A stretch of 64,000 bases of DNA, from NCBI RefSeq assembly GCF_009914755.1, contig NC_060936.1; one strand, written 5' to 3'. Source of the DNA: the human T2T-CHM13v2.0 reference genome, Homo sapiens. The notes beneath the pieces were generated by a model that ran no database searches, was not told the DNA's origin, and saw only the letters and a list, made by a program, of their open reading frames with translations. Positions 1-64,000 of this stretch are shown one piece after another (position 1 is the stretch's first letter; each line of letters opens with the position of its first letter). The position numbers and the translations under genes were made by a program.

Positions 1-49
1 TAAAAATCTCTGTTACCTGATATTTTTCTCCCATTAGAATCAGACTTCT

Positions 50-480
<431 letters not shown>

Positions 481-1059
481 AATAAGTGGGAGCATATTTT
501 CTAATTTAACATATGTAGTAAGGTCTGAGACTCAGAATAATTGTTAAATATCCTGTTTCAGATTTTATCTCATTTTGGAGAATGTTAATTTCCTAGCTTT
601 TTTTTTAAAGACAGGGCACATATTGTCAGAAAGTTTTTTTTATTTGTTATATTTTTAATTTCTCTTAGCAACTTATTGGGCCTAGAATTTTATTATCTTC
701 ACCTTCTACATTAGGGTCTATTTTTTGGTTTATAGCTTATGTGTAGATTTACATGAAGGACTATTTGGCGTATTTTCTTCTTGGAAACTATTACTGTATT
801 ATTAGTGTTCTAATTTACATTTTTTCAAAAGCCTGTGCTTATCATTGAAATTTTAAAAGTAGATTTCTTCTCTGTTTTGTTTGGAGTAGGAAATGACTGG
901 TCTTGAGGTAATGATAATTGGAGTCATTTTTGACCTATTTATAGCTTAAGAATGTATATCCTGTATCTGAATATTGGCATTCCATGTCTTCAGCATGAGA
1001 TAATATCCTCAGAATTTATTGAGGAAAGGATTGAAACTCAACTTTTGAGATATCAGATT

Positions 1060-1650
<591 letters not shown>

Positions 1651-2339
1651 GAGTTATCAGAATTTTAAAAATGCTTAATGCTTTTTTTTTTCCCTTGTAG
1701 AGTGAAATATTTATTTCTATACTCTGATTTTTTTATTGAAGGTTTTTTTTTCACCATTTTTTTAAACCGTTAATTTTGTTTCCCTTGATTATCTTACTCT
1801 TAAAACCATTTTCTGTACTTTTCTTTCTTTCTTTTCTCCCTGATGCTTCTTACTGTCTTTGGCATCCTGGAATAGTGTGGAGCCACTCATCCAAGCCAGT
1901 GAGTGACCTAGCCAAGTGTTGCCAGAAAGTCCCAGTTGATAGTTTCTTTTCTGACTTTTGTGTGAATGACATTTTTATCACCCTATAGATAAATGAATAT
2001 ACTTAACCTTCTCACCTCTCCCTTCCCGAAATAGGAACTCTAGGTTGTTTTTTTTTTTTTTTAATTTATATTGAGGTGACTACAAAATAGAAAGGCTTCT
2101 CTAAGACCAAAATTTTTCCTGAGACTTTGGAAACTGTTTGCATTTCTGCTGCTTTTACCTTGTTTTGTTCCTAGTGAGTTAATTCATTCAGGACTGCTTC
2201 TCTTTGCTTTTATTTCCACCATGTTGTGGCTTTTAGCCACACCAGTTTAGGGTACAGTTTCGCTAACACATTAAAATATGTTTCTGCCAATAGAGTCTTT
2301 TGTAAAGGCCATGCTTAGTAACTGAATTTTGACAACTGA

Positions 2340-2595
2340 TGAAACCTGAAACAAAAGAAATTGGTAGAGGACTTAATCTCGAAAGTACCTCTATTGCTTC
2401 CACAAAGCATTTAACAAAATTTACATAAATGTTTCTCTTTTGCTCAAAGTACTTTGAATCAGAGCTTTCCTAAGTATGTGTGTTTTCCCCTTTAATATTT
2501 TTTGAAACCATTTTAAGGGACTAAATATGTTTTGTTGCTTATTGAATAAGGAAAAAAACGTGTGTTAGTCTTTACTCTCTCATTAAATAGGTTAT
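2340..2595. repeat. Diverged ~255-bp direct repeat, copy 1 (copy 2 at ~4950-5215)
   Basis: Shared blocks such as cctttaatatttttt-aaaccattttaagggactaaatat, tcagagctttc, tattgaataag and tctcattaaa. Confidence 0.85.
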
Positions 2596-3017
2596 GTGGT
2601 GAAAATGTTGATTTCTATGGGAATATGATTATCTGCATGGTTTTGTAATCTTACGTGTTTTACTATGACATGTATGAAATACAAAGGAACAAAATCTTTG
2701 CCTCCAGTGTATGAGTACTGAGGTTTTAATAATGTTAAAGGTAGGTGTTTTTCAGTAGAACAAGGCCTGTGGATGGAGAGCTTAACCTTTAACTCAGTAT
2801 TTTAAGGAGGATTATTCACTGTTACGTCAGCCTCTCTTGTCCAAAGGTGATATTTTATACAAATACTGTTATTTCACTAAAGTTTGCAGCTTTTGCTTCT
2901 GAATGTTCTTGACCTTTTCACATTCTAAAAGCAAGGTGTATGGAGTATCTGCATTTTTAAAGCATAGGTTAACGTATAGTTAGAACTTAATGGGTAAGAA
3001 AGGGGAGAAGAAAATGA

Positions 3018-3450
<433 letters not shown>

Positions 3451-3739
3451 TAGAAATCCCTTTTAAAGGGATGTTTATAACACTGATTTGAAAAATATGC
3501 CTTTTTTTGAGTTTGTATTATAATTTATAAAGTTGTAAAGGTCTTTAAGGGGTTTAAAATTCTTGGAATTTTATTTTAAAGTACAAATTAACTCAGCAAG
3601 AATTTAGATGTAAACTACTCTGATACAGAATTTGTTGTCATAAGGGAAGGGAAGGTTTATAGTATCTTTGATTTTTTTTTTCCTAGCTTGATTTATTTTG
3701 TCTTTAAAGATTGTCATTTAGTATTCTTTTATTATCTTT

Positions 3740-3883
3740 ATCATTATTATTTTATTTTTTTTTGTAGAGGCGAGGTCCCATTGTGTTTCCCTGGCAGGTC
3801 TTGAACTCCTGGGCTCAAGGAATTCTCCCAGCTTAGCCTCCCAAAGTGCTGGGATTAGAGACGTGAACCACTGCACCTGGCCT
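3740..3883 (-). mobile_element. Alu left monomer (FLAM/AluJ)
   Basis: Reverse-complement Alu left arm with T-rich tail. Confidence 0.85.
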
Positions 3884-4949
3884 CATTTGATATTCTTAAT
3901 AATATTCCAGCTACATTTAATCTTGCACTTATATTTAATTACTGATTAATTTCTCTTCTTCCCAATCATTTTTCTTTTCCTACCGTTTAGGCCTATGGGC
4001 TGTTTTAAATCAAATGGAAACTAGCACACTGCTTTTGCATATTCATTTTTTCTACAAATAATTGAGTTTTTACTCTGTCAGTTACCACACTGTGCACTGA
4101 GGATATATAGTGGTGGACAAGACAGACCTGTCCCTTGACTTATATAATTTATAGCCTCTATTAAGAAGATAGACACTTAAAAAGGTAATTGTAGTAAATC
4201 ACATGGTGTGAGGGAAGCTTATATCAAGGAGAACTAACTTAGGTCAAGGTCATGGAGAACCTCCTAACAAAAGCGACACTTTCTAAGCTGAGACCTCAAA
4301 GTAAGGACTCACCAGCGTGTATGAAGGCCCAGAATGCTGATATGCAGTAGTTATATTTATATTTGTGGAGTTATAATAAATAATTTATAATAAATTATTA
4401 GAAATCAGAATTATCTCAGTGACGTTAAATGCCAGCTGGCCTTCACTTTTGTTTACACAATCATCTTTTGTGCCCCTACATCAAGCTGCCTCCTATTGCC
4501 TATTTCGTCACCTTCTTTCTTCGTAGATACTAAGAATTTTCTCAGTTACTTCTGCTTTTGTTTGCATCTTCAATCTCTTCGCCTTTGTTGTCCCCTCTCT
4601 TTATGTGTAATATGATCAGCTTTCTATTGAAATATCTCCTGATCTTGGTACTCCTTATGGTCTTCTTCCCTCTCTCCTTTTCTATTAGATATATTTATAG
4701 CCTTCTCCTGCCCATGAAGGATTGACTGCTACAGGAATTTCCCTCCTACAATTAACAACTCAAAAACTGGGAAACCACGTGAAACAACTGATTTTAGACA
4801 TTGGACAACATTCAGTGCAGAACAGTGCTCTCATCTTACCTTCCAAACTTATATGATTTTTGTTTCTTAAAATATACTTCATATGTGTATCAAGGTTAAG
4901 GGTTAGGGAAGCCTATATTTAAGACATAAAAGATTTTTTTCTACACATG

Positions 4950-5215
4950 TGAAGCCTTAAACAAATGAACTTGGGAAAGGACTTATCTTAAAAGTATAGC
5001 TGTTACTTTCACCAAGCGTTTAATACAATTATATAAACATTTCTCATTTACTCAAGGTACTTTGCTTCAGAGCTTTCTGAAATATTTCCTAAGAATATAT
5101 ATTTTCTCCTTTAATATTTTTTCAAACCATTTTAAGGGACTAAATATATTCTGTTGTCTATTGAATAAGAAAAAATAAAACGTCTAAGCTTTTGTCTTCT
5201 CATTAAACACATTAT
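4950..5215. repeat. Diverged ~255-bp direct repeat, copy 2
   Basis: Colinear similarity with 2340-2595. Confidence 0.85.
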
Positions 5216-5374
5216 ACATACATGGCTTTAGAGATTCCAGAAGACAGCTAGGGACTTGAAAATTAGTTTTTAATTATTGAAACTGTTTTGTATTCCAAAA
5301 TGCATTAACAATATTAGTTGACTTTTGTAGGATCCTGAATAAAAATTTTTTTCTCAGATCTTAGTGTGGTTCTT

Positions 5375-5527
5375 TCAAAAAAATTTTTCTTAAACAATTT
5401 TTTTTTCCAATAGAGATGGGGCCTTGCTGTGTTGCCCAGGCTGGTCTTCAACTTATGGCTGCAAGCAGTCCCCCTGCTTGGGCCTCCTATAGTGCTGGGA
5501 TTACAGGCTCAAGCCACTGAGCCCATC
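5375..5527 (-). mobile_element. Alu left monomer (FLAM-like)
   Basis: Alu motifs; TSD-like ctta(a)gtgtggttct on both sides. Confidence 0.85.
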
Positions 5528-6174
5528 CTTAAGTGTGGTTCTCGATTTCTGAATTCATTTGTTTGTCCCATATTATTTTGTAAATTCTCTAATCCTTGCA
5601 TGAGGGAGGTACCTGTGTGATGGTAGCAGCTGTTTTCTTAACCTGACTCACATTTTTATGGCATCACACTCCCAGTATCTGTTTGATTCTAGATGCCCAA
5701 GGCCATGTGAGTCACACGTGTTAGGTAAAGCAGCATATAGGAAATGGAAATGGAAGTTAGGGTCTAGTGGGAGTTAGGTCTCTGCACTGGTCCGGCTATA
5801 CGATCAGCAGTGAGTCCCTGGTGTTGCCTTTTGATATTCTCTTGGAGAGATCAATAACAACAGTTCAATGACTGTTAGTTTGTCTCACTAAACTCTGAAG
5901 CATCTTTTGCCTTATGATGGTGTTTGATTTAATAATATTCAGAGATGTGTTATTTAAAACAACTAATCTACTTGGAACCTAAGATAATTCTCCATTTATT
6001 ACTAATATTTGTCTATATAATACTTAAGCAGATAAAAACCTTATAAATTACAAACTAACTGGTAGATATTTGATAATTCTGTACTTAAATTGGAATATAA
6101 ATCATTGTTTGGGACATGGTTTGCCCATTGCCACCTGTGTGTATCTGATAGGATTGAAATGCTTTTCTTTGTAG

Positions 6175-6368
6175 GCACATGAGGCAGCATTGGAAGCCAG
6201 AGCCAGTCCAGAGATGAGTGACCGAATACAGCACTTGGAGAGAGAGATCACCAGGTACAAAGATGAATCTAGCAAGGCCCAGGCAGAAGTTGATCGACTC
6301 TTAGAAATCTTGAAGGAGGTGGAAAATGAGAAGAATGACAAAGATAAGAAGATAGCTGAGTTGGAAAG
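6175..6368 (+). CDS. ERC1: ERC1 internal coding exon (194 nt, phase 0 to phase 2): AHEAALEARASPEMSDRIQHLEREITRYKDESSKAQAEVDRLLEILKEVENEKNDKDKKIAELE
   Basis: Acceptor cttttctttgtag|GCACAT and donor GAAAG|gtaaga. The translation (ORF 6190..6372) is recognisable ELKS/CAST coiled-coil sequence and joins in frame to the exon at 53072. Confidence 0.97.
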
Positions 6369-8289
6369 GTAAGAAAGTGAAGCTGATTGGGGCTTATGAG
6401 GTTAAAGTATGGTTTTAAAAGTATGCTTTTGGGGACATACTTTTTCAGTGTATCTAACTCTGAATTTAGGTTCTCGAATTCTTGCTATTACTGTATTAGC
6501 TGCCTTTTTTCTAGGTCAGTTGTACGTTCTTTGTTGAGGTGTCTGAAAGGCAACATAGAATGGGAATAAATTGGGAAGCTATGGGCTGTAACATAATTGA
6601 TTGGCAAAAAAGAGAGTATTCATTAATTTAAAATTAAAGTTTTTTTTACTGGCAAATCAAGAGAGGACAAATGTCTACTTTTTAATTTCTCTATATAATG
6701 ATCAAATGATCCTCAAGCAAAGGAGTTAATCTTTTATCACTAGTTTAGACCTTTGTTGTTGAGCTAATGCTCTGTTGGGCTATAAATTTTTAGACTTTTC
6801 ACAGTTTTTATTGTTGAAAAGCACGCTGTTACTTCAGTGCATTAGATCAAAATTAGGAGGAGAGACACTTTGAGGACAATTTAGGAGCCACGGATATGTT
6901 TTTTTATGAAGCTGTCTCTGACTTGGAATTCTTCAAAATATTCTGTGTTTGAACAGATCTAGGCAGACAGGTCTCCTATAATTTTTTTGGTGTGTTTTCT
7001 TATTATTTTATGCTAAAGGTCAAGCATGTGCCTCTTGACCTCTTCTTTTACACCACATATTTAACATAAATGTAAAACTGTGCAGAAACAACTCTGCCGG
7101 TAGAACTTTGTTAATTACCTGTATTCTGAACAGCCAGAAAGACTGACAGTGACAGAAAGGGGTCACTAATCTACTTGGCCTTTTGAGGACTGATCCTTAA
7201 GAATAATTTTTTTTTTTTTATGATCTTGAAGGCTGAGAAGTATTAGAGTACTTCCATAAATTTTTTACTAAGTTTTAAAGTTTTGGGGTTAGTGGTAGAC
7301 TTGATACTGTCCTCTGAAGGTATTATTTTTTCCTATTCTATAGTCATAGAATTTTAATTTTCAAGAAACCAAAACTATAAAGTCTAACCTTCACAGTTCT
7401 CCTTCACTGTACTGAAAGTGTAAATAACACGGGCTGATTACCTGCTCACTTATTTCCTCTTATTTTGGTATTAACTCTACTCATTTTGTTCAGTTCTGAA
7501 TAAGATATATGGATAAAATTCTTTAAGTCAGAATTTTAAAATTACCATAGCCTCAAGATTAGATTATGTACATTTTTTATGTCTTCATTTTTGCACTGCA
7601 CCCTTCCCCACAACACACACATGTACACATGTGTATATACCCCCTCACCCATTACGTGCTTACGTGAATACATGCCTCTCTTTGCTTTTGGAAAGGCTTG
7701 AAATCTGCAACAGTACTGCATAGATACAAAAATGCGGTGCTTTTGATTGATTAGTGACTTCCCACTAAATATATTTCAGAAAAGAAATTCCTTGAATAAG
7801 TTTTATTTTATGGTTTGATTTCTTATTAGAAATCTACATTTGAAATTATTGCTTGCTATTTCAGGCAGCTTGCTTGAAAATGTTTTTGACTCATTTTTGT
7901 CACCAATATTGATTTTGGGAGATGGATGTGAACTGAAGGAGAGTAAGAAATAGGACTAAGTCTGTACTTGATATCCAAAGCACACCAAATAGCAGCTTTT
8001 ATTAGCCACTGTATTTCTCACATTTTGAGAAAGAGTTGTAAATGATCTACTCTTTCCACAGAATGTAACTCTTATAAAAGTTGGAAAAAGCACTGTAGAG
8101 TTCTGTCCTCTGGCCCTATTGCATTATAATTTCGTTTTAGGATTCAGCACAGTTTCTTGGCTACTGGAAAAAAAAAAAAAAGGAACAGCTTTCATAACTC
8201 AGCTTTTGCTACCAGGTTTGTAGTTTGCTACTTGGTAACATAGTTTAAGATGCTGAATAAACAGTAGAATCATGGAATTTGTGAAAGTG

Positions 8290-8410
8290 ATCGAGCATGG
8301 CATTTTATGGAAGAGGAAACTGAGGCCCAGAGAAGTCATTGCTGAAGTGACGTGGTGGTTGAGCCAGAGCTAGTAGAATGTGGTTTGTAAATTCCAGATC
8401 AATTTTCTTT
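8290..8410 (-). mobile_element. MIR fragment
   Basis: attttatggaagaggaaactgaggcccagaga MIR core. Confidence 0.75.
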
Positions 8411-8926
8411 CTGTTCTGCCAAGGCTAGTTATGTTCCTTTTGGACTTCCTGGCAACTGTTATTTGAAGACTCCTTACCCTTAGGTGATTTATTCTTTTAC
8501 CCCATTTGGACCCAATGTCTTAAGTAGAAGTGGTTATATTTAGTATTATGACTTGCTTACAAACTAAGGTAGATTTTAGTTTCACTTATGCCCTTGAATG
8601 CCATTTTTATAAACTGAGCTCTGCTTATTTTAGGAGATAATCAGTGCATTCTTTGTCAAAGACAGTTGGGATTATGTTATACCTCTTGTTCCCAGATTTA
8701 GTACTCGTTTGCATATGTGTGGCTGCTGTGTTTCTTACTAATCATTTGCTTCCTATGTTGCCATTCCACTATTTCCTATGCCTGTGTCTGTCTCCCTATA
8801 GTTTATCATTTGAGATTCTTCATTTTTCTTTTTGTCTTACCATGGTCCTGTTCCATTGGGGTTTTTGGCGTCTGTGTGTTTATATGTATATGCTCCTTCT
8901 GCCCCTTGGCCATGGCTGTTTCTCAG

Positions 8927-9013
8927 AAAGCCAGTCTCGTGCAAATTGTACCCTTCATGCCAGGTTTCTGTCCCTGTACCATCAGGGGGTTTTGTTTGGG
9001 ACTTCCTGGGAAA
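8927..9013 (+). CDS. ERC1: Candidate alternative in-frame cassette exon of ERC1 (87 nt, phase 2-2): (R)KPVSCKLYPSCQVSVPVPSGGFVWDFLG(K)
   Basis: Acceptor gctgtttctcag|AAAG after a 110-nt AG-free zone; donor GAAA|gtgagc; 29 codons with no stop in the ERC1 frame; YCAY cluster upstream and TGCT cluster downstream. No transcript evidence available. Confidence 0.45.
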
Positions 9014-9704
9014 GTGAGCATTAAGTAAGGTTACAGTCTTATACTAGAGTGAATTGCTACTGCTGCTTTTGCTACTGCTGGGGCTTGTTTGGAATTTTGC
9101 TTGATCAGAGTTAAAGAACAGCTGATTATATGTCAAGTTGAACTGTACCTCTTTAGGTACCCTACTTTTTGATATAATCAGTCTGTGTTCGTTCTGGTAA
9201 ACTTCTGATATTGCTAGTTGTGATTGCTTTAGTCTTTGTTTTACTCTTTAAATAGTTCCTCAACTAATGTAACTGTAGTGCCACACTGTAGATTCAGCAT
9301 GTAGAATTAATTTCTTAAGGGTGTTCAGCAACCCACTAAGTGCAAAAATGAAAGGAGACTGTTACAATAATTGAACTCAAGAAAATCCTTAGTATTCTTT
9401 GCATTTTATAGTGCTTCTTATAAAAGGATCTCCAATATTAAATGGTTCAGATTGTATTATGAAGGATTCCCAGGCCTGTTCTTTGTGATCTAAAGAAATA
9501 AATAAATAGGTCCTTCCCATGTTGGCTGTTACAGAAAATAAGAGTTCTTGTCAGAAGATGATTTAGTGTTGTCCTACTCTCTTGACCCACTGCAATTTTA
9601 AAAAGAAGATTGGATAAGCCCATTAATACATCTATAAATATAAAATATTTTCCCCAATTAAATCTTAAGAAGTAGTACTTCTAAATTCATGTTCCATACT
9701 GTGG

Positions 9705-10252
9705 TGCATATTAGTTGGAATTCAGTGAGAAGCAGAATTAGTAGGATACACACACACACACACACACACACATAGAGATAGATAAATACATATATACACA
9801 CATATATAAACACACACAAGCATACATATATTATGAGATTTATACGTATATTTATATATATTAATATATGCCTACATATATTAAGAGATTTATTACAGAG
9901 AATAGTCTTGTAAAATCGTGGGGCTGGCTAAGCAAGACTGAAATCCCTGTGGCAGGCTATCAGGAAGAGAAGATCGTGAGCAGGATGGAACCTGTTGCAG
10001 GCACAAGCCAAAGCTGTGGTCCACAGGCAGAATTCCTTTTCTCTCCTGGGAAACCTCAGCCCTGTTTTAAAATCTTTCCAAAGGATTCATTTATGTCCAT
10101 TGGGATTATCTAGGTTAGTCTTTTTTACTTAATTTGATTAGAGGCTTTAATTATGTCAGCAAACTACCTTCACAAGCACCATCTAGATTAATATTTGATG
10201 GAATAACTGGGCACTGTAACATAGACAAGTTAATATTTCAAAAAAGTCATCA
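9705..10252 (-). mobile_element. MLT2 (ERVL) solo LTR with internal (CA)n/(TA)n microsatellite
   Basis: tattag...gagaagcagaa-tagga, agagatttatta and ccttcaca-gcaccatctagattaatatttga are typical of MLT2. Confidence 0.75.
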
Positions 10253-10453
10253 TCTGATGGTTCTGGATAGTATACAAATAAACAAACAAACCAGAGCTTG
10301 AAAAGTCGTTAGATAAGTAAATAAATTTAGAGTAGCCTCAGGAACCCTGAATGTAACTGCAAATTTCTCTCCTAAAATGAGCATATTAGAGTTTCTATTT
10401 AGATTAATAGTGAGTAGGCTTTTCTTTGCTATCATGTTTAAAATACTTAGAGT

Positions 10454-10778
<325 letters not shown>

Positions 10779-11427
10779 TTAGAAGCGTACTGGAGGCTGA
10801 TACAGGATTGCTTGCTGTCTGCTTTTTCACTCACGCTGTCCATCTTAGCTGAATGTTCCCATGTTATAGCACCACCCTGGGAACATTGTCCCCTGTGCCG
10901 TATATTGTATTGTGCCTTATAATTTTGCTTTTTAATGTGCTTTGTTACCTTTTTTCTAATACCATGACTAATGGATTCACAGAGTTTAGTGTTTGCAGCA
11001 GAAATACTCAATTTTACTCTAGTATGAGATTGTTAGATTCAATATGCCATTCAAAACTTGTATTCAGAGAATGACAACCATCTGATTTTCATATAATTTA
11101 GATAACAGAGGTTGCCTTTGGTTTATCAAAGTTAGAAATTTTCAGTGATCCAAAGAATAATAGAGTCTATTATTGTGTGATCTAAAGATTAATAGGAATT
11201 GTGGATTTACTATATTTCCTGATTTGAGGGAATATAAGAACCGGGATTTTAATGGATATAGATTTTTTGGGGGCGGGGGGCAGGGTGTGTTTTGAAATTC
11301 AGCCAAGTGATTATTTATGGGATAGTCGAGAAAGACCTGTCTGATAAAGTTATTGATATATGAGCAGCGATTTGAAGGAGGGGCTCTATAAGAAGTCCGC
11401 AGAAGCCCCTAAAAAAACCACAACAAC

Positions 11428-11605
11428 TTTGAGGCATAATTTACATACAATAAAATGCACCCATTTTAAGCTGATTGTTTGAGCTTTGACAAATCTATAC
11501 ACTTATGTGACTACCACCATGATCAAGATATATAGAACATTTCCTCATCCCCAAAAGTTCCCTTTTGCCCCTTTACAGCAAATCTCTTCCCAACCCTAGT
11601 CCCAG
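11428..11605 (-). mobile_element. Old L1M 3' end fragment
   Basis: ataatttacatacaataaaatgcacccattttaag...agaacatttcc. Confidence 0.75.
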
Positions 11606-11759
11606 CCTCTGCAGATCTGAGACCTACTTTTAAAATTAATTTTATACATTAAACTTCAGTTTCTCCCTTTTGCCTTAACATTTAATTTTCTACTTTCCCA
11701 TTCTAACACAACCACAAGTATGTGTAATTCCCTATTTCCTCAGCTCCAGAAGTAGATTC

Positions 11760-12172
11760 AGATTTTTTAAAGCCAATCAGGATAATAGCATTCTCTTTCT
11801 TAGTGACTAGTTTCGCATTGAGCACATATGCATTAGTGATTGGAAGGAAAAACCACAGGGAGGCTTCTGGGAATGATTTTCTTATAAGACAGACTTGCAA
11901 GAAGAAAGATGACCCCTTTCTCCTGAACATTATCTTGTCGGGATGTGATACCCATAATTGCTGCAGCTACTTCTGCCAACCTAAGATGAAGCCAGCGTCC
12001 AGAGAGTGACAGTTAACAAAACCTCAGCAAAGCAGAGTTGGAACTGAAATGGACTATTCCTGAAACTGCCTCTGTGCTGCTTGTTATGTGAGATAGGACA
12101 ATTTCTGATTGTTTAAGCCAGTTTGAATGAGGATTCTCCGTTACTTCCAACCCAGTGCATTCAAATGGATAT
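11760..12172 (+). mobile_element. MLT1 (MaLR) LTR, old subfamily
   Basis: agccaatcag, gcttctgggaa, cttgttatgtgagata...ttgtttaagccagtttga...gttactt. Confidence 0.65.
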
Positions 12173-12813
12173 AATTATGTACTTATTTCCGCCCCCCCCC
12201 CCCTTTTTTTGTAATGGAAGCAATCATTTTGAAAAGAGTTAAAGTTTTTTGGTAAGTCAAATAAGGATCAATGCTGCTGAAAGCTGGGACAACACACGGG
12301 CCCTGACCAAATTGGGGTTTCTTTGTCTACCTCATACCTTCCAAATCAAAAAATAATTTCCCTAGTATTTTAATTACTCCCCCAAATCAGGAATAACTTC
12401 CTCACTGTGCTGATTTTGGTTCTTTTAAAATAAGGTGGTAATTTGAAGGTAATAGTTAAACCAGTCATAGATTATTCTATGCCATTCTTTTCAAATCAGC
12501 CCACTCAGGTGTCAGTCCTACTTTTCTTTTGTTGTAGTCCTCTTTATTCTCCTTTGTTTCTGCCTCCACCTCATCCCCCACCCAAATGCCTGGAACAGAT
12601 CTCACCCTTTCGTCTTTTGAGAGGAATACATATAGCAGATTTTTGCCTCCGACTAGGCAGCTACTTTAAAGGGGGATGTATTTTGAATCTAAGGAAGATA
12701 CCCAAAAATTTTAATGCAGTTTGTTTAGTTATATTTGTTCATTTTAGCTGCCCTGTCTACATCATGACTTTTTGGGTTGGGGGGGTATGTGTTGGAAAGG
12801 TTTCTTATGTAGG

Positions 12814-13632
<819 letters not shown>

Positions 13633-14202
13633 TAAGTAGGTAGCAGAGTCATGCCTAACAATTCCAGTGTCTGTCTCTCCTTCCTGAAAAGAAATCCTTT
13701 TCAGGTGTTCAGTTTTCATTAATGACCTCACCTCCTAGAAGAGGAGGCTGTAGACAGCTAGATGATTCAGAGTCTGTTCACTTGAGGATCTTACTGAGGC
13801 CAGAGTCTTTCCCACATGCTGGAATGCCCACTTACAGGACAGGTACTGCATAACTGGCATGTGGGTTGTTTTGCTGCTAGGGGCCAGTTTTTCTACACAT
13901 GTGCTTTTTAATGCTTCTCTCAGTCTGGACTCAGTTAAGGGATACGTCTGGCTCAAAGAGACTAAGACTCCATCAATACAGAAGCTATTGTCATTTCATT
14001 TATAGATTATGCTAGCATTGGCGTTTATCTATAGCTTGTCTAATAGCTAGAAATTCCAGTGATGAAATTTTAGTTCCTTAAGGTCTGGTTGAGCTCTACT
14101 GGAAGGTATCACTTAACATACCACAGAGGCTGGTCATCCCAGTTATCATGTGCCCAGAATGTAGTAGTATCAGAAAGAAAGGACTTGTTGAACTTTGGAC
14201 TA

Positions 14203-14528
14203 TTTTTTTTGTTTTGTTTTGTTTTGTTTTTGTTGCTTTTTTTTTTTGAGGCAGGGTCTCTCTCATCCAGGGTGGAGTGCAGTGGCACTATCACGGCTCA
14301 CTGCAGCCTTAACCTCTTGGGCTCAGGTGATCCGCCCACCTCAACCTCCTGGGTAGCTGAGACTAGAGGTGCATGCCACCATGCCCAACTAATTTTTGTA
14401 TTTTTTTTGTAGAGATGGGTTTTTGCCAGATAGCCTAGGCTGGTCTCGAACTCCTGGGCTCAAGTGATCCATCTGCCTCTGCATCCCAAAGTGATACGAT
14501 TACAGAGGTGAGCCACTGCAGCCAGCCC
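14203..14528 (-). mobile_element. AluJ with (TTTTG)n tail
   Basis: TSD tgaa(c/a)tttggact. Confidence 0.92.
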
Positions 14529-14887
14529 TGAAATTTGGACTCTTAAGTCTTTGGTCTTTCCATGTTCGAAGCCAATATTAAATGATAGTAGCTTGGGAGG
14601 TTATTTGGTTGGAAGGCTAATAAGTAATTTTGGATCCTAAACTATTAATACTAATTTCAGGTCCTCCAACTCTAGTAGAGAGATACAGAATACAGAGGGA
14701 AAACCAAAATATTGCACTGCTACAATTATTCTGAGAAAGATAGAACTGGAGATCAGTTTTGTTGTTCGTATATACATAAAATTCTTAGGGCTAGCCTTGT
14801 GAGTAGTTATGATGGAGGTAACTTTGTTTTTCTATTTTGTGGTGGTTAATTTTATCTTCTTTGCTAACCATCTTTTCCATACCTCAT

Positions 14888-15632
14888 TGTATTAGTTCGT
14901 TCTCATGCTGCTATAAAGACATACTTGAGACTGGGTAATTTATAAAGAAAATAGTTTTAATTGGCTCATGTTTCTGCGGGCTGTACAGGCTTCTGCTTCT
15001 GGAGTAGCCTCAGGAAACTTACAGTCATAGCAGAAGGTGAAGGGGAAGCAGGCACATTTACATGGCCGGCAGGAGAGAGAGAGCCAGCAAAGGGGGAGGT
15101 GCCACACACTTTCAAACAACCAGATCTTGTGAGAACTCTGTCACAAGACAGCACTAGGGGGATGGTGCTAAACCATGACAAACCACCGTCATGATCCAGT
15201 CACTTCCCACCAGGCCCCACCTCCAACACTGGGGATCACAGTTCAACATGAGATTTGGGTGGGGACAAACCACCGTCATGACCCAGTCACTTCCCACCAG
15301 GCCCTACCTCCAACACTGGGGATCACAGTTCAACATGAGATTTGGGTGGGGACAAACCACCGTCATGACCCAGTCACTTCCCACCAGGCCCCACCTCCAA
15401 CACTGGGGATCACAATTCAACATGAGATTTGGGTGGGGACAAACCACCGTCATGATCCAGTCACTTCCCACCAGGCCCCACCTCCAACACTGGGGATCAC
15501 AATTCAACATGAGAGTTGGGTGGGGACAAACCACCGTCATGATCCAGTCACTTCCCACCAGGCCCCACCTCCAACACTGGGGATCACAGTTCAACATGAG
15601 ATTTGGGTGGGGACATAGAGCCAAACCATGTC
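14888..15632 (-). mobile_element. MST/THE1-type MaLR solo LTR (MSTA-like) with internal tandem amplification
   Basis: Termini tgtattagttcgttctcatgctgctataaag and ccaaaccatgtca. Confidence 0.9.
15177..15615. repeat. 87-bp minisatellite, 5 copies
   Basis: Units start at 15177, 15264, 15351, 15438 and 15525; 4 variable positions. Confidence 0.98.
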
Positions 15633-15787
15633 ACTCATCTGGAACTATTAGCTCTTGGCTTTTACATCATGATTAAACTTTAATTTTGTGGACTACCAAG
15701 ACAACCTAGTGTGTATTTATAGTATTGTTTTTAAGGGAGTTATATTTTGATTTATAAACAACTGACTTTGTTAAAAAAAAAATGTTA

Positions 15788-16226
<439 letters not shown>

Positions 16227-16843
16227 GGAACACAAAGAATGAATGAGGTCATTTTCCTATCATGCCAGTAGTGATTTTTAATCTGGGAGTGTTATTTGCA
16301 CATGTGTATGTGTAAGAGAAAGAGAACTTTTCTGATGGCATTTGGGAAAATAGCTGCCAGGCTTCAACTTAATGCCTAAAGATTATTGCCTTTTGAGTTT
16401 TTAAATTTTCTTTTAAAGATTTCACAACTAGTTTCTAAAATTTTTATACAATGAAAATGGAGGTTTTTATTTTTCATAAATCTTCTAAAATGTGTTGGCA
16501 AACTTGAACTAGTTTATAGGATGATATTACCAATTTTTGGCTTGATAGCAGTCAAATTTTGAAGATGAATGCTTTTTTTCTTATCTGTCTTTTCTTATTC
16601 TTTTCTCTTTGACTGAAAGTTTTGTTCCCTTTATTTGTTTGTGGGAATCTGACCTATTTTAAATGTTACTTTTTTTGAAAAAGAAAACTTTACTGACCTC
16701 CTTTCGCTAGTAATCTCTCTTTCCTTTACTTGTGCTTTTCCAGTAGTAACTATCACATTCTGTCCTGTGACTGTACATTAGAGAGACCAATGTATATATG
16801 TTATAAAAGAGAAGTAGCACTCTTTTCTCATTCTGCTATCTAA

Positions 16844-17157
<314 letters not shown>

Positions 17158-17479
17158 CACATTTCCTTTTCTTACCATTGCCCATAATATTCAGACCCTT
17201 TAGGAGTTAAAAAGAGAGATTCAGTAGTCTCCCATACCTTGATATTATATTGAAAATATTTTTATATTTCTTTTATATGTACATAGTATGTTTACACATG
17301 TACATGTTTATATATGCATACATATATATTTGCACGTTTTTCCTTCTGTAAAAATGTAAGTACATTCATCTGCCTATATTCTTATACAATTTAATATAAT
17401 TCAGTTGAATTACTTTTAGATTTGTAGATTAAACAAAAGTGTAGATAACTTTCCCTTTCTCCTTTTTGTCACAATGAAA

Positions 17480-17650
17480 TGCCATTTCTGACCTTGTTTT
17501 TGTATTTTAACATCTCTGAAATTGGGATACACGTACAAGTAAATGGCATGGTATAATCTAATTGGTATAACTTTTTTTCTTTCTCAGTAATATAAAATAC
17601 TTTTTACTATGATGTGTCTTCTATCCTTGGTGAATTGATGTTAAGAATGC
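17480..17650 (+). mobile_element. MER104-like TcMar-Tc2 MITE relic
   Basis: ttttaacatctctgaaattgggat...atggcatg...taattgg...tttttctttct matches the recalled MER104 consensus. Confidence 0.6.
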
Positions 17651-18675
17651 ATTCAAAGAGTGAATAAAATTGTTTTGTTGAATGTGGGAGTAGGAGAAAG
17701 TAGTATTTCTAAATTAATATTATTTTGTCATATATTTCATTTTAAATGTACGTGTAGTAACCAAGTGAATGTATTTACTAGTATAAATTGTAAATTAGAT
17801 ATTTGACGGGTTTACCTATATGCTGAGTTTGTTTATTTAGGTTGACCAAAAACGGTTTCTTTTGGACCATCTCCTTGGCAAAATGGGCTTTATGATATTA
17901 CTTTATGTTAGTATCCCATTATATTCAGGCATCTGTTGCATAGTGTAACCCGGAAATGTAAACCTAGGTATTTAGTCTTTATTCTGGTAAATATTTTTCC
18001 TTAAATTTTGAATTGATAGTCATTTACTGTGTCTTCAAAGATCTACCATATAGAAATTAAGCCGTATGCAAGATTGACATAAACTGCTATATAATTCATG
18101 AGGAAAGTGTCTCTTTAGAGAAAAATATTCTTACTTTTAAATTTATGGATATGCATCTTCAATCCATGAAGTATAGTGTCAGAGAATATGCTCTTAATGT
18201 GGTTAGAGTGGAAGAGAGATGACTGGGGCTGCGGATGGTGGCTCAGAGTAATTATATAATATGTGTTCTTGCTTGAGGGAGAATGGTCTGTGTTTAAAAA
18301 ATGAAAAAACTGAAAAGGAAAAGAAAGATACCAGCATATTACAACTGAAGATGACTGGTTCTTTATCTGATCCTGCTTGCTTCAGCTTGCTTTCTGGGGA
18401 AGCTGCTTGTTTCTTTCTTCTTCCTCCTTGATGAATATCATAGACTTCCTTTAAAAGGAGAGTAAGTTACAAAGCTTTTTGTAGTCAGTTCTGTTAGGTT
18501 ATCTTCCCAAAGTTTCCTGTGGGCACAGCACCTTATAGTTTGTTACTGTGGTCTTACAGGAATCTGTGTTTAATGGCTACTGTAGTGTTTCACCTAAAAG
18601 TATAAAGATTAGGATTACATATAATTCGATGTACAGATTTTTTCTCCTGAAGTTATTTCCCAAGAGTTACAGTTT

Positions 18676-19099
<424 letters not shown>

Positions 19100-19306
19100 T
19101 TATGTAAAAACTTGCATACAAAGAAGACTCAGTTAATGTCCTTGTTCATCTAAAATTATTTTGACTTCCTGTGTCACAACCAATGAGATAGAAGGATCAT
19201 TGGGAACAATCATTTAGAGATCGGCTTCTTTCTGCCTTTGAACATTGTCTGCATTTTACACAGCGTTATAGATGCTAAACGTTCATGGAGTTTTATAGAC
19301 TCCTAA

Positions 19307-19661
<355 letters not shown>

Positions 19662-20800
19662 GCTACATTCTTATTCTGTATCTGCCACTCAGGCACCATG
19701 TGATTGCCAGCAAGTCGTTTTGTTTCTGTTTTTCATCTCTTCATGTTACAAGGTAACAAATCTTGTCCTTCTTATCTGTTTTTATTCTCACAATGACTTT
19801 TTAAAACTTGTAAGTACTGAATTATACTTTTGCAAGACATCACTAAGTCTTAGAAAACATTAAAGTATAAATGGAAATGGTGCTTGCATTCAAGAAATAG
19901 ATATTTTGTTTCAGATTCTTAAGGTACAATTTAGACCATGAAGCTAATCCAGATGATACTGGTCGTTAGAAGCCCTAACTATTTGGAGGATCATACTAAT
20001 TACAGTGAAACTGATTACTTTTTGAAAAGAGAAAAACTGCTTGTTGTTGTAAAAGACAGTAATGAACTGTAAGGGCTACATGCTGTGCAGGAATATTAAG
20101 CATGACTGCTTTATATCTCCTACTGCTAAGCAGCATTGGAACTGAATTGATGTAAACAAGCCTGTGTATTCTTGTTCATTATTGCTTTTAGATTGCACCA
20201 TTTGAGGATTGTGGTAGATTTGGAGTGAGAAGTACTAGTTGTTATTAGGAGAAAATTATGTTTTAACATTTGAGAAAATTATTTCAAGTACATTAAAGTT
20301 CTGTATTCTACAGAAGCTGTGTTTTTCTGCTTTTGCTTTTAGATAACTTGGATTCTCTTAATGGAATGGGGTGGTTAAGGCGTAGTTAGTTATAAGGTGG
20401 GTGTCTATAAAACTAAGCAGACTAAAATTGTGCAGTTACTTAAAGCCAACTCTGACTACTTAAATGAGAATGAGATGGCTAACCTTCTCTATTTTTCTTA
20501 GTGTTTAAGAAATTGTTTTTTTTTTCCTGCCCCAGGAAATGGTAAATTTTAGACAACTTTTTTTTTTTTGAGAAACTTTCATTAAAATACAATGGTGTAA
20601 TCTAATAAGAAAGTAAATTTGTTGAGAGTTGAAAATCTGAAATAATTCTTTTTTAGTGACTGTATAGAATTTGTGACTCCTTCCCTTCTCTAATCCTGCA
20701 TTTTATGATGTCCATGAATAATATTTCTGAATATTGTCCTTATTAATTCTTTCTAACTTTCTTTTTCACATTTTCTTCCTGGATTTCCTGTTTCCTTCAG

Positions 20801-20812
20801 TCTCACCTCAAG
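20801..20812 (+). CDS. ERC1: ERC1 12-nt microexon TCTCACCTCAAG (ELE-SLTS-RQVKDQ)
   Basis: Branch-like ttCTAAC at 20751-20757, a ~40-nt pyrimidine tract, tttccttcag|exon|gtcagt, symmetric phase 2. Matches the SLTS insert I recall from rodent ELKS1 and the similar SLTL in ERC2. Confidence 0.9.
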
Positions 20813-21334
20813 GTCAGTATGCTTGCACTAAAACAAAGATGATGTGATTGAGCGTTGTTTGCGAATATTGTCTTGAATTCTTACAGGGAACTGAACATAT
20901 TTCAGGAGAGGGATATCTAGAAATCTAGCTGTGAGGATAAAATGTCAAGGGTATTGGGTTTATCAGAAGAGTGTGTTCAGATTTTTGTGCTTTGAAAAGG
21001 TAGTGTGAGTAGTCAGAGAGCAAGAACCAGATGGCCAGGTTTTGACTGAGAGAGAAGTGGAGATGAAAAGAGCATTACGAGGAAAGAGGAGGGGAAAAAG
21101 AATTGTGTTAATGTAATTGAACATTCAGTGGAGACATTCTGGCTATTAAACGGGGTAAAGTGCCGCAAAAATGATGGAGGGAAAGTCACAACTGCCTATA
21201 GCTTTATAGAAGAAACCTTGAATTATTTACTGAGACGAACTTTCAGACACACACACACCCACATCCTTTAAATTTTGGTTTCATTTTGTGACTCTGCTGG
21301 GTGGTAGAACTAGTGATAACAAAAACAGCAACGA

Positions 21335-21510
21335 TTACTGCTATTTATATGTGCCAGAGGCACTGTAGCGGAACATATTTTGTTTCAGTTGATCTTAGCA
21401 ACTATGAAGAGAGATTTATTATTTTGATTTTTTAGTTGAAAAAGCACAAGTGCAGAGACCATTAAGTAACTTGCCCATCTTCATTAGTAAGTAAATAGTG
21501 AGAGAAGCGG
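21335..21510 (-). mobile_element. MIR
   Basis: tatgtgccag...ttaagtaacttgccca. Confidence 0.65.
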
Positions 21511-21659
21511 CACAAAACAAAAATCTGCATTTAAAAAGTTACTTATTTTGCATATGAGCCATGACAATATAAAGTGTGAGGATTTCTGATAGGATTCAGA
21601 AATGAGCCTGTTAATATCATATGTGTTTTACCTAGCAGCTGCCTAATAATAATAGCGAT

Positions 21660-21697
21660 TATATATATGTGTGTGTGTGTATATATATATATATATC

Positions 21698-21729
<32 letters not shown>

Positions 21730-21738
21730 GATATATAT
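21660..21738. repeat. Compound (TA)n/(TG)n microsatellite
   Basis: Directly visible. Confidence 0.95.
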
Positions 21739-23180
21739 TTGCTGTTTATAAAAGCACCTCTTTGACTCAACAGCTAGCATATGGGTTACACTGGGATAAG
21801 TGTTAAAAGAGTTAGCCCGCCAAAAAAGAAAATAAATTGAAAAAAATTTATGCCCCCTGCCCATTTTGAGTAAGCTGTATTCATTACAGAAGGAATCTTA
21901 AAGTGTTTGTAATAAAAATAGCAAACACAAATACTGCATTTAAAAAATAGATTTTCCCGTTTCTAATCTAAACATTTTCTCCACATATTGTAGTAGAACA
22001 GTATGGGTACCACTTAAGTAATTCCAATTAGGTGGCAAAATCTGAAAGCAGTTGAGTTTTAGTATAAAAATTTCATGAAGTGTTTTGCCTTGTGTTTAGA
22101 GAACTTTCATCTCTAACTTAAGCTTCAAGCTGACTCATTTTAGTGGGAAGTTTTATCATTTGTCCCATAGTTAGTCCTTTGCACGACTGGTTTTGCTCTC
22201 AGTCTCTCTAAATGAAACCCTGGGAAAAGCTTCAGAAGAATTTGACCGTGAAGCCATTGGTATATACATAATTCACTGAGTTACAGGTTATATTAATTGT
22301 AATATTGTTAGCTGGTTTATTTTAGTTAACTTTTACCCAGCAGCAAATGCCATTAAATCATACTTATTTCTAAATAAGTTTATTTTCCAAGGAATACAAA
22401 ATAAAATAGTCATTGTTTTTTCAGTGGCAAAGATCATCTTAGCTGTAGTATGCAAAAGTTTAAAGTCTCTCTTCATTCCAGATTATGATTTAGTGCAGTA
22501 TTTTTTTTCTAGATAGAAACATTTTACCATTTTAATTGTGGTTTTGCCAAGTCCAGTTGAATAGGTCATAAAGAGAGTATAATTTATTACTGCTTTGATA
22601 CTGGATTGTTTGGGTGACTTCATTATATGACCTTGGGCAAGATACTTAACCTTTCCATGTTTATTTTAACCACTTGTTTTGTGTTAATAGTGATGCTTAG
22701 CTGTAGTATTTGTATTTTAGTGTCTCCACTAAACATTTCTATTTTGCAGAGGTTTATTTTTATTCCTCTCTTCTCCCTTGTCTTCTTCCCCTGCCCTGCT
22801 CTCCTCTGTCTTCCTTTGCATTCAGTACAGAGTAGTGAGATTTTATTTAGAGTGATACTGACTGAAGACTCACATTTTCTATCTTCAGACATACACATCT
22901 TTTTATTTCCTGTTCAATGACATTAGCACCAGAGAGTGAATACAAAGAAATTATTCCATGTATAGATGAAAATATATGATTTGGTTCAGAATTCTTCTTT
23001 TGGCTAACGGTCATTCAGAGATGAGAGCTATAAATGTCATCTCTATTCTCATTAACACTTAGGTCTAAAATTGAGCTCAATATTATTAATATCTATGTTT
23101 TAATTATCAGTTACCACTGTAGACTTGTTTTTAAAACAAATGTTTAGAATATGTGTGATAGTTCCTAACAACTTCATTAA

Positions 23181-23311
23181 CCCATTTATACCAGAGGTTG
23201 CACATTTTTTGTGTGTGAAGAATCAGAGCTTCGTGATGACCTTGAGCAGTAGGATATAAATAACTACCACAAGCTTAGCATTCCAGTAATAGAACACTAG
23301 GCATAAAAGGG
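23181..23311 (-). mobile_element. MER85 (PGBD3-derived piggyBac MITE), complete
   Basis: TTAA TSDs at 23177-23180 and 23312-23315; TIRs cccatttatacc and ggcataaaaggg; internal gatgaccttgagcagtaggatataaataact matches MER85. Confidence 0.93.
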
Positions 23312-24153
23312 TTAAGACCAGAGTCCCTATGTTGTTAAAAGTTAAAATACTTTTATACTTTGCCCCCCAAAAAATCCCATTGTTATAGTCTCTTTTATAT
23401 AGTTTGATGGAAACATTTCACATTAATTTCTAAAATCTAATTCAAATAGTTATTTCTCTGATTACACACTTTAAAAAGATTTTTTACATTATTGTCTGAT
23501 TTCATTAAGAAAAGGCACTATACTAGTTGCTAAAACCTCATCATAAGATATATCACTCACAAAAATAGATGTAATTGTATTTTTGAAAGGGTTAGTTTCT
23601 TATTTTTTTAGCTAAAGCTTTTTTTTATAGGCCCTAGAAAATTTCTGACCCCATAAAATCTATTTACAAGGAGTTTGACTTATGGGCAAGAGTTTATAAC
23701 CCAGGAGAATGATCGTTATTATTTGCATTTTTAGCTTCCACTTTTCATTCCTTTCGCTTTTTTAAGCAACTCTATTGTTCAAGAGCGTATTTCTTATTAT
23801 TTTTCTTTCAAATAATAGTGCCTAGTGTTTTTGTAATAGTCTGCACAAGCAAGTGTAACATCTTCTCTGTTAAATAACATCTGCTGGTGTAGTAGTGTAC
23901 TCTTTTGAATAACTCATTGGTGGGAAAAAAAATACGTGAATGCAGACTTGTGCTGATCTTCCTAACTCTTCTACTGAAAATGATAGTTTTATGCTATCAT
24001 GCATTGATAAATGGTAAATGTTTTTTTAGATAGCAATTGTAGATCACCACGGTTGTAGATCACCACAAATTCTGTAAATCAGCTGAAGATGGCAAATTCA
24101 ACAGAGAAGGGAAGAAAGAATAATTTTAAAGTTGGCCAAAATTTGAGTTTTTA

Positions 24154-24271
24154 TAGAGTTGCCAGATTTAGCAAATAAAAATATGGATGCCCAGTTAAAT
24201 TTCATATAAACCACAAATCATCTTTTAGTATGTCTTATAATAACTATTGGGCCATACTTACTCTGGCACCC
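24154..24271. mobile_element. MER53 (hAT MITE), internally deleted
   Basis: tagagttgccagatttagcaaataaaaatatggatgcccagttaaattt...ctggcaccc. Confidence 0.8.
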
Positions 24272-24339
24272 ACCCCCCCATCTCAGTAAAACGACAGAAA
24301 CACGTCTGATTTCTGATTACAGTTTGACACTGTTAAAAA

Positions 24340-24530
24340 TGCTATCACCTTCTTTATCTCACTTCACCTCATAACAACTATATGAATTGGATGACATTTT
24401 CCCGTTTCACAGATCAGAAAATTGACTTTACAGAGATGAGATGATTTACTTCGGGTCATAGCTACTAAGTGGCAGAATCTAGGGTACAAATCTAGTTTGT
24501 CTCATTTCAAGTTTACTTCACACTTTCCTT
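24340..24530 (-). mobile_element. MIR
   Basis: cctcataacaactatatga...ggtcatagctactaagtggcagaa. Confidence 0.7.
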
Positions 24531-24540
24531 TCCTCTGTAT

Positions 24541-24765
24541 CAAGCTTGTCCAACCCATGGCCCACAGCCCATGGCCTGCATGCAGCTCAGGTCAGCTTTG
24601 AATATGGCCCAACACAAATTTGTAAACTTACTTAAAACATTATCAGCTTTTTTTCATGTTTTTAAGCTCATCAACTATTATTAGTGTTAGTGTATTTTAT
24701 GTGTAGGCCGATAATTCTTACTCTTCCAGTGTGGCCCAGGGAAGTAAAAAGATTAGACACCCCTG
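24541..24765 (-). mobile_element. MER30 (hAT-Charlie), complete
   Basis: Termini caagcttgtccaacc and tagacacccctg; 8-bp TSD ctctgtat/ctctatat. Confidence 0.9.
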
Positions 24766-25084
24766 CTCTATATCTTGTTCTGTTATGTGTTTGTGACATC
24801 TAGAGATGACATGCAGGTTGTAATACCTTTTTAAATTTATGCTTTTTAGATCCTTGGAGCATGGGGGTGAAGGGTTGGATTACTTGTATTATTTGGTTTG
24901 CACAGTGTCCAGAGAAGCAGAATGTGTGGTCTTGGAGTGGAAACTGCATGCAGCTCTATCTCTTATTTGGCAGCTGTTGGCGTGTTCCAGTTGTGTCTTC
25001 TTTTGATTATACTAAGCCTGTCTTGTATGGGAAATTGATTAATTCTGAATAAAATAATGATATTGCAATCAGCAATTAAATTGT

Positions 25085-25564
<480 letters not shown>

Positions 25565-25917
25565 TAAAGCAGTCTCATGATGGCTTTATTTGCAAGGGGG
25601 CTATTGGTATGTATTGTTCCCTATGATTATCAATACATTTGGAATTCACATAGTTAAACAAACTTATGGTTTCATGTAGCAATGTTTGGGATTTCTTCAT
25701 AGCATTTTTTTTTTTTTTGCTCTAATTCTTAGGTGAGATTGGCTAGTCTGTCACCATTTGTAGCCTGTTGTATGAGATGTTCCTATAGTATGGACTAGTT
25801 CATTCATTTGTGTTGTCCTATTTATCAACATTTTCTGCCTTGCTCAAGAAATGCTCTATAACGCAACTTGTATTTCAGATATTGGGTAATTTGATTATTT
25901 TATAAGATCCTTTAGAA

Positions 25918-26079
25918 CAGTGCTTCTCAAACTTAAGTGTCATACAAATTGGATGGGAGCTTGTTAAAATAGAGTTCTTATTTGATGGATTTGGTTGGGG
26001 CCTGAATTTTTCTACCTTTCGAAAAGCTCCCAGTTGGTACTGATACTGTTGGTCTGTTGAGCGTGCTTTGACTCACAAG
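25918..26079. mobile_element. MER5-family hAT MITE
   Basis: cagtgcttctcaaactt...cttgttaaaat...ggggcctga...aagctcccag. Confidence 0.7.
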
Positions 26080-27013
26080 ATTTTAGTGAGTTAACGTTTT
26101 TCAAATAGATTTTTCTCCTTTTTTAAAAAATTCACAAACATTTAACAATATCTCTGTTGATTTATTTATACTAGCTCATATTTGAACTTGTTATAAAAAT
26201 CGACCTTTCCTTGGGTTTAGGATATCAAGGTGACCGTTTTGCCTTTGTTAAAGGACGTCTGAGGTTTTCTATTGGCATGGGTACAAGAGTCAGGTTAAGA
26301 TTTCAGGATGTTAGAGCAAAAGCACTGTTTTCACTGGCACCTGTTGCCTTGTTGCTTTAAATGTATAAAAGCATATTGAACAGTGGAACAAAGTGACAAG
26401 AAATTTAGGGTGAGGCAACTGGAGAAAAGAGTCACAAACTTCAGAACTATTGAGTTGGCTTCTTGGGTATGGCTTATGCTTTCACAGAAACCTTCCTTCC
26501 AACCTCTAGTTTCTGTTGTCCATGTATGTGGCTTTGAGGTCTCAGAATTTGAGATTGTGCTTTGGGAGAAACAGACAAGGAAATCAGTGGCCTTCACTGG
26601 CAGCTGGCAGACCTGTAAGTGATGTGGTTTAATTGTGTGTACGTCAGGATTGCTCTGTCTTTAAGACGGTCTTTTTAAGCTGCAGTGTTTATCCACTGTT
26701 GGCATTTTCTTTGTTGGTGAAGTTGTATTCTTTTGTTTTAATCTTCCAGCTCTTGTCTGGGTTGTCAAATGTTTGAGCATGATAGCAAAGATCTCAAAAC
26801 TAGTTCTTTTTGCAAGCAGATCTCATCTTTAAGGTGTAGTGTAATGGGATTCAGAAACTTGACTCCTGTCATAGGCAGGAGGGAAATGTGTGTTTAATTT
26901 TTCTTTACTTCGCTTTCCTTCATTAATATGGGATTGTTATTATTATTTTCTGGTGTGTTTGGGATAGTTGCTGTCAATGGCTACAAAAGACAGTTTTAAG
27001 ATTCTTTAGCTAG

Positions 27014-27299
<286 letters not shown>

Positions 27300-27446
27300 T
27301 GTAGCTAGCTGTTTGGCCTAGGTATTACAAATTTCAATGTTTGTTATTGTAAGTTTCTATATTCAAAAATCACTTAAGTATGTTACACAACTATTTTGAA
27401 ACTGTTAGTGAAAAATAATCCCCTTCAAATGCAATCTTTTAAATTG

Positions 27447-27747
<301 letters not shown>

Positions 27748-27837
27748 TAAGTTGAGATGTTAAAAGGAAAGTACTTTGCAGATGACTTTCCAAGAAAACT
27801 AGAAGGAACAATTGGCTTGGGGAAGTGATCATAATGA

Positions 27838-28169
<332 letters not shown>

Positions 28170-28399
28170 ATAATCAGTTCTATACAATGTGTTGTGAGAG
28201 GAAAATTCACCACAGGCTCTTTACCTTATTTAAGGAGGTCAATTAAATATAAACCATAGTAGCTTGCTTATTGTCATTATTAGTTTATTGATGCAACAGT
28301 AGAGTAAGTTGATTCTTTCCTACATTACTGCAAAAGCTATCTAATGCTTCCTCCTGTCCACTCTCATTATGTTTCCCTTTCAGCTTGTTCCAAATTTTG

Positions 28400-28830
28400 G
28401 GAAATCTGATTATATCACTTCCTTATATAAGTCCTATATACTTTGGGTAAGCTACGCATTCCTTGCTTAGCATATAATTGTTTGGCTTTGCTTACCTTTA
28501 GCTTTCTTTTTCTCTACTCTCTCCTCCAACTTTAAGCTATAGTCATTCTGAACCATGAGGTTTTCCCCAAGATAACACATTCTCCTTTTCCTCAGGTTTT
28601 TGTTCGTAGTTCTTCTCTGCCTAGTACTGGATCACCTGCCTAGTAACTTGGACTTAATCCCTTAGGAAAGTTCAGATACTGTTTTTCCAGGAAGCCTTTC
28701 CTGATCATCACCACCACCTCCACCTCCAGACTAGCTTAGGGCTCTTTCCTGTCCACTCTAATAGCACTTGTTATATACTGTATTTCCTTAGATGCCTGGG
28801 AAGTATTTGAGAGCACGAACAATTTTTATT
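28400..28830 (+). mobile_element. L2 fragment
   Basis: aatctgattatatcacttcc...ccaggaagcctttcctgat. Confidence 0.6.
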
Positions 28831-28838
28831 CATGAAAT

Positions 28839-29175
28839 TGTTGCAGGAATTTTTCTTAGTTCAGCTAAAGACGGGGTCCTTGTCACACAGCCACGAAAAT
28901 TTAGGCTTGTGTACGATTCGAACGTTGAGTAGGACAGGGTTTTATTGGGTGAAAAGGAAAAGGGGGAAACAGGGCCTCTCTGCAGGCCAGATTCCTTGCT
29001 AGAGTGCTTCCTGCCTTGCAGATTGACTCCCAGGTTACACCCGTGAAAAGGAGGGGCCAGGCTCCTCCCTGCTGCACAAGGTGCAGATTTCTGTAGCTCC
29101 ATCCCAGTGTGCTCTCCTCCCAGGGCACCGCTGGCTGGAGTTTCTCTGGGGACCCCTTCCTACCTGGCTTTCTCA
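28839..29175 (-). mobile_element. MER61-like ERV1 solo LTR (337 bp)
   Basis: TG...CA termini, 4-bp TSD AAAT, AATAAA on the - strand at 28941-28946, similarity to the recalled MER61 consensus. Confidence 0.8.
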
Positions 29176-29754
29176 AAATTGTATCCTCAGTGTTTGATAT
29201 ATAATGGTAGTATTTAATGAAATATTTGTCTATTTAATGAGTAGTGAATATGTAAAAAACTTAGCAGGCTGTCAAAGCTTAGATAAATGTGATCCTCTTA
29301 CATCCCAGAGCCTATTTTCTCCTGGGCAATGCCTAAAGCTTATTTTTTAGTTGTCTAGTAATCCCGATTCTGCCCTTTGTGAGGTTAGTCTTCTTCACCT
29401 TTACCTGTAACCTAGCATTTAGTCTAGTTTTCTGACCTACCGGTATTTTTTTTCTAGATGTAAAATTATTTCCTGACTCTTTCTGCCTAAATCTTTTGGC
29501 TTCCATTTTGACTATTCACATAAAGAGGGAAAAACCCCATAGTGTCTTACATTTATTTAGTACCTAGTAGCTTAAAGTGCACTTTCACATTCACCATCTA
29601 ATGTGAGTGAAGAGACAGATTCTGTGGAAGAACTAAACTCATCTGGTCATACTCATCATTTCAAGTGGGAAGAAAGTGGTAGCTTTGAAAAGGAAGAGTG
29701 CGTAGAAATACTGTTGTAGAGTCGAAACTTGCTTTCAGAGGAGTTGAGTTTTAA

Positions 29755-30430
<676 letters not shown>

Positions 30431-30514
30431 TTATGTACTATGTACACCATCTTCATTTCATATTTGGTATCAGAGATCTCCCAGGTAAACAGTATTTGCT
30501 TATAATTTCTATAG

Positions 30515-30745
30515 TAGAGAGGTTAAAAGTATCGTAGTTACAGTCAGACAGACCTGAGTTTGAGTACTAGTTCTAGGATGTTTAAAACTGATTTTGGGTA
30601 ATGATTTAATTTTATTGAAGGTTTGCTCTTTTCATTTTTAGTGTGGAGTTAATAAAACCTCATAAAACATTTTGAATAAGATGATAAATATGCTGTGATA
30701 AACATTAAGGTCCTTGGTATATAATAAGTACTTGTAAGGGTTATT
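30515..30745 (+). mobile_element. MIR
   Basis: agtcagacagacctgagtttgagtactagttct. Confidence 0.7.
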
Positions 30746-30961
30746 ATGGTATTATATTTAGCATAGCGCTAGAGTTAGATATAAACATATAACACATAAC
30801 TTCAATAGTATCCTCCTTCCCTCCACTCCCCGCCTCCCGGCCTCCCCTCAAAGAGTGAAGAAGAAGCATATTCCATGTTTGTTTGGATCTTAATGAAAGG
30901 GCAAATTTAGATATTTAAATTTATATATTAACATATAAAACATAAATATGCGTGTGTGTAT

Positions 30962-30964
<3 letters not shown>

Positions 30965-31004
<40 letters not shown>
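30965..31004. repeat. (CA)n microsatellite
   Basis: Directly visible. Confidence 0.95.
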
Positions 31005-31007
<3 letters not shown>

Positions 31008-31044
31008 GTTTGGGGTGAGGAGAAAAAGGATATGTTAGTAACCT

Positions 31045-31265
31045 CTTGCAGTGTGCCAAATCTTACGCTAAGCATTTTCCATGCATTATTTTATTTACTT
31101 CTCACAGTTCTATAAGAGATGGGCATTATTCCCATGTCATAAATAAAAAAGATAAGAACACTCTGAAGCTTAGAGAGGCTAAAGATCATATAGATAATGA
31201 ATAGTGAACCAGCATTTAACCTAGAGCTCTTTAGCCCTTAAAACTTTTGCTTTTAACCACTCTAC
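31045..31265 (-). mobile_element. MIR
   Basis: gtgtgcca...tgcattatt...gcttagagagg...ttttaaccact. Confidence 0.7.
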
Positions 31266-32895
31266 CATTTGTATTCCTGTTAGGAGTCTCCTCACATCCC
31301 TTGGGAGACCTTGAACATATTCTGAGATTTACAAGTTACCATGTTAATTTTATGATTTTGTATTTTCATTTCAATGACAATAAAAAAGTTTATATACATA
31401 TTCTGGATCACCTGGGTGACTGTCTTACAATGAAATACCCTATGTAGTTTCATTTATATTTATGGATATCATCTCATTGTCTTCAGGTATTACTGTTATA
31501 ATTGTCATGGGCCAATGAGAAAAGAACAGTGGTGGGCCTAATCCATACTGTTGCTTTTTATCCAAGCAGAGTTCAAATGATGTCATAATGTACTATAAGC
31601 AGCAAACTTTTTTTAAAAAGTAATTTGACAAAATTTCTGAGACAGTTGGATCATCTTACAGCTCAAAACAAAACAACTTGGACAATAGTAATAAGTACCA
31701 TGAGTGCACTGTGAGCAGCAATTTAACAGCATATTCAATTAATACTGGTACTTTGCACTATGTCTTTTGGTTTGAATTGCATTCAATTTGGGAACTCTAG
31801 ATCTAATATTTGCATTTTTTACAGTATTACAATTTATCAGTGGATCTAGAAAATATTTTCTTTTATAATTATACTATATTATACTATCATCTAGATACAG
31901 ACCCTTTAGCTCATGGAGATGAAGGAATCAGTTCTGTTTAGGGGAGTGCTGGAAAGCTTTGCCAAGATACTGCCATTTAAGCTTCTTCTTGCAGAATGAG
32001 TGCATGTATGCTCTTATGCTCGGCAAAGACAGGGTAAGGGAAAGGGCAGGGACATGAAGACATCTGAAAAGGCAAAAAAACAAAAGAATCTTTTCCTCAT
32101 GCTTACTGCATGAGGGAATATTAAAAATATAGGTTATTGTTAAAGACCTTTAGTGCTAATTAAGGGAATATGGATTTTATTACGTAATTAGTGTGAATCC
32201 AAAAAAAGCAAAAAGTGTGGGAATATAAACAACTTTTATAATTCAATTGTGTGCATATGGAATCTTTGTAAATTAAGTCATGTTTTACATAAAACCAGAA
32301 TCTTATTGGTTAAAGACTATTTGGAAATGGAATGTAAATGTTTTTGTATGAAAATAAATTGTCCCCAAATTTTCAGATTTACAAGTTACCTTTTTTTTGG
32401 TCTCCCCCTCTCCTTCCTTCTTTCCGTTCTTTTCCTCTAGGCGCATCCTTTAATAATGAAATCAGAAACTCGTAACTTTATTCTTCTCTCCCATCTCACT
32501 GGGATATTTTAGCGATTAATAGTATTCTACCCATTTGATTTAATGATTTTTATTTTATTTTAACTAACATTTATTGAGAAAACTACATATGAGATTTTCT
32601 GATCACTAATATTTATTTGCACAGAAAAAGGTGTTACTATCATTTACTTAATAGATCTGCTTTTATTAATGATTTTATGCCTTGATTTCCCACAGTTAGC
32701 CTCCAGCTGTTACTTCTGTATTATGCATGTTAGAGTGAAATGTCCAAATTAAATTAGTTTTTAAGCTGAGCCCTGTGAAATCACCAGGTGGAGAAATACG
32801 GATGGCATATTATTCCTGCATATGCATTTTCATATGCTATTGGTGCAGTGTAATTCAACTGTAGCATTCACAACTTTCATCATTGACATAGCCTT

Positions 32896-32939
32896 GGTGG
32901 GGTCGGGGAGGAGGGATGGGGGGTGGGGGGCGGGGGGAG
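32896..32939 (+). other. G-quadruplex-forming motif
   Basis: Six G tracts (G4, G4, G3, G6, G6, G6) with 1-4 nt loops. Confidence 0.85.
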
Positions 32940-35121
32940 TAAATGGAATGATATGTACAAAAACACTTTTCAGCTGGGAAGAGTGAAACAAGTTAATAGG
33001 AAATAAAAGGCCATATTGTCTATTCAGACTAGTACGTTACTTTTCCAGAGTCATGGGGCTAGCAACCACTATATGTCTGACTTCTACCAAGAAGGGTTGA
33101 ATCCCTGGTTGATCCTGTGAGGCCTGAGGCATATAAACAAGAAACATGAAAGGGAGAGGAAAATTAAATGAAGTGGGAGTGTTGCAGAATAATAATACAA
33201 TTAAGGGAGAAAATAATAGAGGTAGAGGAAGAGGTTATATACACTTATTTCTCTTACTATGAACATTTTACTTAGAAGTGTAAGGTTGTATGTCTTGTTT
33301 GATACAGTGATAAAAATTATGATAATGCTTAACAGAAATGGGTGCTTTGCTCCATAAAAGTGCTCCGTGCTTTCCTCTGTCATTATGAATTAATCAGCAA
33401 GAAATCCAGAAGTGAACAACATAAAAGTATTCCCTCTCCTCCTTTTTTTAAACAGTGAAAAAAGTTGACAATATATTTATTCTGTCATAGATCCAAAAAG
33501 CCAAGCCTGCGTTTTAAGGCAGGGTTTTCTTTGGTTTTCTATTTCTCAGCCACACCTTCAGATTTCTTGGCACAGTACAGTCATAGCATTGTGTCATATC
33601 CTTGGTCTGTTTTATCAGACTTTATAAATTGATTCTGACTGTACCAGCAGTACTAGATTCTTATCTTTACACAGTTTGGGAAATGGACAATGACTCTTTT
33701 GGAAAAACAGCTCTATAAATTGTGCTGTGGTATGTGAGAATGGGTTCTCTGCTTTGCTTTTCCTCTAGCCTGCTGCCATTCCTAGACAGTGTCATTTCTC
33801 TGATTTAGGGCATTGTGTAGCTGTTCTGGGTAGAGTAAACCTGCCTCTAAATGTGGAACAGATTGTTACCCGTCAGAATTCTCCACCTTGGAATGGTGAC
33901 ACTGAAAGATACAATTCAGCTCTGGCCAACACCTCCTGTCTTCCCAGTTCACTTACTCTCGTCTCCACTCCAATTATTGCATCTAATTAGGACCTTGAAA
34001 CAACAACCTACTACTTTTTTTTGTTTGTTTTGAACCTCGTATGGCCTCACACTTCCTTCCTTACCCGGGTCAGATTTCATGGTCCAGCAGTATAATTACT
34101 CCCTTCTAAATCCCCTTGACTTACTTGCTTTTCTCTTTTGTCACACTTGCTTGCAAAACCTCAATCCTGATTTAAAGCAAGTGTCTTCCTACACTGCCTC
34201 TGCCCTGAGCAGCTTTATGTTACCGGGCAAGAAGAGTCACAAAGCTTTGCAGACTGGTCTCACATTGAATTTATGGCCACAGATCTCAAATTGCTCCTAA
34301 TTCTGCAGGCAGTCCTAATTAAGAGGACTATTAGATTTGATTTCCCATCCTCAGAGGTGACTGTATCATTCTGTTCTCTTATCAAATCTGCAAATCCTTC
34401 GCCTCCACTCAAAGTTTCTGGCTTCACTTGATATTTCTTTGAGAAAATTAAAATAATTGGATGCTACCCAGTTTGTCTCCTCATCAAATCTACCAGCCTA
34501 CTTGCATCTATACCTGGAGCCTTTGCCTGAATAGTGCCACTATTCCTGAATTCACCTCTGCTGCCTTTTCTGTTAATCCTATCCCAGTTGCCCAACCTAA
34601 AGATGCTTCTCCCTCATTATCCTTCTCCCTCCTTTCAAATTTTTGCTTTCTCCTTGTTCACAAGTGTACTAACCTGCCTTTAGAGTTCCACTTAATGTCT
34701 TAAAAAAAATCGTTCTCTTGATGTGATGTCTTATTCTAGTTGCCACCCTGTTTCTCTCTTCCCTTCTCAGCAAATCTTATTTAAAAAATTGACTGTAGTT
34801 GCTATCTGCCTTTCCTTACCTTTCTTCAAGTTTGTTTAATCAGGCTCCTATTTTTAGTAGTCTTACGAAACTGCTCTTGTCAAGTTATCATAAATATCCA
34901 TGTTACCAAATACAGAAATCACTTCCATGGCCCCATCTTAACTTTACCTTTCAGCATCATTCTACACATTTCCTTCCTTGAAACACTGTTTTCTTCTGGT
35001 ATCTCTGATACCAGTGTCTCCTTATTTTCTCCCTCTTTCACCTGTCATTCCTTTTGTGGTGTTTCTGATTCTGCCACTTTCCTCTAGACCTCTAAAAGGC
35101 TCCACTCTCAGTCCTATTCTC

Positions 35122-35171
<50 letters not shown>
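35122..35171. repeat. (TA)n(CA)n(TA)n microsatellite
   Basis: Directly visible. Confidence 0.93.
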
Positions 35172-35179
35172 TCTCAGAC

Positions 35180-35520
<341 letters not shown>

Positions 35521-35934
35521 TAGCTACCAAATTAATAATATACAAGGTGCTCCAGAATACTCTACTTATTACCTACACAATGTCTTTAGTTAAATATCAA
35601 ATTTAGTTTTACTCAGAACAGATCTCTTGATCTGGCCCACCTTTTTCAAAACCTCTTCTTCCCCAGTTTCCCACCCTCAATAAATGGTACTACCATTCAC
35701 TCATTGTGCAGGCAATAAATCACCAAGCAATCCTTGATTTTTCTTACTCCCTACGTTAAATCTATTAGTAAGCCCGATCACACCTCAAAAATGTATCTTT
35801 AATTCAATGATTCCATTCGATTCTCTCTATGAACCATTATCCGTTGCTCAAATTACTGCAGCTGTTTTCCAATGGCTATCTGCTTCTATATCACTTCTGT
35901 ACTAGTCCCATCTCTGTAGCAATCAGACTGAACT

Positions 35935-36178
<244 letters not shown>

Positions 36179-36923
36179 TGAACTGAACTCTTAGACATTG
36201 TCACCCCTTGGGTTAAAACCTTCCTGTGTTCTCCCATCATACACAGTGAAACCCAAGCTCCTTCCACAGCTTAGGCTCTGTATCCTATGGCTTCTTGCCA
36301 CCCCTATAACCCCACCACAACCTCCCCTTCCATATACTCCACCTATCAGCTTTTTTGTTGTTGTTAAAACAAGCTAAGCATTTTCTATCCTCAAAGCCTT
36401 TGTAGTTATGATTCTCTGTGCCTCTTCTCCTAGATCATTATATGTCTCTTCCCTGACCATTGTAGCTGAAATACACTGTTTGTCACATCCAGTGTCTCCA
36501 TTACATTGCTTGTTTTAATTTTTTTCTTAGCACATGTCACTGTGCTATGACATACTTTTTTGTTAGTTTATGTTCCCGCCTCCCCCTTTTAAAAATAAGT
36601 TCAATATGTTTGTTGAGGGTGGGGACATTGTATTCTTTTTTCTTCCTTAGCTGTATTTAACTCTTGGCAGGCATTCAGTAAATATTTGCTGAATAGATGT
36701 GCGAGGGCTGGCTCTTTTCTGAAAAAGTTGACAGTTGAGAATGCATGCTAGTTTTAAATTATGGACAAATATGTGGCTTTACATCAGTTGAGAGAAACTT
36801 GAATGTTTATTAGGTTACTGTTATTTTTATTTGTGTTTTTGAGCAATTCTTTTGTACTTTGTGATAACAAGTAATTGCTTCCAAATGAAAAAGACTTTTC
36901 CAGTGACCTGCAAAGCTCTTCAG

Positions 36924-37105
36924 CAGGGATTGGCAAACTACAGCTCATCTGGCACCTATTTTTGTAAAACCTGCAAGCTAAGAATGGGTTTTACATTTTT
37001 CAAGGGTAACAAAAAAGAAAAATATATGAGACAGATTTTACATGATTCACAAAATGTGAAATATTTGCTCTCTGATCCTTTACAAGGGAAGTTTGCTAAC
37101 CCTTG
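36924..37105 (+). mobile_element. MER58 (C-like) hAT-Charlie MITE
   Basis: cagggattggcaaactac...agctaagaatgg...cctttaca...agtttgctaacccttg. Confidence 0.8.
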
Positions 37106-37189
37106 CTGGAGGCGGTGGCCCTCATTACCTGCCTTCCTCATTAGTGGCCTGCTGCATCTGTCTGCTTCACCTGGGCCTCGTGCCCATTC

Positions 37190-37530
37190 GCATTTGCTGT
37201 TTCCTTCGTGAGGAACACTCAGGCTCACTCCCTTACTTCCTTCACATCTTTGCTTAGCTGTTGCCTTTGCAGTGGAGCCTTTCCTGAGCACTTAATTTAA
37301 ATTCCAATCCCGCCACCCATTCCTACACACCTTATCTCCTTTCTTCTTTTATTTTTCCCATTGGACTTATCACTGTCTGACATACCATGTATTTTTCTTA
37401 TGTTCTCTTTCTTTCCAGTGGACAGTAAACTCAGTGAGGGCTGAGATTTTTGTCCGTTTTGTTCACGGCCATATTTTCGAAGATAGCACCTGGCCCATAG
37501 AAGCTTTTATTAAATATTTGTTGAATTAAT
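37190..37530 (+). mobile_element. L2 3' fragment
   Basis: Ends taaatatttgttgaattaat. Confidence 0.7.
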
Positions 37531-38173
37531 GGTCATAGATTAAAGTTATCTTGAGAACCAGCATTAAAAAAAGTCAAAACACTTCAGTAAACATTGATTA
37601 ATTGCCATAAAACAGTCCTCATCTCAGATCTATGGAGTTGTATAAAATCGGGTCCTTGTCTTCAAAGAAATTAGTGTAGTAGTGAGAATAAGCATAGAAA
37701 TAAAAGACACTAAATGTAAGATGAGACTAATTATCCTGCAGTTTCCTTGCTGATTAAAAAAATGTTGAATTGATCATTTAAAGTATTTTTGCAGAAGTTA
37801 AAAGTGTTTATGTAAAACTCCAAGTAATTAACACTTTTACGTTCTGTATTGATATCTTTTCTCCTTTTCATCATGACTTGTTTTCTTTAGACAGTTAGGA
37901 ATATGGTTCCGTGAAAATAAAACCCATATTTAAAATGGCTTTTAAATAGTCAAAAGCATTTTAATTAGATAAATAACAAGTGAAACTATTAGCATTTTAT
38001 TTTTAGTTTTTTGGTTACTCTTTGGGCAGGTATTTTTTAAAGCACAATTAGATATTTAAGTAGTATTATAAAATTTTATGTCTTAATTTTTATGTTAACT
38101 GTGAGTGGAGCTCTTTGGAAGAAGGTAAAATGAGAGAGAGTGTGTGTATGTGTGTGCACGTGTGCAATATATA

Positions 38174-38816
<643 letters not shown>

Positions 38817-39682
38817 CATATTCTCTATATGTAACATTTTATAAATATTATAGATGTTTATATGTAATATACACAGTGCTTTAGCAATGTCATTTTATTT
38901 TTAATTATTGTCTATTTAAGCCCTAGCTTAAGCTTCTCTTCTTGAGTGAAAACACAAATACCTTAGTGAAATTTGATTGATAATATTTTTTTTAATTTGA
39001 CAATAGAAGCATCCTATTTTTTCTTAAATTTGTGTGGGAGATTTTATGGTATAGTAACGTATAACACTAACTATATGTAACTTCCTTTTTGGTAAAGCAA
39101 AACAGCCAGTAGAATTGTAGCCTCTGGCAAATGTTGTTAGTTTCTTAATAGGAAGGAGTAAGTTAAAGACAGATAATAAAAATTCCTTTACCAATTAATT
39201 TTGCTAGGTGTTTAAGATACAAGGAAGATATTTATTTTTTAGTAATTCCATTGTTTTAGAGCTTCAAACAAACTGTATTTTCCCTCAGAGTTTTGTTTTG
39301 GGTGGATTTGTCAGTAGGGTATGATTAGTTTCCTTTTTACGCATTTGTTCAACAAATGTTTAATGAGCACCTATAAACCACAAGGAACTGTACTAGGAAT
39401 TGTGGATTTTGAAAATATATCAGAGGAGGACTTTAACCTCTAGGAAGGCATGTTCATAAAGTACAGTAAAACAGGTATGTAGACTCCCTCCCTAATGTGG
39501 AGAACAAGTCAACATGTCATAAGATAGATTCAGTTAAAGTGGTATGGGAGTTAGGAGCATCCATAATAGTTGTGATCTAATAGATTTACCTAAATTTGAG
39601 TTTGGATTTTAAGAGACAGAGGCTTAGAGCAGCAATAACAAAGTAAATATGGGCAAAGCCTGCCTGGCATAGTCTGCATTGA

Positions 39683-39854
39683 CTGTTGTTTCTTAACATT
39701 GTGCATTTAGTGTGTATTCATATCCCCTGGGAACCTCGTTAAAGTGCAGATTCTGATTTAATAGGTCTGGCGTCAACCTGAGATTGGGTGTTTCTACCAA
39801 ACACTAAGGTGATATTCATGATATAAGTTCATGGATCACACTTTAGATAGCAAG
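39683..39854. mobile_element. MER5-family MITE
   Basis: gttaaagtgcagattctgattta-taggtctgg...cacactttagatagcaag. Confidence 0.7.
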
Positions 39855-40963
39855 ATGGTGGACCACATTTTGTAAAACTTCTGGTGGCAGAGACAAGTAA
39901 AAATTCAACTACTATTTTCTTTCCCATCTTCGTTTTTCTGTCTTCTTACACTTTTGTTTGCTTACATCTGTGTGCTGGTGGAGAGAGTTAAATCTTTTAT
40001 TCATCATTTCACTGTTTATTATAATAGTTGGGAGCTTAGCAATTGTGAATCTAATTTTAAAGCATTAATTTATTTATGAATTGCTCTAATTTGTCCTCTT
40101 CCTGCTTGAAGAATGGTAAAACATCTATGTTCACTATGAATTAAATTCAGATTAGTTCAGGCAAAACAGCAGTTGAGAGAGTTTTAATAAATTTACTAAA
40201 CCATTAAATCCATGGCACCTCACGATAGGAATTTACTAACATCTGGGTTTTCTTGAGAATTTAGATTCAAATCAAACTAGATGTTAATCTACTTATAAGG
40301 AAAAAGAAGGAAATTCCTCATTTCACAAGTTCTGTTATGTCTCAGAATGTTTTTTCCTAAATATACATTCCAGAAATACCCTCCTTTTACTCTTTTAACT
40401 TATATTTAGATGATACTCCCTCTTATATCTCTTCCCAGAGAAACAGTATTGAAAAGGATAATAATGAGGCAAGAAAATCATTGTGTGTTTTCATCTTTTC
40501 CAGTTAATTCATGAATTCAGAACTATGCATACATTCATAAAACCATGTGCATGCACACACACACGTACACAGACAGACACGCATACACAGGACGAGAAGG
40601 TGGGGGTAGGCAAGAGATTGATTTAATTGTCTCACAATTTTCTATACTTTTCTTGGTTGCCTATCATAGATAAAACCATTTTATCTTGATAGTCATCCTT
40701 TAGCCTATAGAGTGAAGGTGAAGAAATAATAGTGGTGAAACTAAAGATAGGAGATTTAAAATATGAAAAGAAAATGGATTAAGAAAATCAAAGACCAAAA
40801 ACTTAAAAGAATCAAAGACCAAAAAAATGTGCCATACTGTACTACTTTGTATATCTAGTCTGATATAGGCAAACAACCTATTTTGAGATACAACCATATC
40901 TCTTTTTAGAAACAACTTTTAAAGAAAATTTTAAAATATTTTATGTCTGAAGTAGAAAATTTA

Positions 40964-41311
<348 letters not shown>

Positions 41312-41479
41312 TGAATTTTCAAAAAACAAAAAGAAAAAAACATGCTTAATTTGTCCATCTTAATATTCTTCATTATATGTGTGTATATACATACATTTGG
41401 GATCATGCTCTGTATTCCTTAGTTAGCATTTTATTATGTCTTTTTGGAGTTGATGGAGGTAGTCATTAGTATGTCTGTG

Positions 41480-41745
41480 AGCCAGGTGGAATGCTCACAC
41501 CTGTAATCTCAGCAACTCAGGAGTCTGAGACGAGAGGATCACTTGGGGCCAGGAGTTCAAGACCAGCCTGGGCAACATAGCAAGGTGCTGTCTCTACAAA
41601 AATTAGCTGAGCATGGTGATGTGTGCCTATAGTCCCAGCTACTTGGGAGGCTGAGGCAGGAGGATCAATTGAGCCCAGGAGTTCAAGGCTGTAGTGAGCT
41701 ATGATCACGCCACTCTACTACAGCCAGGACAACAAAATGAGGCTG

Positions 41746-41797
<52 letters not shown>
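41480..41797 (+). mobile_element. AluJ with (CA)n tail
   Basis: Dimer; (CA)n at 41752-41797. Confidence 0.9.
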
Positions 41798-41800
<3 letters not shown>

Positions 41801-42953
41801 GTGGTTGATTGGATAGGATGAGGGTAATGAATTTCTTGAATTGTTTTTTCTGAAACACGACTAAAAACACCATAACCTAGTTTTATGATTTGTAGGTAAA
41901 GTAGGATTTTTAAAATCACTTACTCTTCGATATAATTGTGATGGAAAGTGCTGAGGAATGAAATTGGCTTTGATTGGATTAAATATCTACCTTCTAACCA
42001 AAACATAGTCTAGTAGTTTTAATTCAGTTATTTATTCCACATGTCATAATGCCCCAAATAACCAGGCTACTGCTATTGGCATTAAAGGTTGCCAGCACCA
42101 TCTGGAATAATTCACAAATGCAAGGTGAAAGGAATTTCTGCACCATTTAAATTTTTTTCTCTCTCTTAAAACAGAGCAAAATTTTTGCATCTAGTAAATG
42201 AATGTTAGGAGGAACTTAATTTTGAGAAAAAGCAATTTGATTCATAAAAACAGAATTTTTCTCCATTTGTTTGTCTTCTCTAATGCCAGGAGCCAGTCTG
42301 CTTTTTCCATTAGTTAATATAATTGATATCAGATTGTTAAAATGAGAAATAAAAAATTATAGAGTAAGGAGAATAAATATAAACATTATTTTTCTTTTTA
42401 TTTCCTCTAGTGATAACTGATTTTATTATATTGTCTGTGGCTGAATTCTTCTGTAGATATTGAAGATGGCCAAAAATGGAGATCTAAAATGTAACTTCTT
42501 AGTGTGCATTTTCAATGGAGAATGAATTATCTCATCATCTGTGTCATTAATTCATGATTTTATCTTGAATAATTTTTCCCAGCTTTATTGAGCTATAAAT
42601 TGATAAAATAGCATGCATTTAAGTACGGTGTACCACATGATCTGATACATGTATACATTGTGAAGGATTAGCACAATCAAGCTAATTAACACCTTTATCA
42701 CCTCACATAGTTACCACTTGTTGTGTGTGTTGTTAGAACCCTTAAGATCTGCTCTTAGCAAATTTCAAGTGCGCCGAACAGTATTATTAATTATAGTCTA
42801 CCATGCTGTACACTGGATCTTCAGAACTTACTCATCTTCTGTAACTGAAAGTTTATGCCCTTTGACAAACATCTTCCACGATCTCCCCCTTTCCCAACCC
42901 TCTAGAAACCACCGTTCTACTTTCTCTGAGTTCTGTGAATTTGATGTTTTTAG

Positions 42954-43314
<361 letters not shown>

Positions 43315-45531
43315 TGATTATATATGCCACATTTTCTTTATCCATTCATCTGATGCACACTTATGTTGTTTCACATTTTGGCTATCGTGACTAATACTGC
43401 AGTGATATGGGAGTGCAGATCCTGATTTCAGTTGTTTTTGATGTGTAGCAGAAGTGACATTGCTGAGTCATATGGTAGTTCTGTTTCTAATGTTTAGAGG
43501 AACCTTCTTACCGTTTTCCATAATGGCTGTGCCAGTTTACACTCCCACCAACAGTGTACCAGGATTCTCTTTTCTCCACATCCTTGCCAATACTTGTTAT
43601 CTTTTGTCTTTTTCATAGTATCCATTCTAACTGGTATGAGGTGATATCTCATTGTGGTTTTGATTTGCATCTTCCTGTGATGTTGAGCGTATTTTCACAT
43701 TTAGCTATCCTTTGGCCTGTTGAGCATTTTTCCATATACCTGGTGACCATTTGGCCATTTAAAGTCTTCTTTCGAGAAATGTCTATTCAGATCCTTTGCC
43801 CATTTTAAAATCAGGTTGTTTTCTTGCTATTGAGTTATCTAGACATTTTGAATATTAACTCCTTATCAGATAGGTTTGCAAGCATTTTTTCCCATTCTTT
43901 AAGTTGTCTCTTTACTCTGTTGATTGCTTGCATTGCTGTGCAGAAGCCTTTTAGTTTGACGCAGTCCCATTTGTCTATTCTTGCTTTTGTTGCCTGTGCT
44001 TTTGGGGTCATGTCCAAAAAATCATTGTGCAGACCCACATCAGGAAGCTTTCTTTCCCCAGTGTTTTCTTCTACTAGTTTTAAAGTTTTAGGTCTTATGT
44101 TTAAGTCTAATCCATTTTGAGTCAATTTCTGTGTATGGTCAGGGATAAGGGTCCAATTTCATTCTCCTGCATGTAGATATCCAGTTTCCCCAACACCATT
44201 TATTGAAGAGATTATACTTTCCCCAATGTGTGTTCTTGGCATCTTTATCAAAGACCAATTAACTGTAAATGCATGCATTTATTTCTGGGTTTTCTATTCT
44301 GTTCCATTGGTATAGATGTCTGTTTTCATGCTGGTACCATAGTGTTTAGATTTGTAACATAGTTTGAAATCCGAAAGTGTGATGACTCCAGCTTTGTTCT
44401 TCTTACTCACAATTGGCTATTCACGGTCTTTTATGGTTCCATACGAAGTTTAGGATTCTTTTTTCTGTTTTTGTGAAACAATGCCATTGGTATTTTGATA
44501 GAGGCTGCATTGAATCCATAGATTGCTTTGAGTAGTATGGACATTTTAACAACATTAATTGTTTCAATTCATGAACAGATTATCTTTCCATTTGTATGTA
44601 TCTTTTTCAATTCCTTTGTCTTCTAGTTTTTAGTGTACAAATCTTTCAGCCAGTTGTATACAAAAATATACAACTAATTTTTGTATATTTTATATTCTGC
44701 AACTTTACTGAACTTACTATAATAGTTTTTAACAATTTTTTTATGCAGGCTTTAGGGTTTTCTATGTATGAGGTCATGTCATTTGCAAATAGAGACAGTT
44801 TATCTTGTATTTTCCAGTTTGTGTGCCATTTAGTTCTTTTTCTTGCCTAATTGACTAGGACTTCGAATATTCTGTTGAAGAGGTGGTGAGAGTGGACTCC
44901 CTTTTCTTGTTCCTGATGTTAGGGGAAAAGCTTTCAACTTTTCACCGTTAGATTTATCGGCTGTGGGCTAATCATATATGGCCTTTATTGTTGTGTTGAG
45001 GTACATTCCTTCTTTACCTAATTTATTGAGAGTCTTTATCATGAAAGGATATTTAATTTTGTCAAATACTTTTTCAGATGATTGTGTGATTTTTATCGTT
45101 CATTCTGTTAGTGTGGTGTATGACGTTTATTAATTTGTGTATTTTGAACTATCCTTGCAAATAACCACTTGATTATAGTGAATGGTCCTTTTAATGTGCT
45201 GTTGAATTCAGTTTCCTAGTATTTTGTTGAAAGTTTTGCGTCTAGTTTCATCAGTACTATTGACCTGTAATTTTCTTTTCTTATAGTATCCTTATCTGGC
45301 CTTGGTATAAGGGCAATACTGGCCTTTTAAAATGAGTTTGGAAGTGTTCCTGCCTCTTTAATTCTTTGGATGAATTTGAGAAGAATTGGTACTAGCTTGT
45401 GCTTAAGTGTTTGGTGGAAATCAGCTATGAAGCCATCTGGTCCTCAGCTTTTCTTTGTTGGGAGGTTTTTGACTACTGCTTTAGTCTTCTTTCTTGTTAT
45501 TGGTCTGTTCAGCTATTAATATGTCTTCACT

Positions 45532-45809
45532 TGTCCAGGTACAGTGTGTAATCCCAGCATTTTGGGAGGCCAAGGTGGGAGGATCACTTGAGACCAGGAG
45601 TTGGAGACCAAACTGGGTAACATAGCAAGACTGGTCTCTACAAAAAAATAAAAAATTAACTAGTTGCAGCGGTGCATGCCTGTAGTTGCAGCAACTTGAG
45701 AGGCTGAGGCAGGAGGATCCTTTGACCCCAGAATTTTGATGAACTATGATGGTGTCACTGTGCCCCAGCCTGGACAACAAAGCAAGAATGAATCTCTTTT
45801 AAAAAAAAA
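45532..45809 (+). mobile_element. AluJ inside L1
   Basis: Diverged dimer; TSD-like gtcttca. Confidence 0.88.
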
Positions 45810-46292
45810 GTCTTCAATTTTGTTGTTGTTGTTGTTTTAATGATTCAGTCTTTAGGGTATATGTTTCTAGAAATTTATTCATTTCTTCTAGGTTATCCAA
45901 GTTGTTGGTGTATTAATTTTCATAATATTCTCCTTGTACTCCTGTGGATCAGTTGTAATGTCTTCTCTTTCATGTCTGATTTTCTTTATTTGAATTCTCT
46001 TTCTCAGTTATTCTAGCTCAAAGCTTGTCAATTTTGATTATCTTTTGACAAACAACTATTATGTTGATTTTTTAGAATTTTCTTTCTGGTCTCCCATTTA
46101 TTTCTTTATTATTTCCTTACTTTAGCTAACTTTGGGCTTAGGTTGTTCTTTTTTCTATTTTTTTGAGGTGTAAGGTTAAGTTGTTTGAGATCTTTATTTT
46201 CTTAAAGTTTATTGCCATAAACTTGTCTCTTTGAACTGCTTTGCTGTATTCTGTAGGTTTTAGAATGCTGTGTTTTCATTTTATTTGCCTGA

Positions 46293-46602
<310 letters not shown>

Positions 46603-47975
46603 TGACTTTTTGACTCTCCTTTTGATTTCTTCTTTGACCCATTGGTTTTGTCAGGAGTATATTGTTTACTTTCCATGTATTTGTGAATTTTTAAATTTCC
46701 CTCCTATTATTGATTTCTAATTTTATACCATTGTAGTTGAAAAACATGCTTGATATGATTTTAACATAGTTGGATTTAACACTTAATTTTGTGGCCTAAC
46801 ATATGTTATATTCTGGGGAATGCTCTATGTGTACTTGAGAAGGATATGTTTTCTGCTGCTGTTGGATGGATGTTTCATATAGTCTGTTATTTGCTCTATA
46901 CTCTTATTCAGGTCTAATGTTTTCTTATTGACAGACTGTTTGACCTATCCATTGTTAAAAGTGGGGTAGTAAAGTCCTCTCTTGTTATTGTATTGCTGTC
47001 TGTTTCTCCCTTCAGTTCTGTTAGTATTTGCTTTATATTTTTAGGTGCTCTAAGGTTGGATGCATATATATTAATACATTTACAATTGTAATATTCTCTT
47101 GATGAATTGACCCATTTATTGTTGTATAATAACCTTGTCTCTTGTGACTGAAAGTCTATTGTGTCTGATATAAGTAAGCCCATTTCTATTCTTTTTTGGT
47201 TACCATTTCCATGGAATATCTTTTTCTATCCTTTTGTTTTCAGCCTGTGTGTGTCCTTACAGCTAAAGTGAGTCTCTTGTAGCCAACATATTGTTGGATA
47301 CTTAAAAAAGTCTGTTAGCCACTCTGTATCTTTTGATTGGAGAATTTAATCCATTTAAAGTAATTATTGATAGTTAAGGCCATTTTGTTGTTCTCTGTTT
47401 TGTAGGTCCTTTGTTCCTTTCTCTCTTGCTGCCTTCCTTTCTGATTTGATTTTTTTTTTTGTAATTGTATGCTTAATTCCTTTCTATCTTTTATATGTTA
47501 CTGGAGGTTAGTTTTCTTTGTGGTTACTATGAGGGTTACATAAGATATCTTAGGCTGTTTTAAGGTTGTAATAACTAAACTTTAATTACCTACAAAAATT
47601 CTGCAATTTTATGTCTCCCTCCTTCACAGTTTATGCTATTGATGTCACACTTTACATCTTTTTATATTTGTGTACCCATTGACAAATTATTGTAGCTATA
47701 GTTATTTTTATACTTTTGTCTTTTAACTTTTATGCTAGTTAAAATTGATTTATGTACCACGATTACAGCATTGCAGTATTCTGAATTTGACTGTATATTT
47801 ATTTTTACCAGTGAGTTTTATACTTTAATGTGTTTTCATGTTTTTATTTAGTGTCCTTTAGTTTCAACTCAGCTCCCTTTAGCATTTCTTATAAGGCAGG
47901 TCTAGTGCGATGAACTCTGTCAGCTTTTGTTTGTCTGGAAATGTCTTTATCTCATCTTTATTTCTGAAGAACAAC

Positions 47976-48340
<365 letters not shown>

Positions 48341-49439
48341 AACAACTTTCTTATGTATAATATTCTTGGCTGGCAGTTTTTGTCTATTAGCACTTTGACT
48401 ATATCATCTCATTCCCTCCTGATCTGCAAGGTTTCTGCTGAGAAATCCACTGATTGCCTTGGTGGTGGTGGTAATGGTGGTGTGTATGTGTGTTGCGGGT
48501 TTCCTTGTATTATAGGTTGCTTTTCTCCTGCTGCTTTCAAAATTTCCTCTTTGCCTTTGATTTTTCAGAATTCAATTATAATGTGTTTCAGTGTAATTTT
48601 CTTTGACTTGAGCTTTTGAGCTTCATGAATCTAGATGTCTGTATTTCTTTCAAGATTTGAGAGATTCTCAGGCAACAGACATTCATTTACGTGAGCTAGG
48701 TATTTCTTCTATTCTCCTGTTGGGACCTTGGTAATGCACATGCTCATTCATTTAATGCTGCATCGGAGCTTCTGTATGCTTTTGTCGTTTTTAATTCACT
48801 TTTCTCTTTAGTTTCTCTAACTGGATAATTTTAAACGATGTGTGTTTGAGTTCCCTGATGCTTTCTTCTGCATAACTGAGTTTCCTATTGAAGCTATTAA
48901 TTTTTTTTTTCAGTTGTCAGTGTATTCTTCAGTTTCAAGATTTCTGTTTGGTTCTTTAGAGTTTCTATTCCTTTATTAAACTGTTTGTTTTGTTCATGTA
49001 TTGTTTTCCTAATTTTTGTTGAGTTTCCTGATTTTTGTTTCTGGGTTCTCTTGAGTCTCATTGAGCTTCTTTAGGATGATTATCTTTAATGCCATCAGTC
49101 ATTTCATGTATCTCCATTCCTTTGTGATCAGTCATAAGGGCTTTATTGGTTTACTTCGGTGATGTGTTATATAACTGTAAACCGAATACATGGAAAAATA
49201 AAAAAAAAACAATAGAAAAATAATTAGAATTAGCAAGAGCGTTTAACAGGTTTTCTAGATAGAATACCCATATAGGGGAATCATGTTCCTGTTTATATGC
49301 CAGCAAATAGCCACTAGAAAATGTAATTTTAAAAAGTTACTAAAATAATTTATTCAGGAAAAGTTCATTAGTGCATGGAGCCATTAGGTGAAAGGTTGAT
49401 AAAAGGTGAACTCTACACACAGAAGAGACCAGGCTGTCA

Positions 49440-49814
<375 letters not shown>

Positions 49815-50467
49815 TTATATTATATGCTGTCAGATGTGAGGCAATGTCAGTTATACAACACCATTAATTATTATTTTTACCTAAAAATGAAAATTGAATA
49901 TATTCAAGTCTTTAAAGCTAATATTCAGTATCAAAACAAACAAAAAGCAAGAGATATAGAGAAACAAGTTGAATTTCATCATGAAGAAGCAAACATACAA
50001 TCCAGAATGTGAGTCGTTGTATGGAATAATTGATTTCCTTTTTAAAAAAATCACTGGCATTCAAAAAGGGTACATTGGAGGAGGTAAGAGACTTTTCTCT
50101 AGATTAGTAGGGATTTGAAGGATCTGACAATAAGCACAATGTATGGGCGTTTTTTGTATTTTGATTCAAATAAAGTAGCCGTAAGAAATAAACTTTGATT
50201 CAAATGGGGAAATTTGAATATGGACTATATATTATACTGATATTGAGGAATTGTTAATTTTGTTACAATTTACGTTGTTAAACATGCTCTTTTTTGGAGA
50301 TGCATCAGGAAGCATGTATAAGGGTATAATGACATGATATCTGGAATTTTAAATGATGGCAAAACGTATAATGTACATAGAAATAAAATATATACACATT
50401 TTTTATGGAGGAAAATATAATGCTTTGTTAGCCTTTTAAGGAGACCTAAACAAATAGATAAACACAC

Positions 50468-50750
50468 TGACCAGTTTTCAACCTAACGATAGTGCAAAAG
50501 TGATACACGTTCAGTAAAACCACACTTTGAATTTTGATCTTTTCCTGTGCTATTGGTATGTAATATGATACTCTCTTGTGATGCTGGACAGTGGCAGTGA
50601 GCCACAGATCCCAGTTAGCCACACAACCAGGAGAGTAAACAACTGCTACTTTCCAGATTAGGTGTTTTAAATGCATTTTGGACTTAGGATATTTTCAACT
50701 TATGGTGGGTTTATTGGGATATAGCCCAATGGTAAGTTGAGGAGCATCTG
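50468..50750 (-). mobile_element. MER47/Tigger5-like
   Basis: TIR gtaagttgaggagcatctg|ta and internal ggcagtgagccacag. Confidence 0.78.
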
Positions 50751-50754
50751 TAGT

Positions 50755-52670
50755 ATGTTAATGAATTGAAAGATCCAAAAGCATGAAGTTTTTCCCAAAC
50801 TGACATTGCTTCAATGTGATTGGAATCAAAATCCCAGAGGCTGCTGTTGGGTTTTTTGTTGCTGTAGTTGGTTGGTTGGTTTGGTGGAACTTGACGGGCT
50901 AGTTCTGAAATTTCTATGAGAAGCGTAAAGCGCCAAGAACAGCCAAGAGAGTTTTGAAGAAGAAAAAGGTAGGGAGCCTTGCCTTGCTAATTACTTTTTG
51001 TAAAGGTATAGTAATTAAGGTGGTATAGATCTGGCACAGAAATATACAAACATAGCCACAAAACAGGTACACATGCATATAGAAACTTTGTACACACCAG
51101 AAGTGGCAATGCATGTAAATATTCCTGGGAAAATTCATTATAAATACATGTAAAAAATGAAATATTATTATGTTATACCAAACCCCCCAAAATGGAAGTA
51201 TGTTTTTACCTCATAACATATGCAACCTCGGTTTCAGATGGATTAATGACTGCAACGTGAAAGACAAAGTTAACGTCGTTTTAGGGGAATATCTTTATGA
51301 ACTTTGATGGACAAGATTTTGTGGAAATGTCACAAAATTGTATATTATAAAGGAGAAGATTGATACATTTGAAACAATTAAAAGTTTTAGGCTGGACATG
51401 GTGACTCATGCCTGTAATCCCAACACTGGGAGGCAGAGGCCAGTGGATTGCTTGAGTCCAGGAGTTCAAGACCAGCATAGGCAACATAGTGAAACCTCAT
51501 CTCTACTACAAATTAGCTGGGTGTGGTGGCATGTGCCTGTAATTCCAGCTGTTCAGGAGGCTGAGGTGGGAGAATCACCTGAGCCTGGGGGGTCAAGGCT
51601 GCAGTGAGCGGAGATTGTGCCACTGCACACTAGCCTTGGCGACTGAGTGAGATCCCATCTCGGAAGAAAAATAAAATTGAATTCTATCGATGAAAAGATG
51701 TAAAGAAATCATAGACTAGAAGAAAATACTTACATAACATATAACGGATAAAGTATTATTATCTATAATGTATAAAGAATACCTATAAGTCATTAAGAAA
51801 AAGATATGTTAATTTAAAAAGTGGAGAAAGACACAAATAGCTATTTCACAGAAGTGGAAACAGGAATGGCCAAATACTGTATGATAAGATATTCAGCCTA
51901 GGTGGTTAGAAACATGCATTGTAAAACTATAATGAGGTACTATTTTTTTTCTACCCTATTGGAAACATTTAGAAAGTCAGTACCATGTATTAATGGATGT
52001 GGAGAGGTATAATGGCCAACAGTTGTGCACAGCTAGCAAGAGTATAAATTAATATAGCTTCTTGGAAAATAAAATAAAATAAGGTGTACCTACTGTATTT
52101 CCTAGCAATTCAGTTCCTAGGCCTATACCTTAGAGATATTCCTGCCCAGGTATATCAGAGTGCACCTAGCAGCATTATTTAAAATGGCAAGAAGATGGAA
52201 ACAATGCAATTGTCATCTTCTGGGGAGTAGATTAAAGTAATTGCCATATATTATTTCATACCTCAGTGAAAGTGGAGAAGATTAAAAGATACATTACACT
52301 CTGAATGGTCTAAGTCTCGAAACCTATTGAAAGGGAATAATATTGAATATCATTCTGTACTAAAAAGAAAAATGAATAATTATTTATCTTTATAAAGCTC
52401 AAAAACATGTAAACTATAAATGAACAGTTCATATATATATATGTAGCAAAACAATAATAAAAGCAAAGGGATTTTAAACATAAATTTTGAGATATAGGTT
52501 GTTCTTATTAATGGAGGATAGACCAATAGTAGAGAGAGACACAATAGGGAGCTTCAGAAGTAAATATGATGTTCCATTTCTTAAGCTAGGTTTATGGATT
52601 TTTATGTCATTATTTTCATATACATCTACATTATATACAGTGTATTGAATGTTTGAAATATTTAATAATG
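50755..52670 (+). mobile_element. Old L1M (ORF2 3' part and 3'UTR) relic
   Basis: gaacagccaa...ttgaagaagaa, atagtaattaag, tttcacagaag, cctagcaattc. Confidence 0.7.
51390..51675 (+). mobile_element. AluJ
   Basis: Dimer. Confidence 0.92.
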
Positions 52671-53071
52671 GTAAAATTAGAGTTGTTTTACAAAGCTTTC
52701 TTTTTCTATCAGCCATTCTAATATTTCAGTGCGTCGATGTCAAAAATACTGCTTCCGTATTTCCAAAATCTCTGACTTGGTTTCTTTTTAGTCATTTCAA
52801 ATGATCCCGTGCCTTTCTTTTGTTTTATGATTTCATTGTTCTTCGTAGAATACATGCTGAAATACATGTTCTTTATGGGAAAACTTATTTTTGTAAACGA
52901 ATGTGCTACCATTGAGAGGAACGAATTTGGAATTGTTGAAAAATTTCGCAGCATGTATTTATTCGTTGGTTTTCAGCCATTCCTTATTGTCACTGGTGTA
53001 AGTCTCTAGATAAACATATTTGTTTCTATACATACATATGCAAAGCTTGATTTTTCTCCTTCTGTCATTAG

Positions 53072-53207
53072 GCAAGTGAAAGACCAGAATAAGAAGGTAG
53101 CAAATCTGAAGCACAAGGAACAGGTGGAAAAAAAGAAGAGTGCACAAATGTTAGAGGAGGCGCGACGACGGGAGGACAATCTCAACGACAGCTCTCAGCA
53201 GCTACAG
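53072..53207 (+). CDS. ERC1: ERC1 internal coding exon (136 nt, phase 2 to phase 0): (R)QVKDQNKKVANLKHKEQVEKKKSAQMLEEARRREDNLNDSSQQLQ
   Basis: Acceptor ctccttctgtcattag|GCAAG and donor CTACAG|gttaga. Open frame continuous with the 6175 exon; recognisable ELKS sequence. Confidence 0.97.
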
Positions 53208-53336
53208 GTTAGAACACAAGGAGAATCTGAAAGGATCGGGTGAAGACATTTGATCCGTAATCGCATGTTGTTTTTCTCTTCATCTTTATCCTCCTCTTTT
53301 TTCTCTTTCTAACCCTGCTTGCTGCCTTCCTCTCAG

Positions 53337-53460
53337 ACCAACTGTTTAGCAATGAAGGAATGGCTTTAAGTAGAAAATGCAAGTTTTATTCCACAGCTTT
53401 ATGAGGACACCTCAGCATAGGAGAAAGTTCATCTTGCTTCAAGTTGATCACACTTAATTG
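53337..53460 (+). other. ERC1: Candidate poison (PTC-containing) cassette exon of ERC1, 124 nt, encoding TNCLAMKEWL-stop
   Basis: Acceptor ttctaaccctgcttgctgccttcctctcag| with branch point and ~89-nt AG-free zone; donor TTG|gtaagt; in-frame TAA at 53367-53369. Confidence 0.5.
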
Positions 53461-53799
53461 GTAAGTTCAATGACAGTTTAATGAGTGGGTTATATTAGGC
53501 TTCAGGGTTGTCAGTATACCTCTTTGCCAGTTCCATTCATTAAAATGGATTGCTAATCTTGGTTTGTGTCTTTCTTCCTTTTTTCTATTCTTCCTTTCTC
53601 TTTTCCTTCTACCTCTCTAACCTCCCTCTATCTTTCCTTCCTTTCCTCTTTTTAAATATTCAGTTTAGTAAGAATATTTTACAGTCATACAGAATGTGAC
53701 ATATAAACTGTATTTTTTCACTTCAGTGGAGTGATAATTGATGCCTAAACCTAATTATTCACAGATTAATTAAACCAGGCTCAACAACAGCAGTAGCAG

Positions 53800-54030
53800 C
53801 TACCATATTATAAGTGCCAGTTAGGTCCTCAGTATTTGAAACTAGGCTCTGGTCATTCATTTTGTTCTAACCTTCACAGTAATCCAAGTGGAGCAGGTGG
53901 TATTGTATACATTTTGCACCGGGGGAAATAGATTCAGAGACATTGTGTTACTTACGTAAATGCACACAGCTTCTAAATGGCTCAGCCATGATTTTAACTG
54001 GGACTTCCTGAATCTGTAGACTGTCCTCTT
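53800..54030 (-). mobile_element. MIR
   Basis: agctaccat...gtgccag...cacacagct. Confidence 0.6.
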
Positions 54031-55402
54031 TGTCTTGATCATAATGCTTCAGAATGAAGGTGTAGATTATAGGGAAGAATACCATAAATGTGCTGGAGTC
54101 TCTGAAAGCCATGCTAAGACTAAGCCACTGCCAGATTGTTTTTCTCTAGTTAACAATTTCTAATTGGGTCTGATACTGTGTATATGCCGCAATTACAATC
54201 TTTACTGGAGAGATTTGGAGGGGTTACTATGTAGAAGCCATTCTGAGGCTTTACAACAAATTCTTTTAACATATGAAGAAGACTCTACTTTTTACTTCTT
54301 TTTCTCATTCCTCTTTTATGTAACTTTTACTGATTATGTTTATAGAAAAAGTATAAATTTCCTCAAATGCACCAAATTTTGCAAAAAGCAGCATGCCCGT
54401 TTTTCCTCATCCTTGCCAATAACAGTTAATATTGGCAGTTTTCTCATCTTTCTGTTCTTCCTCCTTTTTTTTTTTTTTAACAAAATACAAATCTGATGAG
54501 TGGTAAATATTTCATTCTGTGTTAATTTATATTTCTCTGATTACCAATGACATTGTTTTTTCAAGTCTTGAATTTTCTTTTGCTTGTTAATGTAATTTAA
54601 ATCTCTCTTCCATTGTTAGGTTTTCCTCCCATGGATTTTTTGCTTAGTTTATCCACATTTTGAGAGTATATATTTACACATAAATACTTTTAAGTTGTTC
54701 TGTGCTTTCATATTTTTGCCTTTACTTTTTAATTCATTTTGTGGTATTTGTGTGGTGAGGATATTTTTTCTTTATTGCTAACAACTTCACAAGAATGTTT
54801 ATAGGGAATTATTTCATTGCTCACAAACTTGAATTGATGTCTTTATATTTCATGAAATTAATGATGAGTCTGTTTCTAGGATTTCAGTTTAACCTCCCTT
54901 CTTGAACTATGGCCACATTGTTGTTTAATTCTAGAAAGTATTTATTTTATGATAAGGCAAGCCTCTCTTTATGTTAGCACTTTAACTGTTTCATTTGTCT
55001 TTCTTACCCTGCTCATCATTTAATGTTTTCTATTAGCAGTCTCTCTCTATAAACCAAAGATACTCTTCTAATCTTCTCTCAGTTGTTATAACACCAAAAG
55101 TGCTTTCATATGTAATCTCTTATTTCCTTTTTATATAAACTAAAAGATAAATAAGATAGATTATATTATTTATATTTTACCTATAGGGAAAACTAATTTA
55201 GAGTGGATGACTGGCTTCCCCAAGGTGTCTAAGTAAATGATAGATACCAAAGTTATGAAAAAGATAGCTGATGGCCATGTGCAAATTACACAGAGATGTA
55301 ATTCATTCAAATACCGTGAAAAGAGCACTGGACTACAAGTTAGGATACTTAGGATCTGATCTCAGTTCTTTTACTAACTACTCAGTTACTTAAGTATATT
55401 TC

Positions 55403-55657
55403 TGTTTGTTTATTTATTTATTTACTTATTTGACAGACAGTCTTACTCTGTCACCTAGGCCGGAGTGCAGTTGTGTGATCCTCCTGTCTCAGCCTCCCAA
55501 GTAGCTGGGACTGCAGGCTTGTAATTTTTTAATTTTTTGTAGAGACAAAGTCTCACTATGTTGCCTTAGGCTGTTCTCGAACTCCTGGCTCCACACGAAC
55601 CTCCTGCATCAGCCTCCCAAAGTGCTAGGACTATAGGCGTGAGCCACTGTGCCTGGC
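55403..55657 (-). mobile_element. AluJ, internally deleted
   Basis: Alu motifs, (TTTA)n tail. Confidence 0.88.
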
Positions 55658-55749
55658 CCTATGGATCATATTTAGAGATTGCAATCTGGGTGTTAGGGGT
55701 ACTCCCCACCACTGCGTTGTCATTTACAACAACATAATGAAGAAATACA

Positions 55750-56046
55750 GCCGGCCATCGTGGCTTATGCTAATCCTAGCGACTCGGGAGGTGAGATGAA
55801 GGATCACTTGAGACCAGAGTTCAAGACCAGCCTGAGCAACATAGACCCTGCCTCTAAAAAAATTTAAGAAATTAGCCTGGCAGGATGGTGTACACGTACG
55901 GTCCCAGCTACTGTAGAGGCTGAGACTGGAGAATTGCTTTATCCCAGGAGTTCAGGGTTGCAGTGAGCTGTGATTGTGCCACTATACTCCAGCGTATGTG
56001 ACAGGGCAAGGCCCTGTCTCTAAAATAAATTAAATGAAAATAAAAG
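55750..56046 (+). mobile_element. AluJ
   Basis: Diverged dimer. Confidence 0.88.
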
Positions 56047-56116
56047 AAGTTAGGAATTCTTGGAGAAGTTACTCATTCCAGGATTAGAGCAAGAAATGTA
56101 CAAGACAAACCTAAAT

Positions 56117-56303
56117 TAGTGGTTCTCAAACTTGTGTGCGTTGGAGTTACATGGAGGGCTATTAGAAAAGTAGATTGCTGTCTCCTGTCCCTAGGGGTTT
56201 TGATTCAGTAAGTTTGGGGAAAGCCCCATGAATTTGCATTCTAATAAGTTCCTGGGTGATGATAAAATTCCTGGACCAGGAACCACATTTTGAAAAATCA
56301 CTG
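56117..56303. mobile_element. MER5A
   Basis: tagtggttctcaaactt...gaatttgcattctaataagttcc...tttgaaaaatcactg. Confidence 0.85.
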
Positions 56304-58123
56304 CGCTATAGCATCATGCGATATGAAAAATTAAGAACCTATCAAAGACTACTGGGGTCATATAAGGATGGACAGAGGAGCAAGAATGAAGGGGCTATCA
56401 CTGGCCTAGGATAGACAGTTTGAGCATAAGAAAGACTAATGAGCACAGTTGTTTAAAACAAAGTATTTTTAAATCCGGAAACTTCATTGTGAGACTATAA
56501 AAATAATTTGGAGATTGCTGGGACACCAGTGCCCTAACACTGGGATTTACTTTTTAAAATTCCAATGGTAGTAGGGGAAACATTGGCCATTTTTTGATAG
56601 TTTATTGAAGCTGAGTGGTGGTGACATGGGGTGTATGATATTATCTTTCCTATACTTTTGCATGTTTGAAATTGTCCCTAATAAAATGCTGGAAAAGAAA
56701 GATATCACTTAACCACTTGAAACTTTCGTATCTGTAAAATGAGTCTTAAGACAGATAAGACTTCACTCTTAGACTTTAGTGTGTCTTTCAGTTCTAAACT
56801 AGCTTTTTAACCATATTTGCGTAGCCCTGGAGTGGAGCCTGTGACTCTGGGTTCATTTCTTAGCCAAGCTCCTTATTTGTGTTTTCCCTTTACTTGAGAA
56901 ATATTTTCCGTATTTTCCAAGTAACTCTTTTTTCATATCTTTGCTTGAATTTCATGGAGTTGGTTTCTTCTGTTTTTAAACTGAAGGTCATATAGCTTTG
57001 GTCGTATACCTTTGCTTTTGTCTAAAAATTATAAATTTTAATTAACATACTAGAAAAATTAATCCATAATATATATTTGTTTATATCCCTCTACATTTTC
57101 TTTTAAACTTTAATTTTACTTATTTGTAATACTAATATATATACACTCTTCCGTATTTTGCTTTTTAAAAACTTTATATCATTTAAACATTTCCATGAGT
57201 TATGTGTTTCATAATGATGCTTGTACTTACTATTTTCAGTTGAATCCAGAGTTCAGTAGCTTTATACACGTTCCTCTTTTTCTGGACATTTCTTAATTTT
57301 CAATTTTCACAGAGCAAATTTGTACAGATAAATTGTACCCAATTTGGTGATTTCCTTTGGCTATTCCTCAGAGCAAACTTACTCAAAGTATATGAAGTGT
57401 TGTAGCTTTTCTTAAATTTTTGTTACCAAAGATGAACTAATTTATAGTACTTCCAGCAGTTTGCAGGCATTCTGTTTTCCCTATAGCCACTTTGGTTCTA
57501 TTTAATTTTTTGCTCATTTTACATATAATGGCGTCTTCAAGTTGTTATATTTCATTTCTTCAGTGACACTGTCCGTTTTTCACATGTAATGATCTATTAT
57601 CTGAAATTTCCGTGTCAAATTTTAATTACATTTGCTACCTATCATGAAGATCTTTTCATATCACCTCCTTTGAATTGATATGTTATGAATTACATTGAGG
57701 AATGATGATTGTTACATATTTTTTCTTTTTCAGTCATTTTTCTTTTGAAATTTATTAGATTTTGTTGTTTAAACATCTTTTCAAAAAAATCTTTTAAATT
57801 GCTTATCTTGTCCTTTCAAGGCAATTTTTTCACTTAATATCCATTTGCAACAGAGTCAAGCATACTAGTTTCTTTTAGTTCTTTAGCTGTGTGTATGTGT
57901 TTGTTTCTTGTAAATGTTCATTGCTTTAATGCATGTGGAATTTATTTAACTTAACTTACAAAACATAGATTTAAAGTACTCTTTCTTTACCCTGATACAC
58001 AGTTCTCCTGGTAGCACTTAGTAAATAGGTATTCTTTAAAAAAATTTTAAATCTACCTAATCATATGCTACATAATCACACAGAAGTTTCCATTTCATTC
58101 TAGATTCATTGTTTTGTCTTTAA

Positions 58124-58498
<375 letters not shown>

Positions 58499-59024
58499 TA
58501 ACTTTATCTCAAAACTTTTTTTCTAGGTAAATTTATCAGTTTTTTCAACAACCTTTGAAACATCATTTGAGTGTCTTTAGTTTGTTAAATTATACTAATA
58601 ACTTAAAGAATATTATCACTTGTAATTTATTTAGTCATCTCCAGCCAGGAACTAAATTCATTCCTCTTTATTCCTATTTATGTTTATTATTTATCATGTT
58701 AAAAAAGATTTAAGGAATATAAAATATTTTCTAAAGAAAGCTAATATCCAGATTACAACCAAATTATTAAAGATTTGTGGTAGATAATAGAGAAGAAAAA
58801 GGCAAATGAAACTTCAAGCCATAAAAAGATGAAAAAAGTATTAGCAAATGCTCTTTATTGTATTCACCTATAAAATAACCTTTCTTCTTATGAAAACGGA
58901 GTCAAATTCCTTACAGAGCTCCTGTCTCTAAAGGTTGTGAGCATTAATGAGATGATACATGTAAAAGCTTCTATAAGAGCAAATGTTAACAGGATTGGAC
59001 TAGGTAGTAGTAACATAACAGGTA

Positions 59025-59656
<632 letters not shown>

Positions 59657-59675
<19 letters not shown>

Positions 59676-59821
59676 AGGGATGTAATGAAACGTGAGAGAT
59701 ACTGAGGTGCTATGTAGGGATGTAATGAAACGTGAGAGATACTGAGGTGCTATGTAGGGATGTAATGAAACGTGAGAGATACTGAGGTCCTACTGTAGGG
59801 ATGTAATGAAACGTGAGAGAT
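59657..59821. repeat. 40-bp minisatellite, 4 copies
   Basis: Three identical units (59657, 59697, 59737) and one 41-bp variant (59777). Confidence 0.98.
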
Positions 59822-59927
59822 GCTATAATTTTCTTGTAAAAGGAGGCACTCACTTCATTAGGAGAGAACTTTTAATTTTTCCGGTAGGATTTTGTGAGAA
59901 ATTTGCCTCGTGTTACTTCATTTAGAG

Positions 59928-60129
59928 CAGTGGTTCTCAAGTAAGGCTCAGTTTTGGCGCTAAGGAATCTTTGGCACTGTCTGGGGACATTTGCAACTTG
60001 AGGGGTGCTACCGGCATCTAGTGAGTAGAGTGCTGGGTGCTGCTAAACGTCCTGTAGTTCTCCGGATAGCCCCCACGGCAAAGAATTTCTCGGCCCACAC
60101 TGCAAATAGTGCTGAAGTTTGAAACCACG
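59928..60129 (+). mobile_element. MER20
   Basis: cagtggttctcaa...gtgctaccggcatctagtg...tgctgctaaac...aatagtgctga; TSD-like tttaga. Confidence 0.85.
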
Positions 60130-60800
60130 TTTAGAAACACTTTGAATGCCAGTTCTTTATCCGAAGTGTTACTGTGGATGAAGTTTTCATGAATAGCTTT
60201 GGAAACCTAATACGTATGGCCATATTTATATTTTTTTCTATGTAGAGCTAAGACCAAAGCTGTTAAGTTAAAACTCTGTAGTGGCAGTGCCACAGTACCC
60301 AGTAATATCGCCTAGGTACATAGTTTTCTGGTACCGTACTCTAATTTGATGTGAAATAATGCTAGGAGAGTTGTGGTGAGTGAGTAATTTACATAACATA
60401 CACAATAACCATCATTCTCGGGCACATAATTCCAGATTGAAGTTAATATACCACGTGATTGAAGTATTCTGTATTATTGTTAATGAAGACTTGGTACTCT
60501 AGAAGTATTTAATAATTGTCACACAATCGTAATCGAATGACTGGTTATATTTTTGGTGTGTCATAGAATAGTAGAATAGCAATTAATTATGTCTTCTTAT
60601 TTTAATCATTTTTATCACAATGTTTTGTGTTTTAAATTTCTGGCTATTTAGGTGATCTCTTGATGTTTTCATGAAATAGGAGAAGTAAAGGGAAACACTA
60701 CTACCTTATTTCTGTTTTTTGAAGGAATTATTTTAGTATTTCTACGTTAAGTATAATAATTCTAGTATTAAAATATTCATTAAGTGTTTTGTACTTAATG

Positions 60801-61101
<301 letters not shown>

Positions 61102-62169
61102 GTGAACCAGCACACCTGGCCTTATACTTAATGTTTTGAATAGTTTATGTTTAATCTTTATCAGATGCCGTTTTGATATTCAAAGGTCAGTTTTGCTAGT
61201 TACGTTAAAAAGCACGTAGTAAATTTATTTTATTTGTGAAGATTAACACTTGACCTGCAGGGTTCATTTTCACTTTTTGTTATTCAGCGACTGCCACTTG
61301 TGATGTTAAGTTCATCACTGGCTTCACTGTTCCAGGTAGAAGTTACAGTTTGCCAGAGAGCAGTAGTACTACTTTTCTATTTTTTCTCTTTTTTAACTCT
61401 GAAAAATAAAATACATTTTTAAAGTATGCACATGCACATGTAGATGTGCCGTGTAAAGAATACTTATAACATGATCATCTCGAGAAATTGGAGTATTGTT
61501 GGCATCCCAGAAATCATATGTGTATTTCTTTGCTATCATTTTTCTCTTCTGTTCCTCTAGAGATTACTATTCTGACTTTTCTTCTTCTTTGCTTTTCTTT
61601 ATGACCTGCACATATATCAAAAAGTATAATTTAGTTTTGTATATTTTGTACTTCAATAAATGGAATTACTGTATTTATTCTTTTGTCACTTCTTTTGTTG
61701 ATCATTATTTGTGAGATTCATTTGTATTAGTTATATGTAGCATCCATTCCTTTATTGTCCTTGTACTGTGTTTATTTAATTCAGAATTCCACATTTATAT
61801 TGAAAGTGCTCTGAAAAGATGATTCATTTCTTTTCAATTTTCCATTCTTTGAATACTTCAGATAGTACCAAAAGTAATTCCTTTTGGCAGAAAGTGAGTT
61901 TAGAAGTAAGTGGTTACTTTGCTTTTTGTTTTTGGTTCAACACATTAAAAATGTTCTGATTGGATTAAACACTGTCTTACATGTGAAATGAAAATGATAC
62001 CTGAAAAACTAAGAGAATCTGAGGATCCCAGAGATTCTAAACACTTTTTTGTCATTTATCATGGCCTTAGATATGAATACTCTTCCTTACGATGTCATGG
62101 TGCCACTCAGTTGTATCCTATTTCTACCTTTGTGTTTTGGACAGTTAATTACTGTGATTTATAGTAACT

Positions 62170-62425
<256 letters not shown>

Positions 62426-63277
62426 TGACCCAGCTATCCCATGTCGTAGATTTATATGCATATACATGTCCAAAAATATAAAAATACATATGTACAAGGT
62501 GACTTATAACATTATTCGTAATTGCAAAATTTTGAAAACCTAATTGCCTATAGGTGGGAGAGTGCTTAAATTCACCATGGTGAATCTACACAAAGGAGAC
62601 TGGCAGTTTTAAAAAAGAAATGAAACGTGAGCAAAAGAAAAAAAAAAGATAGTATTTTAATCGTGAATGAAATACATATCCATGAGTTTATGCTGATATA
62701 AATAAGTAATCAAATACATAAATAAATGGCATATGGACAGACGGCTCTTTCTCATAGAAGAATTTCAGTTAATAAGTATAGATGGAAATAGACCAAAAGA
62801 AAATCACCATGAGACAAACTGATGGTTGTGAAAGTTAGTGTGTGAAAGTTTGAGGTTAAACATGGCTTTCATAGTCTCAAAATGTTTTCTCTAAGGTGTT
62901 TATTTATTTTAACAGAAGACTAACTTTTCAGTGAAGAAACCTACCAGGACACCTTAACAAAGTGTTTAGAGTTAACATTACCAGTAATAAAGAGACATTG
63001 ACCTCATGAACCCCTTGATACAAGGCACTGAGAGGGACACAATATCATTTCTGTGTTATTCTTTCCAAAAATGTGTAGCCTCATTCCAGTAATGAGAAAA
63101 TGCCAGACAAATGCAAATTCTGGGACATTTTACGACATAACTGAGCAGTACACTTTAAATATGTCAAGATGATGAAAGACAAGGAAAGACTGAGCAGTTA
63201 CAGATGTATTCGAGGGGAAATGTCAGCTAAATGAATTGTGGGATCTTGGATTAAAGCAGATTTCAGGAAAAGGAACA

Positions 63278-63549
63278 GAAAATTAGCTGGGTATAGTGGT
63301 GCATACCTATAGTCCCAGCTACTTGGGAGGCTGAAGAGGGAGGATCACTTGAGCCCAGGAGTTTGAGGTTGCAGTGAGCCCAGGAGTTTGAGGTTGCAGT
63401 GAGCCCAGGAGTTTGAGGTTGCAGTGAGCCCAGGAGTTTGAGGTTGCAGTGAGCCCAGGAGTTTGAGGTTGCAGTAAGCCCTGTTTGCGCCACTGCGCTT
63501 CAGCCTGCAAGACAGAGTGAGACCCTGTCTCAAAAAAAGAAAAAAAAAA
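63278..63549 (+). mobile_element. Alu right monomer containing a 25-bp tandem array
   Basis: aaattagctggg...gagaccctgtctcaaaa. Confidence 0.9.
63351..63475. repeat. 25-bp minisatellite GAGCCCAGGAGTTTGAGGTTGCAGT, 5 perfect copies
   Basis: Units at 63351, 63376, 63401, 63426 and 63451. Confidence 0.98.
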
Positions 63550-63557
63550 TCCGGAAA

Positions 63558-63612
63558 GAAAGGACATTGGTGGAAAAACAATGAAAGGACATTGGTGGAA
63601 AAACAATGAAAG
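63558..63612. repeat. 25-bp perfect tandem duplication GAAAGGACATTGGTGGAAAAACAAT
   Basis: Units at 63558 and 63583 with trailing GAAAG. Confidence 0.95.
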
Positions 63613-64000
63613 TAAGGTTCTCAGGTTGGTAAATAGCATTGTACCAGTGTTAATTTCCCAGTTTTGATCATCTTACTATGGTTATGTAAACCATAAACAT
63701 TACAGGAGCCTGTATAAGGAGCAGATGGGCACTGTTCTGTTTTTGCAGCTTTTCTGTATGTTCATAATTAATTCAGAATAAAAGTTTTATTTAACAAATG
63801 TATTGACACTATATTTCTCAGCACTTTTAATCACCCAGTTCACTTTGCCATCTCTTTGAAATAAGTATGCTTTGGAATTTAAAAATGTCTTACTACCAAA
63901 ATTAACATAACAGGTTAGTTAGCTCAGGCATTTTTCCTGAATTTAGGAATGCAGATATTATGTTCTCATATTGTTGACTTCGTAAACCCGTAGTTTAATT

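What the first reader, a model, noticed from the sequence alone, without database searches (positions are those of the whole stretch)
53240..53470. Candidate poison exon 129 nt downstream of the coding exon
Seen: GCATG (53263), an AG-free stretch 53246-53334, a long CU tract, branch motif TTCTAAC (53307-53313), three TGC motifs just before the acceptor, CAG|53337, and a consensus donor TTG|GTAAGT at 53460/53461. Inclusion adds TNCLAMKEWL then TAA, 91 nt upstream of the next junction. Established: this satisfies the 50-55-nt NMD rule; UGC near the 3' splice site is the SRRM3/4 signature, CU tracts bind PTBP1 and YGCY binds MBNL. Inference: an AS-NMD switch controlling ELKS dosage, or a truncated isoform lacking the C-terminal Rab6/RIM-binding region. 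With the 87-nt cassette and the microexon, this suggests a compact splicing control module around one coiled-coil segment.
Basis: partly seen in the sequence, partly recalled or inferred. Interest (0 to 1): 0.78.

Follow-up and report, generated by a model that had tools for sequence, protein, structure and literature searches.

The report
Unused look-alike exon in ERC1 intron
Just after a real ERC1 coding exon lies a 124-base stretch with textbook splice signals that would cut the protein short if spliced in, but no annotation or published catalogue I could check shows it being used, so it is most likely a silent look-alike exon.

Summary
The candidate is 124 nt (53337-53460), 129 nt downstream of ERC1 exon 53072-53207. 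It has an 89-nt AG-free pyrimidine tract, CTAAC at -24, three TGC, a CAG acceptor and a TTG|GTAAGT donor. Inclusion reads TNCLAMKEWL then TAA, 91 nt before its donor.

I found no evidence that it is spliced.
- The hub's table of 54 RefSeq transcripts has no exon there.
- A published catalogue of NMD-inducing events (liver, kidney, CNS, eye) lists four ERC1 events, none here.
- Five literature searches turned up only a different ERC1 poison exon, "exon 18".
- The homologous 62-kb ERC2 intron has nothing similar.
- The exon body has intron-like composition.

By a simple splice-site matrix, six equally good acceptor-donor pairs lie on this strand of the window, against about five expected. The fuller architecture, including two of the strand's five long CU tracts flanking it, is unique in the window, but I set those criteria after seeing it.

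Best reading: a well-formed pseudo/cryptic exon, probably held silent. A regulated dosage switch is not shown. RNA-seq and vertebrate conservation could not be tested here.

The parts
53072..53207 (+). Real ERC1 coding exon, 136 nt, encoding QVKDQNKK...SSQQLQ. It ends in phase 0 and matches Cast (PF10174) model positions 608-658 of 766.
   Evidence: Hub table
53208..53213 (+). Weak donor of the real exon (GTTAGA; T at +3, A at +6).
   Evidence: Matrix rank 103 of 3658 GT sites.
53263..53267 (+). GCATG, a Rbfox-type core (role recalled), 56 nt after the real exon.
   Evidence: The motif occurs 56 times on this strand of the window.
53246..53334 (+). AG-free zone of 89 nt.
53268..53335 (+). Upstream CU-rich pyrimidine tract (about 88% pyrimidine), with 4 TCTT, 3 TTCT, 3 TCTC and 3 YGCY.
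   Evidence: one of 5 such tracts on the + strand
53307..53313 (+). Branch-point-like TTCTAAC. The CTAAC core puts the branch A about 24 nt before the exon.
53316..53325 (+). Three TGC motifs 13-20 nt before the acceptor AG.
   Evidence: Three or more TGC in the 25 nt before a YAG at 9 of 2075 sites.
53334..53336 (+). CAG acceptor.
   Evidence: Matrix rank 26 of 4084 AG sites.
53337..53460 (+). Candidate 124-nt pseudo/cryptic exon. GC 0.37, stops in all three frames, three TAG.
53367..53369 (+). In-frame TAA after TNCLAMKEWL, 91 nt before the donor.
53461..53466 (+). GTAAGT donor, preceded by TTG.
   Evidence: Matrix rank 47 of 3658 GT sites. One of 3 G|GTAAGT on this strand.
53553..53661 (+). 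Second, downstream CU-rich low-complexity tract, starting 93 nt after the donor. It contains a 131-nt AG-free zone (53531-53661).
   Evidence: It has low-complexity look-alikes elsewhere in the genome.

Best explanation
This is a well-formed pseudoexon (cryptic exon) at the very start of the 26-kb ERC1 intron that follows exon 53072-53207. It has a complete set of splice signals but is not part of any ERC1 mRNA that I could find.

Inferred mechanism: the spliceosome normally ignores it. Its body lacks exon-like composition and carries UAG-type silencer-like words. Its acceptor lies inside a long CU tract, and a second CU tract sits downstream. That is the arrangement expected for repression by PTBP1/PTBP2-type pyrimidine-tract binding proteins.

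When it is occasionally included, or if repression is lifted, the mRNA gains TNCLAMKEWL-stop and should be removed by NMD. It is therefore a latent poison exon by sequence, not a demonstrated dosage switch.

Shown: the signals, the frame, the stop, and its absence from the annotation and catalogues I could check. Inferred: repression by PTB-type proteins, noise-level use and NMD.
For: Signals and reading frame are confirmed.

Absence of use:
- The hub table of 54 RefSeq transcripts lists only exons 6175-6368, 20801-20812 and 53072-53207 in the window.
- The Lim et al. 2020 catalogue (supplementary file 5) has 4 ERC1 rows: 1027423-1027539 ES_NMD, 1263034-1263165 ES_NMD, and 991488-1027747 as both A3_NMD and A5_NMD. 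None lies near the candidate's hg38 place, about chr12:1,237,034-1,237,157. That place is derived from the hg38 coordinates of the 136-nt exon. The catalogue used 78 liver, kidney, CNS and eye samples, at least 3 junction read pairs and at least 3% PSI (passages read).
- No row carries these coordinates in the supplements of PMC12714141 or PMC8346284.

Sequence context:
- Exon body GC is 0.37, equal to the window mean of 0.373, against 0.46 and 0.48 for the two real exons. Purine content is 0.52 against 0.68 and 0.71. All three frames are closed.
- Equally good splice-site pairs are common: 6 on the + strand against 4.98 expected.
- The homologous ERC2 intron has no counterpart. Best blastn E over 62 kb is 0.66, while the coding-exon control scores 2.5e-18. 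The first 700 nt were also read by eye.
- CU tracts flank it on both sides, 2 of the 5 on the strand.
Against: Its architecture is better than that of the other five matrix-level pairs in the window. It has an AG-free zone of 89 nt against 23-29 nt, a CTAAC branch motif at -24 against none, and a perfect GTAAGT donor.

It shares the long AG-free zone and pyrimidine-rich upstream region with the validated neural microexon of the same gene (AG-free zone 131 nt). That is the look of regulated exons.

A strong acceptor 129 nt after a weak donor, about 26 kb ahead of the real acceptor, should be hard to ignore without active repression.

The Lim catalogue labels NMD junctions only from GENCODE v28 NMD transcripts or RefSeq NR records. 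An unannotated exon, or one below 3% PSI, would be missed.

No RNA-seq, GENCODE or vertebrate alignment could be consulted.
Confidence: 0.65

Rival explanations
1. It is a genuine, regulated AS-NMD (poison) cassette exon. PTBP1 would repress it in most cells. It would be included when PTB levels fall or SRRM3/4 rise (neurons), or in another tissue, lowering ELKS output.
For: The signal set is complete and the architecture unusually good. Three TGC lie 13-20 nt before the AG, a feature seen at only 9 of 2075 YAG sites. CU tracts lie on both sides. A review reports that PTB represses the neuron-specific ERC1b exon of this gene, and PTBP2-knockout brain shows altered splicing of an (unnamed) Erc1 exon also found among HeLa PTBP1 CLIP targets (passages read). 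The gene also carries a validated neural microexon in the preceding intron.
Against: It is not in the 54 RefSeq transcripts (hub table). It is not among the 4 ERC1 NMD events found in CNS, eye, liver and kidney. The primate neuronal-differentiation study reports only the C-terminal 'exon 18' PTC exon for ERC1. ERC2 has no counterpart. The exon body looks like intron. Pairs of this matrix quality occur at the chance rate.
Confidence: 0.1
2. The CU tract and GCATG are intronic regulatory sequence serving the real upstream exon, which has a weak donor. They could be binding sites for U/C-rich-tract or Rbfox-type factors that help or tune use of GTTAGA. On this reading the AG and GTAAGT nearby are incidental.
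For: The real exon's donor is poor: CAG|GTTAGA, rank 103 of 3658 GT sites. The tract begins 60 nt after it and GCATG lies 56 nt after it. The pyrimidine-rich maximum downstream of this exon is 0.88, the highest of the three real exons in the window. The ERC2 counterpart exon has a strong donor, CAG|GTAAGC, and no such tract.
Against: No binding or splicing data are available. GCATG is common, 56 copies on the strand. This reading does not account for the branch motif, the acceptor, the perfect donor 124 nt later or the second CU tract. It is compatible with the best explanation rather than exclusive of it.
Confidence: 0.15
3. It makes a stable, C-terminally truncated ELKS protein. The product would end in TNCLAMKEWL and lack the last coiled-coil and the C-terminal partner sites. 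This could arise by escape from NMD, or as a composite terminal exon using the ATTAAA at 53539. It might be the already described short ELKS-gamma isoform.
For: The stop follows Cast model position 658 of 766, so the C-terminal quarter would be lost. That includes the PDZ-binding end that binds RIM in B isoforms (review passage). ATTAAA lies 78 nt after the donor. A review names five human splice forms including ELKS-gamma (passage read).
Against: No protein or transcript with this tail appeared in any source reached. A full-text search for the tail peptide and for old ERC1 RefSeq accessions found one paper, matching only NM_178037 in a pig-muscle study. The length I recall for ELKS-gamma, 720 residues, is from memory and unverified. 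It does not fit a protein running through model position 658 plus an N-terminal region that precedes the model, which would be roughly 800 residues or more. The original isoform paper (Nakata 2002) is not held.
Confidence: 0.05

Closest known systems
Intronic pseudoexons ('false exons' with good splice sites that are never spliced; concept recalled from Sun and Chasin 2000)
   Same: It has consensus-grade acceptor, branch motif and donor at exon-like spacing inside a long intron. Its composition is intron-like, it is in no annotated transcript, and similar pairs occur at about the chance rate.
   Different: Its signals are better than those of the other pseudoexon-grade pairs in the window. 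It also sits unusually close, 129 nt, to a real exon with a weak donor.
PTBP1/PTBP2-repressed nonconserved cryptic exons (Ling et al. 2016, Cell Rep 17:104; seen only as a citation, paper not held)
   Same: CU-rich tracts lie upstream and downstream. A stop follows on inclusion. There is no paralogue counterpart.
   Different: No knock-down or CLIP data could be consulted. Whether it is derepressed without PTBP1/2 is unknown.
The published ERC1 'poison exon' (exon 18 of ENST00000355446.9; junctionCounts paper PMC11310779, passages read)
   Same: It is in the same gene, and is a cassette exon that brings in a premature stop.
   Different: It is a different exon near the C-terminus. That one gives the ERC1b-type end, shortens the protein by about 30 residues, rises during neuronal differentiation in four primates and is annotated. 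The unit here is about 26 kb before the next exon, in the middle of the coiled-coil region, and is unannotated.
Recursive-splicing exons of long vertebrate introns (recalled: Sibley et al. 2015)
   Same: A cryptic exon with a strong acceptor and strong donor near the start of a long intron, which would act as a poison exon if kept.
   Different: The defining AG|GT junction that rebuilds a donor is missing. The exon starts ACCAAC.

Membership tests
Poison (AS-NMD) cassette exon | Usable 3' and 5' splice signals at exon-like spacing | tested here: met
   CAG acceptor, 88% pyrimidine tract, CTAAC at -24, G|GTAAGT donor, 124 nt
Poison (AS-NMD) cassette exon | In-frame stop more than 50-55 nt before a downstream exon junction | tested here: met
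   TAA at 53367-53369, 91 nt before the donor at 53460. The next exon lies at window 79339-79470.
Poison (AS-NMD) cassette exon | Found spliced into transcripts (annotation or junction reads) | tested here: not met
   Not in the 54 RefSeq transcripts (hub table). Not among the 4 ERC1 rows of the Lim 2020 catalogue. No rows in two other supplements. Raw RNA-seq and GENCODE were not available, so this is absence in what could be seen.
Poison (AS-NMD) cassette exon | Inclusion isoform rises when NMD is blocked | not testable with these tools
Poison (AS-NMD) cassette exon | Conservation of the exon and its splice sites (typical of regulated poison exons) | tested here: inconclusive
   No vertebrate genomes are held. 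The only proxy is the ERC2 paralogue intron (62 kb), which shows no similarity: best E 0.66 against 2.5e-18 for the exon control.
PTBP1/2-repressed cryptic exon | CU-rich tracts next to the exon | tested here: met
   Tracts at 53268-53335 and 53553-53661, 2 of the 5 on the + strand and 0 on the - strand
PTBP1/2-repressed cryptic exon | Inclusion appears on PTBP1/2 depletion; PTB CLIP signal | not testable with these tools
   Ling 2016 is not held. The held PTBP2 paper supplement has no Erc1 row.
SRRM3/4-dependent neural exon | UGC motifs just upstream of the acceptor | tested here: met
   TGC at -20, -16 and -13. Three or more TGC at 9 of 2075 YAG sites. That this motif marks the family is recalled, not tested.
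SRRM3/4-dependent neural exon | Very short exon (microexon range) with neural inclusion | tested here: not met
   The exon is 124 nt. Neural inclusion is not testable.
Recursive-splicing exon | Acceptor AG directly followed by GT so that a donor is rebuilt | tested here: not met
   CAG|ACCAAC
ELKS-gamma isoform exon | Gives the published short isoform | tested here: inconclusive
   Only the name is seen in print. The source paper is not held. The recalled length of 720 aa does not fit a stop after Cast position 658.

The most novel reading that the evidence does not exclude
The unit is a PTB-gated, cell-type-specific poison exon that tunes ELKS dosage. It would be kept silent by the two flanking CU tracts in most tissues and released where PTBP1/2 are low or SRRM3/4 are high. 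It would act together with the weak donor of exon 53072-53207 and the neural microexon in the preceding intron. It would have been missed by annotation because the product is degraded.
Probability: 0.08. Interest if true: 0.45.

Novelty: new member of a known kind. Interest (0 to 1): 0.17.

Why it matters
If it were a used, regulated poison exon, it would give a handle on ELKS/ERC1 dosage: a second unproductive-splicing point beside the known C-terminal one, and a possible target for splice-switching oligonucleotides. As it stands it is an ordinary example of a common thing, an intronic look-alike exon. Its main practical value is for variant interpretation. Intronic variants that weaken the flanking CU tracts or add enhancers here could activate a frame-breaking exon in a gene discussed in 12p-deletion and language-impairment papers (seen only as titles in the listing).

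Tried and rejected
- Repeat origin. A whole-genome search with 53240-53470 found only itself. With 53208-54400, only the CT-rich stretch 53557-53653 found look-alikes. The search also found only itself for 53820-54060, which by eye looks to me like an old interspersed repeat. Its sensitivity to ancient repeats is therefore doubtful. Tandem Repeats Finder found nothing in 52000-55000.
- Structured RNA. The fold of 53200-53480 has z = -0.76, and 49 of 200 shuffles fold as well. Rfam gave one sub-threshold hit elsewhere: snoR110, 28.2 bits against a gathering score of 44, at 52670-52771.
- Recursive splice site: rejected, because no GT follows the AG.
- Paralogue conservation: none.
- Literature, from listings plus the passages named:
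  - ELKS + gamma + isoform + testis: nothing relevant.
  - ELKS-gamma spellings: one review.
  - ERC1 + poison exon: 3 papers. Two were read for ERC1 passages. The third is the preprint of the first and was seen as a listing only.
  - ERC1 + cryptic exon: 9 papers. Two were read for ERC1 passages and are irrelevant.
  - Tail peptide and old RefSeq accessions: one irrelevant paper.
  - ERC1 + nonsense-mediated + alternative splicing + exon inclusion: 7 papers, three read for passages.
  - ERC1 + microexon: two papers read for passages.
  - ERC1 + NMD + exon: 41 papers, one more read.
  - None mentions an exon at this place.
- Papers not held: Wang 2002, Ling 2016 and Nakata 2002.
- Supplements without ERC1 rows: the junctionCounts paper and the PTBP2 paper. 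bioRxiv supplements are closed.
- I did not run protein-database searches. A tail of 10 residues is too short to search, and the spliced product would be a joined sequence.

Full report
**What is there**

The window is human chr12, inside ERC1 (hub table). The real coding exon 53072-53207 is 136 nt, encodes QVKDQNKKVANLKHKEQVEKKKSAQMLEEARRREDNLNDSSQQLQ and ends on a codon boundary. Its donor is poor: CAG|GTTAGA.

Downstream of it lie, in order:
- a GCATG at 53263
- an 89-nt stretch without AG (53246-53334), most of it a CU-rich tract (53268-53335, about 88% pyrimidine)
- TTCTAAC at 53307-53313, whose CTAAC core puts a branch A about 24 nt before the exon
- three TGC at 53316, 53320 and 53323
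- a CAG acceptor, so the exon starts at 53337
- a 124-nt body
- the donor TTG|GTAAGT, with the exon ending at 53460

Read in the frame of the upstream exon, the body gives TNCLAMKEWL then TAA (53367-53369), 91 nt before the donor.

**Gene context**

A six-frame search of the whole assembly with the Cast family model PF10174 lays out the ERC1 and ERC2 exons. Exon 53072-53207 covers model positions 608-658 of 766.

The next exon in the gene is a 132-nt exon (DSLRKKDD...AEKQ) at window 79339-79470. It has a TAG acceptor and a CAG|GTCTGC donor. It is followed by the exon at about window 106155, model positions 656-710. The candidate therefore sits at the first 1% of a 26,131-nt intron.

The preceding intron holds the 12-nt microexon 20801-20812 (TCTCACCTCAAG). 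Published RT-PCR primers span its two junctions. A beta-cell study lists it as a regulated event, with hg38 coordinates.

**Is it more than chance?**

- By a position weight matrix for donors and acceptors (frequencies recalled by me, so approximate), the acceptor ranks 26th of 4084 AG sites and the donor 47th of 3658 GT sites on the + strand.
- Six pairs 40-300 nt apart reach both scores, where 4.98 are expected if sites were independent. On the - strand there are 0 pairs, against 1.22 expected.
- At the level of the weakest real exon in the window there are 176 such pairs on the + strand.
- AG-free gaps of 87 nt or more occur 22 times on + and 19 times on -. GCATG occurs 56 times on +.
- So splice-site scores alone place this unit among ordinary intronic look-alikes.

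Its fuller architecture does stand out.
- Among the six pairs it alone has a long AG-free zone (89 nt against 23-29 nt), a CTRAY branch motif and a perfect GTAAGT donor.
- Under strict criteria it is the only pair on either strand, with about 0.12 expected. I set those criteria after seeing it.
- Three or more TGC before a YAG occurs at 9 of 2075 sites.
- Only five long pyrimidine tracts exist on the + strand and none on the - strand. Two of them flank this unit: 53268-53335 and 53553-53661.
- The validated microexon shares the long AG-free zone (131 nt) and the pyrimidine-rich upstream region.

**Evidence on use**

- The hub table of 54 RefSeq transcripts shows no exon here.
- From the hg38 coordinates of the 136-nt exon in a supplement (1236768-1236904) the candidate lies at about hg38 chr12:1,237,034-1,237,157. 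I checked the hg19 offset against a circRNA end.
- The catalogue of NMD-inducing splicing events of Lim et al. 2020 lists four ERC1 rows, none here and none of the exon-inclusion type.
- By the passages I read, that catalogue took NMD junctions from GENCODE v28 NMD transcripts or RefSeq NR records. It required at least 3 read pairs and at least 3% PSI in 78 liver, kidney, CNS and eye samples.
- This shows the exon is not an annotated, appreciably used NMD exon in those tissues. It does not exclude an unannotated or rarer one.
- No row with these coordinates is in the supplements of two further splicing studies.
- The only 'ERC1 poison exon' in print that my searches found is exon 18 of ENST00000355446.9, near the C-terminus, which is a different exon.
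- A review reports PTB repression of the neuron-specific ERC1b exon, and a PTBP2-knockout study names an unspecified Erc1 exon among altered events that are also HeLa PTBP1 CLIP targets.

**Other properties**

- The exon body has GC 0.37, equal to the window mean, against 0.46 and 0.48 for the real exons. It has lower purine content, three TAG and stops in all three frames.
- The stretch is single-copy by the genome search. That search seems insensitive to old repeats.
- There is no significant RNA structure and no Rfam family above threshold.
- The homologous ERC2 exon (73% identical protein) has a strong donor and no CU tract or similar unit in the next 700 nt.
- The whole 62-kb ERC2 intron gives no blastn match better than E = 0.66, while the coding exon control gives 2.5e-18.

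**Reading**

The best-supported explanation is a pseudo/cryptic exon: complete signals, no sign of use.

A good acceptor 129 nt after a weak donor appears long before the true acceptor 26 kb away. Some active silencing is therefore likely. The two flanking CU tracts make PTB-type repression the obvious candidate, but this is inference and no binding data were seen. If included, the transcript would carry a stop that fits the NMD rule.

I put it at roughly one in ten. The idea that it is the historical ELKS-gamma isoform could not be checked, because the source paper is not held. It does not fit the length I recall for that isoform.

**Limits**

No RNA-seq, GENCODE, CLIP data or vertebrate alignments were available, and these are the decisive data. 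The weight matrix is recalled. The strict criteria are post hoc. The hg38 place assumes no indel over 253 nt. Supplements of bioRxiv preprints, including the primate differentiation preprint, are closed.

Noticed in passing
window 53208-53213: The constitutive 136-nt exon has an unusually weak donor (CAG|GTTAGA, T at +3), while its ERC2 counterpart has CAG|GTAAGC. A perfect GTAAGT lies 253 nt downstream. If that were used as an alternative donor, or the 129-nt stretch were retained, the frame reads VRTQGESERIG then TGA.
   Followed up: partly
window 20801-20812: The 12-nt microexon TCTCACCTCAAG has a 131-nt AG-free zone and an 82% pyrimidine upstream region, but no TGC in the 40 nt before it. 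Published primers span its junctions (PMC10250204). A beta-cell study lists higher inclusion in A1CF-knockout cells (dPSI 0.124; PMC12714141, supplementary file 6).
   Followed up: partly
window 79339-79470 (outside the window; locus L011 1040-1171): The next ERC1 exon is 132 nt (44 codons, DSLRKKDD...AEKQ) and has no counterpart in the Cast model, which runs on from position 658 to 656-710 in the following exon. The Lim 2020 catalogue lists skipping of an exon at hg38 1263034-1263165, which maps here by offset, as an NMD-labelled event, although 132 is a multiple of three.
   Followed up: partly
window 53397-53460: An internal acceptor-like site (TTTTATTCCACAG|) would give a 64-nt version of the candidate exon. 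It also stops in frame (LYEDTSA then TAG).
   Followed up: no
window 53539-53544 and 53769-53774: Two ATTAAA hexamers lie shortly after the candidate donor. With the strong donor just upstream, this is the layout of a suppressed intronic polyadenylation site. No 3'-end data were available.
   Followed up: no
window 53553-53661: A CT-rich low-complexity tract has 15 weak look-alikes (74-84% identity) on nine chromosomes. These are the only multi-copy matches in 53208-54400.
   Followed up: yes
window, whole: The sense strand is T-rich (T 0.345 against A 0.282). It carries far more strong acceptor-like sites than the antisense strand (26 against 6 at the candidate's score) and all five long pyrimidine tracts.
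   Followed up: partly
window 52670-52771: A sub-threshold Rfam match to a plant H/ACA snoRNA family (snoR110; 28.2 bits against a gathering score of 44; E 0.055). It is most likely chance.
   Followed up: no
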